Positions 1 through 64,000 of a DNA stretch of 64,000 nucleotides are shown in pieces. The stretch spans positions 32,001 to 96,000 of the forward strand of contig JAZDHK010000001.1 of assembly GCA_043806035.1 (NCBI GenBank). The letters are read 5' to 3'. Position numbers and translations under genes: made by a program. The stretch's first letter is position 1. Every line of letters begins with the position of its first letter. The notes below the pieces were generated by a model. The model was not told where the DNA came from. It did no database searches and saw only the letters and a list, made by a program, of their open reading frames with translations. Source of the DNA: an archaeon. Lineage in GTDB: Archaea > Nanobdellota > Nanobdellia > Woesearchaeales > UBA9642.

Positions 1-857
1 AATCAGGCTCTGTATCACTAATCGGCGTCGACCAGAAAACCTGGTCAAGAATAACGACAGAGGCTATTGCTGAAGGCAGGATGCTTGACTCTGCAGACCA
101 GAACGTCATTGTCATTGGAGGAAAACTGGCCAGTTCCTTTTTCGACAAGCCCGTAGGCATAAACCAAATGATTACTATTGAAAGCAACGTCTTCCGAGTT
201 GTAGGCGTGCTTGATGATGACAGTACAACGATATACGCACCACTCGCCATGGCATACCAGGTGCTCGACGACAAAGAACAAGGCGTCTATGATTCCATTA
301 TCATCAAGATCAAGGATGAGGGCCAATTGGACGAGACCATTAACAAGACAGAACAAAGACTCATGCTCGTCCGTCATGTCACTGCAAAGACCCAAGACTT
401 CTCCATAACCTCAAGCAAGAAGATGCAAGAAACCCGTTCGGAGATGATGTCCTCCATGAATGCATTCTTGGTTGCTATAGCGGCAGTTTCCCTCATCGTC
501 GGCGCTGTTGGCATAGCAAATACGATGTTCACCTCAGTGCTCGAGAAGACGAAAGAAATAGGCATCATGAAGGCAATAGGCGCAAGAAACAGGGACATTC
601 TGACTATTTTCCTACTCAATGCTGCACTCATTGGCATGGTTGGTGGACTGTTGGGAGTGGTTTTTGGTATTGTGCTCTCTGGTGCATTGCCTGCACTCAT
701 GGGGGAAACAGGCATGCTTCGAGGAGGGACATTCGTTTCCCTCCATGCAATACTTATGGCACTGTCCGTCTCTGTCATCATCGGCATCGCTGCAGGCATC
801 ATCCCTGCATATCAAGCGTCAAAGCTCAAGCCAGTGGATGCGCTGCGATACGAATAA
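1..857 (+). CDS. ABC transporter permease, MacB/FtsX family (5'-truncated by window edge)
   Basis: Frame is open from the window start; GIANTMFTSVLEKTKEIGIMKAIGA and C-terminal PAYQASKLKPVDALRYE are typical FtsX/MacB permease motifs. Confidence 0.9.
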   Translation, partial: SGSVSLIGVDQKTWSRITTEAIAEGRMLDSADQNVIVIGGKLASSFFDKPVGINQMITIESNVFRVVGVLDDDSTTIYAPLAMAYQVLDDKEQGVYDSIIIKIKDEGQLDETINKTEQRLMLVRHVTAKTQDFSITSSKKMQETRSEMMSSMNAFLVAIAAVSLIVGAVGIANTMFTSVLEKTKEIGIMKAIGARNRDILTIFLLNAALIGMVGGLLGVVFGIVLSGALPALMGETGMLRGGTFVSLHAILMALSVSVIIGIAAGIIPAYQASKLKPVDALRYE

Positions 858-874
858 CTGAGTATACATTTCTG

Positions 875-2506
875 TTATGCCAGTCCCAAACTCTCCACGA
901 TGATCTTTGCATCGAATGGCGTTAGGTCGGCGTATTTCTGTCCATTGCCCAAGTACAGAATTGGCTTCTTCGTCACGAAACTGACAGAGATGGCAGCACC
1001 TCCCTTGTCATCGACATCTGCCTTTGTCAAAATGATGGCATCTATGCCCACTGCCTTGTCGAACTCCTTCGCCTGCTCCACACAATCATTGCCCGTTATG
1101 GACTCACCGACAAAAATCTTCAGGTCAGGAGTGTTGACCCTAACTACCTTCTTGAGCTCTTCTATAAGATTGGCATTGCTGTGCATCCTTCCTGCCGTGT
1201 CGATAAGCACCACATCGATATTCTTCGCTTTCGCATGAGCGACTGCGTCGAATGCCACCGCCGCAGGATCCGCATGGTAGTCATGCTTGATGAGCTTGAC
1301 GTTGAGACGGTTGGCATGTTCCTCCAATTGGTGAATGGCGGCTGCCCTGAACGTGTCCGATGCTGCCATGACGCAACTATGCCCTTCCTTCTGGATCATG
1401 TGCGCGAGCTTGGCCATGCTCGTCGTCTTCCCTGAGCCGTTGACGCCTATCATGACGATGACGTACGGCAGTTGCTGTTTCTTCTTCATTTTTATTTCTG
1501 CGATGATGTCTCGCTGCTCGACATCGAACAATTGAGTGATGCTCTCCTTGAGCGTCTCGCTGATAATCTTCTCCACGCTGTGCCGTGAGATCTTCCCTTG
1601 CGTGAGTTCCGCTTTCAAGTCCATCTTAATTTTTTCAATGACTTCCACAGCGACGTTGTTCTCCAGCATGATAATTTCTAGATCCCAGAATAACTCTTCG
1701 AACTTCTCTTCCTTGAGGGTTATCTTCGTGAATGCGTCGGCGATCTTGCCGAAGAACCCTTTCTTCTCTTCTTCTTCATGCACTTTTTCTTTTTTCTGCT
1801 CGTGCTCTCGCTTGAGCAGGGCTATTTTCTCTTCACGCTGTTTTCTCTGCTCTTCCTGCAATTTTTTTTCTTCACGATCGAGCTTCGCCTCTTCCTCAAA
1901 TGCATCGAGCTCTTCCTCGACCGCTTCTGCAGCAGGAGCAATTTCGTCGCTGGGCAACGTGATGGCATTGTGCTCTTCTTCCAGTTTTGCCGCGGCCTCT
2001 CCTTCCAGCACCTTCTCCTCGACTTCCTGATCGAGATCGTGAGCAATCTGCTCGTTCAGATCCTCCTCTGTCTTCCTGCCGAAGATGCGTGCAAAGAATC
2101 CTTTCTTCTCCCGCTCTTCCTCGACATTCTCATCTTTAGGAGCTTCAATTTCGATGTAGTCAGGAGATGTGTCTTCCTGTTTTTCTTCAACAGTGTCCAG
2201 CAGTTCTTGCGCAGAGGGCTGCTTTATTTCATGCGGGAGACACTCTGCTTTGAGCGGCTCTCCTTGCACGGCATTGATCAGCTCTTGCGCTGACGGCGCA
2301 GGTTTCTTTTCAGGATGCTTGCGAATGTCTGTATGTTTTTCTTCATGCTTTGGGGCTGTTTTCTCTTCGGGCTGCTTTATCGCCACGTGTTTCTTCTCAG
2401 GGGGTGTTTCCTCTTCGCTGACCTTCTCGACGGTCGCTTCTTTCTCCACTGCTTTCGTGAACTTGCCGAGCGTCTTTTTGAGCGCCTCCTTGAAGAATCC
2501 GAACAT
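875..2506 (-). CDS. ftsY: Signal recognition particle receptor FtsY with long acidic N-terminal region
   Basis: GVNGSGKTT, DTFRAAA, DTAGR, TKAD, GGAAIS, GNGQKY motifs; archaeal aIF6-pfdA-ftsY gene order. Confidence 0.97.
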   Translation of the reverse strand: MFGFFKEALKKTLGKFTKAVEKEATVEKVSEEETPPEKKHVAIKQPEEKTAPKHEEKHTDIRKHPEKKPAPSAQELINAVQGEPLKAECLPHEIKQPSAQELLDTVEEKQEDTSPDYIEIEAPKDENVEEEREKKGFFARIFGRKTEEDLNEQIAHDLDQEVEEKVLEGEAAAKLEEEHNAITLPSDEIAPAAEAVEEELDAFEEEAKLDREEKKLQEEQRKQREEKIALLKREHEQKKEKVHEEEEKKGFFGKIADAFTKITLKEEKFEELFWDLEIIMLENNVAVEVIEKIKMDLKAELTQGKISRHSVEKIISETLKESITQLFDVEQRDIIAEIKMKKKQQLPYVIVMIGVNGSGKTTSMAKLAHMIQKEGHSCVMAASDTFRAAAIHQLEEHANRLNVKLIKHDYHADPAAVAFDAVAHAKAKNIDVVLIDTAGRMHSNANLIEELKKVVRVNTPDLKIFVGESITGNDCVEQAKEFDKAVGIDAIILTKADVDDKGGAAISVSFVTKKPILYLGNGQKYADLTPFDAKIIVESLGLA

Positions 2507-2904
2507 CAGCCATCACCTGGTGTCAGAGAGGCATCGAGCTTTTGCGCCTGCTCTACAAGTTCGTTGAACTGCATAACCAGCTTTTCCTTGTACGCGGCCA
2601 TCTCCGCATGCTGCTTGAGGATGAGTATCTTGACGTCTTCGATGGACTTCTCGACGACGGTATTGCTGCCCACATTCACCAGCACGGACTCGCTGCCGAG
2701 CAGCGTCGCCTTGGCAAAGACCCCATTGATGACGCTCACCAGCAGCTCATCGCCTTTCTTGAGCTTGCTGAACTCGTCGATGTGTTTGAGCGTGCCTTGC
2801 ATCTCAGCAATTTGCTCGTCCACCTGCTGCAATGCCTGCTCGATCTGCTTCATCTGCAGGTCTATGGTCTGAATCTGGAAGATGTGTTCCTTGTTGAGTT
2901 CCAT
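2506..2904 (-). CDS. pfdA: Prefoldin subunit alpha
   Basis: Coiled-coil arms flanking ELLVSVINGVFAKA...VLVNVGSNTVVEKS; lies between aIF6 and ftsY; start set at MELNKE. Confidence 0.9.
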   Translation of the reverse strand: MELNKEHIFQIQTIDLQMKQIEQALQQVDEQIAEMQGTLKHIDEFSKLKKGDELLVSVINGVFAKATLLGSESVLVNVGSNTVVEKSIEDVKILILKQHAEMAAYKEKLVMQFNELVEQAQKLDASLTPGDG

Positions 2905-2905
2905 G

Positions 2906-3574
2906 CTATCCCTCCGTGAACCCGAATGCCTGTTCTGCATTGACGAGTTCTGGGCCTCCGGACATGGCGCCAATGACCAGACCGTGCCTGTTCACGAGTA
3001 CCCCGCTGCTGATATAGGCATTGCCGAAATTGACCGTGCCCGTGGTTATGGGCAACTTGAAGAGATCTGCGAGGAATGCGTACTCATCGTCGGTGATGTC
3101 GTGGCTGACGAGCATGCCTTTCCTGTTGTGGGCGGCCATACTGCCGATGCTGAACACGTCGGCAATCTTTGCCTGCTGCACGGGAATGTTAACGCTGTCT
3201 CTGATCTGCTGGACGAGCTCTTTGGGGAGTTCCTTATTAACTAAGGCGGCCTTGTCCGTCATGATGATGTTGTTGCCCAGGCAGGTGAATTTTGTCTTGA
3301 TGAGCTGGTAGGGGAGGTTGTACTGCTCGAGCCTTTTCAGCTCGTCTGGGAATGCGATGTCGGGTACGAGCAATGTGTGGTTGTTGCCCACAAGAAAGAC
3401 ACCCAGCATGGACGTTCCTGCAATGTTGAGCCGGTGAATGGGAACGTTGAGCTCCTTACCTATCTGCCTGGCTGCCTCTTCAGGCACGTCGTTGCCCAGC
3501 AGGCAATAGCTGTCCGTGCAGAACCCATACAGACCTATGTTGGGATTGCTGTAAAAGCTCAGGATGAGCGTCAT
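2906..3574 (-). CDS. eif6: Translation initiation factor aIF6
   Basis: NPNIGLYG, LGNNII, IGSMAAHN, GTVNFG..ISSGVLVN motifs. Confidence 0.95.
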   Translation of the reverse strand: MTLILSFYSNPNIGLYGFCTDSYCLLGNDVPEEAARQIGKELNVPIHRLNIAGTSMLGVFLVGNNHTLLVPDIAFPDELKRLEQYNLPYQLIKTKFTCLGNNIIMTDKAALVNKELPKELVQQIRDSVNIPVQQAKIADVFSIGSMAAHNRKGMLVSHDITDDEYAFLADLFKLPITTGTVNFGNAYISSGVLVNRHGLVIGAMSGGPELVNAEQAFGFTEG

Positions 3575-3682
3575 GTGCAAGAGGGATTTATGGGGGTTTA
3601 AAAAGGTTTATGTTGGTTTGTGCTTTCAGAGAAGTCGCAAAATCTGAAAGATTATTAACTCAGAACTCTTTCTCTTTCGTAT

Positions 3683-4282
3683 ATGATTGATTTGTGTCTA
3701 ACGCTGAACAACATGCTGGACAACGTAGAAGAGTCTCGTCTTGTGCACTTTGACTGGATACTTCCTGCAGCGATCGTTGGCTGTCCTTCCCGTAGTGTTT
3801 GGAAGCCGCCGCAACGATATGACTTTCCGCCTGCTGATTACGAACCATATATTGATCTTTGGGCGCAATTCGTCATTGAGCACTATGCTGGCCTTGACGA
3901 GCTGATGACCTGTATTAGGGAAACAGTTGGAGGAAAACACGGTTCGTACATTTTGAGCATGGCGCTCGAGAATGCATTCTATCACGGCAACCAGAACGAT
4001 CCGACGCTGCCCGTCACCATAAAAGCGTTTCAGGGAATAAGAGGCGTCGTTGTTAGGATACGGGATAGTGGTGTGGGATTCGACTTCAAAAAGGCAGTCG
4101 AACAACTGAAACAGATTGAACACCAAAACATACCACTCTATCTGCATCCAGAACAGGTTCCTGAAAACATGCGTTTCTTCTCAAGAAAAGGCAGAGGATT
4201 CTACGCATTCATGTACTCTTCACCAATCATTTCTTTCGAGGCAAACGGAAGTGCCGTCAACATGCTGTATTTGAAGAAATAG
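3683..4282 (+). CDS. HATPase_c (RsbW/anti-sigma-kinase-like) ATP-binding protein
   Basis: N-box ALENAFYHGN, G1 IRDSGVGFD, G2 GRG. Confidence 0.75.
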   Translation: MIDLCLTLNNMLDNVEESRLVHFDWILPAAIVGCPSRSVWKPPQRYDFPPADYEPYIDLWAQFVIEHYAGLDELMTCIRETVGGKHGSYILSMALENAFYHGNQNDPTLPVTIKAFQGIRGVVVRIRDSGVGFDFKKAVEQLKQIEHQNIPLYLHPEQVPENMRFFSRKGRGFYAFMYSSPIISFEANGSAVNMLYLKK

Positions 4283-4395
4283 TCGACGTGCATGAACGAG
4301 ATCAATCATGAGAATGTTTTGCATGCTGTATTCATAATACGTGTGTAATTGAGTTGAAGCAAAAAGTATTTATTTGAAGAGGCATTCCTTTCTTC

Positions 4396-4761
4396 ATGGC
4401 AACCCTCGCAGACAAGGTGAAGTTAGGCTGGTATGGAACCCTTGCATTCTTGTGCCTTGGAGCACTCGGCGGCATGGCCGAATATGGCATGCAGGTAAAG
4501 AAATCCTGTGTTGTCGTGCACAAGAGCTACTGGGAGAGCACATTGCTGGGAGCGCAAGGCATCATCGTCGGCAAGGACTGTTCGGACACGATGGAGAACG
4601 AATACATCATGCTCCGCTTCGCTGGAGATGACGCGAAGAAGATGCTGACGACCATTCATGAAAAGGACACGCTGTCACTGAACCTGCCATACGAAGGCAA
4701 GGATTTCTCGCTTGGGCTTTCGCACATTGACAGCCTCAACCACAAAGAGTACAGACCGTAA
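4396..4761 (+). CDS. Hypothetical protein with N-terminal membrane anchor
   Basis: 121-aa ORF with hydrophobic N-terminal helix; AT-rich promoter-like region upstream. Confidence 0.6.
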   Translation: MATLADKVKLGWYGTLAFLCLGALGGMAEYGMQVKKSCVVVHKSYWESTLLGAQGIIVGKDCSDTMENEYIMLRFAGDDAKKMLTTIHEKDTLSLNLPYEGKDFSLGLSHIDSLNHKEYRP

Positions 4762-4793
4762 ACATTAAATAGGCTTCTCTTTATAAATGAGAC

Positions 4794-5447
4794 ATGGCCT
4801 TTTGGGAAGTCATCCTTGCAGTGCTCGCCTACATTTGGCATCTCATCCTTTCCTGGCTCAACCTTTTCATCGCACCCATTCTTAACTTAGAGCTGATGTG
4901 GATCATCATTCCTATCTGGTTCTCCTGGTTTTTTGCTGAGTTCTTCCAGGAAAAGTCAGGCACGTCATATGGGAATGCCATCAGCAACGGCGTCGTCCCC
5001 GTCTTTGTAGGGCTTGACTGGACGAGATATCTTGTAAAGCTCATAACTGCAGGAGAGCTCATGTGGGGGTGGGAACTAGCAATAAAATTCTTCATCTGCT
5101 TCATCATCTTCGCGTATGGGCTTTCGGTCATCATCTATGGCATCAAAGCGAGGGCGTTCGTGCATTATTTCGGCAGGATTCGAGAAATAACGTACATACT
5201 CCTCATGATCACTCCGCTCATGTACGGCGTTGCCGAGCTGCACGGTGAGTTTTTCCTTGTCATCTTCCTCTTCTTTCCCATATGGTATTTCGTCATCGAA
5301 TGGATTGACAAAAAAATCCCCGATCCTCTTGCCGTGCGCAAAGACAGGGAAGACACAGAATCAGGACAGCCCTCTCCTTCATTTAGCCAACCTCCTCCCC
5401 AGACGAGCTTCCCTGACAAGAATCCTTTCCCTCCTTTTCCACAGTAA
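4794..5447 (+). CDS. Hypothetical multi-pass membrane protein with Pro-rich tail
   Basis: Several hydrophobic helices; C-terminal PSPSFSQPPPQ...PFPPFPQ. Confidence 0.75.
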   Translation: MAFWEVILAVLAYIWHLILSWLNLFIAPILNLELMWIIIPIWFSWFFAEFFQEKSGTSYGNAISNGVVPVFVGLDWTRYLVKLITAGELMWGWELAIKFFICFIIFAYGLSVIIYGIKARAFVHYFGRIREITYILLMITPLMYGVAELHGEFFLVIFLFFPIWYFVIEWIDKKIPDPLAVRKDREDTESGQPSPSFSQPPPQTSFPDKNPFPPFPQ

Positions 5448-5479
5448 TATTTAAGAACTAGCACTGCAAGGAAGATTCC

Positions 5480-5782
5480 ATGAGACGACTGCTGCTCGCA
5501 CTGCTCCTGCTTGCTTTCCTTGCAGGATGTGCTTCAGACAATCCACCACAGTACGCATGCACAGAACACAGTGATTGCATGCTCGTCAAGGACAATGTCG
5601 CCCATAACCAGTGCTGCCTCTGGGAAGCCATCAACGCAAACTACGAGTCTTGGCATAAAGAAAAAGTTTCTGCACGGCTGATGTGCATCAAGCCCTGCCT
5701 GCTCGACCAGAACAGCGTTGAAGCGGGCTGCTTCAACAATGTCTGCGCGGTCGTTCATCTCAAGAATAGTACAGAAGAATAA
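5480..5782 (+). CDS. Small Cys-rich lipoprotein
   Basis: Lipobox FLAGC; eight further Cys (C..HSDC, CC, C..PC, C....C). Confidence 0.7.
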   Translation: MRRLLLALLLLAFLAGCASDNPPQYACTEHSDCMLVKDNVAHNQCCLWEAINANYESWHKEKVSARLMCIKPCLLDQNSVEAGCFNNVCAVVHLKNSTEE

Positions 5783-5788
5783 AAAAAT

Positions 5789-7405
<1,617 letters not shown>

Positions 7406-7666
7406 TTAGAATTTTGCCAGGATATTCTTGAACTCGACGATGACAAACTTCTCGTTGCCTATCTCGATGTCCTCATTGTCATACCCGCCATACAGGACGT
7501 GGTCGCCTTTCTTCAGGGGAAGGTCCTTGCCGTCCTTCTGGCCGACGCTCTGGACAATTCCCTCTTTCTTCTCCTCTTTGGCGTTGTCGGGGATGTACAA
7601 TCCTCCTTGTGTCCGTTCTGCCTTTTCCAGCTTTTTGAGAATGACTCGTTCACCTATGGGTGTCAT
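7406..7666 (-). CDS. groS: Co-chaperonin GroES
   Basis: PIGERVIL...RTQGGLYIPDNAKEE...LKKGDHVLYGGY; directly upstream of groEL. Confidence 0.95.
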   Translation of the reverse strand: MTPIGERVILKKLEKAERTQGGLYIPDNAKEEKKEGIVQSVGQKDGKDLPLKKGDHVLYGGYDNEDIEIGNEKFVIVEFKNILAKF

Positions 7667-7730
7667 GTTCTCGAACCTCCTTGCACGGGAAGAGGAATGC
7701 GGAGGCATTTAAGAAATTTACGCAGAATCA

Positions 7731-7864
7731 GGCTTCGTCCTCAGAGTCTCGTGCATCCCCGAGCGAAGCAATTCACGAACAATCCAGCTACGTGCCGACT
7801 CGTATGCGGACATCTGCATACTGTGTGTGCGGAGCGGGATGCGAAAGAGATTGAGGATGGAGCC
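7731..7864 (+). repeat. 134-nt palindromic dispersed element, copy 1 (MITE/REP-like or ncRNA)
   Basis: Aligns ungapped (96/134 by hand count) with the reverse complement of 32397-32530; terminal 13-bp stem; flanked by GCAGAATCA direct repeats at 7722-7730 and 7865-7873. Confidence 0.8.
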
Positions 7865-7874
7865 GCAGAATCAC

Positions 7875-8276
7875 TCAATACTGACTTTTCTGATCACTGA
7901 CCTTCTTCGTCAAGCGGTTATACGCGTTTTTGATGATGTCCGTGAGCGATTTCATTCCCCTGATATTGATCAGCGCACCGACCTGGTTGCCTGTTTTGTT
8001 GAATAGTCCTATCTGGAGGACGGGAGCTTTTGTCGGCCCTGTCCTGTTGAACAGTCCTATCTGGACGAGCGGGCCATCGACCTCTTCTACATAGTTCATG
8101 AAGCCAGCCACCTCGAGCCCTTGTGCTCCGCCTTCAACATAATTGACGATGCCGGAAAGCATGAGGCCGTGATAGTCGGACCGGTGGTAGGCGACATTGC
8201 ATATCGCTGCAGGGGTGAAGCCTTGCGAGTTGTCATCATAACAGTTCACGATAAGGGGCAGTCCTTGGTAGCTCAT
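7875..8276 (-). CDS. Short beta-repeat protein (LA_2272-like)
   Basis: Repeats GLMLSGIVNY / GLEVAGFMNY / VQIGLFN / LQIGLFN. Confidence 0.6.
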   Translation of the reverse strand: MSYQGLPLIVNCYDDNSQGFTPAAICNVAYHRSDYHGLMLSGIVNYVEGGAQGLEVAGFMNYVEEVDGPLVQIGLFNRTGPTKAPVLQIGLFNKTGNQVGALINIRGMKSLTDIIKNAYNRLTKKVSDQKSQY

Positions 8277-8363
8277 ATTCTCACTGCTCTTCGTTAATGC
8301 ATTTGCGCATAAAAACCTTTCTGGCAAGAACTGCCTTTTCGGAAGAAGGGCAGTATATTGCGC

Positions 8364-9131
8364 TTAAGAAGCCTTTTTAAGGAGCATCACGCTAATTTCC
8401 CCAAAATGCTGCTGCTGTTCCAGGTTAATCTTGCGCTGCGTGTCCAAGTGCAGCAACGGGATGAACGTCAATACTTTGTCCGTCCTGCTCTCGCCAGGAA
8501 CGAGCATGGTGAACGTGAGCGTCTCCTGCTTTTGGGCATAGTGCTGCTCTATCCTATCATACATGCTGCCCATAAGCCCTTCAATGTCTATGTGGGCGCT
8601 CGGCAGCGTTATCTTGATCTGCCGCTTGGGAATCACGGGTTTTCTGCGGGCGTCAACCTTGAGCGCGCTTTCCAGCGCCTTGACCAGATCAAAGACAGAG
8701 ACCTTCCGCTTTCTCGGCTGAGGAGTCTTCGGATACAGCTGGATGTCCAGATCCTTGTCGATGAAAATGTGCCCGTCCTCATCAAGCTCATACGGCTCCC
8801 CTTCGTGCATGAGCTGGTCGAAATACAGCATGTCTTCTTCCAAGAACCGGGTGCTTTTCATCTTGACGAGCAAAGCAGCCGCAAGTATCATCTTGCCTGT
8901 AATCCTGAAATCGAACTCCCGTAATTGCTGGATGCGCTCCAAGAACTTCTTTGCGAGCAGCGACACGCTGATATCCCAAGGATCCATGCCTTCTGCCCGC
9001 ACGAGATCATAGATGATGTTCTGCCACGTCAATTCCTGCTCGTTGAACAGCACAGAGAATATCCTGTTATGCGGGTTGTTCGGGTCGTTGTCCAGAAGGA
9101 GCTGCTGTTCCATGGTCTCTGTTTTTGTCAT
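8364..9131 (-). CDS. scpA: Segregation and condensation protein A (kleisin)
   Basis: MDPWDISVSLLAKKFL, GKMILAAALLVKMKS, PRKRKVSVFDLVKAL, TFIPLLHL...LEQQQHFGEI. Confidence 0.92.
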   Translation of the reverse strand: MTKTETMEQQLLLDNDPNNPHNRIFSVLFNEQELTWQNIIYDLVRAEGMDPWDISVSLLAKKFLERIQQLREFDFRITGKMILAAALLVKMKSTRFLEEDMLYFDQLMHEGEPYELDEDGHIFIDKDLDIQLYPKTPQPRKRKVSVFDLVKALESALKVDARRKPVIPKRQIKITLPSAHIDIEGLMGSMYDRIEQHYAQKQETLTFTMLVPGESRTDKVLTFIPLLHLDTQRKINLEQQQHFGEISVMLLKKAS

Positions 9132-9286
9132 TGCTTTTTAAGGTTTTCTGTTGCCTGTCCAGTCCTGGGACGCCCAAGTATTTAAACTTTACGACGAGAG
9201 AACCTCCTGTGTAGGCGTGGTTTCCTTTGCTTTAGTTGTGTATTCGTTTCACAACGTTTAAATAATCTTCATCATCCGCGAGTGAC

Positions 9287-9721
9287 GTGGAGATCCCTGT
9301 CTGTGTGAACGATTCGCTTGCTGACGGCGCAGATTGCTTCATTGCCTGCGAGAACATCCTGAAGCTCGTGAAGGCGCTATATCCCATAAATGTTGCGTAC
9401 GACACAGGCCACGGTCCGGGTCTTGAGTGCAAAATGTGGTCGCCGGACAGCCTCAGCACCGCTTGCGGTCACGTTCTTGAGAACGTGGCATTCATCGCTG
9501 CAAGAATGGACGATACACTCGGTGACACCATAGATGGGATTGTGGATAATGTCATCGACTTCAGCTTCGGCTATCTCGACATGATGTCCTTCCTTCCTGA
9601 GGCAAGCGCCCAGGAAAAGTTTGACTGCATCACCAGCTATAGTGCGCGTGTAGATATGCTGGTTGATGATTTTGTACGGCTCAGAACGTGCATGTTCAAC
9701 GCCTTGCACCTCTACAATTAG
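9287..9721 (+). CDS. Hypothetical protein
   Basis: 144-aa ORF filling the gap between scpA and the DMT gene; no motif recognised. Confidence 0.45.
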   Translation: MEIPVCVNDSLADGADCFIACENILKLVKALYPINVAYDTGHGPGLECKMWSPDSLSTACGHVLENVAFIAARMDDTLGDTIDGIVDNVIDFSFGYLDMMSFLPEASAQEKFDCITSYSARVDMLVDDFVRLRTCMFNALHLYN

Positions 9722-10557
9722 AGGATGAGCAGCACCGTCCCCCCGAGCATGATGAACGTGGCGATGCTTCGTAGCAGGACGTGTTTTTCCTTGAACAATT
9801 CTCCCCCTGCAATGACGCTAAACAATATTGATATTCTGCGAAGTGGCAGCACGATGCTGACGAATGCAAGCGGCAGTGCGAGCAGGAACGCGAAATTAGA
9901 GCTGATGCCCAGAACAGATATGGTGAAGAGGTGCTTTTGTTTCACTTCCTCGAACAGTTCCTTGAAGCCGTGCTGTACCACGGAAAAGATGATCAGGAGG
10001 ACGTTGACGAAAACCCACAACCACCAGCCCAAGACGAGAGGGGGAACAGTTGCAATGCTGAATTTCTGTAGCGTAGCAACCACGCCACCAAGCGCTGCAG
10101 CGAGCACGGCAAGCAGCACGTAATGTCCTTTCACTTTCTCCTTGAAAGCGGACAGGTCAAGATTAAGTAGGAACGCCCCGCTTACGATAAGGATAATCCC
10201 CGCAATGTTCACCACGTGCAGTCGCTCATGAAGGAAGAGCATGGCAAGGATGAGCAAAAACAGTGGCGTGAGTTCCATGAGCGGGCTGGCAATGCTGATG
10301 TCCAGATGCCTGAGCGCCTTATAGTAGAAGTGGACTTCTGCGGTGAGCAAAATGCTGATGATGAAAATGATGACTATCTCTCTGAATGCTATGGGCGTGA
10401 GGATGAACGGGGCTATTAGTAGGAGAAGCAGCAACGACCACGCCCCTCGTGCAGCATTGAACGCGATACTGTGACGGTGCTGCAGGCTTTTCTTACTCAA
10501 AATGTCAACGGCAGCAAGCAGGACAGCGCTTGCAAAGATAAGCAGGAGGACATTCAT
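9718..10557 (-). CDS. EamA/DMT family transporter
   Basis: About 10 TM helices; YKALRHLDISIASPL...LFLHERL; ELFKEK. Confidence 0.88.
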   Translation of the reverse strand: MNVLLLIFASAVLLAAVDILSKKSLQHRHSIAFNAARGAWSLLLLLLIAPFILTPIAFREIVIIFIISILLTAEVHFYYKALRHLDISIASPLMELTPLFLLILAMLFLHERLHVVNIAGIILIVSGAFLLNLDLSAFKEKVKGHYVLLAVLAAALGGVVATLQKFSIATVPPLVLGWWLWVFVNVLLIIFSVVQHGFKELFEEVKQKHLFTISVLGISSNFAFLLALPLAFVSIVLPLRRISILFSVIAGGELFKEKHVLLRSIATFIMLGGTVLLIL

Positions 10558-10641
10558 GCGTCCTTCCTCAACAGCACGCTTTATATAGTTAACCGATAAC
10601 TATAAAAAAGACAGGTCTAAAGAGAGAGTTGAGGTGATATC

Positions 10642-10812
10642 GTGTCCGATACCATAATAGTGAAGTCGAAAATAAAGGAACTTGTTGGCAATTATAACGT
10701 CTCATCTGACTTTTCTGAAGAGCTCGATAAGAAGGTGAAGCTGCTCATCGCCGATGCGGTCAAGCGGGCAGAGGCAAACGGCAGGAAGACCGTGATGGGA
10801 AAGGATATATAG
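10642..10812 (+). CDS. Small histone-fold protein (DUF1931-like), 56 aa, not in ORF track
   Basis: Manual translation MSDTIIVKSKIKELVGNYNVSSDFSEELDKKVKLLIADAVKRAEANGRKTVMGKDI; RKTV..KD histone L2/alpha3 motif; SD GAGGTGA before GTG. Confidence 0.88.
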   Translation: MSDTIIVKSKIKELVGNYNVSSDFSEELDKKVKLLIADAVKRAEANGRKTVMGKDI

Positions 10813-10931
10813 ACTGAGTGTCCAGTCTGTTGTGTACAGTTGTGTATCTTGAACTAACTCCTTCAAGTCTTGCACATCAACATGATCCAAACACATTTGT
10901 TGCCATTATTTTTTTGCAGTATGCTTCCACT

Positions 10932-11246
10932 TTACATTTTTCCTGCGAGGTAGCCTATACCGAAGCCTGCTGCCTGAATGAGTCCTGCAGTTATTGTACC
11001 GATGACGCCATAGATTCCACTTGCCTTTGCTGACTCTTTTGCATTGCCGCTCATGCCGTAGCAGAATGCCCACGAGCCAATTGCTGCAGATGCTCCTCCT
11101 GCAATCATTGGTCCGTACATGAGTACGTTCCTCACCGCTTCCGGTTCGATGGGTGTGTTGTGCGCTGCTGCGTATCCTGTGAAGAGTCCGGAAACGCCTG
11201 CGCCTATGTACGATGCGGGTATTGCTCTAATCAGTAGTTCTAACAT
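10932..11246 (-). CDS. Small Gly/Ala-rich membrane protein
   Basis: Three hydrophobic helices; SD AGGTGA upstream of MLELL. Confidence 0.6.
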   Translation of the reverse strand: MLELLIRAIPASYIGAGVSGLFTGYAAAHNTPIEPEAVRNVLMYGPMIAGGASAAIGSWAFCYGMSGNAKESAKASGIYGVIGTITAGLIQAAGFGIGYLAGKM

Positions 11247-11397
11247 GTTTTCACCTTGCGTTTTTGTGTATTTGCGCTGTGCGCGCATAAGGGTAGAAAT
11301 AGCACCCGTTAGTATATACTTTTGTCTTATAGTATATATATTAGCTTATTTTGTTTATAGAAAAGAAATATATTTATACTTCCTCTTCCTACTGCTC

Positions 11398-12291
11398 ATG
11401 ATGCGAAGGAAACTCGTCAAGCAAGGAGCAGCAACGCTTATGGTGAGCCTGCCGGCAGACTGGATCAGGCAGCATGGGCTGGGCAAGGGCGACGAGATAG
11501 ATGTCGAGGAAGAGCAAGGAAAATTATGCATCAGCAAAGTCTCACAAAAAGAAAAATCTTCAACTACCATTCGTCTCACCTCTCCTGTCGAGAGCAGCGT
11601 ACGAACAAGCATCATCAACGCATACAGAGCAGGCTACGATATTCTGAATATTGAGTACGGTGACGAACGATGCATGGTCGCAATCCAATCCACTCTTGAG
11701 AAGTATCTTCTGGGTTTCGACATCCTCGAGCGGCATAAGAATTCATGTATTTTAACCAGCATATCAGAACCTGCCTTTGAGCAATTCCATAGCATCCTGC
11801 AAAAACTCATAACCAATATAGGCTATGTCATCCACGCAAGCATAGCGCGACTGCAGAAAAAAACTCCATTTCCCGATTATGAAGCCATCATCTTCAAGAC
11901 GTACCAGTACGACAACTTCTGCAGGCGCATCATCGCAAAGCAGCATTTCGACAGAGAATTCCTTCCTGACTTCATGGGCATGCTCATCAATGCCTTGCAC
12001 GAATTCCTCTTCCTCAACAGACTGCTTGACAAGCAGCCCTGCCAAGTCGAACACACAGCCCTCGCACATCTGGATGACGCATTCTTACTCATCCAGAAAG
12101 CATTCACGAAAAAAGACCATACAGCAGTCGAGAAACTCCACGAGACACAGCTCGGCTATGAGCACTTCTCAGAAGACATCAAGAATCCCAAACGAGTCAT
12201 CCCCTTGTACCATCTCGCCCTCGCCAGCAGGTTCCTGTACTTGTCGACGGGGCCATTGCTAGGATATTTGCTTAAGCAGCCATCCGCCTAA
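11398..12291 (+). CDS. AbrB/MazE-PhoU type phosphate uptake regulator
   Basis: RKLVKQGAATLMVSLPADWIRQHGLGKGDEI AbrB domain followed by INAYRAGYD helical region. Confidence 0.85.
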   Translation: MMRRKLVKQGAATLMVSLPADWIRQHGLGKGDEIDVEEEQGKLCISKVSQKEKSSTTIRLTSPVESSVRTSIINAYRAGYDILNIEYGDERCMVAIQSTLEKYLLGFDILERHKNSCILTSISEPAFEQFHSILQKLITNIGYVIHASIARLQKKTPFPDYEAIIFKTYQYDNFCRRIIAKQHFDREFLPDFMGMLINALHEFLFLNRLLDKQPCQVEHTALAHLDDAFLLIQKAFTKKDHTAVEKLHETQLGYEHFSEDIKNPKRVIPLYHLALASRFLYLSTGPLLGYLLKQPSA

Positions 12292-12514
12292 GCTGAGCGA
12301 TTTTGCTGCCGATCCTGTTCAGTATGGCATCAGGATACTTTCCTCGCATGCCCTGCAATAATTTTTCTGCGAAAATGATGTCCGCAAGCAGGCTTTGCTT
12401 CTCAGCGCGTGTGATGTTATGCTTGTCCTGATCGCTCAGCACGGGAACGGGGCGCAATTGCAGCTTGTGCTGCGTCTTGGCAAGCCTTACCAAGAAATCT
12501 CGTGCAGGATTCAT
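12272..12514 (-). CDS. Hypothetical protein
   Basis: 80-aa ORF overlapping the stop of the upstream gene. Confidence 0.5.
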   Translation of the reverse strand: MNPARDFLVRLAKTQHKLQLRPVPVLSDQDKHNITRAEKQSLLADIIFAEKLLQGMRGKYPDAILNRIGSKIAQLRRMAA

Positions 12515-13032
12515 AATCCTAAGAATCTCCTTTTCGGTTCTGGAGGAAGCGGTGGAGCACCTAACTGCGGAGGAGGTCCTGGAGGAGGCAACGGCGGCAG
12601 GTTCGGTGATGGGGGAGGTGGTGGCATGTCCGGAGGAGGGAATGTTCTCATTGGAGGAGCCATTTGCCGAGGCATCATGCGTTGCATCTGCGGCTGGCTC
12701 ATTTGTGGCATTGGTGGGGCTTGTTGGTTCTTCACCATGTCTGCAATCGCCACGAGCGCTCGTGCCATCTTCTCATTCTGGTCGAGGATCCTGCTCAGTT
12801 TCTCCTGCGGCTTTTGTCCTTCATATTCCTTGATGAGGTCATTCTGCGTCTGGTTCAGCAAGTTCAGGAGATTATTCATGCTCCTTGAAAGATTATCCAT
12901 CGCCTCGATGAGCGTCTTTGAAGAACCCATGCCTCCAAGCGGATCTTTTTTGAACGAATCCAGCTCCTTCCTCAGCTTTTCTAGTTCCTCGTGAGGCAAT
13001 AACTCATATTCATCAGATTGAGCATCAACCAT
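12511..13032 (-). CDS. Coiled-coil protein with Pro-rich C-terminus
   Basis: YELLPHEELEKLRKELD...; poly-Pro tail ending KRRFLGL; SD GGGGTGA. Confidence 0.75.
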   Translation of the reverse strand: MVDAQSDEYELLPHEELEKLRKELDSFKKDPLGGMGSSKTLIEAMDNLSRSMNNLLNLLNQTQNDLIKEYEGQKPQEKLSRILDQNEKMARALVAIADMVKNQQAPPMPQMSQPQMQRMMPRQMAPPMRTFPPPDMPPPPPSPNLPPLPPPGPPPQLGAPPLPPEPKRRFLGL

Positions 13033-13147
13033 GCTTCACCCCTTTCTCAACACCAGACGGAAATGCTTTTTAAATAGTTTTCTGTTTTGCCTCTTGTGCA
13101 AATATTCATAAAGTTCCACTGCCCTATGTTGGAGTCGAGGATGTGCA

Positions 13148-13558
13148 ATGATACATAAGACAAATGTTTGGGTGTGGTCATACAATAAAAACAACACACC
13201 CCTGGACTTTAGCACTGCAGGCAAGTGGCTGTCATCAGGAACACCGAAGCGATTTGCAAAGCTCTTTCCCACAATTGATGCTCTCGTCGAGCAAGGTCTG
13301 CTGTTCAAGGCAAAATACACGCACAAGGAAAACCTCGACTATGATCCTCTGCCGTACGAGAAAAGCGTGCTCTGCGTGTACGCAGATGGCATCACGAAAG
13401 AACAGGTCAAAAACATCATCAGGGGATTAGGCACACGTTCCTTAACGTGGAAGTACGAAACACAATCGATAAAAGATTGGCTGCCTGGCGGAACGTTGTA
13501 TGAGAAGTCACAGCAGCAGAAACTGCGTTACCTCTACGAACACGACTGTTGGGCATAA
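13148..13558 (+). CDS. DUF1917/eIF4E-fold-like protein
   Basis: GKWL, AKY, VLCVY, L.WK.E motifs resemble DUF1917. Confidence 0.5.
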   Translation: MIHKTNVWVWSYNKNNTPLDFSTAGKWLSSGTPKRFAKLFPTIDALVEQGLLFKAKYTHKENLDYDPLPYEKSVLCVYADGITKEQVKNIIRGLGTRSLTWKYETQSIKDWLPGGTLYEKSQQQKLRYLYEHDCWA

Positions 13559-13590
13559 TGTTTAAATGTACGCGAGCATTCGCAATGGTT

Positions 13591-14034
13591 ATGCACTACA
13601 TCGAAGCGCCACAAGCATATACTGGCAATGAGAAAAGTATTTTTCTTGCAGGAGGCATAACGAACTGTCCTGACTGGCAGCACGAACTCACTGCGCTGCT
13701 CAAGGACGAAGCACTCGTCATTCTCAACCCCCGTAGGAAAACATTCCACGAAAACCCAAACGCTGCAAGAGAACAGATTATCTGGGAGTACAAACACTTG
13801 AGAAAAGCAACAGCCATTTCCTTCTGGTTCCCCAAAGAAGCCATTTGCCCCATAGCGCTCTACGAACTAGGCGCGTGGTCTATGACGGACAAGGAGCTGT
13901 TCATCGGCATCCATCCCGACTATCCTCGACGGGCGGATGTGGAAGTGCAGACAAAACTCGTGCGTCCCAACACGTGGTTCGTCTATGATCTGTGCACGCT
14001 TGCGGACAGTATCAAGCGCTGGTCAAAGCAATGA
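13591..14034 (+). CDS. Nucleoside 2-deoxyribosyltransferase-like protein
   Basis: IFLAGGI..PDWQ, LNPRR, EQIIWE, CPIALYELG. Confidence 0.85.
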   Translation: MHYIEAPQAYTGNEKSIFLAGGITNCPDWQHELTALLKDEALVILNPRRKTFHENPNAAREQIIWEYKHLRKATAISFWFPKEAICPIALYELGAWSMTDKELFIGIHPDYPRRADVEVQTKLVRPNTWFVYDLCTLADSIKRWSKQ

Positions 14035-14129
14035 CGTTGCGCATAACGCGCAAGCACTACCTGTGCCAGCAGCGATACTGGTAAGATGGTGAAGAAACAT
14101 TTAAGTATGAGAAAGAGTATCTGCCGTCA

Positions 14130-15119
14130 ATGAACCCGCAAACGCTTGACGAACTCCTGCTTGCAACAAAAACCAACGATTTCTCGCTCGCCGCAACCAT
14201 GATGCCTGAAAAAACAAGCAGGCTGGGTAAGCTCTTCGCAAAAACGCTCGGCATGTCCTCAGGAAAGATGATCCTTGCCTATCAGACGATGCTCAACAGA
14301 CTCTCTGTGGGATGCACGGCAGAAGAAACAACTGCTGCAGTCAAGAATGCAGTGCATACCGCATCGAAAGTCAACATACGCCTGCCGTTCTCTCATCAAA
14401 AGACGGCACGGCTGTGCGGTCTGGTAGCGCTCAACCAGGCAGGGTTCTTCGATGCGGAGACAGCGCTGTACGCTGCAATCAGGCAAGATCTCGGCAGTCA
14501 GGGAAGTATCGACGACATCAAGGCAGTCGCGCGAGCACACCCTGAAACGTATGGTCGGCTGCTGGAGCAAAAGCAGAATGCGATTTACGACTTCACCGTC
14601 CTGATGGGCATGCGCGACGACAAAGCGCGCTTCTCCTCACTCACGGAAGCAATGCCTACAAAAACAAGAAAGTACTTCACTGCAGTATCCAAACTGCACA
14701 AAGGCGGCTTGCTCAGGCCAACCTGGCCATTACCATTCAAAAAGTTCTCGACAGCCATAGAACAAGGACTGTACTATGACACGATCGGCGCCGCAGCGCA
14801 GGAAGGCACGGGAATAGATATTGGGTTCACGTATCCTCGCGGCGAAGAACTACTGGCGAAGATTGTCACTGACTACAACACTGCAGTGCAGCAGCCAAAG
14901 AAAAGATGGATTGCACACCCTGCACTCACTGCAGCAGGACTCTACCTTGCCGGCATGAGCGTCTGCCTGGCCAAGACGGGCGCGCAAGCAGGCATCGTCA
15001 TTCACAATCCTGCTGCCGTCGCTACATCGGCAGGAGCACTACTTTCAACGACGCTGGACAATGAGGAAATATCCACTCCCGTCTCTCTTGTCGTGTACAG
15101 CCTATTGACGACAGCGTGA
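14130..15119 (+). CDS. Hypothetical protein
   Basis: 329-aa ORF with hydrophobic C-terminus; no motif recognised. Confidence 0.6.
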   Translation: MNPQTLDELLLATKTNDFSLAATMMPEKTSRLGKLFAKTLGMSSGKMILAYQTMLNRLSVGCTAEETTAAVKNAVHTASKVNIRLPFSHQKTARLCGLVALNQAGFFDAETALYAAIRQDLGSQGSIDDIKAVARAHPETYGRLLEQKQNAIYDFTVLMGMRDDKARFSSLTEAMPTKTRKYFTAVSKLHKGGLLRPTWPLPFKKFSTAIEQGLYYDTIGAAAQEGTGIDIGFTYPRGEELLAKIVTDYNTAVQQPKKRWIAHPALTAAGLYLAGMSVCLAKTGAQAGIVIHNPAAVATSAGALLSTTLDNEEISTPVSLVVYSLLTTA

Positions 15120-15205
15120 GTTTTATAGGCTGATGCTTGTATCCTGCAGACACGAAAATACATCTCGACAAAATTTATAAACAGCCCCGCAAGCCCAGCA
15201 CGCAT

Positions 15206-15309
15206 GGGCAAGTAGCTCAACTCGGTAGAGTGCCCCGTTGGCTCACGCGAAATGAACATGTTCGTGTCCAGAGTCGGGGAGGCTGCGGGTTCAAATCCCG
15301 CCTTGTCCA
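15206..15309 (+). tRNA. tRNA-Ala(GGC) with 30-nt intron (15244-15273)
   Basis: Acceptor GGGCAAG/CTTGTCC with G3:U70, T-arm GCGGG-TTCAAAT-CCCGC, anticodon stem CCCCG/CGGGG, canonical bulge-helix-bulge. Confidence 0.92.
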
Positions 15310-15403
15310 TAGCTGACCTCAGCTAGCACGGAAACGGATTCTGCGAATCCGGGATTTTTTTAGTGGGCTGCAAGCCCGCTTACGTATCAAATCAGTTGAT
15401 TTG

Positions 15404-15424
15404 AATCCCGCCTTGTTCATGGCT
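15404..15424 (+). repeat. Degenerate copy of the tRNA-Ala 3' end (att-like)
   Basis: AATCCCGCCTTGTTCATGGCT vs AATCCCGCCTTGTCCATAGCT at 15294-15314 (19/21). Confidence 0.7.
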
Positions 15425-16071
15425 CACTTCTGCTTTTCCTCGACGATATTGTTCCATCGCATGATGATGTTATTTCGTTCAGTGTCCGTATAGAAGAAAT
15501 CACTGTGCACTGGACAATAGTTCCCTCGTTGCAATTCCAGCCAGCTGCTTTGCATGTCGTACGCTCCTTCCTCGTGCCTGAGAATCCAGACGCAATCGGA
15601 TCGCTCGCAGAGCTCGTGTCCAATGTCGTATGCGTCCAACCTGCTTCCCAAATTGTGCGAGATGAGTACTTCAAGGCCTGCAAGACGCACGTCCTTGTCA
15701 GGAATGTGTATGCACATCTGTTCGGTAGTTGCCATTTTGGACCAGGCATAGCCGAGCTTATGCTTCTTGCGCATGAGCGCTTCCTGCATGAACACATCAA
15801 GACAAGCAAGATACTGCGGTGTTGCCTTGAACGCTTCAGGCGTGTGCTTGAGCAGGTAGTCACTTGCATAATATTTGATGTTGTCATGACAGTCAATGAG
15901 TCGGTGCACCAAATTTTTTGTCGATGTTGGCATGTCATTGATGTGATGCTTGTACTCAGAAAGTCCGTACTGAGGCACGTCCTGCTCCCGTCTTGTCTGT
16001 GCCAGATCTTCGATGATGTCTCGCAGCGCTTGCCTGCTGAGTCGTTCATACGGTAGTTTTTCGCTTATCAT
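15424..16071 (-). CDS. Hypothetical protein
   Basis: 215-aa ORF; no motif recognised. Confidence 0.6.
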   Translation of the reverse strand: MISEKLPYERLSRQALRDIIEDLAQTRREQDVPQYGLSEYKHHINDMPTSTKNLVHRLIDCHDNIKYYASDYLLKHTPEAFKATPQYLACLDVFMQEALMRKKHKLGYAWSKMATTEQMCIHIPDKDVRLAGLEVLISHNLGSRLDAYDIGHELCERSDCVWILRHEEGAYDMQSSWLELQRGNYCPVHSDFFYTDTERNNIIMRWNNIVEEKQK

Positions 16072-16163
16072 GCCTGGCTACATGCACTGCACAGCATTAA
16101 TTATTGCTACTCCTTAAATAAGTAGGAGAAAGATTATTATATTCGCGATGATTTTCTGCAGCC

Positions 16164-16865
16164 ATGATTGAAACGTTGCAAACACTCGGCCTGAGCAAAC
16201 GCGAGAGCGTCTGCTATCTTGCACTGCTTGAACTCGGGCCTGCACGCACGGGCAGCATCTGCAAAAAAACACGAATACCCTCCTCAAAAATATATTCCCT
16301 GCTCGAACGTCTCGCAAGCAAAGGACTCGTTTCCCATGTTCTGCGCAACAACATACGATACTATCAGGCAGCGCACCCGAAACGGCTCCTGCACGACCTT
16401 GCCGAGAAAAAAAGGAAAATCGAACACATCCTGCCGAGCCTGCTTGTGCACAAACAACAGCACCAGAGCGTAGAGTTGATAGAGGGGCAAAAGGCGCTCT
16501 TCACGGCACTCACAGAACTCATTGCCGATGCCCGACCGAGGGAACTCTATCTCGTCTTCTCAATCAACGAGGAGAACAAGGACAAACAGGCAAACCTCTT
16601 TTTCAGGAACATGACTCTCCGCAGGAAAGAAAAAATGCTAGACGTTCGTTTACTCAAGAACAAGAAAGACTACGTCAACGAAAAACACACAAAAGTGCAG
16701 ATTCGCTACACCTCCTTTTCTTTGCCACAAGGCATAACCATTTTCAGAAACCATATCCTTCTCGTCACATGGCAGGAGACTCCGCTTGCCGTACACATAG
16801 AAAGTGAAACCATAGCGGGGCAGATGAGGGAATTTTTTCTTTCACTCTGGAAAAAAGCACGCTAA
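16164..16865 (+). CDS. TrmB family transcriptional regulator
   Basis: LQTLGLSKRESVCYLALLELG...IPSSKIYSLLERLASKGLV HTH. Confidence 0.9.
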   Translation: MIETLQTLGLSKRESVCYLALLELGPARTGSICKKTRIPSSKIYSLLERLASKGLVSHVLRNNIRYYQAAHPKRLLHDLAEKKRKIEHILPSLLVHKQQHQSVELIEGQKALFTALTELIADARPRELYLVFSINEENKDKQANLFFRNMTLRRKEKMLDVRLLKNKKDYVNEKHTKVQIRYTSFSLPQGITIFRNHILLVTWQETPLAVHIESETIAGQMREFFLSLWKKAR

Positions 16866-16890
16866 CCCCTGTATGCGAAAACTTCTGCAG

Positions 16891-17697
16891 TCACAGATCA
16901 GTCAATTCCTCCTCAGAAAATTTTGCAAGCAGCAACGATTTGAGCTTGGCGATCGCGCGGCGGTGGCGCTCGCCGATGCGCTGGACCGAAACCCCCATTA
17001 TTTTTGCGATGTCCGACATTGACAGCTCGTGATAGTAACGCGCTTCAATGACCTCTCTGTCTTTAGGAATGAGCTGCGCGAAGCAGGTCTTGAGGAATTG
17101 CTTGATGTTCTGCTCATGCAAATCCTCTATGATGGGATGGTGGATGGGAAGCACGCTCAGCAGCGTTCCTTCCTTGCCATATTTTTTGTTGAGCGACAGC
17201 GGCCACCGGTATTCGTTCATGTGCGTGATTACTTGCTTGATTTTGTTCTCACCGATGTGCAGGATGTCACTAAGCTCCTCAGCCAGCGGCTCCCGGCCAT
17301 GTGTTGCAAAAAATCGCTGGGACGCAATATCTATCTTGTGGACGAGGGTTGTCGTTGCATACGGCAGGTGAACCGTCTTTGTTTCTTTCTGACCTTGAAA
17401 AATGGCCTGCCGTATCCACCTGACAGAATACGAAGTGAATCTCCCTTTGTCCGGATCGTACGTCTCAATGGCGCGCAGCAAACCCTTGTTGCCATCGCTC
17501 ACTGCCTCGTCGAGCGAGTAGTCTTTCTTTATCATCTTGCTCGCAATAAATACCACAAAGCTCAGATTTCCTTTGGCTATCTGGTCGCGAGCGGCAAGCA
17601 ATCCTGTTGCCATATACTCTCTTGCGAGAGCGGCCGTTTCTTCTTGAGAGAGGACGGGATACAGGGATATATCCTTTAAGTACTGGTCCAAGGACAT
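16891..17697 (-). CDS. Bacterial sigma-70 family factor (RpoD/RpoS-like regions 1.2-4)
   Basis: LDQYLKDI..YPVLSQEE (1.2), NLSFVVFIA (2.1), GNKGLLRAIETYDPDKGRFTSYSVRWIRQAI (2.2-2.4), GREPLAEELS (3), LSMSDIAKIMGVSVQRI (4.2). Confidence 0.92.
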   Translation of the reverse strand: MSLDQYLKDISLYPVLSQEETAALAREYMATGLLAARDQIAKGNLSFVVFIASKMIKKDYSLDEAVSDGNKGLLRAIETYDPDKGRFTSYSVRWIRQAIFQGQKETKTVHLPYATTTLVHKIDIASQRFFATHGREPLAEELSDILHIGENKIKQVITHMNEYRWPLSLNKKYGKEGTLLSVLPIHHPIIEDLHEQNIKQFLKTCFAQLIPKDREVIEARYYHELSMSDIAKIMGVSVQRIGERHRRAIAKLKSLLLAKFSEEELTDL

Positions 17698-17793
17698 AGG
17701 TGAGAAGAATGCTTTTCTCTTTAAATACTCTCCTGCACCACAGGAATGGAGAGGGTCGATACATTATTAAAGAGATTGTACTTTAGGGCAGTC

Positions 17794-18426
17794 ATGGACT
17801 TTGGCATCATCTTGCTTAAGATGGGACTCATCTTCGTCCTCGCATTCCTCTTTGGCCTGGAACGGCAGCGCAGCCACAAACCCGTTGGTTTTGGGACGTT
17901 TACCTTCGTCTCCATCGGCGCATGCGCACTTGCTATCGTTGCCGACAGCTTAGGCATAGACAGGTATGTACCGCTTCTCGCTGCCATCGTCACAGGCATA
18001 GGCTTCTTGGGAGCGGGAGCGCTGATACGCACGAACGACAAGCTCTTCGGGGCGACGACAGCAGCAGGCATTTGGCTGTTCGCCATCATCGGACTCGTGG
18101 TCGGTGTGGGAGAATATGCATTGGCTGCATTCGTCTACGTCCTGGCCTGGCTTGTCATACTCATCGACAATTGGCTCCAGACAAAAGGTGTCGGCCTCTA
18201 CCAGAAGCACGTCCGCATCATCACGAACAGAATCATCACCGAGAAAGAAATTCGCAAACACATCTATTTCGGCAGCAGGAAGCACAAGCTCGTCAGCATA
18301 GAGATAGACAAGACGAACAACAGGATGAAGCTCTCGTATGTCATCGAGGGAAACAAAGAGAACATCAACGCCATCACCAACCAGCTCTTCGAGCAGGAAT
18401 GGCTCGAATCGTACACGGTGGAATAG
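17794..18426 (+). CDS. MgtC/SapB family protein
   Basis: GLERQ..HKPVGFGTF, AAIVTGIGFLGAGAL, GATTAAGIW. Confidence 0.92.
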   Translation: MDFGIILLKMGLIFVLAFLFGLERQRSHKPVGFGTFTFVSIGACALAIVADSLGIDRYVPLLAAIVTGIGFLGAGALIRTNDKLFGATTAAGIWLFAIIGLVVGVGEYALAAFVYVLAWLVILIDNWLQTKGVGLYQKHVRIITNRIITEKEIRKHIYFGSRKHKLVSIEIDKTNNRMKLSYVIEGNKENINAITNQLFEQEWLESYTVE

Positions 18427-18495
18427 GACTTTTAGTTCTGTGTGAATTAACGTTTGACCATTGTAGAAACAGGCACAACATTTGGTGTGAGCGAT

Positions 18496-19308
18496 TCACT
18501 TGAGTACAAATTTCAGGGGAATAGCTACCCAAACGCCAACCGGACTATTTTGTTGAATGGCTGGCGTAAATTTCCACTGCTGGATGGCTTCGATAGCCTC
18601 TTCCTCAAAGCCAAGACCTTGCGGTGTCGCCTTCATAATCTCCCATTTGCGCACCGCACCCTTGTTGTCCACGTAAATCTTCAGTACAACCTTGCCAGTC
18701 ACACCTGCAGTTTTTGCCATTTCAGGATAGTCTGGCAGAGGACTTACAATGGGCTGTGGCGCCACTTCATACGGAATAAAAACGTTTGAAGAAGGAATAG
18801 AATCCTCGAGTTTGCTTTCCAAATACTCTATTTTGAAGTTAGCAGCGCCACTCAAGAGACTATCCAATGTCGGTGTGGTAGCCAGAGCTAGCTCTTCTTG
18901 AGACGGGATGTTTACTATCTCTTTTTCCTGCTCGTCAGGAACGGCCACAGGTTTGGCATACGCTGGCGGCACAACCGTCGCCTGCGCAACCCTAATCGTC
19001 GGAGGAACGGTCCTATCCGTGATTGATGGAGGTTGTCCTAGATTAGCAGGGGTCAGTGGAATGACCCGTGTGGGCTGCATCAGCTTTGGAGTAAATGCCA
19101 CGTTCGCAATGTATAACGGAGTCAGAATGATAGCGATGGACATAGCCAAGCTACTCAAAAAATGACGTCCAGCATACCTCGTTAATTCATGATGGAAAGG
19201 AAGATAGTAAGCAAGAAGCTGCTTGTACGTTGCATTAGGTGACAATTCCACGCAACTCCCCTTATTGTACGTATAAGCATTTTGCATAGTAATCCTTAGT
19301 AGAGTCAT
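18496..19308 (-). CDS. TonB family energy transducer
   Basis: TM helix, Pro-rich linker, C-terminal PDYPEMAKTAGVTGKVVLKIYVDNKGAV...FEEEAIEAIQQWKFTPA...IPLKF; start uncertain. Confidence 0.88.
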   Translation of the reverse strand: MTLLRITMQNAYTYNKGSCVELSPNATYKQLLAYYLPFHHELTRYAGRHFLSSLAMSIAIILTPLYIANVAFTPKLMQPTRVIPLTPANLGQPPSITDRTVPPTIRVAQATVVPPAYAKPVAVPDEQEKEIVNIPSQEELALATTPTLDSLLSGAANFKIEYLESKLEDSIPSSNVFIPYEVAPQPIVSPLPDYPEMAKTAGVTGKVVLKIYVDNKGAVRKWEIMKATPQGLGFEEEAIEAIQQWKFTPAIQQNSPVGVWVAIPLKFVLK

Positions 19309-19400
19309 TAATCAATAAATATTTTTCTCTTTTTAGTTACCTTAACAACTGTGTCTTGAATAGGAAAAACTATAAATACTCTGCTCTGTTCTTCTCCCGT

Positions 19401-19640
19401 ATGAATGAGTGGCTAGGCATATGGGAAGTCATCCCTCACTATTATCCTCGTGGAGAAGGGCCGCAGAACGCATTGCGAAAACACTTGGGAAACGTTGATG
19501 TGGTGTATTCGTTTAAGCAAGCCGAGCGGGCAAGTCCGCAAGAATTGTTCGGTCGCATACCTGCCTATGTCAGGCACAATGAAGACGTGCTCAGCCAAAT
19601 ACGTACAGCAGCACAATCCCTACAACTATACAAAGAATAG
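19401..19640 (+). CDS. Small hypothetical protein
   Basis: 79-aa ORF downstream of TATA-like TATAAATA; overlaps a convergent gene. Confidence 0.4.
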   Translation: MNEWLGIWEVIPHYYPRGEGPQNALRKHLGNVDVVYSFKQAERASPQELFGRIPAYVRHNEDVLSQIRTAAQSLQLYKE

Positions 19641-20460
19641 GGATGAGTTTCTTGAGCATGTCCTTGTCCTTGGCGATGTTCCAGGACGCATCGACCAGCT
19701 TCTCAAAGAAGAGCACGGCAAGCACTTGCAATGTCTGCAAGGAAGCGACAATGCCTGCAGGCAGCCCCGCCATGGCAAGAAAAAGAGTCAGCATGGCCAG
19801 CAACGTGATGAATTCTATGAGAAATGCAAAGGGCAGCAGCTTGAGCTCTTGGAAAAATCCTCTCCTGTACTTCGGCAGGAACAGGATGGCCACGATAGTC
19901 AGTCCCATGAACAGCTGGCTCCACGCGAACGACTGCATCAGCGGAAGCGTCGTCGCCTGCACTTTGATAATGAATTCAGTTATGGCAATCATGACGATGA
20001 GCCCGATGAGCAGCCACCAATTCACCTGCCACTTCATCTTCTGGGCACGCAATGACAGGGTAAGAACGCCGACAATAGTGAGCAAGCCGCCGATGTAGCC
20101 GAACAAGGAAAGGCGTTCGTTCAGGAAGAAGAAGGAAAGCAAAGCAACCAGCACAGGATACACGTAGATGAGTCCCACAAAATTAGAGACATCCTCTGTG
20201 CTGAGGATATGAAAGTACATGAACGTCTGCAAGCCCATGAACAGTCCCGAGATGAAGGGGAAGAGCAGATTGCTCAGCTTGAACTGCGACCAGTCAAGAA
20301 ATGCCCCCACAAGCAAGGCATACACGATAGTCACTATGCCTGCGACGGCAGCATAGCTCAATGCAGCCTTGACTTTCTTCGCCAGGATGTACTTGTCGAG
20401 AATGTTGTATGTTGCAAAGAAGAACGGGCTGAGAATGGCGAAAATCCACGGGGAAATCAT
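19591..20460 (-). CDS. EamA/DMT family transporter
   Basis: About 10 TM helices; NILDKYIL, PVLVALLSFFFLNERL. Confidence 0.88.
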   Translation of the reverse strand: MISPWIFAILSPFFFATYNILDKYILAKKVKAALSYAAVAGIVTIVYALLVGAFLDWSQFKLSNLLFPFISGLFMGLQTFMYFHILSTEDVSNFVGLIYVYPVLVALLSFFFLNERLSLFGYIGGLLTIVGVLTLSLRAQKMKWQVNWWLLIGLIVMIAITEFIIKVQATTLPLMQSFAWSQLFMGLTIVAILFLPKYRRGFFQELKLLPFAFLIEFITLLAMLTLFLAMAGLPAGIVASLQTLQVLAVLFFEKLVDASWNIAKDKDMLKKLIPILCIVVGIVLLYVFG

Positions 20461-20531
20461 GCGCTTAGCGCAATGTTCGCATTGATAAATGTTTGGAAAA
20501 AGTATTTAAACAAAGGACGGTTGCGTGCAGC

Positions 20532-20762
20532 ATGGCTGCTCTGCTGTGGTTGTTCGGCACGCTATTGCTTTTGCTCATCGCCATAGCCGTCTTCGCATTC
20601 GTCTTCTGGATACTCATGATCGTGGATGTTGCCCAGCGTACGTTCAAAGACGACGGCGAGAAAGTCGCCTGGGTGCTCATCGTCATCCTGCTCGGCATCA
20701 TCGGAGCCATCATCTACTACTTCATCGTCAAAATACGTAAACCAAAGCAAAGAAAAAAATGA
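20532..20762 (+). CDS. PLDc N-terminal domain small membrane protein
   Basis: FWILMIVDVAQR.F....EKVAWVLIVILLGIIGAIIYYF. Confidence 0.8.
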   Translation: MAALLWLFGTLLLLLIAIAVFAFVFWILMIVDVAQRTFKDDGEKVAWVLIVILLGIIGAIIYYFIVKIRKPKQRKK

Positions 20763-21538
20763 CCTCGCCGCTCTTCATTACGAACATGCATCACGAGCAG
20801 CTGGCTGCAGTGCTAGAAGGAGAACAGCTGCCAAAAAAAGCATTGGTCATCATCTGCCACGGCTTCGGAGCACACAAGAACCTTCCCTGGAAGCAGGCGC
20901 TTTCGGCAACACTCCTACAACGAAAACTGCCATCTCTTCGCTTCGACTTCAGCGGCTGTGGTGAAAGCCAAGGACTCTTCGAAGAGTCAACCTATACAAA
21001 ACAGCTTTCTGATTTGTTCAGTGTCATCAACTGGTCATTCGAGCACGGCTATCACCAACTGTACCTTGCCGGGCACAGCAGAGCAGGTAGCGTCGTGCTC
21101 AGGGCGGCAAGCGAACGCCACGGCATATGCGGCGTCATTGACATTGCAGGCGTTGCGTATGTCGAGCAGTTCGACAGGCGTCTTACTGCTGCACAGGCGC
21201 GTGAGCTGCAGCTGACGGGCAAGACTGCCATTCCTTTGCCGATACGGCTGGACGGCAAACTGTTCACCCTCACAAAGGAATTCATCGATGACACAAAGAC
21301 CTGGCATCTCTTCCAAACAGTAAAACATATAAAATGTCCCCTGCTCATCATTCACGGGGAGAAGGACCAGAGCGTTCCTCTGCAGGACAGCAAAGACCTG
21401 TACTGGGAGGCCATGTGCGAAAAAGTCATGGATGTCCTGCCTGGCTGCGACCATTACTTCAGGAGCGAGCAAGAGCAGCAGCTCCTGGCAATCACGATAA
21501 CTCGATGGGTGATGAAACATGAGAACGCTACTTTTTGA
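20759..21538 (+). CDS. Alpha/beta hydrolase
   Basis: CHGF, RFDFSGCGESQG, GHSRAG nucleophile elbow, IIHGEKDQSV, DHYF. Confidence 0.9.
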   Translation: MTSPLFITNMHHEQLAAVLEGEQLPKKALVIICHGFGAHKNLPWKQALSATLLQRKLPSLRFDFSGCGESQGLFEESTYTKQLSDLFSVINWSFEHGYHQLYLAGHSRAGSVVLRAASERHGICGVIDIAGVAYVEQFDRRLTAAQARELQLTGKTAIPLPIRLDGKLFTLTKEFIDDTKTWHLFQTVKHIKCPLLIIHGEKDQSVPLQDSKDLYWEAMCEKVMDVLPGCDHYFRSEQEQQLLAITITRWVMKHENATF

Positions 21539-22169
21539 CCTACACGGCACACTGATAGAGAACGGCGTCTATCCTAGTCCTTTGAAGCAAGTCCGGTATT
21601 TTCTGCGGCTGCACATGCAGTATTCTGACTTCGTGAAAAAATTCGAAGATGTCATGATGCGACAGGCCTTTCCAACGCTCAAGGACGCATTCCTGGAAGT
21701 GGCCAAGGCATTCGACATGGAACTCTCCGAATTCCAGTTCGAGAAGCTCATCGGCATGTGGAACAAGAACAAACTCCTGGCACGGCCATTCCCCGAGACC
21801 ATACAAGCGCTCAAGGAATTACGCAGCAGAGGCTACAAGCTCGTCATTTTGAGCAACTGCGACTGCTTCACGAAGGAAATCGTCGAAAAATACCAGCTCG
21901 AAAAATACGTGGATGGCATCTTCCTCTCCTGCGACACGGGCATGCTCAAGCACGAGCCTGCATTCTTTGAACACGTGCTCAACCAGGTCAAAGCAAAGAA
22001 AGAAGATGCGGTCATGGTAGGTGACAGCATCGAGAGCGACATGCGCAGCGCCGAACTCGCAGGCATACAAGGCATCCTCATTGACAGGAAAGACAGCAGG
22101 AAGTACACGCCATCCATCCGTAGCCTCCACGAGCTCGAGGAGAAACTGATGGGGCTGAACAGTGAGTGA
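21519..22169 (+). CDS. HAD-superfamily hydrolase
   Basis: LFDLHGTL, ILSN, K, MVGDSIESD motifs I-IV. Confidence 0.88.
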   Translation: MRTLLFDLHGTLIENGVYPSPLKQVRYFLRLHMQYSDFVKKFEDVMMRQAFPTLKDAFLEVAKAFDMELSEFQFEKLIGMWNKNKLLARPFPETIQALKELRSRGYKLVILSNCDCFTKEIVEKYQLEKYVDGIFLSCDTGMLKHEPAFFEHVLNQVKAKKEDAVMVGDSIESDMRSAELAGIQGILIDRKDSRKYTPSIRSLHELEEKLMGLNSE

Positions 22170-22572
22170 CTGCATCTTCTGCAAGATAGTCCAGGGAGAG
22201 ATTCCTTGTGAGAAAGTCTATGAGGACAGGAATGTCCTCGCGTTCATGGACATCAAGCCCATCAACAAAGGGCACGTGCTCATCGTCCACAAGCACCACA
22301 AGCGCGATCTTGCTGATTTGAGCGATGAAGAACTTTCTGCAGTCATGCGTAGCGTCAGAATGGTTGCTGTTGCCGTCAAAAAAGCGACGAAGGCGGATGG
22401 CTTCAACATCGGTATGAACAACGGATCTGCGGCAGGGCAGGTCGTCTTCCACGCTCACGTCCACGTCATTCCCCGATTCGCGAACGATGGACTGCAGTCC
22501 TGGCCGGAGAAGGAATGCGCGCAAGACGAGATTGCCAGCATCGCAAAAAACATACGCGCGGCGCTCAAATAA
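22162..22572 (+). CDS. HIT family protein
   Basis: DCIFCKI, AFMDIKP..GHVL, AGQVVFHAHVHVIPR. Confidence 0.95.
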   Translation: MSDCIFCKIVQGEIPCEKVYEDRNVLAFMDIKPINKGHVLIVHKHHKRDLADLSDEELSAVMRSVRMVAVAVKKATKADGFNIGMNNGSAAGQVVFHAHVHVIPRFANDGLQSWPEKECAQDEIASIAKNIRAALK

Positions 22573-22627
22573 CTCGTTTTGTTTCTGCACAACATTTAAA
22601 TAAGGAACATAGCTTCTGGAGCACCAT

Positions 22628-22733
22628 GCGGGTGTAGCTTAACCTGGTTATAGCGCCAGACTCATAGCAGCACTGCGACAACGCATGATGTCGTGAGATC
22701 TGGAGGTCGCGAGTTCAAATCTCGCCACCCGCA
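22628..22733 (+). tRNA. tRNA-Met(CAT), elongator type, with ~31-nt intron (22667-22697)
   Basis: Acceptor GCGGGTG/CACCCGC, anticodon stem CCAGA/TCTGG with CT-CAT-A, T-arm GCGAG-TTCAAAT-CTCGC; relaxed splice motif. Confidence 0.88.
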
Positions 22734-22770
22734 TCAAAATATTTTTATAGATTCTCCGTTTTATTATCTG

Positions 22771-23133
22771 ATACCTTCAGGAAAAATACATCGGGTTATA
22801 AGTTTGAAAAGAACAGATAATGATTATGCTGAATTACATAGGTGGATAGACAATAACCAGGACACACAAGGGGTGGACCACAGGAGTAAAAACCACTATT
22901 ACAGTGAAGAACTCCGCCAATTTGTTTCTGACCATTTTGGAGGTCCTGAAGCGGTTAGTGAATGGCTCTTTCACATAGCACTAGACAATCTCGATACCTC
23001 AGTAATTAATGACTGGAACAATGAAGTTTCGGATAGTAATATTTACACATTTGGCTTTTCTCGAAACGGATATATTTATTATGACGAAGATGAGTTGGAC
23101 GAGGAAGAGATGGAAGAAAAATTTTCAGACTGA
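22771..23133 (+). CDS. Hypothetical His-rich protein (DUF6915-like), apparent ATA start
   Basis: (I)PSGKIH..IS....Y.ELHRWID....DHR...H...FHIALD; AT-rich; the track's start lies inside the tRNA. Confidence 0.5.
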   Translation: MPSGKIHRVISLKRTDNDYAELHRWIDNNQDTQGVDHRSKNHYYSEELRQFVSDHFGGPEAVSEWLFHIALDNLDTSVINDWNNEVSDSNIYTFGFSRNGYIYYDEDELDEEEMEEKFSD

Positions 23134-23408
23134 TTTATTGTCTTCAGATACTCCTTTTTCTCTTTCGGATGGTTCTTGAACAGGTAGTCTTCCAGTGTCG
23201 GGTAGAATGCCTGGACGCGCTTCAGGTCGTGGTTGATGAACTGCCTGTAGGTCATGACGTTTCCTTCAACGTCAAGAATGGCGTCTTCGGGCAGGGTGAG
23301 CATCCTGACGAGATCAGCAAGGCTATCCGTCACGAAGACAATGTTACCGAACTCGTCGAACTTGAACCTGCCCAAGGAATCTCCCTCATACATGATCCAA
23401 CTGCTCAT
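23079..23408 (-). CDS. Hypothetical protein
   Basis: 109-aa ORF with host-like codon usage. Confidence 0.55.
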   Translation of the reverse strand: MSSWIMYEGDSLGRFKFDEFGNIVFVTDSLADLVRMLTLPEDAILDVEGNVMTYRQFINHDLKRVQAFYPTLEDYLFKNHPKEKKEYLKTINQSENFSSISSSSNSSSS

Positions 23409-23460
23409 GCACGTACACACGTTTGGCACTATATATTGCTAAGTATATAGCGAATGAGTA

Positions 23461-23586
23461 CATTGAGGATGCTGCTCTAACGGTCCGCGCTCCGTAACGA
23501 ATGGTGAGCGGCTGCCCGTCTCGAGGGCAATCGCAACAGCTGTGCACCCTGAGAACTCCGCTAGGCGGACTTTCTCAACGATGCCA
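23461..23586 (-). ncRNA. Candidate structured RNA (unclassified)
   Basis: Several stems whose G-U pairs work on the minus strand; TTTAAATA box just upstream. Confidence 0.35.
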
Positions 23587-23638
23587 TGCGCAAACTATTT
23601 AAACACAGAAAACAGCAATACTGGCGTTGGGTGGTTGT

Positions 23639-23761
23639 ATGGAATGTCCTATCTGCGGCAGCAATGATGTCGTCGAAGAAACGATCTACGATGATGAAGA
23701 GACGCTCGAAGGGGCGAACTACAAATTCATCTGCAATGATTGCTCGTACGAATGGGAATGA
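23639..23761 (+). CDS. 40-aa acidic zinc-ribbon protein (TFS/RpoM C-ribbon-like), not in ORF track
   Basis: MECPICGSNDVVEETIYDDEETLEGANYKFICNDCSYEWE; GGGTGG SD-like sequence upstream. Confidence 0.7.
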   Translation: MECPICGSNDVVEETIYDDEETLEGANYKFICNDCSYEWE

Positions 23762-23964
23762 CGCATAACTGATTTTCTCGACGGAAAATCACCGATATTT
23801 TTTTCTTGCATCATTATTTTTTTTAAAAGCGTAAGATATTTAAATAACAAAATCCAGAAATGAAATACAAAAATTGTTTATGACGAGGCGTGTTTCCTGA
23901 TGACGACAATGTGCGCAAAAAATTCTTCTAAACCCGCCTTGCTCTTGTGGAGGAGTGCGTAGAA

Positions 23965-24978
23965 ATGAAAGTTGCTATACTGAGTAATTTATTTCCCGAC
24001 GACAACGAATACAAGGAAGTGGAAGACGATCTCATGGAGTTCGGCAGGAACGTACAGAAAGCACTGGTCAAGTGCGGGCACGAAGTCGTTTTCTTCGATG
24101 TGAACGAGACGACGTTTGAGAAACTTAGGACGGCAGACATTGATATAGCCTTCAACGTCTGTGAGCGATTCAACGGCAATTCTCTTTTCGAGCCGCACGT
24201 CGCCGCAATGCTCGAACTGCTCAACATCCCGTACACGGGATCAGGACCGTTGACATTAGCGACCTGCATCAACAAAGTCAGGGTGAAGGAAATCCTCATG
24301 CATCACGGCATACCGACGCCGCGCTACCAGGTCTTTTATTCCAAGAACAGGAAGCTCAATCCAGAGCTGAACTTTCCTCTCATCGTCAAGCCTGCGCAGA
24401 TGGACAACAGTATCGGCATCAGGAATGACAGTGTCGTGTATACGGAAGACGATTTGCGCAGGAAAGTGGCGTACATCCTAAGGACGTACGACCAGCCAGC
24501 GCTCGTCGAGGAATTCATCGACGGCAGGGAAATCACCGTCGGCATTCTGGGGACGGACAAGACGACCGTGCTGCCCATCGTGGAGACGTGCTTTGACGAC
24601 TTCCCTGAAGGCATGAACAAAATTTTGGGATATGACGCCAAGTGGTACATCAAATGCCCGTACACCTTCCCCGAATCCTTGCCTAAATATCTCGAGGCTC
24701 GCATCAAGAAGATAGCGCTTGACGTGTATGACATACTCGGTGTACGAGATTATGGCAGAGTTGATTTCAGGGTTGGTCCTGATAACGTTCCCTATGTTCT
24801 TGAAATGAATCCTAACCCGGGTATCAGCTTTGAGTGCTTCCTGCCCATCGCTGCGAGAAAGCACGGCATTCAATACCATGAACTCATCAACATGGTTTTG
24901 GTGTTGGCGCTCGAGCGACAGGAGAATAAGATTAAAGTGTTGCCGACACCCAAGCAGGAACGTGTTGAAGTGCAATAA
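23965..24978 (+). CDS. D-Ala-D-Ala ligase-like ATP-grasp enzyme
   Basis: LELLNIPYTGS, FPLIVKP...NSIGI, LVEEFIDGREITV, YGRVDFR, VLEMNPNPG. Confidence 0.9.
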   Translation: MKVAILSNLFPDDNEYKEVEDDLMEFGRNVQKALVKCGHEVVFFDVNETTFEKLRTADIDIAFNVCERFNGNSLFEPHVAAMLELLNIPYTGSGPLTLATCINKVRVKEILMHHGIPTPRYQVFYSKNRKLNPELNFPLIVKPAQMDNSIGIRNDSVVYTEDDLRRKVAYILRTYDQPALVEEFIDGREITVGILGTDKTTVLPIVETCFDDFPEGMNKILGYDAKWYIKCPYTFPESLPKYLEARIKKIALDVYDILGVRDYGRVDFRVGPDNVPYVLEMNPNPGISFECFLPIAARKHGIQYHELINMVLVLALERQENKIKVLPTPKQERVEVQ

Positions 24979-24980
24979 CA

Positions 24981-25883
24981 ATGGAATTCGTTGAGGAGCC
25001 TAACCTCAAGTCAATTCTCTTGAGGGCGATTGGTAGGTGGGGTTTTGCCGCGGAGCATAACTACCACTATTTTACGTACACGAATGAGGAGAAAGACTCA
25101 AAAAATTTCTTCTGGCACAACGGTGATGATAAGGGCATCATGGGCAGGGTTAGAAAGGGAAGATATGAAGTGCTCTTCCCTCCTCTCGCGCCGCCTGCAG
25201 AGCATCTTTCGCTGTGGCTGCAGTTCCTCACATTTATCTTCGACAACGGAGCGATAGCCGCAGAAATTGAGCTCTCTCCTGATATGAAGCAAGAACTCAT
25301 AGCAAAACTCCCTTCTGTATTCAAGGCGAGCAAGCCAAAATGGTATTTCAGCTATCCTGTCTTTGACATGACGACCTGGGATGGAGACACGCTTGAGGGA
25401 GGCAAGTGGAAGGACGTCCGCTACTACTGGAACAAGTTCAACCGAGAGCACAAGCTAGAATTTGTTGACGCAAAGACCTTTTCCAAGGAAGACTTGTACA
25501 AGATCGTTGAGCACTGGAAGCAGGAGAAGAAGAAAAGGCACCAGGAACGTATATGGCACGGCTACTTCTATAACGTCATCAACGCAAACTTTGCAGGATA
25601 TGACCTTGCACGAGTAACCTTGGTCGATGGAAAGCCAGAAGCGCTCATCGCAGGCTTCAACATACCAAATAGCAAAGGCTACTATTCGAGCATAGGCATC
25701 TTCAACGGTAGCATAGACAGGCTGAGCATGGTCTGCAACCTTGACGAGCTGCGGCTGCTCAAAAAACTAGGCTATACATCGGTCGATTTTGGGGGGAGTG
25801 ACAAGAAACTCATGGAATTCAAGATGAAATTCAAGCCTGCAAAGATTTATAAGACACATGTATTTCTCATCAAAAAAACATGA
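24981..25883 (+). CDS. DUF2156/aminoacyl-PG-synthase C-terminal-like (GNAT-fold) protein
   Basis: LEGGKWKDVRYYWNKF...GYTSVDFGGSDKKLMEFKMKFKP. Confidence 0.65.
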   Translation: MEFVEEPNLKSILLRAIGRWGFAAEHNYHYFTYTNEEKDSKNFFWHNGDDKGIMGRVRKGRYEVLFPPLAPPAEHLSLWLQFLTFIFDNGAIAAEIELSPDMKQELIAKLPSVFKASKPKWYFSYPVFDMTTWDGDTLEGGKWKDVRYYWNKFNREHKLEFVDAKTFSKEDLYKIVEHWKQEKKKRHQERIWHGYFYNVINANFAGYDLARVTLVDGKPEALIAGFNIPNSKGYYSSIGIFNGSIDRLSMVCNLDELRLLKKLGYTSVDFGGSDKKLMEFKMKFKPAKIYKTHVFLIKKT

Positions 25884-26761
25884 ATACCAAGGTGCTCACT
25901 TCCGAGGTTGACTGCAGAAAATACTGGGAGCTCTTCTCGCCCCACGAGACGCTGTATGACGAATGGGATTTCAGGATGTGCTTTGCCAAGCAACTCGCAA
26001 GCAACTTACATTTTATCCTCCTTCTTCAGGGAAAAGAACAGGTAGGTTTGATTCCTCTCGTCGAGGAAGACGGAAAGTACATGCTCTTTGGAGGAGACTA
26101 TCCTGACCAGAACAGGATATTCCTGAAGGATAAGAGCCTGCTCAAGCAAGCGATAGCTGCCTGCCCGAGTCCTGCAAAGATACGCTACCTGCGTCAAGAC
26201 CAACAAGTCGATGATGTGCTGCTGCCAGAGACGAACGAGTACACGTACCGCTACTATCTTGACCTCACCAAGCACAACAGCCTTGAATCATTCATGTCCA
26301 CTATGTCCAAGAAACACAGGAAAAACCTCAAATCTGACTTGAAAGACGTTGCACTGCTTAATCCCGCAGTCTCGACTGACCAATTCGACTTCAAGAAGTT
26401 CGTCTTCCTGCAAGTGAAGAATTTTGGCGACGAAAGCTACTTTTCCGATGAGAACATGGTCAAAGGATTCGAGGAACTTATGAACTGGGCAAAACAGCAA
26501 GGCAAGCTCCGTACCATATCCATACTCGTCAATGGTGTCATCGAAAGCATGAGCGTCAGCATCTTCCACAAGGGCATCTGGACATTCCTCAACAGTGCGA
26601 CAAACAAGAGCATACCTAATCTGGGAAAATTCCTCATTGCAACCACGCTCAAGGCGGCCATGACGGAACACTGCACCGAGTTTGATGCCATGTCCTATGA
26701 CTTAGGCTGGAAACAGCTCTGGAATCTGGAGAAGCAGCCATTGTTCTATTTCGAGAAGTAG
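25880..26761 (+). CDS. GNAT/FemAB-like acyltransferase
   Basis: YLDL....ESFMSTMSKKHRKNLK, NLGKFLI, EFDAM...GWKQLW. Confidence 0.7.
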   Translation: MNTKVLTSEVDCRKYWELFSPHETLYDEWDFRMCFAKQLASNLHFILLLQGKEQVGLIPLVEEDGKYMLFGGDYPDQNRIFLKDKSLLKQAIAACPSPAKIRYLRQDQQVDDVLLPETNEYTYRYYLDLTKHNSLESFMSTMSKKHRKNLKSDLKDVALLNPAVSTDQFDFKKFVFLQVKNFGDESYFSDENMVKGFEELMNWAKQQGKLRTISILVNGVIESMSVSIFHKGIWTFLNSATNKSIPNLGKFLIATTLKAAMTEHCTEFDAMSYDLGWKQLWNLEKQPLFYFEK

Positions 26762-26800
26762 CAGCATAACCTTTTTTAACAGACACACGCTTCAGAGTTT

Positions 26801-27706
26801 GTGGTCGAACGTATTCTGCTAGTAGAGCCTCGCGGATTCTGCGCAGGCGTGGATCGTGCCATAACGATAGTTGAGCATGCCCTGCACAAGTACGGCAAAG
26901 TCTACGTTAGGCATCACATCGTTCACAATGAGCACGTCGTCCAGAATTTAGAAAAAAAAGGGGCTGTTTTTGTCGAGGAATTGCAGTACATTCCTGATGG
27001 GAGCGTGGTGATTTTCAGTGCGCATGGTATCGCTCCACAGGTCGAAGAGGAAGCACAGCAGAGAAACTTGCACGTCATCGATGCCACGTGTCCTCTCGTC
27101 AAAAAGGTGCATGTCGAAGCGAGACGCTACCACCAGCAAGGCATGGACCTTGTCCTGATAGGCCATAAAGGACATCCGGAAGTGCTGGGAACGATGGGCT
27201 ATGCACCCATGCACCTTGTCGAGAACAGTGCGGACGTGGAAGCGCTGCCTTTGCTGAACAGGCCATGCTATCTCACCCAGACCACGCTGTCAGTGGATGA
27301 GACGAACGACATCGTCCTCGCATTGCGCAAAAAATATCCTGTACTGACGACCGTGCCGTTGAGCGACATCTGCTATGCTACGCAGAACCGGCAACAAGCG
27401 GTAAAAGAGCTTGCCAAGCAGGCAGAGCTTATCATTGTCGTTGGCTCCCCGCAAAGCTCGAACACAAAACGCTTGGCAGAAGCGGCAGAACGGGCAGGCA
27501 GCAAAGCGGTCCGTATCTTTGACAGGACAACATTACGCAAGGAATTTCTGAACAGTCGTGTCATCGGCATAACATCGGGAGCGAGCACGCCTGAATCTGA
27601 CGTTATCGGTGTTGTTGAGCACATACGCTCGTGGTATCCGCAGGCACGCACAGAACGAGTAATACGCGCAGAAGAGCATCTGCAATTCAGCCTTCCTCCT
27701 CTTTAG
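26801..27706 (+). CDS. ispH: 4-hydroxy-3-methylbut-2-enyl diphosphate reductase
   Basis: PRGFCAGVDRA, IVHN, SAHG, DATCPLV, GHPEV, QTT, ICYATQNRQ, SSN, GASTP. Confidence 0.97.
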   Translation: MVERILLVEPRGFCAGVDRAITIVEHALHKYGKVYVRHHIVHNEHVVQNLEKKGAVFVEELQYIPDGSVVIFSAHGIAPQVEEEAQQRNLHVIDATCPLVKKVHVEARRYHQQGMDLVLIGHKGHPEVLGTMGYAPMHLVENSADVEALPLLNRPCYLTQTTLSVDETNDIVLALRKKYPVLTTVPLSDICYATQNRQQAVKELAKQAELIIVVGSPQSSNTKRLAEAAERAGSKAVRIFDRTTLRKEFLNSRVIGITSGASTPESDVIGVVEHIRSWYPQARTERVIRAEEHLQFSLPPL

Positions 27707-28254
27707 CCAAGAAGCTTTGCAATGGTCTCCCCTTTCATTTCACGGATCTCTTCCTTGCTCAGCCCCTCGAGCTCATGAGGGAAAATCAGCCAGGCATTCG
27801 TACGATGGATGTAATAATCGGGAATTCTCTTTGTCTTGTTGCGATCTGGCTTGTAATATACCGTCGCCACTCTTGTTTTCTCTGGAAAGTTCCTGCGCAT
27901 TTTATCCTGCAAGGTGCTAATGACTGCCTCGATACTCCTTCCCGAATCGAAGACATCATCAACGAGCAAGAGTGAGTTTTCTGCATTCGCGGTATCGATA
28001 ATGTAGTGCAGGCCATACACGGCGATCTCCTGTCTGATGCAGTCTATACCTTCATACGCTTCAGTGCGTATAGCTATGTGTTTTGACGCGTGGCCTTTGT
28101 ACGTGAAGAATTCCTGCACGGCAATCCCCACAGGAGTCCCTCCCCGCCAGATGCCTACAATGAAATCAGGAAGGAAGTTGTCGTCATAAATCCTTTTTGC
28201 CAACAGAAAAGAATCCTCAAGCAGACTCTGTGCCGAAATGGAGAGCTTGTCCAT
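27703..28254 (-). CDS. Purine phosphoribosyltransferase
   Basis: GIWRGG, LLVDDVFDSGRS PRPP loop, PDYY..WLIFPHE. Confidence 0.9.
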   Translation of the reverse strand: MDKLSISAQSLLEDSFLLAKRIYDDNFLPDFIVGIWRGGTPVGIAVQEFFTYKGHASKHIAIRTEAYEGIDCIRQEIAVYGLHYIIDTANAENSLLLVDDVFDSGRSIEAVISTLQDKMRRNFPEKTRVATVYYKPDRNKTKRIPDYYIHRTNAWLIFPHELEGLSKEEIREMKGETIAKLLG

Positions 28255-28322
28255 GCAAGGCGAGAATGTGCTTGAGTTTATATTCTTTGCCTGCTGCGAA
28301 GGATTACTTGGCAAGTGTTGCA

Positions 28323-28586
28323 TCATAGCTGAAATGCCAGCATCCATGCTTCGTAATCGGGCTGCCTAAACAAGTAGTCCACAAATTCCTTCTTCGAGAG
28401 GTTTTTCCTCTGCGCCTGGAATGCTATCTGACTGCTCATGCTCTCATACAACGTGCCCCGTGAGGGAACGGCAGCGCCCCATTCCAACAGAGCGCCTAGG
28501 AGAGAGGCATTGTCCACAGGGTTTGCTTGCTTATGCTCCTCTAGCCTCAATTCCAGATACGGCTTCAATTCGTCTTTCTGTTCCAT
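28323..28586 (-). CDS. Hypothetical protein
   Basis: About 87-aa ORF; no motif recognised. Confidence 0.45.
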   Translation of the reverse strand: MEQKDELKPYLELRLEEHKQANPVDNASLLGALLEWGAAVPSRGTLYESMSSQIAFQAQRKNLSKKEFVDYLFRQPDYEAWMLAFQL

Positions 28587-28706
28587 GGCTGTTGTTTGAT
28601 TTGTCACGTTTTAAGTAAATTATGGTCATGAATACTCTATGCGCAAACATACGTTATCGAGAACACTCCTTTTTGCATCTTGTTTGAGTAGTGAAAAGGG
28701 CATGCT

Positions 28707-29084
28707 TTATGTATAGTTCTCCTCGAAGTCAGCAAGCAATTCCCGCAGTTCCTTCTGCGTCAGCAGCGTCTCAGGGTCAAAGGAGTCAACCTCTGTTCGA
28801 AAGCGTGAAAGTTCTTCTTGCTTGACTGCAGTCTTCATGGACTGCGCCAATGTATTGAGCATGATGTTGATGTGCTGCACATCTTCTCGTGCAGCGGCGA
28901 TGGCAGCATGCACTGCAGCAAGATCATCGCTGAACGTCTTGCTCTGCTCGAGCATCCGTTCCTGGCGCGACGTTTCCTCATCCAGCAGTGCCAATGCATC
29001 TTTATCCAGCGCCCCCGTCTGCTTGTCCACGCGAGCCAGCACGCTATTGAGCTGCATGATGTCATCAGGAGAGATTCGTGTCAT
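28707..29084 (-). CDS. Hypothetical coiled-coil protein
   Basis: Heptad-rich ORF; start set at MTRISPDD downstream of TATATAAA. Confidence 0.6.
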   Translation of the reverse strand: MTRISPDDIMQLNSVLARVDKQTGALDKDALALLDEETSRQERMLEQSKTFSDDLAAVHAAIAAAREDVQHINIMLNTLAQSMKTAVKQEELSRFRTEVDSFDPETLLTQKELRELLADFEENYT

Positions 29085-29236
29085 GCCCTTCTTGTCGAAT
29101 TCCTGATTTATATACTTTCTGACAAGGTGAGGCAGTAACGGGCAACCTATCCGAGCACGCGCGAATACACTCTCTAATGAGAACAAAAGGTTTTTATATC
29201 AGTAAGCTAAGAATTGCTCTCAAAAGGGGTGATTAT

Positions 29237-31102
29237 GTGAATGATGATATAGTTCTTGTTCCTCCTCGGGCTCCATTGCTGCAGCCCCCTCAGAAGAAGG
29301 AAGGGTTCTTCCAGAATATCTTCAAGAAAAAAGAGCAGGACGTGCCTTTAGACAAGCCAACAGACCTGTCAACAGATCTGCCTCCGCTTCCCGCCATTCC
29401 AGAAGGCCAAACGGACATTGATACGAAACTGAGCGAGCTTGAGACGCTTGAGAAAAAACTTGACCAATCTCTCCCCAAAAAAGAGCAGAAGAAGAAAATA
29501 CAGAAACAAACGCCAAAACCTGTGCTTTCAGACATGCCTACATTGCCTCCCCTGCCTGAGATGGAAACCACGCAGCAAAAAGCCGTCAAGGAAAAGCCGC
29601 AAGAAATGGCACGAGAAGCAGTTCTTGAGAAGGCAGAACGGAAAGCAAAGGAAGAGAGCAAAAAATTCTCGCACCCCTATCCCGAGGAACATCCCAGCAA
29701 GAACAAGGATAACGTGCTGTTCCATCCACTGCCTGAAGTTCCTACAGCAGAAAAGAAGGAAAAGAGAGGATTCTGGGCCTGGCTTTTCAGCAAGAAAGCG
29801 CAACCAAAAGAGGAAGGCAACGTGCCCGAAATACCCGATGCTGAATTGACGAACCTGCCGCCGCTTCCTGCATTCGACATGCAAGAGCCTGAGACAAAGC
29901 TCATCATTCCCGAGCAGCTTCCCGAAGACGAGGTAGACACTGCCGTAGACGAGGCCATAGAACAATACTTCAATGACGTCGAAGCGGAAAAGGAGATGGT
30001 CAGGAAAGAGCTCGAGCGCATCATGACTGGAAAGAAACGCTCCAGCACATTCCTCACGAAAAACACCAAACGCCTCGACCAGCTCATGAAGAACATCAGC
30101 AAGATCAACAGCAAAAAATTCGCGTTGCGCTTCCAGGGGAAAGAAGGCAAGGTGAACAAGCGAGAATTCCTGCAATTCATCAAGCAGCTCGACCAGACAG
30201 AGAGGGAGCTTGCTTCCCTGCGCGACGAGGTCTTCGATCTCATCATGGACAACGTGCACGAAGAAGCATATGGCGACGTCCACGACATGATCCAAGAGAA
30301 GAAGGAAGAGCTCAGTGAGCAGCACAATGACATCAAGGAAAAACAGGCGTATGTCGACGAGAAGTTGCCGCAACTGGAGAAACGCGAGCAGAAACTTGAT
30401 GAGCGAGAACAACGTCTCACCCTCCGAGAGAATGACGTGAAGGAGCGAGAGAAGATGGTTACTGACCTGGTCCGCGAGAAAGTGGAACTTCTCGTCCAGA
30501 AACGTATGGTGCAGGAAGAACGCCGCATCCAGAAGATCAAGGACGATCTCGAGAAGGAAAAGATACAGCTCGCTATGGAAAAAACAAAACTCGAATCCAG
30601 CATGAAAGACCTGCAGGAGAAAGAGCACCATCTCGAGGAGGAGAATGCGGAATACGTGCAGCGCATGAAAGATCTCGAGGATTCCTTGGCAAAAATGAAA
30701 GCGGACTACGAACTCAAGCTCAAGGTGGCCAACGACCAGGCAGCCCAACTCGGCGAGCAGCTCAAAGCAGTAAATGTGTCCAAGGATGCTGTCAGGAGAT
30801 CACCAAAGCCAGAGAAAGATTTCCAAGGTTACCTACAGGAAAGCCTGAGGCAGATCCAGCCAGCCAGCATGAAACAGGAACCGCTGCCTGAGCCGCAACA
30901 AACGGAAAAGATATACCAACTCATCGACCAATGCAAGGACTGCATAGGGCAGGGAGATGTGTACAATGCGCAGAAGGCATACAATGATGCCAAGTCGGCA
31001 TTCTACACGTGCAACGTGCACGGCACGGAGAAGGCCATACTCTATAATACCCTGCGTGAGCTGTACGATGATATCCGGCTACTCCTGCTCGATCAAGACT
31101 AG
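29237..31102 (+). CDS. Large Pro-rich and coiled-coil protein
   Basis: LPPLP repeats, two amphipathic GFF/GFW motifs, long coiled coil, helical C-terminal domain; SD GGGGTGA. Confidence 0.8.
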   Translation: MNDDIVLVPPRAPLLQPPQKKEGFFQNIFKKKEQDVPLDKPTDLSTDLPPLPAIPEGQTDIDTKLSELETLEKKLDQSLPKKEQKKKIQKQTPKPVLSDMPTLPPLPEMETTQQKAVKEKPQEMAREAVLEKAERKAKEESKKFSHPYPEEHPSKNKDNVLFHPLPEVPTAEKKEKRGFWAWLFSKKAQPKEEGNVPEIPDAELTNLPPLPAFDMQEPETKLIIPEQLPEDEVDTAVDEAIEQYFNDVEAEKEMVRKELERIMTGKKRSSTFLTKNTKRLDQLMKNISKINSKKFALRFQGKEGKVNKREFLQFIKQLDQTERELASLRDEVFDLIMDNVHEEAYGDVHDMIQEKKEELSEQHNDIKEKQAYVDEKLPQLEKREQKLDEREQRLTLRENDVKEREKMVTDLVREKVELLVQKRMVQEERRIQKIKDDLEKEKIQLAMEKTKLESSMKDLQEKEHHLEEENAEYVQRMKDLEDSLAKMKADYELKLKVANDQAAQLGEQLKAVNVSKDAVRRSPKPEKDFQGYLQESLRQIQPASMKQEPLPEPQQTEKIYQLIDQCKDCIGQGDVYNAQKAYNDAKSAFYTCNVHGTEKAILYNTLRELYDDIRLLLLDQD

Positions 31103-31228
31103 CGTTGCAGATACAGTGTTGTCGACTTGCTGCATCTGTCGATGCCCGTTACGCTGACCGCGAATTACTAGGGGGAATCTTCAACATCTTACAAAGTATG
31201 TTGTTTTGCAGACTGCAAGGACCGTGTC

Positions 31229-32356
31229 TTATCTGCACAGCATGGCACGGACGCTGCTTCCTTCAATGCGGAACTGCACGGGCAAGAATTTTTCTGTCAC
31301 GTAGATGTTGCTCAGGATGTGCTTCGTTATCTTCGACGTTGTTATTGTGTCCCCAGATAGTGCAAGGAAGGGAATGAGCTGGTCTGCAGTATATGCATCA
31401 ACAACAGCACCAGTGTTCAACTCGTCAAGCAATTGCTGTGCAGCTTCTTTGCCGACAATCTCGGCTTGCTTTCCTTGCTCGCCGAGCACGCTTGCACTCA
31501 CAAGCTGCGGCTGGTGAGGGTCAGTTCCCTCAGAGGAACCTCCTCTACTGACGAGCGTGATGCCGCTGCCTACGGAAGCAGTCACCCGATAACTTTCTTG
31601 CATACTGCACGGCTGTGCCAGCGTGAGCTTTGCCGCTTGTGCCTGCCTTTCAGCGACCCGTGTTTGAGCGAGTTCCTGGCTGGCATGGCTGCTGCCAACG
31701 ATGGAAAGAGTGGTTTGTTGACGTTCGAGAACGAACGGCAGGGTATGGGCAAGCGTTTCTTTGAACGCAGTGTGTTGCGCGAACACTGGCAGGAGCTGCT
31801 TTGCATGCGCATTCTCTTCCTGCAAGCGGTCCTTGAGCGGTTTCAGGGTGAGGGTGACTTCTCCCTGCCCTTTCGGATAGTAGCCTCGCTTGTACACCGT
31901 GCAGGAAATGTCAGCATATTTTCTCAAGTACGGGATCATGACGAGGATGAAATGATCGATAGGTGCAGACCAGGCAACATCCGTTCCCCCTTTGAGCCGG
32001 ACGTGGATGGTTTTGTTGAGGAAGAGCAGCGGCAGCAACAACGTCTGGAGGACAAGCGTTATGCTGCCCGCCGTCCCTATATCTATGAGCAAATTTTTCT
32101 TTTTCAGATCGCTGGGAATGTACTCTATCCAGTCTGCACCGACGATGACATTACGCAGGGTTGCATTGCAGAGTTCTTTCAGTGCCAGCAGGCCGTGCAC
32201 GTGCTGTGCCTTGAGACCAGGTCTTGCCCTGCCTGACCTAATATTTTCGATGCGCACGGGCTTCCCTGTTATGGTCGAAAAGGCGATCGCTGTCCTGACG
32301 ATCTGACCTCCACCCTCGCCATGCGAGCCATCGATGAGAACGAACTCCATGACCAT
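31229..32356 (-). CDS. rtcA: RNA 3'-terminal phosphate cyclase
   Basis: IDGSHGEGGGQIVRT, IRSGR.RPGL.AQH, GTAGSITLVLQ, RGYYPKG, ADQL...TKHILSN (catalytic His). Confidence 0.95.
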   Translation of the reverse strand: MVMEFVLIDGSHGEGGGQIVRTAIAFSTITGKPVRIENIRSGRARPGLKAQHVHGLLALKELCNATLRNVIVGADWIEYIPSDLKKKNLLIDIGTAGSITLVLQTLLLPLLFLNKTIHVRLKGGTDVAWSAPIDHFILVMIPYLRKYADISCTVYKRGYYPKGQGEVTLTLKPLKDRLQEENAHAKQLLPVFAQHTAFKETLAHTLPFVLERQQTTLSIVGSSHASQELAQTRVAERQAQAAKLTLAQPCSMQESYRVTASVGSGITLVSRGGSSEGTDPHQPQLVSASVLGEQGKQAEIVGKEAAQQLLDELNTGAVVDAYTADQLIPFLALSGDTITTSKITKHILSNIYVTEKFLPVQFRIEGSSVRAMLCR

Positions 32357-32396
32357 GTTTTCTTTTTGGCGTTTAAATGTGTTGTGCAGCAGCCCC

Positions 32397-32530
32397 GGTT
32401 CTGTCCTGAATCTCTTTCGCATCTCGCTCCGCATGGCCTGTTTTGCACAGGTTGCATACGAGTCGGCACGTGACAGCCGTGTTCACGGATTGCTTCGCTA
32501 GGGGATGCACGGGACTCTAATGGTGGAGTT
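32397..32530 (-). repeat. 134-nt palindromic dispersed element, copy 2
   Basis: Shares GTGCATCCCC.AGCGAAGCAAT, ACGTGCCGACTCGTATGC and TGCGGAGCG.GATGCGAAAGAGATT with 7731-7864 at identical spacing. Confidence 0.8.
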
Positions 32531-32577
32531 ACAGTATTCCCGCAAATTATATAAATCGTGCATGGCATGAATAGCGT

Positions 32578-33423
32578 ATGCAGTACAAATACGTCATGGT
32601 TCTCGCGTTGCTTGGTATGCTGCTCACGGCCTGTTCCCAAGAGCTCACACCTGAAGCGTTGCAGTCAAAGCTCGTCCTGGCAAACAGCGACGTCAACAGC
32701 TATACGGTAGATCTCGCCATCAGCACGCATGTGCAGGGCCAAGCGTACGAACAGCCGCTGGATGCAGCCATGAGCACCATATCGAAAGGAAAAGTTGACC
32801 GGCAGGCAAAGAAAATATTCATGGACTCTGCACTCTCCTCGGACATGACGGGCATGAAAGTAGACTTGCAATCACAATTGTACGTCATCGATAACACGCT
32901 CTATCAACAAATCCTGGATGTGTGGGTCAAAACGGCACTCCCGCAGGAAGTATGGCAGCAGCAAGACCACATGTATGATATCATCAGCATGATCAATTCG
33001 GGAAGCATCGAACGGCTGCCCGATGAAATTCTCAATGATGAAGAATATTATGTCGTCACCATCAACCCCGATATCAAGAAAGTGGTAGAGCTTGCTTTGC
33101 GTGAGCAGGAACAGCTCGACCTGTTGAATGGCAGCTTGAACTTTTCTGACATTGTGCAATCATACGCTGCGAAGATATGGATTAACAAGCGAACGTTCAT
33201 CATCGAAAAAAGCACGACCAACATACGACTCATCTTCACGCCAGAGAACATGGGGAAAGGAGAAGGATCGCTCGTCATGGACATGCGCATCGACATGAGC
33301 ATTGCCAATGTCAACCAGCCACTTATCATCACGCTTCCAGAAGAAGCAGGCAATGCCGTCCTTCTCGAGAAGAAAAGCTCGAATGTGGTCACGGGAAACG
33401 TCATCAAGAGCCTGTTCATGTAA
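32578..33423 (+). CDS. Lipoprotein (DUF6612/LolA-like fold)
   Basis: Lipobox LLTAC; YVIDNTLY...W.K; IWINK.TF; NVNQPLIITLPEEA. Confidence 0.75.
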   Translation: MQYKYVMVLALLGMLLTACSQELTPEALQSKLVLANSDVNSYTVDLAISTHVQGQAYEQPLDAAMSTISKGKVDRQAKKIFMDSALSSDMTGMKVDLQSQLYVIDNTLYQQILDVWVKTALPQEVWQQQDHMYDIISMINSGSIERLPDEILNDEEYYVVTINPDIKKVVELALREQEQLDLLNGSLNFSDIVQSYAAKIWINKRTFIIEKSTTNIRLIFTPENMGKGEGSLVMDMRIDMSIANVNQPLIITLPEEAGNAVLLEKKSSNVVTGNVIKSLFM

Positions 33424-33517
33424 TGTTTTGTACGCACATTCCGTGTGTGTTTGCATGCACTTCTGCATTTTTTGAATAGGAAGGTTTAAATAATTCCTCG
33501 TGCGCGCCTTGACTTCC

Positions 33518-33661
33518 ATGGCATACCAGTGCGTCAAGTGCGGACAATTCTGCAATCAGGAAGAAATCAGGAAAGGCTGCGAATGCGGCGGCAGGGTATT
33601 CTTGTACGTACGAGGAGAGGCGCAGACGGAAGAGCTCATCGTCTCAATCGAGGACAACTAA
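33518..33661 (+). CDS. 47-aa Zn-ribbon protein (OapC/DUF2072-like N-terminus), not in ORF track
   Basis: MAYQCVKCGQFCNQEEIRKGCECGGRVFLYVRG...; TTTAAATA upstream. Confidence 0.7.
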   Translation: MAYQCVKCGQFCNQEEIRKGCECGGRVFLYVRGEAQTEELIVSIEDN

Positions 33662-33691
33662 CTTTTTATAGGAGAGCGTCTCTGCTGCACC

Positions 33692-34438
33692 ATGACCTTT
33701 GTCGATGTGCATGCACACCTTGATTTCTTCTCGGAAGAAGAGCTCGTGCGGAGTATTGCCGCATGCGAGCGCTATGCGGTCATCGTGGTCTGCAACGGCG
33801 TGCATCCGGAAAGCAACATGAAAGTACTTGCGCTTGCGAAGCGATTCCCTCGCGTCCAGGCAGCGCTAGGATTCTATCCTACACACGTCAACGAGTACAG
33901 CGATGAAGACTTTGCAAGAGAATGTACGCGCATACGCTCTGCAAAACCAAAAGCGCTGGGAGAGACAGGGTTGGACTACAAAGAAGTGACCGACCCTATC
34001 CAGGTAGAGCGCATGAAGCGCTGGTTCATTACATTCATACATCTCGGTAAGGAACTCAACATACCCCTCATCGTCCATTCACGCAAGGCAGAACTCGACG
34101 TCATAGACCTGTTGGAAACGCACCATGCGCAGAAAGTCATCATGCACTGCTTTTCCGGCAAAAAACATCTTGTGGAGCGCATACAGAAGAACGGCTGGCA
34201 GTTCAGCATCCCTTGCATTGTCGAGTACTTGCAGCAATTCCAGGACATCGTCAAGAGCACGCCCATCACGCAATTACTAACAGAAACCGACGCGCCCTAT
34301 CTGAGTCCTGTTAAAGGAGAAAGAAATGAGCCGGCGAATGTACGCCTAACTGTGCAAAAAATTGCTGAACTCAAAGGCATGACGCTTGAGGAAGTAGAGA
34401 AGAACATTTTCATGAATTACCAGCGGCTATTCCTGTAA
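33692..34438 (+). CDS. tatD: TatD family deoxyribonuclease
   Basis: DVHAHLD, LGETGLDY, LIVHSR, MHCFSG, LTETDAPYL. Confidence 0.95.
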   Translation: MTFVDVHAHLDFFSEEELVRSIAACERYAVIVVCNGVHPESNMKVLALAKRFPRVQAALGFYPTHVNEYSDEDFARECTRIRSAKPKALGETGLDYKEVTDPIQVERMKRWFITFIHLGKELNIPLIVHSRKAELDVIDLLETHHAQKVIMHCFSGKKHLVERIQKNGWQFSIPCIVEYLQQFQDIVKSTPITQLLTETDAPYLSPVKGERNEPANVRLTVQKIAELKGMTLEEVEKNIFMNYQRLFL

Positions 34439-34477
34439 TCCCGTAAATTTTTTAAACAACCGTATATGGAAAGTAGT

Positions 34478-34702
34478 ATGCAGCTCATCATTGACACTAC
34501 AAAGGATAGCCCGGAGCAATTGAGAAAGGCCATAGCCTTCCTGCAAGAACTTGTTGGAGAACAGCCTGCCATTGAACCAGTTCCTTTGCTCAAGGAACTC
34601 GCGCAGCAGGTCAAGCAGGAATTGCCAAAAACGAAGAATGGAAAGAAAGCGCCCGACGATGAAGACGAGGATGTCGAGTTCAAAATTGTTGAGTACACGT
34701 GA
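34478..34702 (+). CDS. Small hypothetical protein
   Basis: MQLIIDTTKDSPEQLRKAIAFL...KIVEY; TTTTTAAA upstream. Confidence 0.65.
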   Translation: MQLIIDTTKDSPEQLRKAIAFLQELVGEQPAIEPVPLLKELAQQVKQELPKTKNGKKAPDDEDEDVEFKIVEYT

Positions 34703-35819
34703 TGTATCTTCCCAATCGTTCCTCAATCTCCTGCAAGATCTCTCCAGGAAAGGCATAGCCCGCTATGCACATGCGTAACGTGTGTTCCTGATCAAGAAAG
34801 TGAGGAATTCCCAGAGGAAGAATGCCTTTTTTCTCATACGGATCATACCAAAATGTGTGCAGGGCGCGATCTAGTTTCTGAAATGAGAGCGGTTCGTTAG
34901 ATGTCATGTGCATTTGCCAGATGGGCAAGTTCTTGTTCAGCCCATACAGGTGAGGATATATGGAAATGGGGTGCCGAGCATTTATCTCGCAAAAGTACAA
35001 CTTGTCAGCATCAATAAACTCAATATCTATGGGCCCTCTATAGCCGTCTGCATGTATTTGCTGTGCAATCAGCATACCTTGCCTGTAGAGTGCGTCCTGC
35101 CTGCTTGCAGTGGGGAATTTGCTTGAGCGATATGCGAGTTTGTCACACAGCCGGTCCTGCATGTAGACGAGTGCTATTTCGTCCTCCTCAAGAAAGAAGC
35201 AAATGGCGGGCAAGTTTTTTGGTGGCACGTATTCCTCAATAACGAATTCGGTCGAACGAGTGATGTCATCGGGCAACAACGCATACGTCCCGAGGTACCG
35301 TGCTAATTCTTGCGGTGACGTTACTACTGCAGAACCGAGTCCTCCGCGCGAATATTCTGCCTTCACCACTATTGGTTTTTGTATTGCTATTTTTTGTAGG
35401 TCTTCCTTAGTGACGACTGCCAATCTGGGATTTGCCATGTCAGGAAATGTCGTCATAATAAGTCGTGCCATTTTGGCCTTGCTCTTCGTCCTGTTCGTGC
35501 TGGCAATGAGTGCCTGCTTGTCATTGCTGCCGAAAAGGTCTGCATTGAAGGTCTTCTCGACCCAAAGCAACTCATCAAGCGTATTTGGAGCAGCATACAT
35601 GCTGAGCACTCGTCGCTCTTTCGCAGGCTCGTATTTGTACACCAGTCGTGCGTTCATGAGCCCGCTGTCTCTCCAGAATTCCAGGAAAGAGTCGTACACG
35701 CGAGAAGGAATGCTACGCTCAAAACCGTGCTGTCCTAGAACAGCATATTGGTCGATGACTATGCTGTCCGCAATCATCAGGCAATCGAGGGAAGGATGCG
35801 TGTAGTAGACGGTGGTCAT
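34680..35819 (-). CDS. ATP-grasp enzyme (putative RiPP tailoring ligase)
   Basis: PIVVKAEYSRGGLGS, FVIEEYV, GYRGPIDIEF...YFCEINAR; ATGA-coupled to the upstream gene. Confidence 0.82.
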   Translation of the reverse strand: MTTVYYTHPSLDCLMIADSIVIDQYAVLGQHGFERSIPSRVYDSFLEFWRDSGLMNARLVYKYEPAKERRVLSMYAAPNTLDELLWVEKTFNADLFGSNDKQALIASTNRTKSKAKMARLIMTTFPDMANPRLAVVTKEDLQKIAIQKPIVVKAEYSRGGLGSAVVTSPQELARYLGTYALLPDDITRSTEFVIEEYVPPKNLPAICFFLEEDEIALVYMQDRLCDKLAYRSSKFPTASRQDALYRQGMLIAQQIHADGYRGPIDIEFIDADKLYFCEINARHPISIYPHLYGLNKNLPIWQMHMTSNEPLSFQKLDRALHTFWYDPYEKKGILPLGIPHFLDQEHTLRMCIAGYAFPGEILQEIEERLGRYITCTQQF

Positions 35820-36910
35820 GCCAACTCCTCCAGCCGTGCAGTATACGCACCCTTCTTTTCTAACGAGCGAATTGCCATAATCTCAAAGAGCTGATTCCGC
35901 ACATCCCTATTTTCTTCATTGTATTCCATTGCGAGCGTGATGAAATCCAACGTATCTCTCACGAAACGTTTTCTTGCAATCGGTACGTGTACAATAATCT
36001 TCTGCTGCTCCTTCCAACAATGTATACGATTGAGTCGTTGTCGAAAGAAAATGTCGTCCAGTGCATTGTCTACTTCCTCAGGAGCGCTGAGTCCATGACA
36101 GAGACGCTCATACAATGCTCGCATGCCTTCTTCAGTTTCCAGTGGACATGGAAGCAAACCCTCTCGTGCGAGATAACCGACGCTGTTGATGAGTTGACAG
36201 ATGTCAAACGTACTGGCGTCTCTCTTGCGTAACAGATTCTTTCGTACGACGTTCAGTACTGCTTGTTCAATACGCACATAATAGTTTCTTCCCGAGAGTT
36301 GCGTGAAGAGCGCACACACGGATTCGGCTTTTTCGGCAGGAGAGCGTGATGCATAGTATGTTGGTGCCACGTTTTCAAGAAATGCGTCTTCAGGCTTCGG
36401 AATAACCATGTCAAGCAACAAACTGGAAAATGGGAGGACATCCATAAGAACGGCATGAAGGGGCAGATGGTCTCTGCGTGCTGCAATGAGTGCGTGGTGT
36501 GCGTTGTGCTTTCTCACTGCATACTTCTCCTTGAGTACGGAAAACCACAACTCATCCTGAAATATGCGCTCTATGACTTCTACAAGATTCCGCTCAGGAT
36601 TGTGGTAATGCAAGAGTATGCCTTCTTCTACTTCTGCAATAGGCCGATCCTCCGGGAAAATACCCAATGCTCTAAATGAATTCTTTATGAGCAATACATT
36701 GTAGTCGCACTCCAATCCCGGTCTGTCTCGCATGCACCAAACGGCAATATTTTCCTCGCCACAGTCTCTGTTTGCGAATGTCGAAGAGGGATCTTTCTTT
36801 GCCTTGTACTCTGCTGCTTGTTTTAACCGTTCGTACGTCGTCAGAGAGACACGGTATGCTGCCAATTGCGTGCGTAGCACATTCTTTTCCGGAAGAGAGA
36901 GGTCTATCAT
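35816..36910 (-). CDS. Unknown protein in RiPP-like operon
   Basis: 364-aa ORF with ATGA overlaps at both ends; no family recognised. Confidence 0.7.
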   Translation of the reverse strand: MIDLSLPEKNVLRTQLAAYRVSLTTYERLKQAAEYKAKKDPSSTFANRDCGEENIAVWCMRDRPGLECDYNVLLIKNSFRALGIFPEDRPIAEVEEGILLHYHNPERNLVEVIERIFQDELWFSVLKEKYAVRKHNAHHALIAARRDHLPLHAVLMDVLPFSSLLLDMVIPKPEDAFLENVAPTYYASRSPAEKAESVCALFTQLSGRNYYVRIEQAVLNVVRKNLLRKRDASTFDICQLINSVGYLAREGLLPCPLETEEGMRALYERLCHGLSAPEEVDNALDDIFFRQRLNRIHCWKEQQKIIVHVPIARKRFVRDTLDFITLAMEYNEENRDVRNQLFEIMAIRSLEKKGAYTARLEELA

Positions 36911-37545
36911 TTCTTCAGCTCAAAATGAATCATTCGGGTCGCGTCTCGTGCATCATACACTGCATTCGCGTATTCTGCAAGAACCTGTATGTGCAATCCT
37001 TCTTTCCTGAACATTGCAGCCAAAAATGACAAGGTGGTTCCATGTACTGCTCCTGTTTTTACGAGCACATTTCTGTACAGTTCGTGCGCGGGTACGTACT
37101 GCAGTGCGTGTTCTGCATAGATGGTTTCATCCAATGATGCGGAAAATGTTTCTCCAACAACAAGACCGTTTTCCTTGACCACTCTACTCATTTCATGTAC
37201 GGCTTGCTTTATTGTTCTATTCGATGCGAGGCAGTGCAGAAGATAATTCGCGTAAACGATGTCTATGCTGGCATCTCTAAACGGCAATTGCAGCACGTTG
37301 GTTTTGTAAATGTGTGCATGAGGTAGGCGTGATTTTGCCAGAGAGATGCATATACCATCAATGTCTATTCCTAAATAGTGCCCTATACGGATTACCTGAT
37401 TTTCCTGTAAAAAAAGACCGTCATTTCCCATTCCCATACCACAGTCCAGAAAAGTACAATCCGGATGTTCAGTTGCGTAGGAAAACAGGCAAGGATACTT
37501 CTGCACATGTTGTTGTTCCCTGTTGAATTTGTGGTAGTGGGTCAT
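36907..37545 (-). CDS. Class I SAM-dependent methyltransferase
   Basis: FLDCGMGMG, GIDID, LPFRDASIDIV, EMSRVVKENG; SD GAGGTG. Confidence 0.88.
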   Translation of the reverse strand: MTHYHKFNREQQHVQKYPCLFSYATEHPDCTFLDCGMGMGNDGLFLQENQVIRIGHYLGIDIDGICISLAKSRLPHAHIYKTNVLQLPFRDASIDIVYANYLLHCLASNRTIKQAVHEMSRVVKENGLVVGETFSASLDETIYAEHALQYVPAHELYRNVLVKTGAVHGTTLSFLAAMFRKEGLHIQVLAEYANAVYDARDATRMIHFELKK

Positions 37546-37567
37546 TTGTCCTGACCCACCTCTTTTT

Positions 37568-37912
37568 TTATTCTGGCTTGCTGAAATACTCGTCTGCGGA
37601 ACTACTGAGGAAGGGTCGTTCGCAGCACGGACCACCACCGCCACCTCCATGATAGCATGCATTAGCAGCAGTGAAGTATGTGTCGGCTGAACTGTTCAGA
37701 AATGGTCGCTCACAGCATGGTCCGTAGTGGCAGCCGCCTGAATAGCAGTCTCTCGTTAACAAACCATCAGTGGCAATTACCAATTGCCCACCCGGTAGCA
37801 TGCTTATCGGTCTGCCATATCGGTAAATGACGTCAATGGTTCCGCCTTCCAATAGGTAATCGAGTAACGCATTCGGCTTTTCAGGTAAGGGTATTTGGTC
37901 AAGCGATGTCAT
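37568..37912 (-). CDS. Putative RiPP precursor with two Cys-rich core repeats
   Basis: About 55-aa Cys-free leader followed by CYSGGCHYGPCCERPFLNSSADTYFTAANA / CYHGGGGGGPCCERPFLSSSADEYFSKPE. Confidence 0.78.
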   Translation of the reverse strand: MTSLDQIPLPEKPNALLDYLLEGGTIDVIYRYGRPISMLPGGQLVIATDGLLTRDCYSGGCHYGPCCERPFLNSSADTYFTAANACYHGGGGGGPCCERPFLSSSADEYFSKPE

Positions 37913-39234
37913 TCATGCACCTCCACATATCCTTTTTTGTACAGCTTTGTCAGGAATACATTGACGAAGTGTTCACGCAAATTATGCTTTATAATGATGT
38001 CCTGAACGTTACGTTGCTCTTGATTCTTCTCTTTATAAATTATTTGCAAAAGTGTGAATTCAGGCACGTCCAGCTGTACTGCAGTCCCTGGAAGTCCCTG
38101 TGCACGTATTTTGTACTTGCCATCAGGCAGTTCTTCAACATCAAGATCTTGTCTGATGAAGATGTCTCGCGCACTTAATGCCTCAACGTGCGGTCGCTTG
38201 TCAAGAGGATGTTTGAAGGGAATTCTCTTTTGGTAAATGCTGCCTTCAGCATGCATTCTGTCGACAGGGCAGCCGCCGCCGCAGCTCGGATATTCCACAC
38301 ACACCGTACATGCTTTGTCTAGAGGGAGGCTTCCTTTGTAGGTAAATAGCTTAGTGAGTATGTCATCGAAAGAATCGGTGAAGATGCTGCCGAAACTGCC
38401 GTCATTTATCATGGTGCAGAATCGCACGTCTCCGTCTAAGGTAACTACTGTATCGCTCTCTGGCGGCGTGCATCGGCTAGTGATAAAGAAATATTTTTGA
38501 GGATCTTTGATGAGACAGAGCGTATATGGTCGTACAGAGAATACACTCATGCCGTGCCGTTCATGCAATAGGAGCAGCTGGTCCATGACCTCAAGAATCT
38601 CTTTGGGCTGTAGTGCAAAGGCATTCTGCTCGTGTGACGTCGGTGTTATGGGAGAAGCGCCAAAGTTATTTACTCCACACTCTTTGTGCAGGAATTCTCC
38701 CGTCGTGTACACCTGGTTTTTGTTTTGTTGCACTGCTACCATGTTCACTTCTAATTTCAACGGCGATGCGACAATGTGAGGAAGGAGTGCAGTGAGCGCA
38801 GCGTATTCTTGTGCAGTCGCTCCCATGATGCTTGTGAAGGTTACGGGATCTGAAGACGCATAGGATGCAAGAATGGATTCTAACCCGGCATCCGCGAATG
38901 CAGAAATATCTTCTTGCGTGACGTGCTTTAAATTGGTATTGAGTGATGGCTTGAGATTGTTCTTTCTTGCTTCGCGTATGCCGAAGAGGAGCAATTCTTT
39001 TTGTAGTGTGGGCTCTCCTCCAGTATACGTCACTTCTTTAAAACCTATGCTGTGAAATCGTTCTAGAATTTTTCGCAAGTTCTCTTTTTTCGTCTCGAGT
39101 GATGTTAAAAGCATCCATTTCTGATAGGGAGTCAATTCCTTCCGTGGCGCATTGCGCTCAACATTGAAACAATAAATACATGCATTAGAACATTCTGGCG
39201 TAAGTTCTATCTTTGCAAGGTATGGTTTTAGCAT
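37909..39234 (-). CDS. Radical SAM/SPASM maturase with possible C-terminal RRE/wHTH
   Basis: CSNACIYC, YTGGEPTL, SPASM-type RC...DGDVRFC...CTVC...PSCGGGC; C-terminal FLTKLYKKGYV. Confidence 0.92.
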   Translation of the reverse strand: MLKPYLAKIELTPECSNACIYCFNVERNAPRKELTPYQKWMLLTSLETKKENLRKILERFHSIGFKEVTYTGGEPTLQKELLLFGIREARKNNLKPSLNTNLKHVTQEDISAFADAGLESILASYASSDPVTFTSIMGATAQEYAALTALLPHIVASPLKLEVNMVAVQQNKNQVYTTGEFLHKECGVNNFGASPITPTSHEQNAFALQPKEILEVMDQLLLLHERHGMSVFSVRPYTLCLIKDPQKYFFITSRCTPPESDTVVTLDGDVRFCTMINDGSFGSIFTDSFDDILTKLFTYKGSLPLDKACTVCVEYPSCGGGCPVDRMHAEGSIYQKRIPFKHPLDKRPHVEALSARDIFIRQDLDVEELPDGKYKIRAQGLPGTAVQLDVPEFTLLQIIYKEKNQEQRNVQDIIIKHNLREHFVNVFLTKLYKKGYVEVHE

Positions 39235-39337
39235 ACTTTCCACCAACGTCCCCCACCAAAGAGAGAAATACTCTGCATTATATAAACGTTGTGTGTTGTT
39301 TTAAAAGAAGAACAGAACATCCAGTGGAGATGACTCG

Positions 39338-39940
39338 TCAGTGTACGATATTGACATACGTTCCCAAAGGAACCTGCTCGTACAGGTCGATGATGTCCTT
39401 GTTGCTTGCACGTATACACCCGTCGGAGTGCGGCTGTCCCAACGACCATTCAAGATTCGTGCCGTGAATGTAAATGCCTCTTTTTGCCGTTCCTTCGTTC
39501 TGTTCTTCCACACCGCAAATTTGTAGAAGCCTGGTGATGACTACGGGCTTTGCTTTGTTTTTCTCTGTGTAGACAGGAACTGATTCGTCACAGAGCTTGG
39601 CCTTCCTGAGCACGCGTCCTACCGATGCATCATCTCCTGCTTTGGTGCAGATCATGTGAATGCCAGGAGGTGTTTTGTGACTGGCGACGCCATTACCGAT
39701 CCCGTTTCTGCCCGTCGAGACCTGCACTTCTTTGTCGATAATGATGCTGTCCTGTTCTGCATGGACGAGATACAATTTTTGTTCCTTGCCAAGGATGATG
39801 ATTGCAGGATCGCCTTCAGGTATGGAAACTGCTGCATCGATGGTTGTATACGCTGCCTTGATGCGAGCATAGGCTGTTTCTTGTCCTGACAGCTTTCCTG
39901 GATAGAGCATGAGTGCAGCAAGGAGCAGTTCACGAAGCAT
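39338..39940 (-). CDS. L,D-transpeptidase (YkuD) family protein
   Basis: VSTG, KTPPG, RGIYIHGT...GQPHSDGCIR...DIIDLY. Confidence 0.9.
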   Translation of the reverse strand: MLRELLLAALMLYPGKLSGQETAYARIKAAYTTIDAAVSIPEGDPAIIILGKEQKLYLVHAEQDSIIIDKEVQVSTGRNGIGNGVASHKTPPGIHMICTKAGDDASVGRVLRKAKLCDESVPVYTEKNKAKPVVITRLLQICGVEEQNEGTAKRGIYIHGTNLEWSLGQPHSDGCIRASNKDIIDLYEQVPLGTYVNIVH

Positions 39941-40086
39941 GCGTGCATGAACTGCTTTCTCCTTTTAAATTTGTTGCTCTCTCTTTTTTGCTTGTCTGTG
40001 TTTTGTCGGCAATCTCTCATGACTGCTTATAGCAAGGTTTAAATATCACTCTGCGATAACAACAAACAGAGGTGAGGGGGGATGGT

Positions 40087-41175
40087 GTGGAGGATTTGCA
40101 TAGCGCCTACGTGCTCCTGATTAAGGCAAAATCTCCCGAAGACATTTTCGGGACGCTCGCAGAAAAAAACGATCAGGAAAAGAAGGATGCGCTTAAAGAC
40201 CGTTATCGTGATTTAGCCATGCGTGTGCATCCAGACAGGTATGCCAAGGATCCAAAAAGCCTTCACGAAGCGGAAGAGGCAATCAAAGCACTCAACGACC
40301 TGCATGCCTGGGCCGAACAGGCGATCGATGCAGGCACGTACGGAACGAGACAACGACCTCCTTCCCCTAACAATGTCATCGCAACGTTCGAGCATAACGG
40401 CGATCTCTATCGCCTCTTCTCTAACAGCATAGAAGGTGATTTCGGCATCATTTCATTCGGAGAACGCATCCGCAACGGTGACGTTGAAGACATCTGCCTC
40501 AAGACGGCAAAAGAACAAGAAGACAATGATTTGCTGAAAAACGAACAGCGCATCCTCAAAGAAATCCAGCACAAATCACTGCCTCTCTATCTCGATGCCA
40601 TCCTCCTCGAAGATGGAACTCCCGCAACGGTGCTGCGAAAGATAAGCAACAGCTATGACCTCCTGACGGTCAAGGAGCACTTCCCGCAAGGACTGCCCCA
40701 AGAGCATGCCGTGTGGGTGCTTGATAGGTTGCTGAGCGTTCTTGGATACTTGCACATCAACAATACCATCCACGGGGCAATAGAGCCAGGCAACATCATG
40801 ATCACGCCGTACAACCATAATGGTTTGCTTATCGACTACTTGCTTGCCGTCCCTGACGCGCACACAGCTGGTGCAGCCTACAAAGGGCTGAACGAGTACA
40901 GCGCACCAGAACTCACGAAACGAGCACGGCCACATCCCGCAGCAGACATGTACGCTCTGGGAAAAACAATGGTGTTCTTGCTCGGCGGGCAAGACACCGA
41001 CCTGCCAGACCAGGTTAATCCGCACATTCAATCGTTCATCAAAAAATTCCTAGTCAAAGATCCTGCGCGACGAGAAAGTGATGCGTGGCAGGCATGGCAT
41101 GAACTCAAAAATCTCAGGCAAGAGGTTTTCGGAGCGCCAAGCCAATTTTTGACATTAACTATAGGAGGGAGATAA
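40087..41175 (+). CDS. J-domain plus protein-kinase-like fusion
   Basis: YRDLAMRVHPD J-domain; CLK, NEQRIL, HGAIEPGNI, LIDY, YSAPE, ADMYALG. Confidence 0.85.
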   Translation: MEDLHSAYVLLIKAKSPEDIFGTLAEKNDQEKKDALKDRYRDLAMRVHPDRYAKDPKSLHEAEEAIKALNDLHAWAEQAIDAGTYGTRQRPPSPNNVIATFEHNGDLYRLFSNSIEGDFGIISFGERIRNGDVEDICLKTAKEQEDNDLLKNEQRILKEIQHKSLPLYLDAILLEDGTPATVLRKISNSYDLLTVKEHFPQGLPQEHAVWVLDRLLSVLGYLHINNTIHGAIEPGNIMITPYNHNGLLIDYLLAVPDAHTAGAAYKGLNEYSAPELTKRARPHPAADMYALGKTMVFLLGGQDTDLPDQVNPHIQSFIKKFLVKDPARRESDAWQAWHELKNLRQEVFGAPSQFLTLTIGGR

Positions 41176-42149
41176 TGGGTGGATCGAGCTATGATCGGGA
41201 CGTTGGCAGATCGTCATCGTCAGGAAGTTTTTGCAGAGGCAGCACATCGAGCAATACGGCAAAGTCAGCAATGAGCAGCAGCACGGCAACAAAAGACACA
41301 GATCCGAAGTTCAAGCGGGTTGAGTCAAAGAAAAAAAGCCCCATCGTCTTTGCCTTGGACGTTACGGGCTCGAACATAGAGTTTGCGCGCATCGTGTACG
41401 ACAAAGCGCCGATGCTGCACGGCCAGATCGAGAAGCAAGGCTACCTGAAAGACTTTGACATCTGCTTTGCCGCAGTCGGTGATGCATACAGTGACCATTA
41501 TCCCTTGCAAGTGTGCGACTTCAAGCACGGCATCGCTCTCGATGAACAGCTGAAGAAACTTTACTTGGAAGGAAACGGCGGGGGCCAGCAGACTGAGTCT
41601 TATGAAGTTGCAGCCCACTATTTCAGCGAGCGATGCTCCATGCCGAATGCGGAGATGCCGTTCTTTTTCTTCATCGGCGATGAAGCACCATACCCTTCAC
41701 TTGATGCGGCTATTGCTAAGAAGACATTAGGCTTGAATTTGAAGCAGGACATCCCTTCAAAAGAAGTCTTTGACAGCCTGTTCGAGAAGTTCAAGAACAA
41801 CGTGTACTTCCTGCAGAACCCCTATTGTGGTAGGAGGTCTGAAGATGGCTACACGAGAAGCATCCGTACTGCATGGCAGACCTTCTTTAACCCATATGTG
41901 CAAAACATCCTTCCCGTGCATGAAGAGAAAGCAGTTATCGATATTATCTTGGGGGCTATCGCCATAACTTCCAAGAGCAGAGATCTCGAAGCATACTTGA
42001 AGGATATGCAGGACAGGGAACAGACGGCAAAACGCATAGCTACCGTTGGCAAAAGTCTCACTGACTTAAGCAAGGCACTGGTTCCTGTCTCGCACGCAAA
42101 GCCCACAGTAGCGAAAAGCAAGAAGAATAGTGGAGGCAAGAGGTTCTGA
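41175..42149 (+). CDS. vWA-like domain protein
   Basis: MGGSSY N-terminus, ALDVTGS MIDAS-like motif, AVGDA, LYLEGNGGGQ..ESY, FFIGDE. Confidence 0.8.
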   Translation: MGGSSYDRDVGRSSSSGSFCRGSTSSNTAKSAMSSSTATKDTDPKFKRVESKKKSPIVFALDVTGSNIEFARIVYDKAPMLHGQIEKQGYLKDFDICFAAVGDAYSDHYPLQVCDFKHGIALDEQLKKLYLEGNGGGQQTESYEVAAHYFSERCSMPNAEMPFFFFIGDEAPYPSLDAAIAKKTLGLNLKQDIPSKEVFDSLFEKFKNNVYFLQNPYCGRRSEDGYTRSIRTAWQTFFNPYVQNILPVHEEKAVIDIILGAIAITSKSRDLEAYLKDMQDREQTAKRIATVGKSLTDLSKALVPVSHAKPTVAKSKKNSGGKRF

Positions 42150-43063
42150 TGCTCATAGCAACCCTTCCTTCAGCAAGCAAGACGAGCCTCATCGAGAGGA
42201 TGTATAGTCATCCTCTCCTTGACGGTGCGCGATACAATGTGGGCATGCGTGAAACGCATTCAACGGAGGAAATCGTGCAGCATCTGAAAGAAATTGCTGA
42301 GCAGCACAAGAAGAAACTCTGGATGGATCTCAAAGGCAGGCAATTGCGCATCACCAAATGGGCAGACCCCACGTACGGGGATATTGAGCTAAGCCACGAA
42401 ATTGCTGTCGACCTTCCCGCAACCATCGTCTTCAGGGGCAGCGACCAATCACGTATCGTCAGCATCGCAGAGAACAGGATTGTCGTCGATCCCGACCCAA
42501 AATACGCGCTCGGCGCGGGACAGGCAGTGAACATCCTTGGCAAGAATTTTTCTATCAAGGGCAGCTATCTTACCGAGCATGACAAGCACTTCATCCTCGC
42601 GGCAAAGAAAGAAGGCATCCATGACTACATGCTTTCCTTCGTCGAACGCAACGAGGACATTGCTGAAGTACTTGCGTTGGACCCTGAAGCGCGGTGCGTG
42701 CTGAAGATAGAAAGCCTACCGGGACTTGCGTATGTTAGGGAAAAGTACACATTTGCTGATGGTCAGCTCATGGCAGCCAGAGATGATCTGCTCGTGCACA
42801 TCGGCGAGAACAAATCAGCAATGCTTCCCGCACTCGACCTCATCATCCGCAAGGATCCTGAGGCGATTGCAGCATCGCAACTCTTCACGTCACTATTGGA
42901 AGGAAGATTGTCCATGCCTGACGTTGCGGACGTCAAGCTCTTGCACGAAATGAGATACAAGCACTTCATGCTGAGCGATGAAGTCTCCCACAAATGCTTT
43001 ACTGAAGCAATGACTGCCTGGCAGGACTTCCAGAACGTCTATGCAAAGGTCCACCATGACTGA
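42149..43063 (+). CDS. Pyruvate-kinase-like protein (barrel and B domain only)
   Basis: LIATLP, GARYN, WMDLKGRQLRI, MLSFVE, LKIES..G, MAARDDL, FMLSDE. Confidence 0.75.
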   Translation: MLIATLPSASKTSLIERMYSHPLLDGARYNVGMRETHSTEEIVQHLKEIAEQHKKKLWMDLKGRQLRITKWADPTYGDIELSHEIAVDLPATIVFRGSDQSRIVSIAENRIVVDPDPKYALGAGQAVNILGKNFSIKGSYLTEHDKHFILAAKKEGIHDYMLSFVERNEDIAEVLALDPEARCVLKIESLPGLAYVREKYTFADGQLMAARDDLLVHIGENKSAMLPALDLIIRKDPEAIAASQLFTSLLEGRLSMPDVADVKLLHEMRYKHFMLSDEVSHKCFTEAMTAWQDFQNVYAKVHHD

Positions 43064-44339
43064 CGCATACGTCGTTGTAGGTCTGGGCTTTGGCGATGAG
43101 GGTAAAGGCAGTGTTGTTGATTATCTTGCTGCAGAGCACAGTGCGGGATGCGTCGTGCGGTATAACGGCGGCCCGCAGGCAGCACACCATGTCATGCATG
43201 AAGGGAAGGTACATTGCTTCAGCCAGTTCGGGTCTGGGACGTTTGCAGGATCAAAAACTCACCTCTCGCAATACATGCTCGTCGAGCCCTTCGCGCTATT
43301 AGTAGAGGAAGAAGCACTACGCACGTTCAAAATCCCTTTTGATCTTCCTTCCTTGCACTCTGACTGTGCCATCATCACACCGTTCCAAAAATTGGCGGGA
43401 CGGATGCGAGAACTCCTTCACCGATACAGTAGTTGCGGACTTGGCGTCGGAGAAGCTGTCAAGGACAAGGCAAACGGCATTGTCCTGCATGCAAAAGATC
43501 TTTTTGATGAAGCACTACTCCGGCACCAACTCACCTACATTCGTCAAGTAAAACTTGACCAGGCAGAGCAGCTTCTTGAAGAAAAAAACACGCTGGCCGT
43601 TGCTACAGAACTCAACAAAACATACGCGAGCATGAGAACGCTCTCACTTGACGAGCTCACGCGGCAGTATCAAGCATTCGCTGCTCGTGCAACTCTTTGC
43701 GATGCAATTCCCGACGACACGTTAATCTTCGAGGGAGCGCAAGGTGTGCTGCTCGACAGAACACACGGCTTTCCACCCTTTGTAACGAAAATGACGACCA
43801 CTGCTGACCTTGCAAAGCGTTTGTCAACGAAGGAACAGATACGCATCGGCGTTTTGCGTGCCTACCTAACGAGACACGGCAACGGTCCTTTCCCGACAGA
43901 AGACGCAACACTTGGAGAATGCATTCCTGATTTGCATAATGGCACACACCCCTGGCAAGGCACGTTCAGGATAGGCTGGCCTGACTTGGTACTGTTCCGT
44001 TACGCGCAGCAACTCGCCAAGGTAGATGTCCTTGCACTAACCAATATCGACCGCCTGCCAGAGAAGATACGTGTGTGCAACGCCTATGTGTATTCGGGAA
44101 AGGAAAGCCTTGCAGGATACATGGAAGGAGAGAAGCAAGGCGGGAGCATGATTATCCATACACTCCTTCCGCAGCCGGAAACGAGAAGGCAAGAGCAGCT
44201 CACGAAATTACTGTTCCAGTGTGAACCGGTATATACCTCGCTTTCTGTCGACGACTATCTTGCGCAGCTCGACCAGCTATGCCCAATTAGCATCATCTCG
44301 ACAGGACCTGAACGAAAAGACAAATGTAGGTATGCATAG
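43056..44339 (+). CDS. Divergent adenylosuccinate synthetase family protein
   Basis: GLGFGDEGKG, RYNGGPQAAH, IFEGAQGVLLD..HGF.PFVT, RAYLTRHGNGPFPTE, ISTGP. Confidence 0.9.
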   Translation: MTDAYVVVGLGFGDEGKGSVVDYLAAEHSAGCVVRYNGGPQAAHHVMHEGKVHCFSQFGSGTFAGSKTHLSQYMLVEPFALLVEEEALRTFKIPFDLPSLHSDCAIITPFQKLAGRMRELLHRYSSCGLGVGEAVKDKANGIVLHAKDLFDEALLRHQLTYIRQVKLDQAEQLLEEKNTLAVATELNKTYASMRTLSLDELTRQYQAFAARATLCDAIPDDTLIFEGAQGVLLDRTHGFPPFVTKMTTTADLAKRLSTKEQIRIGVLRAYLTRHGNGPFPTEDATLGECIPDLHNGTHPWQGTFRIGWPDLVLFRYAQQLAKVDVLALTNIDRLPEKIRVCNAYVYSGKESLAGYMEGEKQGGSMIIHTLLPQPETRRQEQLTKLLFQCEPVYTSLSVDDYLAQLDQLCPISIISTGPERKDKCRYA

Positions 44340-44389
44340 CCCCGCCCGGGGGCTGAGGGTACCGCCTATCTGAAGGGACTCGATAATTG

Positions 44390-45127
44390 CTATTTATCCG
44401 TTTTGTGAGATTTCTGCCAAAGCTGATCGAAGATTTGTCGCATGACGTTGCTGAATTCTACATCTTGGACTATGACACCGTGAGGATCCGTGTAGTTGAC
44501 GAAACCCACTTTGTCATGATAGATGAAGGTGGAACTATCGATGAACGCTGTTCCTGGCAAGGTGCGTACTTCTGAATTGGTCGCTTTGTCGCTCTTCGCA
44601 AATGCCTTCTCTGAAGGCACATCGGAGAGCAAGGTGCGAGAGAAGACCTTGTTTTCTTTTTTCTTGCGATAGTAAATGGAGATGTATGGCTGGGAGAATT
44701 CGAGCCACTTTTGACCGCCTCCTAGGATGCGGATGTCCTCGTTCGGCTTAGCTATGATGTCGTTGTGGACGACCTCTATTGCGCGTCTACCTTCATAGAA
44801 TTCGACGTTCCTAGCGGGCTGTTGCATCATGGTGAGCTTGTTGAGTTCTGGGATAATGAGTGCGAGCCGGTCTCGTTTCTGCTCCATGAGATTGAGAAGA
44901 TCTTGGGGCTGCAAGGCTTGGAACGTTTTCTCTCCTTTTCGTTGGGTTTTGGACACTAGGCCCTTGCTCATGAGTGAGTCGAGGATGCTGTAGACGGTGG
45001 TCCTGATGATGCCTGTTCTCTGAGCAATTTCTTTGACGGTGCTGCCTTCTTTCTTGAGGCATTCGAGGAAGACGGTGACCTCGCTGTCGTACAAACCGAG
45101 CTCCTGTAGGGCGCTGAAGTCATTCAT
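44390..45127 (-). CDS. TrmB family transcriptional regulator
   Basis: LQELGL...VKEIAQRTGIIRTTVYSILDSLMSKGLV; VEFYEG; IYHDKV. Confidence 0.9.
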   Translation of the reverse strand: MNDFSALQELGLYDSEVTVFLECLKKEGSTVKEIAQRTGIIRTTVYSILDSLMSKGLVSKTQRKGEKTFQALQPQDLLNLMEQKRDRLALIIPELNKLTMMQQPARNVEFYEGRRAIEVVHNDIIAKPNEDIRILGGGQKWLEFSQPYISIYYRKKKENKVFSRTLLSDVPSEKAFAKSDKATNSEVRTLPGTAFIDSSTFIYHDKVGFVNYTDPHGVIVQDVEFSNVMRQIFDQLWQKSHKTDK

Positions 45128-45230
45128 GGCGTTTTCTAGGGGCATCCCTTTATATATTTGACGAAAATCGACGAATAATATTTATATATTTTAACTACTA
45201 TTAAGTATTAACAAAAAGAGGTGATTCAAA

Positions 45231-46157
45231 ATGACTGCATACGAAACGATGAAATCAAGATTGCAGAACACAGTATCGTACTTGATGACTAAGCAGGAAA
45301 GTTCAATTACATACGACCAGAAACGTGTCGAAGAGCAACGCACTAGACTAAAAAGGTCTATTCATGAGGGTATTTTGCCTTTGCCTTCAATAGGTGCCGC
45401 TCTTGAACTACGTAGAAATAAGAATGTGATGTCAGAAGACGTGCGGTATAAGGAACAGCTTGAAGGTTTGCTGCATGATATCGCCGCTGCAAGCACAGAA
45501 GAGGAACTGCGTGCCAAGATACAGAGTGGCACTCCCGCTCTGAAAGAGTATCAGTCTAGAACGCTGGAAAGAAGTGTGCAACTCTATACGGAATTCGTAC
45601 CGCGGTTGGAACGTATGACTGACGAAGAAATTGTCAATTCAGATGAAGTCAAGTTCCTGAGTACTAATGGCGGTGGCAACAAGCTGTCATACGATGAGCA
45701 TGAAACTGCCAGGTTTGAAGCACTGCATCCGGAAATTTCCGGCTTAGTGATGAGAAAACTGGGGGAGATTTACTTGCGTGATGCAAAAAGAGAGAAAAGA
45801 ACGGCAACAAGCCTCATGTACATGTTACCGAAAGGTAAATGCAGACCAGGTTGGGGTGCAGTGGAAGATCCTTACCCGTCAACAGTTGCAAGTGATGCTC
45901 TGAATGCGATAAAAAGTATCGGAAAGACACTAGGATTTGATACTACCAACGTTTATGCAGCTGCAGGAATGAACAGCGAAGAGGTCGAACAATTAGAGCG
46001 AAAAGACGCAGACCAAAGAAAACAATGGTTCGACAACTGTGTGGCAATGGGAATTAATCCTCACGAATTAAGAGAGCAGGAGTTCAGCCGTGAGCCAAAA
46101 ATGTCCACAAGAATCCTGCGCACGCTTTACGACACGAGACTCTTGGAGAAGCGTTAA
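45231..46157 (+). CDS. Hypothetical protein
   Basis: 308-aa ORF with strong SD GAGGTGA; no motif recognised. Confidence 0.75.
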   Translation: MTAYETMKSRLQNTVSYLMTKQESSITYDQKRVEEQRTRLKRSIHEGILPLPSIGAALELRRNKNVMSEDVRYKEQLEGLLHDIAAASTEEELRAKIQSGTPALKEYQSRTLERSVQLYTEFVPRLERMTDEEIVNSDEVKFLSTNGGGNKLSYDEHETARFEALHPEISGLVMRKLGEIYLRDAKREKRTATSLMYMLPKGKCRPGWGAVEDPYPSTVASDALNAIKSIGKTLGFDTTNVYAAAGMNSEEVEQLERKDADQRKQWFDNCVAMGINPHELREQEFSREPKMSTRILRTLYDTRLLEKR

Positions 46158-46396
46158 TTTTTTCTTTTTTTAACTTCATTCAGCGAAGTCTACCAAACCA
46201 TTCAACAAGTGATCACTCTCCTAGAAAAAGCCCTCACAGAAAGTTCGAGTACTCTCAGATAGGCGCTACCCCAATAGCCCCGCCCGGACTTCTATTTAAA
46301 CGAATCTAGGATTTCGATATGGAAAACAGCACGATAACCGAAAGGTATATATAATAATTATATCCGTTATAATGAATATAATCAGAGGTGATACCA

Positions 46397-46600
46397 ATGA
46401 ACACCACCATTGCTGTTTCAGAAGACATTCGAGATCAGATAAAGGAGTTCGGCATGAAAGGAGAAACCTACCAGGATATCCTTGCAAGGCTTTTGCGCAG
46501 CGCGAAAGAGCGACAATTACACGACATCCTCATGGACACCACAAATTGCATTCCTATAGAACAAGCGCTCGCAGAGGCAAGGAAAAAGTGGCCAAAGTAG
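46397..46600 (+). CDS. Putative antitoxin
   Basis: TTIAVSEDIRDQIKEFGMKGETYQDILARL; SD GAGGTGA; overlaps the downstream gene. Confidence 0.75.
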   Translation: MNTTIAVSEDIRDQIKEFGMKGETYQDILARLLRSAKERQLHDILMDTTNCIPIEQALAEARKKWPK

Positions 46601-46926
46601 TTATCACACCTCTGCTCAGAGATGAAATCGAGAAACGATTCAAAGCAGAAGCAGTCAAGATATTCTCACTGCTTGATTCTCTGCGAAATAATCCAAAAAA
46701 AGGACAAACCATCGGCGCGGTCGGCAACATCATCATCAAAGAACTCAAGTACAAAAAGTTCAGGTTCTATTTTCTGGCAGATCGCTACAAAATTGTCTTC
46801 CGCAAGATCGAGGAACTCAAAGATCTCCTCATAAAAGTAGTGCGCATGTCAGAGAAGAACAACCAGCAGAAAACGATTGACGAAATAAAAAATATTTTAC
46901 GAGCGCTTGGAGAAGCAGGATTCTAA
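46588..46926 (+). CDS. Putative RelE/ParE-like toxin
   Basis: Basic 112-aa protein KVVIT...LRNNPKKG...KELKYKKFRFYF; GTG start inside the antitoxin 3' end. Confidence 0.65.
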   Translation: MAKVVITPLLRDEIEKRFKAEAVKIFSLLDSLRNNPKKGQTIGAVGNIIIKELKYKKFRFYFLADRYKIVFRKIEELKDLLIKVVRMSEKNNQQKTIDEIKNILRALGEAGF

Positions 46927-47034
46927 AAATAGACCCTGCGATACAACGCAGTTATATAATGTCCCGTCCGGATATAGTACTGTAGGAGTGAGCTTGCACG
47001 CAAAGTTTTTAAATGCCTCTCTGCTCATCATCGT

Positions 47035-47454
47035 ATGCAGCCGTACGAGTTTTTCGACCACACAGCAGACACGCTGTTCAAGGCGCACGGCAAGAATCTC
47101 GAGGAAGCGTTCGCCAACGCAGCACGAGCACTCACCTCACTCATGGTGGATCCCACACAGGTCAAGGAAGTCGAACGCAGAACGATCAACGTGCAAGGCT
47201 ACGACCTTAAAGCACTGCTCTACAATTTTCTCGAGCACTTCCTGATACTTGTCGACGCGGAAGGATTCATCATGCACGATCTTGAACATGTGGCCATCAA
47301 GCGCGGCAAGACTTTCGAACTGATCGCCTCAGTGACCGGTGATACTGTACGTAACTACGCTCCTGAAATGCATATCAAAGCCATAACATACAACGACATG
47401 CATATTGATGAGAACGAACAACAGGCAACCGTCCAGGTCGTTGTGGATTTGTAA
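47035..47454 (+). CDS. Archease
   Basis: YEFFDHTAD, G..LEEAF.NA, IKAITY, VVVDL; directly upstream of rtcB. Confidence 0.95.
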   Translation: MQPYEFFDHTADTLFKAHGKNLEEAFANAARALTSLMVDPTQVKEVERRTINVQGYDLKALLYNFLEHFLILVDAEGFIMHDLEHVAIKRGKTFELIASVTGDTVRNYAPEMHIKAITYNDMHIDENEQQATVQVVVDL

Positions 47455-47470
47455 TGCTCTGTGTGAGAAC

Positions 47471-50311
47471 ATGACCGACACAAACAGAATCAACTCCTAC
47501 ACGGTAGAATTGCCGCAGCACGACAAGATGCACGTCCCAGGCATAGTCTTTGCCAGCCCCATCCTTTTTGAGAAAATCCAGCAGGACAAGACTCTGGAAC
47601 AGGTGCGGAACGTCGCCTGTCTGCCGGGCATCATCAAGTGGAGCATCGCCATGCCCGATGCCCATCAAGGCTATGGCTTTCCCATCGGTGGCGTGGCCGC
47701 GTTTGATTATGACACAGGCATCATTTCTCCAGGAGGTGTCGGATATGATATTAATTGTCTTCTTCCAGGAACCAACGTCTTGTGCGAACTTGGATACACT
47801 ACACCCATAGAGCAGATAGGGAACGCATTGCCTGTCGAAATCACCTCGAACGGTTTCGGGCTTGCATTTGTCCACAGCGGCATCTGTGTGCGCACACTGG
47901 GTGCAGAAGCTGCAAAACCTGTCGCTGCGTTCATGAAAAAGAAATCGGACAGACGCGTTTTTGAAGTGAAGACCAGAACTGGATTGCAGCTTGCGTGCTC
48001 GGAAGACCACCCTATTTTCACCTCGCAGGGCATGATTGAAGCAGGACTGCTTGTTCCTGGAACAAACGTCGCAGTGTCTTATTTTGAGGGCATTCCCTAT
48101 CAAAAAAGCGAGTGGAAAGACGAGACGGATATGGGAATTGTGGCGAAAGTTTTCGGCTACATGCTCGGTGATGGCAGCCTCACAAGATGGCGGAACAAGT
48201 ATTGCATCCGTGTTTATGGCAAAGAAACGGACATGGCACGAATGCAGAAGGATCTTGCCAGAATAGGCATCAACTCACGCTACACAAAGATATCGCGCAA
48301 TCATCGCATAACAACACAATATGGCGAGAAGACGTTCAGAGGAACCACTACTGAGCTCAGGATCTACTCCAAGAAATTTGCTGAACGGCTGCTCACATTA
48401 GGATTTCCTTTGGGAAACAAGACAGATAAACCATACAGGATTCCTGCCTGGGTTGTGGATGCTCCATTGTGGATTGTACGACTTTTCCTGGCAGGCTTTT
48501 TCGGAGCAGAATTGAGCTCGCCTTCAACACATAGCAAGACAGGGTTCTATGCACCAATACTGAGCCAGAACAAAAGTGCGCGACTTGAGGAGGTGGGTAG
48601 AGAGTTCTTGATAGATATCATGCAGCTTCTCGAGAGATTCGGAGTGAAGGTGACCACCATTGCAAGCAGACAGGAGCATCCGAACAAACAAGGAAAGGTG
48701 ATTCGGCTACGCCTTGAACTTGGCGCAGAAGAGGAGAACCTGCTCGCTCTATGGCGCAAGATAGGATTTGAGTACAATGCGGAGCGTAGCTTATGCGCAG
48801 AGATTGCCTGCAAGTACATACTGCAGAAAAAACGACTGCAGTCAACTCGGGCAATGATCTCGTTTCGTGTGCGGGAACTCAAAAAGCAGGGCTTGCGGTT
48901 GGCCGAGGTGCAACGGCTTTTGGTGCGGCAAGGCGTGGCGAACGCAAGATTCATTGAGCGACAGTATTATGAGTGTGCTGGTCAGAGAATAACCCTCGAT
49001 TTCCCATCGTTTGCAGCATTCGCAAAGGAGCAAGCAGAACGTTATGCCGTTGCAGGAACGCTCTTTGATGTCATTGAGTCTGTAAACATCATGAACTATG
49101 AGGGAGATGTCTACGACATTACCGTGGACACGACGCATAATTTCTTTGCCAACGGCTTTGTGGTGTCCAACTGCGGCGTTCGTCTGCTCAGCACGCCTTT
49201 CACAACAAAAGACCTCGAGGGGAAAAAGCAGCAATTGCTCGATCGGCTCTTCAACTATGTGCCTCCTGGCGTGGGCAGAGACAGTCACGTCAAACTCACC
49301 AAAGAAGACCTAAAAGAAGTGCTCAATACGGGCATCACGTGGTGCATCGCGCACGGCTACGCGACGAAAGAAGACGCGCAGCGTATCGAAGAACAGGGCA
49401 GCATGAGTTCTGCCAATGCGGAAATGGTGTCTGACACGGCATTGTCGCGAGGCATCAAGCAATTGGGGACGCTCGGTAGCGGCAACCACTTCCTCGAACT
49501 GCAGCTCGTCGACAAAATACTGGACAAGAACACGGCCAATGCTTTCGGTATACGTCATGAAGGACAAGTCGTCATCATGATTCACTGCGGCTCACGAGGC
49601 CTGGGGCATCAGGTGTGCAGTGACTACCTCAAAAAAATGGAACAAGAATACGGGACGAGCCACCTGCCCGACAGGGAATTGACGAATGCACCATTCCATT
49701 CCGTGCTGGGCCAGCAGTACTACAAGGCCATGTGCGCAGCAATGAATTTTGCGTTCTGCAACCGGCAGCTCATCACGCATTTCGTCAGAAAGGCTTGCAA
49801 GGATGTCCTCGGCAGCGATGAAAACATTGACATCGTGTATGATGTCTGCCACAACATCGCCAAAGTCGAACAACATCTCATCGACGGCGTGCAGAGAAAA
49901 GTCATCGTCCACCGCAAGGGCGCGACGAGAAGCTTCGGTCCAGGCAGGGAGGAAATTCCTGCTGTGTATCGTGCTCTCGGCCAGCCTATCCTGATCCCTG
50001 GCAGCATGGGGACGGCAAGCTACGTCCTTGTCGGGACGGCAAAGGCAGAGGCATTGAGTTTTGGCAGCACGGCGCACGGTGCAGGCAGGGTCGCATCACG
50101 TACGTACGCACGCGCCACCGTTACTGGCGAAGAAGTGACGAGAGAGCTTGCCGCGAAAGGCATACTCATCAAAGGGGCGTCGAAGAAAGGCATCGCGGAA
50201 GAAGCCCCTGCATTCTATAAGGATGTCGATGAAGTCGTCCGAGTCAGTCATGAGGCAGGCATTGGCAATATCGTTGCACGATTGATCCCTGTTGGTGTCG
50301 TGAAAGGGTAG
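47471..50311 (+). CDS. rtcB: tRNA-splicing/RNA repair ligase RtcB containing an intein
   Basis: MPDAHQGYGFPIG, GYDIN|CGVR, GTLGSGNHF, HCGSRG, HRKGAT, PGSMG, HGAGR. Confidence 0.97.
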   Translation: MTDTNRINSYTVELPQHDKMHVPGIVFASPILFEKIQQDKTLEQVRNVACLPGIIKWSIAMPDAHQGYGFPIGGVAAFDYDTGIISPGGVGYDINCLLPGTNVLCELGYTTPIEQIGNALPVEITSNGFGLAFVHSGICVRTLGAEAAKPVAAFMKKKSDRRVFEVKTRTGLQLACSEDHPIFTSQGMIEAGLLVPGTNVAVSYFEGIPYQKSEWKDETDMGIVAKVFGYMLGDGSLTRWRNKYCIRVYGKETDMARMQKDLARIGINSRYTKISRNHRITTQYGEKTFRGTTTELRIYSKKFAERLLTLGFPLGNKTDKPYRIPAWVVDAPLWIVRLFLAGFFGAELSSPSTHSKTGFYAPILSQNKSARLEEVGREFLIDIMQLLERFGVKVTTIASRQEHPNKQGKVIRLRLELGAEEENLLALWRKIGFEYNAERSLCAEIACKYILQKKRLQSTRAMISFRVRELKKQGLRLAEVQRLLVRQGVANARFIERQYYECAGQRITLDFPSFAAFAKEQAERYAVAGTLFDVIESVNIMNYEGDVYDITVDTTHNFFANGFVVSNCGVRLLSTPFTTKDLEGKKQQLLDRLFNYVPPGVGRDSHVKLTKEDLKEVLNTGITWCIAHGYATKEDAQRIEEQGSMSSANAEMVSDTALSRGIKQLGTLGSGNHFLELQLVDKILDKNTANAFGIRHEGQVVIMIHCGSRGLGHQVCSDYLKKMEQEYGTSHLPDRELTNAPFHSVLGQQYYKAMCAAMNFAFCNRQLITHFVRKACKDVLGSDENIDIVYDVCHNIAKVEQHLIDGVQRKVIVHRKGATRSFGPGREEIPAVYRALGQPILIPGSMGTASYVLVGTAKAEALSFGSTAHGAGRVASRTYARATVTGEEVTRELAAKGILIKGASKKGIAEEAPAFYKDVDEVVRVSHEAGIGNIVARLIPVGVVKG
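47756..49171 (+). mobile_element. Intein (472 aa) with LAGLIDADG homing endonuclease in RtcB
   Basis: N-terminal CLLPGT, block B SEDHP, FGYMLGDG and FLAGFFGAE, VYDITV..THNFFANGFVVSN|C. Confidence 0.95.
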
Positions 50312-50461
50312 TGCATTGTTTTTTTGTTCTTTTACTTTTTTGTTTGCCCCTGTTTTAGCACGCACCAATGTATCACATTATAAAGTATACTAGTATACTA
50401 TTTTATATATTAGCATACGTAAATAGAAAATTTTATATAGTTCGACATCTTAACAGAGTGC

Positions 50462-50785
50462 ATGTCACTCACTACCTTACTGAGAAGAAGCAGCTACGAG
50501 GCAGGCAACACACTCGAGCTGCACCGTAAGTACACCTTCCTCGAGGACGTCGCTGTCGTGACAGAGAAGAAAAAAGAAAGTACTGACTGTTCCTTCGTCT
50601 TTTCAGGAAAACACACGTGGGAGGTATATGATAAAACGACCGCGTACAACGTCGGCGATAAAGTACGCGTCCTGTATGCTCTTGCCCGGCATTACATCAA
50701 AGATTATCTCCCTCCTGATTTCACAGAGAAAAAAACAATACGGGACATGACCGACAGATTCTACATCAACATCATCAAATGCTAA
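50462..50785 (+). CDS. Hypothetical protein (possible OB-like fold)
   Basis: 107-aa ORF; AYNVGDKVRVLY. Confidence 0.5.
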   Translation: MSLTTLLRRSSYEAGNTLELHRKYTFLEDVAVVTEKKKESTDCSFVFSGKHTWEVYDKTTAYNVGDKVRVLYALARHYIKDYLPPDFTEKKTIRDMTDRFYINIIKC

Positions 50786-50807
50786 CGCACTATACATGTG
50801 TTTCTTA

Positions 50808-51410
50808 CTAGAACTCAAGGATTCTTCCGTGCCTGCCGACATTGATGACCTTTGTCTTGCCCACCTTCTCCTCAATGCCTTCTGCCTCATGCACGTGGCT
50901 ACAGAGCAAAATATCGGGCTTGAACTGCTCAACCGCCTTGCGCACGCCCGTGCTGCCCTTGAAAAAATTCGTGAACTTCTCCATTGTCGTCTCGGTAGGA
51001 TGCACGTGCGTCACCATGATCTTCGTCTTCATGCTCTTGATCTTCTCAAATCCTTCCTTCAACAGTCCATAGATTTCCTTCTCATTCAACTGATGAATGC
51101 CCAGATTCACACCAGAGCAACCAAAAAAACCAACGTCCTTATGCTTTATTGCATAGCCGTGCAGATTCACTGCACCATACACTTCCGCAAGAAAATCAAC
51201 CGTCGCTATGCTCTCATGATTTCCCGGCACCATGATGACCTTCTTCTTCCTCTTTACAAATGGGCCGATGATGTTCTTCGTATCCTGCTCTCTTTCCGTG
51301 AGATCACCACACAAAATGACCAAGTCGACATTCTCCTTCTCGGCACGAAGGGCCAGCTTCTCTGATATGCTACTGTCTCCCTGAATGTCCCCTGCTGCAA
51401 GAATTTTCAT
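50808..51410 (-). CDS. Metallophosphoesterase
   Basis: AGDIQG, CGDL, PGNHE, VTHVHP, CSHVHE, NVG. Confidence 0.9.
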   Translation of the reverse strand: MKILAAGDIQGDSSISEKLALRAEKENVDLVILCGDLTEREQDTKNIIGPFVKRKKKVIMVPGNHESIATVDFLAEVYGAVNLHGYAIKHKDVGFFGCSGVNLGIHQLNEKEIYGLLKEGFEKIKSMKTKIMVTHVHPTETTMEKFTNFFKGSTGVRKAVEQFKPDILLCSHVHEAEGIEEKVGKTKVINVGRHGRILEF

Positions 51411-51976
51411 TATCTCTCCTTGATCTGGACCTTTTCCTTCTCCAAATGTACGAGCGTCGATGGTTTGCCGATGAGCTTGCCCTCGTTGATGACGAAATGA
51501 ACGTATTCTTTGAGGCGTGGATCGAGATCCTCGATGCACGTCATGATATCATCTCCTGTTGCATTCGCGCTGGTCGTGATGAACGGGACATTCGCTTCCT
51601 CGACGAGTTTGCTGATCCAGTGTTTAGGAATCCTGACACCAATGGTGGGTAGTCCGTTGTTCACATTGCTCGCGACAGCGTCTTTGTTTTTGAGTGGCAG
51701 AATCAGCGTGAACGAGCCCGGCAATTGCTTCAGCCATGCCTCTGCTTCGGGGCTGAGCGTGCAGTTCTCCTTAATCCAATGTTTGGATGGTGCAATAATC
51801 GAGAACGGCTGTACATTGCTCTTCTTCGCTTCTCTGATTCTTGCCACGAGTTTCTTGTCGAGTGCGTTGCAACCTATGCCATAGATAGTATCTGTGGGGT
51901 AGATGAAGATGCTTTTTGTCAGTTCTTTCCTGAACTTGCGTTGCTCCACTTCTTCTTTCGAGAGAATCCTGCACAT
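51410..51976 (-). CDS. Threonylcarbamoyl-AMP synthase (TsaC/Sua5/YrdC)
   Basis: IYPTDTIYGIGC, PGSFTLIL, IGVRIP, TTSAN, PSTLV. Confidence 0.93.
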   Translation of the reverse strand: MCRILSKEEVEQRKFRKELTKSIFIYPTDTIYGIGCNALDKKLVARIREAKKSNVQPFSIIAPSKHWIKENCTLSPEAEAWLKQLPGSFTLILPLKNKDAVASNVNNGLPTIGVRIPKHWISKLVEEANVPFITTSANATGDDIMTCIEDLDPRLKEYVHFVINEGKLIGKPSTLVHLEKEKVQIKER

Positions 51977-52048
51977 ACGTTCGGGCAATGCGGTGTTCTT
52001 TAAAAATCTAGTGCTAACATTTAAAAATGCAAGGTCATTCCGTGGAAT

Positions 52049-53053
52049 GTGACACATGTATCCAAAGGACGGGAACCAATACGCTTTCCCACCGAAAGTG
52101 TGAAAGAGAAGCAATGTACGGGCTATGTGCTCACTGCAGAGAACGCATCCAACGCAAGCAAACATCCACTTGTCATCTATGTACACGGGTTAGGGGGAAA
52201 CGCTGCTGCAGAAGCGACAAGACAGTTTACTGATTATTTTCGTGTGCACGCCATAACGAGCTTGGCGTTGAACCTGCCGGGGCATGGTGAACCTGCATTC
52301 ATGAGTGCAGGCAGTAAGGAATCAGCGCTCCGTCTCGACGCAAATGTTGCCTGCGTTAAGAAAGCAATAGAGTATGCGGCCTCTCGACAAGATATCCTTC
52401 TCGAAAAAATATATTTGTATGGAACGGGTTCTGGAGGTCCCATTGCACTCGCCACTGCAGTTCAGGATGAACGTATCAAAGCAGTAGCCACGAGATCATG
52501 CCTGCTCGACGTCCTGAACAATACTGCTGTGCACAAGATGATTCACGGCATGTTTGATCCTCGTGGAACAAAACACCTTTCTAACCCACACTTCACGGCA
52601 GACATCATCCATGACATGCTCCCCCCTGCGGCTGATGGAGAATTCTCCTACATTACGCAGTGCGCAAAACAGCTCAAGGAACGACACCTGCCAGTCATGT
52701 ATTGTTTCAGCACGTACGATCAATACATCCCTCTCGAACACCAACTGCGACTCGCACAAGATCTCTGCATTCCCACAGCGTATCTCGAGGCAATGATTGA
52801 AGTCATGCAGAACCATTCTCGAAACCAGTCTGATGATGATATTCTTAGACGAGAGGAGCTGCTCATGAACAAAGGCGTCTCTCTCGCGAACGGCATCATG
52901 GACCTCAACCCCTATCATGACACGATCATTTGGAGGGAGTATTTTGGTGCTGACAATCCTATGGACAATAAAATAAGCAAAAAAAGAAATTACTTCGAGA
53001 ATGTCATAAAGAACGTCACCGCATTCTTCATCAAGCAAATAGAAAACATTTAG
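52049..53053 (+). CDS. Alpha/beta hydrolase-fold protein with atypical nucleophile elbow
   Basis: YVHGLGG, NLPGHGE, IYLYGTGSGG, DERIKAVA. Confidence 0.7.
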   Translation: MTHVSKGREPIRFPTESVKEKQCTGYVLTAENASNASKHPLVIYVHGLGGNAAAEATRQFTDYFRVHAITSLALNLPGHGEPAFMSAGSKESALRLDANVACVKKAIEYAASRQDILLEKIYLYGTGSGGPIALATAVQDERIKAVATRSCLLDVLNNTAVHKMIHGMFDPRGTKHLSNPHFTADIIHDMLPPAADGEFSYITQCAKQLKERHLPVMYCFSTYDQYIPLEHQLRLAQDLCIPTAYLEAMIEVMQNHSRNQSDDDILRREELLMNKGVSLANGIMDLNPYHDTIIWREYFGADNPMDNKISKKRNYFENVIKNVTAFFIKQIENI

Positions 53054-53157
53054 GCGATCTCTGCAAGGTATTTTTGGTATTCTCGTTCCTCTCCAGGCAA
53101 GATGAGCCGTTTTTCTTGCAGTATTTTGAGGACGTCTCTCGTGTAGCTCTCTTTCAT
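53050..53157 (-). CDS. 35-aa small protein, not in ORF track
   Basis: MKESYTRDVLKILQEKRLILPGEEREYQKYLAEIA; GGTGA SD; ATGA overlap with the upstream small ORF. Confidence 0.5.
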   Translation of the reverse strand: MKESYTRDVLKILQEKRLILPGEEREYQKYLAEIA

Positions 53158-53285
53158 GGTCTCACCCATTGGTCGCTGAACTGATAGTCAAAGGACTTGT
53201 GCCAGTCCTTTCCTTTCACGCTCAGCTGTCGCAGCTGCTGGAAGCAGAGCTGTTCGATGAATGCGGTATTTTCATGAGGTTGCAT
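53154..53285 (-). CDS. 43-aa small protein, not in ORF track
   Basis: MQPHENTAFIEQLCFQQLRQLSVKGKDWHKSFDYQFSDQWVRP; SD AGGTGA 4 nt before ATG. Confidence 0.5.
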   Translation of the reverse strand: MQPHENTAFIEQLCFQQLRQLSVKGKDWHKSFDYQFSDQWVRP

Positions 53286-53297
53286 AGTTTCACCTTT

Positions 53298-53387
53298 GGG
53301 ATCAAACCGCCGGAACGGGCACGTGGCATGCTGGAAGACTGGGCTTCTTACGCTCTGGGGAAAGCGCCATTCCGGCTTTGACCATCC
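53298..53387 (-). ncRNA. Candidate cloverleaf (four-way junction) leader RNA
   Basis: Closing stem GCCGGAAUGG/CCGUUCCGGC plus three internal hairpins; G-U pairs valid only on the minus strand; TATA-like box about 25 nt upstream. Confidence 0.5.
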
Positions 53388-53638
53388 TAGTACAATCAGG
53401 GTGAGTTGTATTTATATGCGCTGCGCGAGGTTGTCCAGTGGTTTTTCCGCCGTGTTGCACTGTCTAGAACTACAAGGAAACAGGAAATCAACAGAAATTT
53501 GGCTTCGTGTCCAGTGCTAGAAAACCTGCAATTAACAACTTATGTGAACTAGATTCTGTGCACATACCTAATTTATAGGGAGACAATTTCCAGAGATATC
53601 TTGCTTTTTTACACACTGAAAATCGTTGACTTCACGCT

Positions 53639-54418
53639 CTAGCCGAACGCGCCGTTCAAATAATCTTTTGTGAGCTTGTCTTTTGGTTTGCTGAAAAGCT
53701 GTTTCGTTGGTCCGTACTCGACCAGCTTGCCGTGCAGCAAGTACGCGGTGTAATCGCTGATGCGTCTCGCCTGGTGCATGTTGTGCGTCACGATGATGAT
53801 GGTCTTCTCTTCCTTCAGTTTAATCAGCAACCTCTCTATTTTTGCCGTCGCGATAGGGTCGAGTGCGGAACACGGCTCATCCAGCAGAATGACATCGGGC
53901 TGTATGGCCAGAGCGCGGGCAATGCAAAGACGCTGCTGCTGGCCACCAGAAAGCTTGAATGCAGACACGTGCAGCTTATCCTTGACCTCCTCCCAAAGGT
54001 CTGCCTTCTCGAGGCTCTGCCGCACTATTCTTTCAATATAGTCTTTGCTTGCGTGCTGCAATCGTACACCATATGCGACATTCTCGAAAACACTCATGGG
54101 AAAAGGATTGGGTTTCTGAAATACCATGCCGATATTCCTGCGTAATTCCACCACATCTGTTGTGGGTAGCAAGATGTTCTTGCGCCGGTAGAGAATGTTT
54201 CCCCTGACTTTTGCCGAGAGGACGAGATCGTTCATGCGATTGAGGCAGCGAAGCAATGTGGATTTGCCGCAGCCTGACGGGCCGATGAGTGCAGTGATCT
54301 TCTTTTTTGGGATGACCATGCTGACCTCGTACAGGATCTGTTTCTCGTCATACCACACACTTACCTTGTGCAGTAGGAGGCGCTGCTGAGCGAGTGGGTC
54401 GAGCAATGCATCTACCAT
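53639..54418 (-). CDS. pstB: Phosphate ABC transporter ATPase
   Basis: GPSGCGKST, NRMND, MVFQKPNPFP, LSGGQQQRLCIAR, DEPCSALDP. Confidence 0.97.
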   Translation of the reverse strand: MVDALLDPLAQQRLLLHKVSVWYDEKQILYEVSMVIPKKKITALIGPSGCGKSTLLRCLNRMNDLVLSAKVRGNILYRRKNILLPTTDVVELRRNIGMVFQKPNPFPMSVFENVAYGVRLQHASKDYIERIVRQSLEKADLWEEVKDKLHVSAFKLSGGQQQRLCIARALAIQPDVILLDEPCSALDPIATAKIERLLIKLKEEKTIIIVTHNMHQARRISDYTAYLLHGKLVEYGPTKQLFSKPKDKLTKDYLNGAFG

Positions 54419-54422
54419 GTGA

Positions 54423-55301
54423 TCACCATTCTTTTTTCTTTCGTAACCTGTGCCTGATGAGGAATGCGCCTATGTTGAGCAAGGAGGTGAGCAGGATGAG
54501 CACGAGCGCCGTGCCGAGCGCGTACTGCATGGCTGATGCATCTGCATGCTGCGTTGCAAGGATGAACGCATGATAGGGCAGAGCCATGAACTTGTCCAAT
54601 GGAGAGAATGAAATGTAACCCATGTAGAACGTTGCTCCTACTATGATAATGGGTGCAGTCTCCCCCATCGCGCGGGACATGCCGAGGATACCTCCCGTGA
54701 GCATGCCTCCGCTCGCATGCGGCAATACATTTTTGTGTATCGTCTGCCACTGCGTCGCTCCAAGAGCAAGGCTGCCTTCCCTAAATCCTGCAGGAACTGT
54801 CTTGAGCGCCTCCTCGCTTGCCGTGATGATCCAAGGCAGTGTCATGCAGCTGAGCGTGAGAATTGCAGCGAGCAACGACGTCCCCAAATGAAGAGAAAGC
54901 ACAAAAAATGCGAGGCCGAACACGCCGTAGATAACGCTCGGCACACCAGCCAAATTTCTTACAGAAAGCGCAATGATTCTGCGGAACAGCGTATCCTTGG
55001 CGTACTCGTTGAGATAGATCGCTGTTGCCATGCCTATCGGCAGAGTAACCACGACGACGCCAATGCAGAGGAAGACCGTGCCGATGATTGCCTGGATGAT
55101 GCCTCCCTTGGCAATATTTTGATGTGACCAGATATTTGTGAGGAAGTGCCAGCTCATCACTGAAGATCCCTTGATGAGAAGATAGGCGAGCACGAGCAGC
55201 AGGATGATTAATGAGAGGAATGCAGCTGCGCGAAAGAGAAAAAAATAGATGCGTTGTCGTGCTTGTTCGTCGATGAAAGGATGCACTGCACTGCCTTTCA
55301 T
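54423..55301 (-). CDS. pstA: Phosphate ABC transporter permease
   Basis: AIYLNEYA, NLAGVPSVIYG.FG, REGSLALGAT.WQ, SRAMGETAP. Confidence 0.95.
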   Translation of the reverse strand: MKGSAVHPFIDEQARQRIYFFLFRAAAFLSLIILLLVLAYLLIKGSSVMSWHFLTNIWSHQNIAKGGIIQAIIGTVFLCIGVVVVTLPIGMATAIYLNEYAKDTLFRRIIALSVRNLAGVPSVIYGVFGLAFFVLSLHLGTSLLAAILTLSCMTLPWIITASEEALKTVPAGFREGSLALGATQWQTIHKNVLPHASGGMLTGGILGMSRAMGETAPIIIVGATFYMGYISFSPLDKFMALPYHAFILATQHADASAMQYALGTALVLILLTSLLNIGAFLIRHRLRKKKEW

Positions 55302-55311
55302 GCGAGCACAC

Positions 55312-56193
55312 TCACCATTTGTGCCTCCTGATCTGCCGATCAAGAATAAGATCTGCTATGAGATTGACAAGGAACGTCATGAGGAAGAGCACGATGGCGA
55401 TGGCGAACAACGCCTGATAGTGCAGGCTTCCCTGGACGACTTCCTTGATCTCGATGGCGATGTTTGCCGTCATAGGACGAACGGCGTCGAAAAACGAATG
55501 CGGAAAGGCAAGCGCGTTGCCCGCGAGCATGAGCACTGCCATGGTCTCTCCTACTGCCCTGCCGAGGCCGAGCATGACTGCGGCGATGATGCCCGAGCTT
55601 GCAGCTGGCAGCAAGGTCATGCGTATGGTCTGCCAATGGCTCGCACCAAGAGCGAGGCTAGCTTCCTTGAACTCATTTGGGAGGGCAGTGAGGACGTCCT
55701 CGCTTATGCTGATGATGGTGGGCAGGACCATGATGGACACAATGATGCTGGCGGTGAGCGCGTTCAATCCTGATGATAAGCCGAAGAGTGCAGCAATTGC
55801 AGGAGCGAGCACGATCAAGCCGAGCAGGCCAAGCACAACAGAGGGTATGCCTGCAATCATCTCAATGACTGGCTTGATGACCTCTCGTGTTTTTGGAGAG
55901 GCAATCTCTGCAAGGTAGATTGCGCTTGCAATGCCCAAGGGTATGGCAAATGCCATCGCACCTATCGTCGTCAGCAGCGTTCCTACAATCATACCGGTGA
56001 TGCCCCAGCCCTTATCATACCCATCAGGATTCCATTTTGTGCCGAAGAACTCTCCTAACGGAATGTGCTGGAATGCCTGTATTCCTGTTGTGAAGAGAAA
56101 AATAAAGATGCCGCATAGCACCAGCAACGCTGAAATGCTGACGACGGCAAAAAAAAGTCTTACCTTATCCAAGACTCTCGACCACGGCGACAT
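55312..56193 (-). CDS. pstC: Phosphate ABC transporter permease
   Basis: KPVIEMIAGIPSVV, EASLALGA..WQ, GRAVGETMAV; start uncertain. Confidence 0.93.
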   Translation of the reverse strand: MSPWSRVLDKVRLFFAVVSISALLVLCGIFIFLFTTGIQAFQHIPLGEFFGTKWNPDGYDKGWGITGMIVGTLLTTIGAMAFAIPLGIASAIYLAEIASPKTREVIKPVIEMIAGIPSVVLGLLGLIVLAPAIAALFGLSSGLNALTASIIVSIMVLPTIISISEDVLTALPNEFKEASLALGASHWQTIRMTLLPAASSGIIAAVMLGLGRAVGETMAVLMLAGNALAFPHSFFDAVRPMTANIAIEIKEVVQGSLHYQALFAIAIVLFLMTFLVNLIADLILDRQIRRHKW

Positions 56194-57124
56194 TCTTGCG
56201 GATATCTTCATGGCTGAGTGGGATGAAGCCCGCTTTCTGTGCTATCTGCTGGCCTTCCGCACTGAGCGAGAACAGCAAGAATGCTTTTGCCGCGTCCTTT
56301 GTCACGTACAGATTGAGTGACCGCGAGACAGGATACGTGTCATGCTTTGTTGGATCAAGCGGGCTCAGATACGGGTCCGTGCTCGTTTTTGCTACCTTGA
56401 TGACATGGATGCCTGACACTTGCTGGCCATTCTCATCTGCTGCATATCCTAACCCCACGTAGCCAATGCCTGTCGTGTCTTGGCGCACTGCGTCGACGAT
56501 TGCCTGGTTGCCTTCCATATTTCTCATGTTTTGGCTGTAATCGCTTTTTACCACATCTTCCATGAAGAATGCATACGTGCCTGAACTGCTCTGTCTGCCA
56601 TAGAGCGTTATTTTCTTGTCCATGCCACCAACGGCCTTCCAGTTAGTGATATCTCCCTTGTAGATCTTGCTAATCTGATCCATGGTGAGCTGCTGGACGG
56701 GATTGTCTTTATGGACTATGACAGAGAGCATATCCCGTGCAATCATGACTTGGCTGATGCTTATTCCCTTCTGCTTAGCAGTAGCGTATTCTTCATCTTT
56801 CATGAGCCGAGAGCTCGTCGCTATGCGAATCTCGTCGTTCAGCAAGGCCGCGATGCCCGTCCCCGACCCTCCTCCAGTGACGCTAATCTTCACTAATGGA
56901 TCCTTTGCAGAATAGGCTTCAGCAAGGTTGCTGACAAGCTGTAGTAACGTATCTGACCCCTTAATGGTTATTTCTGTTGTGGCATGCTTTTGTATCTGAG
57001 CAACAGGCTGTGCGGCCGGCGTTTTTACGACGACTTGCCCTGTGGTTGCTGGTTGTGTTGTGCATGCAAGCAGACCTGCAGAAAGGACAACCAGTACAAT
57101 AACAAACATGGCAGTACATTTCAT
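56165..57124 (-). CDS. pstS: Phosphate-binding lipoprotein
   Basis: Lipobox LLAC, KGSDT, GGGSGTGIAAL, GRQSSSGTY, YPVSR.L. Confidence 0.95.
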   Translation of the reverse strand: MKCTAMFVIVLVVLSAGLLACTTQPATTGQVVVKTPAAQPVAQIQKHATTEITIKGSDTLLQLVSNLAEAYSAKDPLVKISVTGGGSGTGIAALLNDEIRIATSSRLMKDEEYATAKQKGISISQVMIARDMLSVIVHKDNPVQQLTMDQISKIYKGDITNWKAVGGMDKKITLYGRQSSSGTYAFFMEDVVKSDYSQNMRNMEGNQAIVDAVRQDTTGIGYVGLGYAADENGQQVSGIHVIKVAKTSTDPYLSPLDPTKHDTYPVSRSLNLYVTKDAAKAFLLFSLSAEGQQIAQKAGFIPLSHEDIRKNVAVVESLG

Positions 57125-57255
57125 ACATCTCACCTCTGACACGTTGTGTCTGATGAAGTGGCCGTATTGGATTATATATTGCTATTCTACATAAACTATA
57201 TAGTCAACAAAAAATTTATATATGACTGGTGTTGGACAAAGCCAAGAGGTGTAAC

Positions 57256-58191
57256 GTGAACCGTAGACGCATTCAACTCATAGCCGGCACAACATACACG
57301 CTGTCCTTGCCGAAAGAATGGGTGAGACGCAACAAGCTCAAGGAGCAAGATGAGATTCTCATCGACGAGCGTGGTGACGGAACGCTCGTGCTCTTGCCGC
57401 ACAGCAAGGAGAAGAGAACAGGAACAGATATCACGTTCCAAATCGATGATTTCCTGGATAGCATAGAGCAAGTCCTGTTCAGTTTCTACCATCTTGGCTT
57501 CGAAACAATCACACTCTGGTCAAAAAAAGAGATGCCCAAAGCAACACGTGCACTTATCCGAAAGTCCATAACCTACATGAGCGGAACGGAAATTGTCCAC
57601 GAAGACGAGAAGAAAATCATTATCAAGATTCTCCTTGATAAAAATCGCATCGATTTGACGCAAGTGCTCTATCGAATGGGACTCATCCTGCAGAACAGCG
57701 CAGCGCAACTTATTGGAGAGATTGCTATTGCCGACATCAGGATTGGCGAGCAGGAAATCGATAGACTCTATCATCTGAACGCCAAAGTCCTCAGCCTTGC
57801 GCTTCAGGACAATACACTGCTGAGCACGGCGCGCATCCAGCATCTCGGGCTCATCCTTCTCTACAGCCTCATCAACAAGAAGCTGGAGAATATCGGTGAT
57901 GTAATCAGTAGGCTTGCAGAATATCTTCACGACCACAAACTGCATCTTGAACAAAAAAAGGACGTGCAGTTTATAATGGCAGAATTGGACAGGTCACTCA
58001 AGCACGTACATAGTCCATTCCTCATGATGAGCAAGGATGTTATTTTGGGATTGAAAGAAAAGCTGCCGGAGTGCAAAGACACAACAATCCGATACCATCT
58101 CTCGACGCTGCTAAGATATGTCATTGATGTCCAGGAAGAGATGGTCAGCGTCAGTTTCCACCAAAAGCTTATTCATGAAAAGATCATTTGA
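57256..58191 (+). CDS. AbrB-PhoU phosphate uptake regulator, divergent from pstS
   Basis: RRIQLIAGTTYTLSLPKEWV; EQEIDRLY; LENIGD. Confidence 0.88.
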   Translation: MNRRRIQLIAGTTYTLSLPKEWVRRNKLKEQDEILIDERGDGTLVLLPHSKEKRTGTDITFQIDDFLDSIEQVLFSFYHLGFETITLWSKKEMPKATRALIRKSITYMSGTEIVHEDEKKIIIKILLDKNRIDLTQVLYRMGLILQNSAAQLIGEIAIADIRIGEQEIDRLYHLNAKVLSLALQDNTLLSTARIQHLGLILLYSLINKKLENIGDVISRLAEYLHDHKLHLEQKKDVQFIMAELDRSLKHVHSPFLMMSKDVILGLKEKLPECKDTTIRYHLSTLLRYVIDVQEEMVSVSFHQKLIHEKII

Positions 58192-58277
58192 TGCCAAAAA
58201 GTTACTTTTTAGTGGTGAAAACAAAAACCTTTTTATAGCTGCAGTGCATATCCTTCCTTTGCGGGGGAAGTGATGGA

Positions 58278-60431
58278 GTGAGAAACTCTACAAGAAACGT
58301 GCTGCTGTCATTTATTCTAGGTATGCTGCTTCTCTCCACACTCGTCCTTGCGGCGAAAGAAAAAACCACACCTTCCAAGCAAGATCTTGATGTATCACTT
58401 CAAGAAAAAAACATCATCGCTGAACTCCCTACTGATATCGTCGCGCCCACGATTAATTGCAGCAACATAACCAACAATCCTGCTGCCAATGAGACGACAA
58501 ACACGACCAACTGCACTGCACTCGCTCCTGACACCTCAGAAAACAATACCGCCTTGCCCGATCCAGAATGGGAAATGACTGTAGACGATGATGCGACTGC
58601 TCCTGCAGCAAGCACAGAATCAGTTGCAGACATCGCTCTTGCTGTTGAAGAACTTCCTGAAGAGAACAGCACTCCAGAACCAACGCTCTCTGATGCCATT
58701 CTTCCAGAACCTGCACTGTTAACTGTTCCTGAAGAAACAATCCTGGCTGAGAACACATCAGAGAATATGACCGAGGCCACGACGGAGAATATAACGGAGG
58801 ATACAGTGCAAGAACCCGCGATTATCATGAGTGTGCCGCATCCTCTCTCTCTGCAAGGAGAGCGCCAAGAACTCGAGATTGTCTTCACGTTCGCTAATGT
58901 GCTCAACAGAACCGATACCTTCATGTCCGGACCGTACACCATTCCGGGCGATGCCGTGCAGAGGAATATAGGGCCCGTGCCGCTACCCTTAGCAAAAGAA
59001 AATCCTGCAATCGAAGAGTCTGCAGCAACTGATTTGAAGGCGGGTGCAACATCCGAACCACAGGCAACTGCACAACAAGTTGATATGCGTGCACGTCGCA
59101 ACATAGGCCCCAGGACAATCATGCTCAGCACGTACGACGTCCAGCGCGCACTGCCAGAACAGCCAGAAACCTTCACCAGATATCTCGTCAACATCACCTG
59201 TGCCCCTGACGTGTGCAGCTTCAGCGTCCCGGTGAGCGAGAACGGCATCTTCAAAGTCCTAGCATACGATGCGCAAGGCATGCTCCTTCTCGAGGACTCC
59301 TTCTCAGTCGAGATAGGACTGCAACGTACAAAACAATATCTTGCCTACGGCAACAACCGCATTATCGCAGAAGACAATCAGGGCACAGTCCAGTATCATC
59401 ACCAGGACAATCTCGGCAGCACCGTGCTCATCACCAATGCTTCAGGAGAAATGGTTGCCGAGTTCAGCTACGGCCCGTTCGGCGAGCCGCTCGTCGACCC
59501 TGCGCAATTCGCGTATACGGAGAAGGAATATGACGCTTCAGGACTCTTCTATTATGGTGCTCGCTACTACGATGCGGACATTGGCAGGTTCACGACGGCG
59601 GATACGTTCAAGGGAAGGACGACAGAGCCAGCCAGCCTCAATAGGTATGTCTACGTGCAGAATAATCCGCTTGTGCTCTCGGATCCTACCGGGCATGAAG
59701 GTGAGCATACGACGCAACAGCCGGTAAGCACGCGTGTTGATACGTCAGTTGATTATGCGCGGATGCAGCGACTGGCAGAGAAGCAGCTCAAGAAGCTGCA
59801 GCAACAGGCGTATGAGAATGCACTGGCACTGGCGCAGCAGACGCCGACAGGAGTGAGATTCGTCCCCAATGAAGAGGGATTGGTACAGGAGACTATTATT
59901 GAGGATGCCATTGCAGCGTTTGCCACCGGAGGAGGATCCGTGGCTGGAAAGGGTATACTGGGTGCCAGCATCAAATCGACGGGGCGGGCAGGACTGTCTA
60001 AGACAATCTATGAAAAAGGACCTCTCCTGGCGAAATATGGCAGAGGGGGCTTCAAAGTGCAAGCCACGACGAGGAGTGGGTTCGAAACGGCCCTTACCTT
60101 GGGCAATGACGTCTCTCTTGGTTTATCCCAACGGATTTCTATTCCTCTCTCTTCCACGAAGAGTTTGGAACTACGGGAGAGCGTCAGCGTACCAGTCTGG
60201 TCCTCATCGACAAATAGGCCTAGTGGAACGTACTACACGCTGAAGTCGGACATTGCTATTGTGCCGGGCTTGTCTCTTGAGCAGTATGCACAGGTTACGC
60301 AAGAACTGCAGCAGGCGCAACAACAACAGTTCATCAAGGAAATGGACGCTCGCGTGCAACAATACAAATGGGCAGCTCCGTCGACAGGGGGGTACAACCC
60401 ACCCGCACCTGTTCCGCGTTGGCACTTGTGA
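58278..60431 (+). CDS. Secreted RHS-core protein with variable C-terminal domain
   Basis: Signal peptide, acidic Thr/Pro linker, YHHQDNLGS...YGPFGE...YTEKEYD.SGLFYYGARYYD..IGRF...LNRYVYVQNNPL..SDPTG. Confidence 0.88.
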   Translation: MRNSTRNVLLSFILGMLLLSTLVLAAKEKTTPSKQDLDVSLQEKNIIAELPTDIVAPTINCSNITNNPAANETTNTTNCTALAPDTSENNTALPDPEWEMTVDDDATAPAASTESVADIALAVEELPEENSTPEPTLSDAILPEPALLTVPEETILAENTSENMTEATTENITEDTVQEPAIIMSVPHPLSLQGERQELEIVFTFANVLNRTDTFMSGPYTIPGDAVQRNIGPVPLPLAKENPAIEESAATDLKAGATSEPQATAQQVDMRARRNIGPRTIMLSTYDVQRALPEQPETFTRYLVNITCAPDVCSFSVPVSENGIFKVLAYDAQGMLLLEDSFSVEIGLQRTKQYLAYGNNRIIAEDNQGTVQYHHQDNLGSTVLITNASGEMVAEFSYGPFGEPLVDPAQFAYTEKEYDASGLFYYGARYYDADIGRFTTADTFKGRTTEPASLNRYVYVQNNPLVLSDPTGHEGEHTTQQPVSTRVDTSVDYARMQRLAEKQLKKLQQQAYENALALAQQTPTGVRFVPNEEGLVQETIIEDAIAAFATGGGSVAGKGILGASIKSTGRAGLSKTIYEKGPLLAKYGRGGFKVQATTRSGFETALTLGNDVSLGLSQRISIPLSSTKSLELRESVSVPVWSSSTNRPSGTYYTLKSDIAIVPGLSLEQYAQVTQELQQAQQQQFIKEMDARVQQYKWAAPSTGGYNPPAPVPRWHL

Positions 60432-60519
60432 TAGCAGTTTACTTGTAGACAGCAATCGTTCAAGCGGAGTCTACCGTCTGTGTTGGCAGGTAACTTTATG
60501 ATATAGAATTTTATAGAAT

Positions 60520-61455
60520 TTATTTGTAGAACTTGTCTACCCTGCTTTCTAAGCCAAACTGTCCTAGCTCGTTGATCTGACTGATGACGTCGAGCGTCGG
60601 CCGATGCGGCGTCTTTGCTCGTTCCATATCGTCCAAGAAGTAGGAAAGCGTATTCCTGAGCATATCGGCACCTGTTGTGTCATAGAAGTTCAGTCCTGCG
60701 ACAGCGACGTTCAAATCCGCTAGGTATTGCGGGATACTCTCGTATGGATTGGAGAGTTGCTTCTTTTCTCTCGACCAGAGGTCGAGGAATCGCTGGTTGC
60801 CTGCAAACAAGTGATCAATGCTCGTCTGGGATGGATTCGGATAGAGTGGGAGGTGGTTCTGCTCGGCGAGTGATTGCACGTACGGCAGCCAGCGTTGGTT
60901 GAGTTCTTGGTCATAGACATCGCTTTCATGTGGGTTGGCGAGCCATGCCTTGAACGCGCTGTCGGAAAGCGAGATGATAGGTTTTCTCTGTTCTTGTGTT
61001 ATCCATTGTTCTAGCGTTTGATTGAGATAGTTTTCGTTGCGAGATTCGATGTCATATCTGAATTCCTTCGTGCTGAGCAACAGTTCCTTAAGCTGGCTAA
61101 GATAGTGTGTGCTGGCGTCTGCTCCTTTGATGGCGTTCGAGGCGCTAGCGTATCGTGCAAGCAACTGTTCGATGTGGTTGTTCTCCTGTACCGATCGCGC
61201 ATAACCCGTCGTGTCTGGCCTGATTGTCGTGTCAAGCGTACTCGTATCCTGCCGCGTATGACCTGTCATGTCCGATGTGATTTCTGTTTCTTGCTTTGCA
61301 GATGTGTGTGGAGTGGCAGAGCAACTCGAATAGAAGAGAGGAATTAACGCAGCAAGTATCGTTGGCTTGAGTAGTATTTTGCCAAGCAATCGTAACCCAT
61401 CTGATGCGGTCATGATGTGGAGGATGCCTTTCTGATTTATAAATGTTTCTATCAT
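60520..61455 (-). CDS. Hypothetical lipoprotein-like protein
   Basis: Hydrophobic segment ending YSSC, Thr-rich linker, helical domain; start uncertain. Confidence 0.6.
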   Translation of the reverse strand: MIETFINQKGILHIMTASDGLRLLGKILLKPTILAALIPLFYSSCSATPHTSAKQETEITSDMTGHTRQDTSTLDTTIRPDTTGYARSVQENNHIEQLLARYASASNAIKGADASTHYLSQLKELLLSTKEFRYDIESRNENYLNQTLEQWITQEQRKPIISLSDSAFKAWLANPHESDVYDQELNQRWLPYVQSLAEQNHLPLYPNPSQTSIDHLFAGNQRFLDLWSREKKQLSNPYESIPQYLADLNVAVAGLNFYDTTGADMLRNTLSYFLDDMERAKTPHRPTLDVISQINELGQFGLESRVDKFYK

Positions 61456-61643
61456 TACTACTCAAAAATGGTTAATTATTTTATTGCTGCAAACGGCATG
61501 CAAAAACAAGATCTTGCCAATTTCTCGACGATAAAATGAACCTGAAGAAGATGCACATCACAAAACGGAACAAGAATACAGATTCGTTTTGCAAATATTT
61601 AAATACGTAGCAGCTATTTTCTCCTCGGGGGAAGGTGTAGGCA

Positions 61644-64000
61644 GTGACGAACAAAACGAACATTGCAATAACCTATATGCTCACTATATTGATTCTTATT
61701 CTCCTGCCCTCCGCTCTCGCTGAAGGCGAATATCATCAAACTATCAACTTGCAGCAACAGTTCGGCGACCAGAGCAAAGCAGCCACCGCATATGGTGTGG
61801 TAAGCGATGATGTCGACCTCTTCACGGGCGACGTGCGCTTCAGCATGCCAATCATCTCCTTGCCAGGCAGGAATGGCATGGACCTCGGTTTCAGCGTGGC
61901 GTATAGCTCGAACGTCGATACCACCAGATCGAACGCCGAATCCCCGACGGGTGTCCTTGGCCTGGGATGGAGTCTTCCCCTCTCCACTATCACCGTAGAC
62001 ACCAAGGGAACAGGCTCCAACACGGATGATACGTTCTACTGGAACGGCCAAGAATTGATTCCCTTCCCCAATCAAGGCGCGTATCCGACCACGTTCTACA
62101 CATCGAGAGACTACACGTACAAGGTCATCACTGCAGTCTGGTCTGAACCCAAGATCGACCACTGGATCATCACGAACGAGGACGGCAGCAAGGAATATTA
62201 TGGCAGCACGGACAACTCACGCTGGATAGCACTCGGCGAAGACAACGTGATCGGCGTCGGCGACACGAACTACTACACGGGCTGGTATCTCGACAAGCGC
62301 GAGGACACGTTCGGCAATAGGATAACCTACGACTACCGGAAGTATGAGACAGAATATCCCTCCCATCCAAATGTGGCGAACGCGAATGGCTACGCCCTGT
62401 ACGGCAGCAGCCAGCGCTACACCAAGGCGATGTACCTCTATCACATCAATGACAGCGTCGGAAGAACAGTCACGTTTACCTACGCGCTCAAGAACCCGAC
62501 AGAGTACTATGACCCCGACTCGACGTATACGACAATCGGCGATACCGTTGTCCACCACCGCATGAAGCGCTTCGAGCGACTGTATCTCGACTATATAGAT
62601 GTACAGACGACCGATGGCTCTCTGCTCAACAGGTATGATTTTGGCTATAACGAGGACGTCAACGGACTTGCACAACATATCGCTCAAGACACACAGCTCG
62701 AGAAACGTCTGCTCACCTCGGTCACCATCTATGATGATAGCCTCAGCACCCATCTCAATCCGACAAAGTTCCAGTATGTCACGGACATGACATTCTTCCG
62801 CGTCGGCGTGTTCGGCAAGATACAGAAAGTCCTGTATCCGAGCGGCGGCATGGTCGAGTACACATATGACAGAAATGACATGAACTATGACATGCGCCAG
62901 TATATGATAAGTTATGGTACGCAGATGACGTACGTCGGCAACGACTTCATCGTGAACAAGGACGTGGATGCGATGAGCATCCGCATCAAAGACTTCAAGG
63001 GGGACACGTGGAAGGATGCACCTCTCGATACGTGGTTCGACTTCGGATCGTATCCCTATACGAACCAACCCCAGCAATATCGGACGGAAGTCATGGATAT
63101 TTCAACAGGTAAGGATTATGTTGCAGTCGCGTACGGAAACACCCTCCGCAACCAGCCAGCTTCTGACAACAGACAGTACGATCCGAAGAGAGACAAGCTC
63201 AAGATCATCCAACGCGGGCTCGATGGCGTGTGGCGAGTTGCTCTGTCCAATACATTTACCGTTGATAACACACCGACAGGAACGGGCGCCATCCAGGTCT
63301 TTCCGCTCACGGACGAAGTGCTCGTGCTCTCAGGTTCTGATTCCTCGAAGACGCTCAAGGTCTTTAGGAGAAACAGCCAACTTTCCTGGTCACAGGCGCA
63401 GCAGATCACTGGACTGCCGTCGGACATCAAGAGTATCCAGGTCAGAGACTCATATATTTTCATCATAGGAGCACCATTCCCAGGATCCGATTACAACGTC
63501 TACTTCTACCAGAAAGACGAATCGGGAACGTGGAACCAGCTCAGTTGCGGATCTACAGGACCAGTCTATCAGTACAATCATTTCAATTATGGCACTGGCG
63601 GATACACTGCAGGATGTTATTTCCAGAATCCACAAAGCCAAGGCTTTGAAGATTTCTCCGTTGTGGCCAACGACAATTATGTCGCAGTCTTGGTGTCGCA
63701 TCGCATCCAGTCAATGACAGGACTGGCAGCACGTCTCTATAGATTCCCTGCAGGATGGACGACTCATGCGAATCTTGTCGTCTGGAGGAGAGTAGGAAAC
63801 GAATGGCAGGTGCAAGTCAATCCGACCAGCGAAAGCCAGCTGCGGCAGCCGCTCTCTGGAAGGTCAGACTATGCATCGGCAGTCACATTCCAAGGCTACT
63901 TCATGGCGGGCGATGACACCCAACTCTTCATCGGCAACAAGATCATGTACAACGCCGCCCAGCGATTGCTGCGATACACGCCGCAATGCAATGCGAACGG
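61644..64000 (+). CDS. Large secreted RHS/YD-repeat (SpvB/TcB-like N-terminus) protein, 3'-truncated by window edge
   Basis: Signal peptide, VDLFTGDVRFSMPIISLPGRNGMDL..SVAYSS, LGLGWSL, WYLDKREDTFGNRITYDY, YPSGGMVEYTY; absent from the track, presumably because no stop falls in the window (frame only spot-checked). Confidence 0.85.
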   Translation, partial: MTNKTNIAITYMLTILILILLPSALAEGEYHQTINLQQQFGDQSKAATAYGVVSDDVDLFTGDVRFSMPIISLPGRNGMDLGFSVAYSSNVDTTRSNAESPTGVLGLGWSLPLSTITVDTKGTGSNTDDTFYWNGQELIPFPNQGAYPTTFYTSRDYTYKVITAVWSEPKIDHWIITNEDGSKEYYGSTDNSRWIALGEDNVIGVGDTNYYTGWYLDKREDTFGNRITYDYRKYETEYPSHPNVANANGYALYGSSQRYTKAMYLYHINDSVGRTVTFTYALKNPTEYYDPDSTYTTIGDTVVHHRMKRFERLYLDYIDVQTTDGSLLNRYDFGYNEDVNGLAQHIAQDTQLEKRLLTSVTIYDDSLSTHLNPTKFQYVTDMTFFRVGVFGKIQKVLYPSGGMVEYTYDRNDMNYDMRQYMISYGTQMTYVGNDFIVNKDVDAMSIRIKDFKGDTWKDAPLDTWFDFGSYPYTNQPQQYRTEVMDISTGKDYVAVAYGNTLRNQPASDNRQYDPKRDKLKIIQRGLDGVWRVALSNTFTVDNTPTGTGAIQVFPLTDEVLVLSGSDSSKTLKVFRRNSQLSWSQAQQITGLPSDIKSIQVRDSYIFIIGAPFPGSDYNVYFYQKDESGTWNQLSCGSTGPVYQYNHFNYGTGGYTAGCYFQNPQSQGFEDFSVVANDNYVAVLVSHRIQSMTGLAARLYRFPAGWTTHANLVVWRRVGNEWQVQVNPTSESQLRQPLSGRSDYASAVTFQGYFMAGDDTQLFIGNKIMYNAAQRLLRYTPQCNAN

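Follow-up and report, generated by a model that had tools for sequence, protein, structure and literature searches.

Thioether-forming SPASM enzymes such as the ranthipeptide enzyme PapB, the SCIFF maturase, the sactipeptide enzymes AlbA/StsB, and CrpC combine a radical SAM core with a seven-cysteine SPASM domain and act on substrates that are rich in cysteine. Known ranthipeptide enzymes work on core spacings of C-x3-D or N-x-x-C, and the QhpC/QhpD system provides a precedent for a modified cysteine-rich protein or enzyme subunit that is retained in the cell. In the part of its description drawn on here, CrpC is an archaeal SPASM enzyme that puts ranthionine links on a repeat-bearing cysteine-rich protein, CrpA, which carries tandem cysteine repeats and a leader-like N terminus (PMC13692751). 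A second group of related systems comprises the grasp-with-spasm loci of Bacteroidetes and the branch 1/2 graspetide-like loci of CPR bacteria. The portion of the survey cited here describes, for the CPR loci, an ATP-grasp enzyme, a SPASM radical SAM enzyme, a UbiE-like methyltransferase, zincin peptidases, an uncharacterized protein, and rapidly evolving precursors whose cysteines are conserved, all in small-genome symbionts (Makarova et al. 2022, PMC8939145). The same portion describes an accompanying protein, cluster 23, in which a signal peptide and a lipobox are frequent and histidine and arginine residues are conserved, and also the ATP-grasp enzyme PGM1, which uses ATP to couple a ribosomal peptide and an amino acid through an amide bond (PMC8939145). 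Finally, the rifampin phosphotransferase RPH-Lm has its rifampin-binding domain at residues 327-754 (PMC4844700), and HpeHI, as far as the cited part of its description goes, is a two-component dikinase in which the ATP-grasp protein and the substrate-domain protein are separate polypeptides (PMC12167813).

The window analyzed here is a stretch of 64,000 nucleotides from a 1.5-Mb genome with a completeness of 93.7%. The genome had been attributed to a DPANN archaeon; matches to the archaeal rRNA models (SSU_rRNA_archaea, 1386 bits, and also LSU_rRNA_archaea) confirm the archaeal part, and the DPANN part is consistent with the genome size and with the 0.6 to 2.7 Mb of genomes of the same order among the relatives listed. 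Positions 34680-39234 hold five co-oriented genes, all on the minus strand. As the initial annotation had stated, three of the four junctions (radical SAM/peptide, methyltransferase/orphan, and orphan/ATP-grasp) are ATGA overlaps, which suggest translational coupling. The parts list is that of the grasp-with-spasm and CPR branch 1/2 loci, but those loci are bacterial in the portion of the survey cited (PMC8939145). The features of the block are as follows.

39279..39286, minus strand: TATA-box-like element TTTATATA, read in the sequence about 48 nt 5' of the radical SAM ATG
37909..39234, minus strand: radical SAM/SPASM enzyme, 441 aa from ATG (Pfam Radical_SAM, SPASM, TIGR04085; family HMM)
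37751..37912, minus strand: putative leader, residues 1-54 of the peptide (translation; ATGA overlap with the radical SAM stop)
37661..37750, minus strand: core repeat 1, residues 55-84, DCYSGGCHYGPCCERPFLNSSADTYFTAAN, which holds D-C-Y-x-x-G-C, common to the G282 peptide
37571..37660, minus strand: core repeat 2, residues 85-114, ACYHGGGGGGPCCERPFLSSSADEYFSKPE (stop codon at 37568-37570)
36907..37545, minus strand: class I SAM-dependent methyltransferase, 212 aa (Methyltransf_11, 51.4 bits; also Methyltransf_25/31/12)
35816..36910, minus strand: orphan, 364 aa, mostly helical (AF2 model; Foldseek; VIA-align)
34680..35819, minus strand: ATP-grasp enzyme, 379 aa (CPSase_L_D2, 23.5 bits; cutoff, 19.8)

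The element at 39279-39286 is a putative promoter element, and GGTGG can be read directly 5' of the radical SAM ATG; an alternative TTG at 39246 is also open upstream of that ATG. The methyltransferase likely starts at the ATG at 37545, which lies 22 nt 3' of the peptide TAA and behind GAGGTGG. The longest frame (251 aa), with a start at 37662, was rejected; it would share 95 nt with the peptide gene. The block had been described as more AT-rich than its flanks, a difference that turned out to be weak: its GC content is 46.5%, and same-size windows of the genome average 49.1% (SD, 2.2), which puts the block at the 10th percentile of 1333 windows.

The radical SAM/SPASM assignment was borne out by all three models, namely, Pfam Radical_SAM (51.2 bits; cutoff, 29.5), SPASM PF13186 (22.5 bits; cutoff, 21.5), and TIGR04085 (32.2 bits; cutoff, 27), the last of these having been proposed as a check. 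The CxxxCxxC motif and seven further cysteines are invariant across nine relatives, so that the window enzyme has the radical SAM core and seven-cysteine SPASM domain of the thioether maturases, and a cysteine-rich, repeat-bearing substrate is likewise encoded beside it. Unlike the curated thioether maturases, the enzyme reaches the cutoff of no curated RiPP maturase model (PapB, 27.1 of 340 bits; SCIFF, 22.2 of 425 bits; top curated NCBIfam match, 52 bits), and the cross-link type of the window peptide is putative. The proposed winged-helix-like C terminus, a domain of about 100 aa at roughly residues 335-441, obtained modest support: the match to MarR (E value of 0.0023) is below the cutoff, and a profile built from 34 family C termini matches winged-helix proteins with a best E value of 4.8e-4. 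PqqD and RRE models gave no match to this domain. The putative recognition domain is thus C-terminal in the window enzyme, whereas that of CrpC is N-terminal in the part of its description cited (PMC13692751).

The enzyme matches an HMM built from 71 family sequences with an E value of 8.7e-68, over HMM positions 7-435 of 437 with the C-terminal domain included. At least 122 relatives were confirmed by tblastn, in bacterial (many of them CPR) and archaeal genomes, including DPANN-named ones; 80 of these loci were kept, and the radical SAM ORF was found again in 79. A same-strand ORF of up to 100 aa with at least five cysteines lies within 250 nt of the radical SAM gene in 57 of the 79 loci, against a background of 293 such cysteine-rich ORFs among the 5862 small ORFs of these loci. 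Because family radical SAM genes are flanked by cysteine-rich small ORFs in this way, the pairing of the window enzyme with the 114-aa ORF resembles that of a RiPP-type maturase and its precursor. Most family peptides are 35 to 75 aa long and have a short hydrophobic motif at the N terminus ahead of a cysteine-rich tail, and for that reason residues 1-54 of the window peptide are taken as a putative leader.

The peptide gene (37568-37912) encodes 114 aa, the 54-aa leader and two 30-aa repeats, so the multi-core part of the initial description stands. GG occurs in the leader at residues 23-24 and again at 41-42, the hydrophobic stretch QLVIAT precedes the first cysteine, and an SSAD(T/E)YF segment is conserved in the peptide. 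The two repeats share 19 of 30 residues, 12 of the 19 with different codons, and at the nucleotide level they differ 8/8/22 times at the three codon positions, a pattern that fits a real, translated frame and shows codon-level purifying selection. In a second genome (G282), a cysteine-rich ORF of 73 aa occupies the same slot after the radical SAM gene and encodes a related peptide with D-C-Y-x-x-G-C. A DNA pattern for this motif matched twice in the genome of the window, once within the peptide ORF and once on contig C19, where a stop codon interrupts the motif. In G282 it matched once, within the peptide ORF of that genome, and the reversed-pattern control had no matches. A reading in which the 114-aa ORF is open only by chance and the enzymes act on a nonpeptide substrate seems to us scarcely credible. 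A search of 5.8 billion protein clusters gave no homologue of the ORF at E values up to 0.1, and it has no Pfam or NCBIfam match, but the synonymous changes between the repeats, the ATGA overlap of its start with the radical SAM stop, the syntenic G282 ORF, and the family-wide adjacency of radical SAM and peptide genes all argue for a translated precursor. The family loci, the selection on the ORF, and the G282 peptide together support the RiPP-type pairing first proposed. The C-x3-D and N-x-x-C spacings are absent from the peptide core. CrpA, in the cited part of its description, has a C-X-X-Q/D spacing that the window core likewise does not share (PMC13692751).

The product might instead be a modified cysteine-rich protein kept by the cell in a metal-binding or redox function or as an enzyme subunit, as with CrpA/CrpC or QhpC/QhpD, a reading that we hold to be unlikely. 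Neither a peptidase nor an exporter was found in the window, in agreement with the earlier remark that the block contains no protease, and the length of 114 aa and the tandem cysteine repeats resemble those of CrpA, which CrpC cross-links according to the cited part of its description (PMC13692751). Against retention, an HExxH (MA-clan) peptidase is encoded beside the peptide gene among cluster relatives, being present in 20 of the 80 family loci and in the clusters of G282 and a third genome, G138, and the size and architecture of most family peptides are typical of leader/core precursors.

For the ATP-grasp enzyme, both graspetide-type linkage and peptide ligation had been mentioned. The comparisons made here did not favor a graspetide cyclase, and no graspetide or grasp-with-spasm model matched the enzyme at E values up to 0.01. 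Its top Foldseek matches were 8ynd/8ynq, an "ATP-grasp peptide ligase from Streptomyces" (E value of 1.8e-13), followed by 3wvq/3wvr and 7r8q, of which we take 3wvq to be PGM1 and 7r8q to be LdmS. Its ESM Atlas neighbors were LdmS_N and PreATP-grasp/PGM1_C clusters (TM, 0.84 to 0.85). The enzyme therefore looks most like the carboxylate-amine (peptide/amino-acid) ligases of the PGM1/LdmS type, as judged from an AF2 model with a pLDDT of 63.9 that is poor over residues 1-100; identity to PGM1 and LdmS is 16-18% over the structural alignment with this modest-quality model.

The orphan, which has no Pfam or NCBIfam match, gave a better model (pLDDT, 84.2; pTM, 0.80). The proposed Foldseek check returned a rifampin phosphotransferase, 5hv2, as the top PDB match (probability, 0.97; E value, 0.066). 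By VIA-align, the top match was 5hv1_A (Z score of 10.8; 292 residues aligned; root mean square deviation of 5.3), moderate for a helical protein, as Z scores below about 13 may reflect a common arrangement; the next match had a Z score of 7.3. The aligned chain residues, 311-712, fall in the rifampin-binding domain region of RPH-Lm, and the predicted fold shows a moderate resemblance to that domain. The orphan gene adjoins the ATP-grasp gene in four loci, and we propose that its product is a partner of the ATP-grasp enzyme. It had been suggested to be a new maturation enzyme; rather than a free-standing novelty, it appears to be a rifampin-binding-domain-like protein inherited with the ATP-grasp enzyme. 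As in HpeHI, the ATP-grasp and substrate-domain-like proteins are separate polypeptides. Unlike in RPH and HpeHI, the swivel phosphohistidine domain is absent from both, and the conserved residues of the orphan family are Gly, Asp, Glu, Asn, and Arg, with no conserved His. The ATP-grasp enzyme falls outside the PEP-synthase/RPH type, RPH being absent from the structural matches listed, and the two genes run in the opposite order to the corresponding domains of RPH. To our knowledge, PGM1 has no rifampin-binding-domain-like partner. The orphan lacks the signal peptide and lipobox features of cluster 23, from which it is set apart by description only, in the portion of the survey cited (PMC8939145).

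The ESM Atlas feature search placed the orphan near "Upx-like" clusters (scores of 0.96 and 0.95, with 22% and 37% of the members assigned to the family), the better NCBIfam matches of the radical SAM enzyme include viperin and MoaA models, and kinase-like and HD proteins adjoin orphan relatives. It is nevertheless very improbable that the cluster serves in antiviral defense or conflict by producing a modified nucleotide-like compound, with a viperin- or MoaA-like radical SAM enzyme and a Upx-related orphan. None of 10 orphan-family members matched the Upx models of PADLOC at E values up to 1, the viperin and MoaA matches cover only the generic N-terminal radical SAM core far below cutoff, and the enzyme has a full SPASM domain and comes from a peptide-associated family.

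Radical SAM, orphan, and ATP-grasp genes occur together, in different orders, in the window, G138, and G282, and the three radical SAM enzymes form one clade (SH-aLRT of 99 in a quick tree with long branches). Homologous loci lacking any similar peptide had been named as evidence against the proposal; G282 has a related peptide, while G138, partly against it, has the three enzymes but no recognizable cysteine-rich ORF and no similar peptide. No methyltransferase homologue was found in the G138, G282, or G248 loci or in the 80 family loci. The window ATP-grasp enzyme and the orphan are both missing from all 80 family loci, even at E values up to 5, and G248 has the orphan and ATP-grasp genes without a radical SAM gene on its 6.5-kb contig; the radical SAM/peptide and orphan/ATP-grasp modules can therefore, by gene content, work apart. 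A rather unlikely explanation is that the operon joins two independent modules, with the radical SAM enzyme and peptide yielding a cysteine-rich RiPP or modified protein and the orphan and ATP-grasp enzyme, perhaps with the methyltransferase, producing or altering another compound, e.g., a small dipeptide-like molecule in the manner of LdmS or a phosphorylated metabolite. Amino-acid ligases are among the nearest relatives of the ATP-grasp enzyme, and orphan relatives of about 300 aa adjoin a kinase-like DUF6206 protein, an HD phosphohydrolase, or a 328-aa radical SAM enzyme, not peptides. Independence is harder to reconcile with the recurrence of the three enzymes in three genomes in varied order, with the single radical SAM clade, and with the overlapping stop and start codons throughout the block. 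Moreover, the best structural matches to the ATP-grasp enzyme are peptide ligases that act on ribosomal peptides in the portion of the survey cited (PMC8939145).

We put at roughly 55% the probability that the block forms a single operon whose product is a cysteine-rich peptide, synthesized on the ribosome and modified posttranslationally. Of the hybrid RiPP pathway originally envisaged, the radical SAM/peptide pair is supported, and all five genes would act jointly. In this single operon, the radical SAM/SPASM enzyme would recognize the 114-aa product, probably via its C-terminal winged-helix domain as a RiPP recognition element, and would then cross-link core cysteines, with thioethers of the sactionine or ranthionine type expected by analogy with SPASM peptide maturases. 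The class I methyltransferase would add methyl groups. The ATP-grasp enzyme, with the rifampin-binding-domain-like protein as a substrate-holding subunit, would then activate a carboxylate as an acyl phosphate and install an amide or ester linkage in the peptide; candidate carboxylates are the Asp/Glu of SSAD(T/E)YF, the C terminus, or an external acid. We infer these steps and their order, together with leader removal and a biological role that may lie in host interaction. The radical SAM enzyme and its peptide belong to a widespread family without a curated model, here accompanied by a previously unnamed helper protein and a rare ATP-dependent ligase.

The initial annotation had proposed an operon of five co-oriented genes, and all five indeed lie on the minus strand, in a block at 34680-39234:

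37909-39234, minus strand, radical SAM (rSAM)/SPASM enzyme, 441 aa
37568-37912, minus strand, peptide ORF, 114 aa
36907-37545, minus strand, class I methyltransferase, 212 aa
35816-36910, minus strand, orphan protein without a family match, 364 aa
34680-35819, minus strand, ATP-grasp enzyme, 379 aa

Three of the four junctions had been described as ATGA stop/start overlaps, which reading the sequence confirmed; the fourth, between the peptide and methyltransferase genes, is a 22-nt spacer with GAGGTGG ahead of the methyltransferase ATG at 37545. The methyltransferase is given as 212 aa because the longest listed frame (251 aa) would enter the peptide gene by 95 nt. About 48 nt 5' of the rSAM start there is a TTTATATA box. 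Matches to the Radical_SAM, SPASM (PF13186 and TIGR04085), methyltransferase, and ATP-grasp domains all exceeded curated cut-offs. The block had also been called AT-rich, which held only slightly, with 46.5% GC versus 49.1 ± 2.2% for the genome (10th percentile of 1333 windows). The source genome is archaeal by its rRNA (1.5 Mb, 93.7% completeness), and its order relatives, among those listed, are likewise small, which fits the DPANN placement.

The cluster is flanked by housekeeping genes (TatD and RtcA) and by a YkuD transpeptidase. The latter, a protein with an L,D-transpeptidase domain (59.8 bits) in an archaeal genome, is encoded directly upstream of the cluster at 39338-39940 on the minus strand. 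At 40072-41175 on the plus strand, a single protein has both a DnaJ-like N terminus (24.9 bits, under the cut-off) and a Ser/Thr protein kinase domain (51.1 bits), and its gene is followed by two co-oriented genes, one without a family match and the other with a pyruvate-kinase barrel-like match. A 78-aa acidic/lysine-rich ORF without a family match (34466-34702, plus strand) runs toward the ATP-grasp gene from the opposite direction, and the two share 23 nt at their 3' ends.

The first enzyme belongs to the radical SAM superfamily (PF04055, 51.2 bits; cut-off, 29.5), and its C15, C19, and C22 are invariant in nine relatives. The claimed SPASM domain, by which we mean a C-terminal domain with seven cysteines for two auxiliary clusters and a TIGR04085/PF13186 match, was recovered in the HMM check that had been suggested for it: TIGR04085 scored 32.2 bits (cut-off, 27) and PF13186 scored 22.5 bits (cut-off, 21.5), and C240, C255, C273, C309, C312, C318, and C322 are all invariant. 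We considered PapB, the SCIFF maturase, StsB, AlbA, and CefB as named thioether maturases. Among the best 25 of 43 NCBIfam matches, the best curated model gave 52 bits and the curated equivalog cut-offs of these maturases were not reached, with scores of 27.1 against 340 bits for PapB, 22.2 against 425 for SCIFF, 24.8 against 625 for StsB, and 22.6 against 600 for CefB. A search against PDB sequences gave generic matches only (MoaA, E value of 0.007). The closest database relatives, proteins P0011-P0018, are 23 to 29% identical and match the rSAM from end to end, its C-terminal extension of about 100 residues included.

When one genome per species was scanned with a four-row rSAM alignment, 122 relatives were found, and 80 of their loci (L035-L114) were kept. 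Gut Clostridia and many Patescibacteria/CPR lineages are represented, together with some Proteobacteria and Bacteroidota; one record each is from Methanoregula, Woesearchaeota, and Pacearchaeota. We define the family here, uncurated, as rSAM/SPASM enzymes with a C-terminal winged helix that match over their full length and adjoin a small Cys-rich ORF. The window enzyme belongs to it on both counts: an HMM built from 71 family sequences alone matched its residues 3-439 (E value of 8.7e-68; HMM positions 7-435 of 437), and the peptide gene overlaps its stop codon. A Cys-rich ORF (same strand, at most 100 aa, at least 5 Cys, within 250 nt of the rSAM) was present in 57 of the 79 loci in which the rSAM ORF was re-found, usually 3 to 70 nt downstream, against a background in those 79 loci of 293 equally Cys-rich ORFs among 5862 small ORFs. 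A few of the 57 are doubtful on inspection (L058 and L107), and some loci scored as negative have another short motif peptide, of the S-C-R-G-W type (e.g., L059, L060, and L097). The typical family peptide has a short hydrophobic N-terminal motif (FFVNVY, GIVSLL, or GFETIL) followed by a Cys/Asp/Asn-dense tail. Nine such peptides gave no match to NCBIfam precursor models save one weak FibroRumin match (E value of 0.012). No NCBIfam equivalog cut-off was reached by the window rSAM or by family members, no NCBIfam model covers the rSAM/Cys-rich-peptide family, and we did not find it described in the literature searched. An HExxH protein, weakly matching the MA peptidase clan, stands beside the rSAM/peptide pair in 20 of these 80 loci, with 22 such ORFs in all (that of L103 was in the search model). 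We hold with good confidence that the window rSAM and peptide are enzyme and substrate.

In one clade of the family (L059, L060, L065, and L097), small ORFs upstream of the rSAM carry one or two S-C-R-G-W motifs rather than Cys/Asp-dense tails; such ORFs may represent another type of substrate for enzymes of this family. A maximum-likelihood tree built quickly from 75 rSAMs placed the three enzymes from loci that hold an rSAM, the orphan, and an ATP-grasp together in one clade (SH-aLRT of 99), on long branches, beside the Pacearchaeota enzyme (91). Phyla are mixed in this tree, with Saccharibacteria enzymes inside a gut Clostridia clade and Methanoregula paired with Rhodospirillaceae, which suggests that the rSAM/peptide pair has moved often between lineages.

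The 114-aa peptide has no homologue but itself among 5.8 billion protein clusters (E value up to 0.1) and no paralogue within its own genome. It had been described as a multicore precursor, and its C-terminal 60 residues form a pair of repeats, each exactly 30 residues long, that end at the stop codon. The repeats are identical at 19 of 30 positions, with different codons at 12 of these 19, and their nucleotide differences at codon positions 1/2/3 number 8/8/22, as expected with a translated frame and selection on [DA]-C-Y-x-G-G...G-P-C-C-E-R-P-F-L-x-S-S-A-D-x-Y-F. We take the ORF to be a genuine gene that codes for a putative leader and a pair of cores. A search for sequencing runs listed DNA runs of one study and none of RNA. 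In G282, one of the other genomes sampled, a 73-aa ORF occupies exactly the slot of the window peptide, and its C-terminal motif, D-C-Y-x-x-G-C...C-x-R, aligns with the first core. The DNA pattern for D-C-Y-x-x-G-C occurs once in G282, in that ORF, and twice in the source genome (G000), in the peptide ORF and at a site on contig C19 where a stop codon falls within the motif; it has no match in genomes G138 and G248, and a reversed-pattern control also gave 0. No Cys-rich ORF was seen around the G138 cluster. A 93-aa ORF 3' of the G138 ATP-grasp was rejected as a precursor, resembling instead the frameshifted C terminus of that enzyme. Homologous rSAM/ATP-grasp loci without a similar peptide had been named as the finding that would count against the pathway; G282 has such a peptide and G138 shows none, and the simplest picture is weakened because G138 offers no candidate.

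A RiPP recognition element is expected to be a PqqD-like, leader-binding winged helix-turn-helix with a three-strand sheet. A profile of 34 rSAM C termini matched winged-helix proteins (Lrs14-like, E value of 4.8e-4; ESCRT-III winged helix, 8.5e-4; AdcR, 3.4e-3), the window domain matched MarR under the cut-off (E value of 0.0023), and PqqD models gave no match on it. One relative, P0017, is without the C-terminal domain; its N terminus is instead extended and gives a faint PqqD match (E value of 0.089), as a relocated recognition element would. Predicted complexes of the rSAM with the peptide, made without controls from 9-row rSAM and 2-row peptide alignments, fell on both sides of the 0.32 mark, with scores of 0.19, 0.37, and 0.11. 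The C-terminal domain is a putative leader-binding element.

The methyltransferase was assigned to class I as had been claimed, on matches to the Rossmann-type SAM-binding domain above the cut-offs (Methyltransf_11, 51.4 bits, cut-off 21.2; Methyltransf_25, 48.5 bits, cut-off 27); it reached no NCBIfam equivalog cut-off. It occurs only in the window locus, in comparison with G138, G282, G248, and the 80 family loci. The ATP-grasp model has a pLDDT of 63.9, with the first 80 to 100 residues poor. Its closest structural match is an "ATP-grasp peptide ligase from Streptomyces" (8ynd/8ynq, E value of 1.8e-13), followed by 3wvq/3wvr and 7r8q and then by PurT, PurK, and biotin carboxylases, and in the ESM Atlas it falls among LdmS_N and PreATP-grasp/PGM1_C clusters (TM of 0.84 to 0.85), some from CPR phyla. 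As modeled, the enzyme is nearest in structure to PGM1/LdmS-type ligases; PGM1 couples a ribosomal peptide to an acid (PMC8939145). A search against PDB sequences gave generic matches only (biotin carboxylases, E value of 0.0035 and above). Graspetide pathways are recognized by a microviridin-type ATP-grasp and by a precursor whose leader has a conserved motif and whose core has Ser/Thr and Asp/Glu positions. No graspetide or grasp-with-spasm model was among the five NCBIfam matches of the ATP-grasp (E value up to 0.01), and the Phh-x-h leader motif of graspetides (PMC8939145) was not evident by eye in the window peptide; conserved Ser, Asp, and Thr/Glu are present in its core.

The orphan gave a confident AlphaFold2 model from a 10-sequence alignment (pLDDT of 84.2, pTM of 0.80). 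The top Foldseek match was rifampin phosphotransferase (RPH) 5hv2 (E value of 0.066, probability of 0.97), and the top VIA-align match was 5hv1_A, with 292 residues aligned to chain residues 311-712 at an rmsd of 5.3 and a Z of 10.8, a moderate value for a helical protein given that VIA-align cautions below about 13; the runner-up had a Z of 7.3 over about 97 residues. The rifampin-binding domain of RPH spans residues 327-754 (PMC4844700). The predicted resemblance of the orphan to this domain is a lead at the level of fold, strengthened because two methods agree and by the coverage. A profile search against PDB sequences gave one weak match (E value of 0.18), and the model had no match among viral structures at an E value up to 0.001. 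An RPH-type dikinase combines a PEP-synthase-type ATP-grasp, a substrate-binding domain, and a swivel phosphohistidine domain. We rejected a split RPH because the window ATP-grasp is of another type, with no RPH or PEP synthase among its structural matches listed, and because the swivel domain is absent; the orphan has no conserved His, its conserved residues being Gly, Asp, Glu, Asn, and Arg. Two-component RPH relatives exist, such as HpeHI, but the HpeHI ATP-grasp is described as PEP-synthase type (PMC12167813), unlike that of the window. Two further identities were considered. A language-model neighbor of the orphan is labeled "Upx-like," a family found on 22 to 37% of cluster members, and 0 of 10 orphan-family members matched the Upx antiphage protein in PADLOC (E value up to 1). 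The "cluster 23" protein of PMC8939145 is a poor fit by its printed description (signal peptide, lipobox, His/Arg), the comparison being with that description only.

The orphan is very rare. Among 1.84 billion representatives, six proteins, one of them the orphan, reached an E value up to 0.001, and the orphan is absent from 60 close relatives of the source genome. Its profile found members in 6 of 401 phylum-sample and 9 of 401 order-sample genomes, G000 being counted in both; a scan of metagenome and genome contigs with a three-row alignment gave no related loci. The gene neighborhoods were as follows.

Neighborhoods of the orphan and its relatives
Window, G138, G282: rSAM, orphan, and ATP-grasp
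G248: orphan and ATP-grasp, on a 6.5-kb contig
G261, G194, G060: relative of about 300 aa beside a DUF6206 kinase-like protein
G596, G529, G045: relative of about 300 aa with a 328-aa rSAM and an HD-domain protein
G505: relative beside an MBL-fold protein

The HExxH protein is encoded in G282 and G138 as well. P0009, the one database relative of the window ATP-grasp, is probably on one 66,479-bp contig with P0005, a relative of the orphan. The main rival to a common pathway is that orphan and ATP-grasp form a separate module, because each module also occurs alone, as the orphan/ATP-grasp pair of G248 and the rSAM/peptide pairs of the family illustrate; the three loci that unite rSAM, orphan, and ATP-grasp are the other side of this comparison, and we consider separate modules rather unlikely.

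The G138 ATP-grasp gene (locus L013, 9953-11178) seems frameshifted, its alignment ending early and an overlapping 93-aa ORF resembling the missing C terminus. The orphan relatives of about 300 aa form a subfamily with another conserved neighborhood in genomes of the same order, at these loci:

L016, 9031-11530
L029, 9718-11979
L030, 8426-10739
L031, 4391-6676
L027, 776-2394
L028, 8678-10256

Encoded alongside are a DUF6206 kinase-like protein (with a D-x-K-P-E-N loop) and/or an rSAM of 328 aa that resembles MoaA/viperin, as well as an HD-domain protein, a setting more suggestive of phospho- or nucleotide chemistry than of a peptide pathway. In G505 (L026, 9544-10578), a 344-aa relative has no ATP-grasp, kinase, or rSAM beside it; its neighbors are MBL-fold and NAD-salvage-like genes, by functions judged by eye from translations.

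In the pathway that we propose, the rSAM would dock the leader and cross-link the cysteines of both cores, the methyltransferase would methylate the product, and the ATP-grasp would use ATP to form an amide or ester bond on the peptide while the orphan holds the substrate. We put the probability of this five-gene reading at about 0.55. The block had been noted to contain no protease or exporter, and domain searches of the window found no peptidase or transporter near the cluster. That absence, like the precedent of CrpA/CrpC (PMC13692751), would fit a modified protein that is retained rather than a peptide that is exported, an outcome that we regard as quite improbable. Within the five-gene pathway, the orphan is possibly, if doubtfully, a new kind of peptide-holding subunit that pairs with ATP-using enzymes, with the ATP-grasp here and with the kinase-like protein in the relatives of about 300 aa; together with the ATP-grasp it would be a two-component enzyme ligating or phosphorylating the rSAM-cross-linked peptide. 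If true, this would be an undescribed principle of RiPP maturation, in symbiotic small-genome archaea.

Some of these elements have precedents. Hybrids of ATP-grasp and SPASM that also have UbiE-like methyltransferases and zincin peptidases are described from CPR bacteria (PMC8939145), and rSAM-type RiPP clusters have been counted in DPANN by genome mining, identified archaeal RiPP products being scarce (PMC12144867). As far as the literature was searched, three things are new: a partner protein resembling the rifampin-binding domain, an ATP-grasp like PGM1/LdmS in such a setting, and the recognition of a broad rSAM-winged-helix/Cys-rich-peptide family that includes the window. The supplements of PMC8939145 may already list some such loci or link cluster 23 to the orphan. 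The only structural relative of the orphan is the substrate domain of a dikinase that inactivates an antibiotic, and we found no precedent for a partner protein of this kind. The locus is a compact five-gene test case for archaeal RiPPs and a good bench target, and it ties into a large rSAM/Cys-rich-peptide family across gut Clostridia, CPR bacteria, and DPANN archaea. If the orphan holds the peptide for the ATP-grasp, it would be a new recognition module in RiPP enzymology and a handle for mining more clusters in episymbiotic microbes, in which peptides of this kind may have a part in host contact or competition.

Follow-up and report, generated by a model that had tools for sequence, protein, structure and literature searches.

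What is encoded by a short open reading frame (ORF) that ends in two near-copies of a Cys-rich unit and lies between a radical-SAM/SPASM (rSAM) enzyme and a methyltransferase in the genome of a woesearchaeal archaeon? Members of the DPANN archaea carry very small genomes and are presumed to rely on other cells. The features discussed here are collected in Table 1, with positions given in the window, the whole 64,000-nucleotide stretch of DNA that was analysed; the ORF is referred to as the precursor, a designation argued for below.

Table 1. Features of the precursor locus, with positions in the window
Feature	Position	Strand	Basis or remark
YkuD (L,D-transpeptidase/ElsL-like) protein	39338..39940	-	PF03734 5.8e-16
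Radical-SAM/SPASM maturase, 445 aa from TTG	37909..39246	-	Pfam, TIGR04085, PDB relatives
GGAGGTG Shine-Dalgarno-like site	37918..37924	-	5 nt upstream of precursor ATG
Putative precursor ORF, 114 aa	37568..37912	-	Stop codon 37568-37570
Putative leader, residues 1-55	37748..37912	-	Sequence read directly; leader role inferred
Putative core unit 1, aa 56-85, CYSGGCHYGPCCERPFLNSSADTYFTAANA	37658..37747	-	Sequence and codon alignment
Putative core unit 2, aa 86-114, CYHGGGGGGPCCERPFLSSSADEYFSKPE	37571..37657	-	Sequence and codon alignment
Class-I SAM methyltransferase, 212 aa	36907..37545	-	Methyltransf_11 1.2e-13
Orphan protein, 364 aa	35816..36910	-	4-nt overlaps with both neighbours
ATP-grasp enzyme, 379 aa	34680..35819	-	CPSase_L_D2 4.6e-5

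The tail of the precursor has a tandem period of exactly 30 aa. Over the first 25 aligned positions the two units share 19 of 25 residues, with a BLOSUM62 local score of 109 that none of 5000 shuffles reached (maximum 54); nucleotide identity over the same positions is 48/75, and 12 of the 19 identical residues are written with differing codons. The initial annotation had singled out the nonapeptide GPCCERPFL as identical in both units with seven of its nine codons different, and this holds, the quoted codons being correct (GGA CCA TGC TGT GAG CGA CCA TTT CTG in unit 1; GGT CCG TGC TGC GAA CGA CCC TTC CTC in unit 2), as does the variation of the segment between CY and GPCC, which reads SGGCHY in unit 1 and HGGGGG in unit 2. 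By codon position, the 27 nucleotide differences between the units are distributed 5/5/17, and those within the 19 conserved codons 0/0/12. A neutral simulation that scattered 27 random substitutions over unit 1 left at least 19 residues unchanged in 0 of 200,000 trials (mean same-residue retention 8.9, maximum 16), and identical codons occupy 7 of the 19 conserved positions, against 6.7–7.2 expected at full synonymous saturation. These figures support the earlier proposal of an old duplication under purifying selection within a real ORF. The module arose by internal tandem duplication, long enough ago for its synonymous sites to have been randomised, and because those sites have reached saturation whereas the protein has been preserved to a degree well above the neutral expectation, the ORF of 114 aa is a real gene.

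Several residues open to modification are conserved between the units. Cys is conserved at C1, C11 and C12 of each unit, as is Tyr, and E13, S19, S20 and D22, candidate graspetide donors and acceptors, are identical between them. The list of modifiable residues drawn up beforehand thus stands for Ser, Asp, Glu, Cys and Tyr, and fails for His; unit 2 has no counterpart of the His and the additional Cys found in SGGCHY of unit 1, which are therefore not conserved candidates for cross-linking. The junctions at which the units begin, TRD|CY and ANA|CY, have no cleavage motif in common.

The putative leader carries the segment PNALLDYLLEGG at aa 13-24 and a further GG at aa 41-42; the N-terminus, as read from the sequence, is not signal peptide-like, and the C-terminal residue is Glu. 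Pfam and NCBIfam gave no family match for the precursor. Its ESM Atlas model has a pLDDT of 0.35 and a pTM of 0.16, as would be expected of an unfolded substrate, to which it points weakly, and the structure matches obtained with this pLDDT-0.35 model all have TM <0.5 and are hence meaningless. A third, degenerate unit within the leader, hinted at by the alignment with a bacterial protein described below (P0002), was rejected (P 0.31-0.40). Logan contigs from two runs of one sample matched positions 37330-37739 and 37508-37856 with 0 differences and 0 gaps, an agreement that does not constitute independent support because the sample is probably the source sample. A search of sequencing runs located the stretch in DNA runs of a single biofilm-metagenome study, and in no RNA run.

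The ATG of the precursor (37910-37912) overlaps the TGA stop codon of the rSAM gene (37909-37911) by 4 nt, as ATGA, and a Shine-Dalgarno-like site precedes it; as 10 GGAGGTG-type heptamers occur in the window against 5.6 expected, the position of this site counts for more than its presence. From this arrangement, translational coupling of the precursor to the rSAM/SPASM enzyme is predicted. On the same strand follow the genes for the methyltransferase, the 364-aa protein and the ATP-grasp enzyme, spaced by a 22-nt gap and then two 4-nt overlaps; the methyltransferase ATG, 22 nt after the precursor stop codon, has GAGGTGG 10 nt upstream. A small ORF thus adjoins, and is co-oriented with, a peptide-modifying enzyme, which is the generic arrangement of RiPP loci, and the expectation that a precursor peptide would sit within an rSAM/SPASM, methyltransferase and ATP-grasp operon is borne out. 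By Pfam, the operon contains neither a cyanobactin-type protease nor a protease of any other family, and no exporter; a zincin-like peptidase (peptidase-MA homologue), present in related operons, is located on another contig of this genome. The YkuD gene lies 91 nt upstream of the rSAM gene on the same strand (NF040925 4.5e-21, below cut-off), and it is uncertain whether its product is part of the system. The cluster has a GC content of 46.5%, and 4.5-kb windows across the stretch have a mean of 49.1% (sd 1.1%, minimum 46.6%); this deviation is too slight to argue for horizontal transfer of the cluster.

The rSAM enzyme, whose true start is likely the ATG at 39234, matches Pfam Radical_SAM (2.2e-13), SPASM (PF13186; 22.5 bits, cut-off 21.5) and TIGR04085 (32.2 bits, cut-off 27). 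Its CxxxCxxC motif and seven SPASM cysteines are invariant in 5/5 aligned homologues, so that it possesses the SPASM domain and auxiliary-cluster cysteines by which sactipeptide and ranthipeptide maturases are recognised. Profile searches of the PDB returned PqqE (1.8e-17, limited to the generic rSAM core, query 11-169), SkfB (1.5e-14), SuiB (7.8e-14) and CteB (1.4e-11), and Foldseek ranked SkfB and SuiB at the top; the nearest solved relatives of the enzyme are peptide maturases. It falls into no curated maturase family, the scores in bits against the respective cut-offs being 27.1/340 for PapB, 22.2/425 for SCIFF/CteB, 24.8/625 for StsB and 22.6/600 for CefB. In an AF2 model built from 5 sequences (mean pLDDT 65), residues 362-443 form a C-terminal tail of beta-beta-beta(-beta)-alpha-alpha-alpha topology (pLDDT 61-73), referred to here as beta3-alpha3 and a candidate RRE-like domain for leader recognition, to which a MarR-type winged-helix Pfam family matched below cut-off (E 0.0022) and in which no PqqD match was found. 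A predicted complex of the enzyme (5-row alignment) with the precursor scored 0.01 against a mark of 0.32, which speaks neither for nor against binding.

The ATP-grasp enzyme is less readily placed. A profile of three family members matched biotin carboxylases best in the PDB (1.9e-7), with L-propargylglycine-L-glutamate ligase and PGM1 among the weak matches, and of the 57 PDB sequences with E<=1 none is named as a microviridin or graspetide ligase; MdnC structures are present in the PDB. NCBIfam gave five matches, of carboxylase, CPSase or Ddl-like type and all below cut-off, and no RiPP ATP-grasp model. Judged by its sequence, the enzyme is not demonstrably graspetide-type, and these searches did not identify it as an MdnB/MdnC-type macrocyclase. 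TIGR04192 and TIGR04193, which we take to be the paired Grasp-with-SPASM models of Bacteroidota, were absent from these five matches and from the best 25 of the 43 NCBIfam matches of the rSAM enzyme, the remaining 18 of which all lie below 22 bits. TIGR04193 is cited in Table 1 of PMC8939145. For the methyltransferase, the Methyltransf_11 search used a query one codon longer, from 37548. The 364-aa protein has no Pfam or NCBIfam match, and its AF2 model from a 3-row alignment is unusable (mean pLDDT 42.9).

Three related operons (L035, L036 and L099) were found, all in Woesearchaeota-labelled genomes. Each has a homologous rSAM enzyme (31% and 26% identity, about 440 aa), an orphan protein of ~341 aa, an ATP-grasp enzyme (26-27%) and a small ORF, whose tail differs from that of the precursor and is unrepeated. 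The small ORF of L035 directly follows the rSAM gene and contains DCYDNGC, compared with DCYSGGC in the precursor; those of L036 and L099 are near-identical across their C-terminal ~55 aa. No significant common sequence was found among the four small ORFs (best pair 8 aa, E 0.019), so that their grouping into one precursor family is drawn from position, and P-[NSD]-[AS] segments resembling the leader segment of the precursor occur in the three others at a level that is statistically unsupported. A fifth ATP-grasp relative is P0008, with 390 aa, 27% identity and 97% coverage. The order also contains six more proteins of 295-344 aa that are homologous to the 364-aa protein (E 1.7e-12 to 3e-4); a ~325-aa rSAM gene abuts three of the six, no ATP-grasp gene or Cys-rich small ORF was noticed at these loci, and they were left out of the family owing to this different arrangement.

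Searches with the precursor itself returned little. Among 5.8 billion proteins (62-200 aa) it matched only itself, and a length-free phmmer search of 1.84 billion representatives gave no relative with GPCCERPF. A second match in its own genome (E 0.27) is attributable to chance, as is a 28-aa match among 41 relatives (E 0.03), which contains TGA. The initial annotation had suggested a pattern search for GPCCERPF, and this revealed no other such peptide in any collection searched: the back-translated pattern matched 18 times in genome contigs and 43 times in metagenome contigs, mostly in stop-interrupted frames or Arg/Pro-rich readings of GC-rich DNA, and all of these matches were discarded, since neither the CY-x-GG nor the FL-x-SSAD context accompanied any of them and no second copy was present. 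Locus searches based on the precursor in metagenomes (187 pattern matches) and on the rSAM enzyme in genome contigs (53 pattern matches) each gave 0 confirmed cases. As no homologue with the same core was present in the collections searched, conservation of the core across species is not demonstrable. Within the RiPP literature on DPANN, Woesearchaeota and archaeal radical SAM or ATP-grasp enzymes, no description of the operon was found among the matches listed.

The only database relative of the precursor is P0002, a bacterial surface protein of 806 aa with six to seven 28-aa repeats, found by phmmer among 1.84 billion proteins with an E-value of 4.5e-5, which is inflated because repeats match repeats, and aligned by BLASTP at 44% identity over 63 aa. 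The two proteins share the elements CYSGG...R-FL-S-AGD in the same order, with a period of 28 rather than 30 aa. They differ in that P0002 has DGYAQRY where the precursor has GPCCERP, the most conserved segment of its units, and in the N-terminal hydrophobic segment and Ig-like repeats of P0002. The sole neighbour on the P0002 contig encodes an FGE-sulfatase-domain protein, and no RiPP or modifying enzyme is present; at only 4.4 kb, the contig barely samples the neighbourhood. A concern recorded at the outset was that the motif might prove to be a metal-binding repeat of proteins unlinked to modifying enzymes: GPCCERPF was found nowhere else, and the looser repeat of P0002 bears on this concern in part.

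Taken together, the ORF is probably a RiPP precursor, with a leader of ~55 residues and a two-module core, both modules being modified alike and kept in one peptide. Residues 1-55 would be the part that the enzymes bind, perhaps through the beta3-alpha3 tail predicted for the rSAM enzyme, and the two 30-aa units would act as two copies of one modification module, each receiving the same set of modifications. The rSAM enzyme may cross-link conserved Cys residues (C1, C11 and C12 in both units) or Tyr; the ATP-grasp enzyme may form ester or amide bonds, or perform a ligation, via the conserved Ser-Ser, Asp or Glu; and one methylation is presumed to be among the modifications. The variable stretch would represent a tolerated loop. 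The product would be a pseudo-dimeric peptide retaining both modules rather than two released peptides, as suggested by the missing common cleavage motif at the unit flanks and the missing protease gene. More tentatively, and with the balance leaning against it, the precursor may be the founding two-module member of an uncharacterised RiPP class, so far Woesearchaeota-confined, in which a SPASM rSAM enzyme with a C-terminal peptide-binding tail, an atypical carboxylase-like ATP-grasp enzyme, an orphan protein and a methyltransferase yield a Cys-cross-linked pseudo-dimer.

Other explanations divide according to whether the units are released, left unmodified or largely discarded. Excision of the units as two slightly different peptides, in the sense of cyanobactins or multi-copy microviridins, would suit two units with a six-residue variable stretch, the zincin-like peptidase homologue encoded elsewhere in the genome, and the proposal that more than one peptide may come from certain graspetide precursors in which the GG motif recurs (PMC8939145). 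It is nonetheless unlikely, as no cleavage or recognition motif is repeated at the unit boundaries, the operon has no protease gene, and variation at only six of the first 25 aligned positions makes for poor core diversity. Rather improbable is an unmodified Cys/Gly-rich repeat protein, metal-binding or structural, related to P0002 and placed in the operon incidentally or for regulation. The CC pair and further Cys of each unit are plausible metal ligands, and the sole database relative comes from a contig devoid of RiPP enzymes; against this, that relative lacks GPCCERP, its E-value is inflated and its contig short, a substrate would accord with the ATGA coupling to the rSAM/SPASM gene and with the small ORFs that recur in related operons, and the N-terminus is unlike a signal peptide.

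A scaffold or cofactor precursor of the PqqA, MftA or pearlin type, of which one or two residues are converted and the remainder discarded, with the ATP-grasp enzyme ligating to the C-terminal Glu, would account for PqqE being the best PDB sequence match of the rSAM enzyme, for an ATP-grasp enzyme closer to ligases and carboxylases than to macrocyclases, and for a peptide terminating in Glu. The 19/25 positions kept by selection, spread over the full 25-residue module of each copy, far exceed the demands of a one-residue scaffold, the PqqE match is confined to the generic rSAM core, and the C-termini are quite different in related operons, which together leave this explanation very improbable. 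That the frame is open merely by chance between its two neighbours would explain the dearth of homologues and family matches; with changes confined to third positions in conserved codons, the outcome of the neutral simulations, a Shine-Dalgarno site and the ATGA overlap, this is effectively refuted and its likelihood is close to nil.

On the favoured reading of a two-module RiPP precursor, five genes given over to a single modified peptide are a considerable commitment for an organism of this kind, and hint that the peptide takes part in interaction with a host or competitor. The two copies of the module, saturated at silent sites, act as a built-in control that marks the residues needed by the enzymes or the target, and every modification is predicted to appear twice. 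The enzyme set falls short of every curated family threshold, and its chemistry may therefore be new. Should the locus represent a new class, its product would count as one of the earliest natural products attributed to any DPANN archaeon, and such interactions could depend on it; should the peptide prove ordinary, carrying for example a thioether and a lactone, the locus would add to an already long list of RiPP clusters found by mining.

Several known systems offer points of comparison. As in ranthipeptide and sactipeptide loci (SCIFF/CteB, freyrasin/PapB, SkfB), an rSAM/SPASM enzyme with full auxiliary-cluster cysteines lies beside a Cys-rich precursor, and freyrasin has a repeated Cys...Asp motif. 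The present enzyme differs in scoring far below cut-off with the models specific to those families and in a putative peptide-binding domain that, in the model, is C-terminal rather than N-terminal, and the operon differs in adding ATP-grasp, methyltransferase and orphan proteins. Cyanobactins likewise have repeated core-like units in one precursor; each of their cores lies between repeated recognition sequences and is served by dedicated N- and C-terminal proteases, whereas this locus has neither PatA/PatG-type proteases nor a heterocyclase, and no hypervariable core set between recognition sequences that recur. The cyanobactin-like layout of variable core and constant recognition sequence, as first suggested for the precursor, does not fit, since the constant part holds nearly all modifiable residues (C, CC, E, SS, D, Y) and so itself looks like the modified core.

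ATP-grasp loci of small-genome CPR bacteria are described as containing SPASM rSAM enzymes, UbiE-like methyltransferases, an unknown partner family and zincin peptidases (PMC8939145). In branches 1 and 2 of Makarova et al. 2022, the uncharacterised partner family is named 'cluster 23', precursors are unrelated between loci, and leaders bear GG and a motif of P-h-h-x-h type (PMC8939145). Compared by description, these branches resemble the present operon in the small-genome host and in the combination of ATP-grasp and SPASM rSAM/methyltransferase enzymes with an uncharacterised partner, and differ in their bacterial hosts. Cluster 23 proteins are often lipoproteins with signal peptides (PMC8939145), and set against that description the 364-aa protein bears no obvious resemblance. 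In graspetide leaders, roughly the first 30 residues include a GG site and a motif P-h-h-x(1,2)-h (PMC8939145), to which motif the leader segment at aa 13-24 is a loose fit.

The closest parallel for the repeat itself is found in plesiocin and corallotide, where the occurrence of repeated modified motifs in one precursor is documented (PMC13097080). There, tandem copies of a motif are each modified alike and all reside in one product (PMC13097080), an arrangement matched here by predicted modification, by an ATP-grasp enzyme in the operon and by the Ser, Asp and Glu conserved in each unit. The present precursor differs in having only two units and in being Cys-rich, and its operon in a biotin-carboxylase-like ATP-grasp enzyme, an rSAM/SPASM enzyme coupled to the precursor and an archaeal host. 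The analogy with plesiocin drawn in the initial annotation is thereby upheld for the repeated modules, which it fits better than cyanobactins do, and weakened for the ATP-grasp enzyme, which is assigned to no RiPP ATP-grasp family. On the best reading of these analogies, the precursor would resemble plesiocin or corallotide more than the cyanobactins.

The last 59 residues of the precursor, a small minus-strand ORF, form two units in tandem, repeating at intervals of exactly 30 residues, which share 19 identical residues over the first 25 aligned positions and give a BLOSUM62 local score of 109 against each other (none of 5000 shuffles exceeded 54). The nonapeptide GPCCERPFL is the same in both, with different codons at seven of its nine positions, correctly quoted in the initial annotation. 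Across the 25 codons only 48 of 75 nucleotides agree, the 27 differences being split 5/5/17 by codon position; 12 of the 19 identical residues use different codons, and all 12 differences within the conserved codons fall at third positions. The number of identical codons at conserved positions (7/19) equals the 6.7–7.2 expected under fully randomised codon choice, and the Nei-Gojobori dN between units is 0.21, with dS undefined because synonymous sites are saturated. When 27 random substitutions were simulated in unit 1, none of 200,000 trials kept the 19 residues (mean 8.9, maximum 16). The third-position pattern, the saturation and the simulation together therefore indicate an old duplication, with selection preserving the encoded protein, as initially proposed.

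Judged from its sequence, the frame is that of a real, translated gene. Its start codon and the stop codon of the upstream gene overlap in the sequence ATGA, and GGAGGTG lies 5 nt before the ATG; this heptamer is not rare by itself (the window has 10 copies, with 5.6 expected), so it is its position that counts. Logan contigs from two runs of one sample reproduced the region with zero differences, but as this is probably the source sample, the agreement rules out only a gross assembly artefact.

Features of the window, of related operons and of other loci (window coordinates where no contig is named)
Feature	Location	Strand	Details
YkuD-domain protein	39338-39940	minus	200 aa; PF03734 5.8e-16; NF040925 4.5e-21, under cut-off
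Radical-SAM/SPASM enzyme (rSAM)	37909-39246	minus	likely start ATG at 39234
Precursor ORF	37568-37912	minus	114 residues
Precursor unit 1	aa 56-85		CYSGGCHYGPCCERPFLNSSADTYFTAANA
Precursor unit 2	aa 86-114		CYHGGGGGGPCCERPFLSSSADEYFSKPE
Class-I SAM methyltransferase	36907-37545	minus	own GAGGTGG site
364-aa protein	35816-36910	minus	no family
ATP-grasp enzyme	34680-35819	minus	operon member
Related operon	L035 (genome G271)		rSAM, small ORF, 342-aa homologue; upstream, opposite strand: ATP-grasp and peptidase-MA-like HExxH protein
Small ORF of L035	immediately after rSAM		73 aa; end ...NTDCYDNGCNECHRTCPT
Related operon	L036 (genome G125)		rSAM, 341-aa homologue, ATP-grasp, small ORF (75 aa), HExxH peptidase
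Related operon	L099		rSAM, 341-aa homologue, ATP-grasp, small ORF (80 aa), HExxH peptidase
HExxH / B12-rSAM pair	L098 1525-2022 / 1991-3370	+ / -	contig of the window's genome
HExxH / B12-rSAM pair	L036 9657-10355 / 10316-11794	+ / -	
HExxH / B12-rSAM pair	L099 4098-4817 / 4787-6268	+ / -	
P0002 gene	L097 1793-4213	+	
FGE-sulfatase-domain protein	L097 125-1750	+	541 aa; neighbour of P0002
Cys/Asp/Gly-rich peptide	L005 870-1076; L006 873-1088	-	
Distant 364-aa-protein homologue loci	L047 6866-8739; L049 6718-8600; L051 1-1081		

On the minus strand the order is YkuD protein, rSAM, precursor, methyltransferase, 364-aa protein and ATP-grasp, with junctions from the rSAM onwards of a 4-nt overlap, a 22-nt gap and two further 4-nt overlaps. 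The precursor is a selected, translationally coupled small gene in a conserved operon with a peptide-maturase-like SPASM rSAM, an ATP-grasp and an orphan partner. The operon (34680-39246) has a GC content of 46.5%; 4.5-kb windows of the 64-kb stretch average 49.1% (sd 1.1%) and go no lower than 46.6%, which puts the operon at the bottom of the range. The YkuD protein (L,D-transpeptidase/ElsL-like carboxypeptidase), 91 nt upstream, has a hydrophobic N-terminus. Its host is an archaeon that should lack peptidoglycan; the cell walls of bacteria, or the peptide itself, could be its substrate. At 40072-41175 (+) lies a 367-aa protein with a protein-kinase domain and a weak, below-cut-off DnaJ (J-domain) match, followed by two more proteins, one of 324 aa without a family and one of 304 aa with a pyruvate-kinase-barrel match.

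The rSAM, whose ATG lines up with the starts of its homologues, scores above the SPASM cut-offs of PF13186 and TIGR04085, and its CxxxCxxC motif and seven SPASM cysteines are invariant across five aligned homologues. Solved relatives found by sequence profile include PqqE, MoaA, SkfB, SuiB and CteB, and Foldseek with an AF2 model (mean pLDDT 65) top-ranked the RiPP (ribosomally synthesised, post-translationally modified peptide) maturases SkfB and SuiB; the curated maturase models PapB, SCIFF, StsB and CefB all score far under cut-off. In the model, residues 362-443 adopt a beta-beta-beta(-beta)-alpha-alpha-alpha topology (pLDDT 61–73), with a sub-cut-off MarR-type winged-helix match (E 0.0022). 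RiPP recognition elements have this layout, though here it sits at the C-terminus, and the modelled tail likely carries one. The ATP-grasp is atypical: it matches biotin carboxylases and CPSase-like enzymes best, with no graspetide ligase among the matches.

Genomic context supports the RiPP-precursor reading well, and the precursor is probably the substrate of these neighbouring enzymes. Residues 1–55 would serve as a leader, and the two units as two copies of one modification module. Each conserves C1, Y2, C11, C12, E13, S19, S20, D22, Y24 and F25, the residues that the chemistry would need: the rSAM could make thioether or C–C links, the ATP-grasp a lactone, lactam or ligation, and the methyltransferase may add a methyl group to the product. 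The initial annotation envisaged a variable core flanked by constant recognition sequence; this layout does not fit, as nearly all modifiable residues are conserved and the sole variable stretch is the one separating C1-Y2 from G9-P10, so that the constant part would itself be the core. Neither a cleavage motif common to the unit boundaries nor a protease in the operon was found, which favours one product that carries both modules in modified form, and this fuller picture of a two-module, single-product RiPP precursor is reasonably likely.

Searches for the motif elsewhere bear on one unlikely rival reading, in which the precursor would be a repeat protein left unmodified and related to a bacterial one. 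The initially proposed search for GPCCERPF in metagenomes yielded no further such peptide. A word-indexed protein search returned only the query, the back-translated DNA pattern hit 18 sites in species genomes and 43 in metagenomes, all of which lack the flanking context and a second copy, and a metagenome scan with the precursor left 0 of 187 hits confirmed by tblastn. Length-free phmmer against 1.84 billion representatives found, besides the query, a single protein, P0002 (E 4.5e-5), an 806-aa bacterial protein that starts with a hydrophobic segment and contains Ig-like repeats as well as 28-aa repeats (CYSGGAYDGYAQRYFLQSDAGDTVVTNS), the latter in six to seven copies. Two of these 28-aa units align with the precursor's two at 44% identity; the period is shared, as are CYSGG, a Gly and R-x-F-L-x-S-x-A-x-D. 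However, P0002 lacks GPCCERP, the heart of the precursor's motif, and the E-value overstates the relationship because repeats match repeats. P0002 is kept as a caveat to the modified-peptide reading. Its repeats (CYSGG...RYFLQSDAGD) carry one Cys each and no family covering them was found; the protein also has five ~95-aa repeats and a C-terminal VPEP with a hydrophobic stretch. The FGE-sulfatase-domain protein is the only neighbour shown on its 4.4-kb contig.

The host archaeon has a genome of 1.5 Mb, archaeal rRNAs adjoin the operon copy in one same-order genome, and, for the related operons, named records and named proteins carry the label Candidatus Woesearchaeota. The 364-aa protein, used as marker, was found in 3 genomes (the window's own counted) of a 401-genome sample spanning the phylum and matched only itself and one other among 5.8 billion proteins, whilst the ATP-grasp profile gave two loci in 185,579 species genomes and four proteins in the 5.8-billion set; combined, these searches gave three related operons. 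Identities to the window's enzymes are 31% and 26% for the rSAM (~440 residues, C-terminal tail included) and 26–27% for the ATP-grasp, and among these operons only the window's has the methyltransferase. All four small ORFs lie within the operon, and the N-terminal half of each contains a segment of the form Pro-[Asn/Ser/Asp]-[Ala/Ser]. The copy-number comparison suggested initially, made across the four, showed a duplicated tandem tail in the window's ORF alone. The four do not align significantly (best pair RDCYSGGC and TDCYDNGC, E 0.019). In their C-terminal ~55 residues the L036 and L099 small ORFs are almost the same, although the enzymes are only 73–85% identical. In three genomes (L036, L099 and L098), a peptidase-MA-like HExxH protein and a B12-binding radical-SAM enzyme form a tail-to-tail pair; in the window's genome this pair is on a contig other than the operon's.

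More distantly in the same archaeal family, two genomes (L005 and L006) link a 468–485-aa rSAM/SPASM enzyme with a 68–71-aa peptide that ends in CDxGDSCDGDGGCDGGSCDGG and represents a different Cys/Asp/Gly-rich precursor family; a 149-aa HExxH peptidase-MA-like protein comes next; together with the window's operon family, these loci show that rSAM-plus-Cys-rich-peptide systems recur in the lineage. Distant ~295–299-aa homologues of the 364-aa protein (L047, L049, L051) share a C-terminal YNE-x-NR motif and adjoin a ~325-aa radical-SAM enzyme, with a ~140-aa protein too in L047 and L049. No ATP-grasp was seen at the three loci, which look like a separate rSAM-partner system recurring in the order.

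Mined RiPP clusters are already numerous. What is new is an orphan precursor with sub-threshold enzymes in a DPANN archaeon, set apart by its unusual host, by a rare combination of enzymes and by a clean signal of internal duplication, from which sharp testable predictions follow. The operon showed neither a curated-family maturase, nor a graspetide-type ATP-grasp, nor cyanobactin-type processing, and the initial cyanobactin analogy is not supported; the precursor would therefore function like a repeated-module RiPP precursor and belongs to no named family. The analogy to plesiocin-type modules fares better. Such architectures are documented in PMC13097080: the cyclised motifs of plesiocin occur in multiple repeats, its potency increasing with repeat number, and corallotide has five repeated motifs. 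Graspetide synthetases can also require partner proteins (PMC13097080), and PNALLDYLLEGG in the putative leader loosely resembles the signature, P-h-h-x-h with GG, that PMC8939145 reports for graspetide precursor leaders. The nearest published genomic description is that of ATP-grasp loci in CPR bacteria (PMC8939145), which combine a SPASM rSAM or UbiE-like methyltransferase with zincin peptidases and a protein of the uncharacterised ‘cluster 23’, and whose precursors are unrelated from locus to locus. Compared by description, this gene set is strikingly similar to that of the window's operon, whose host, however, is an archaeon.
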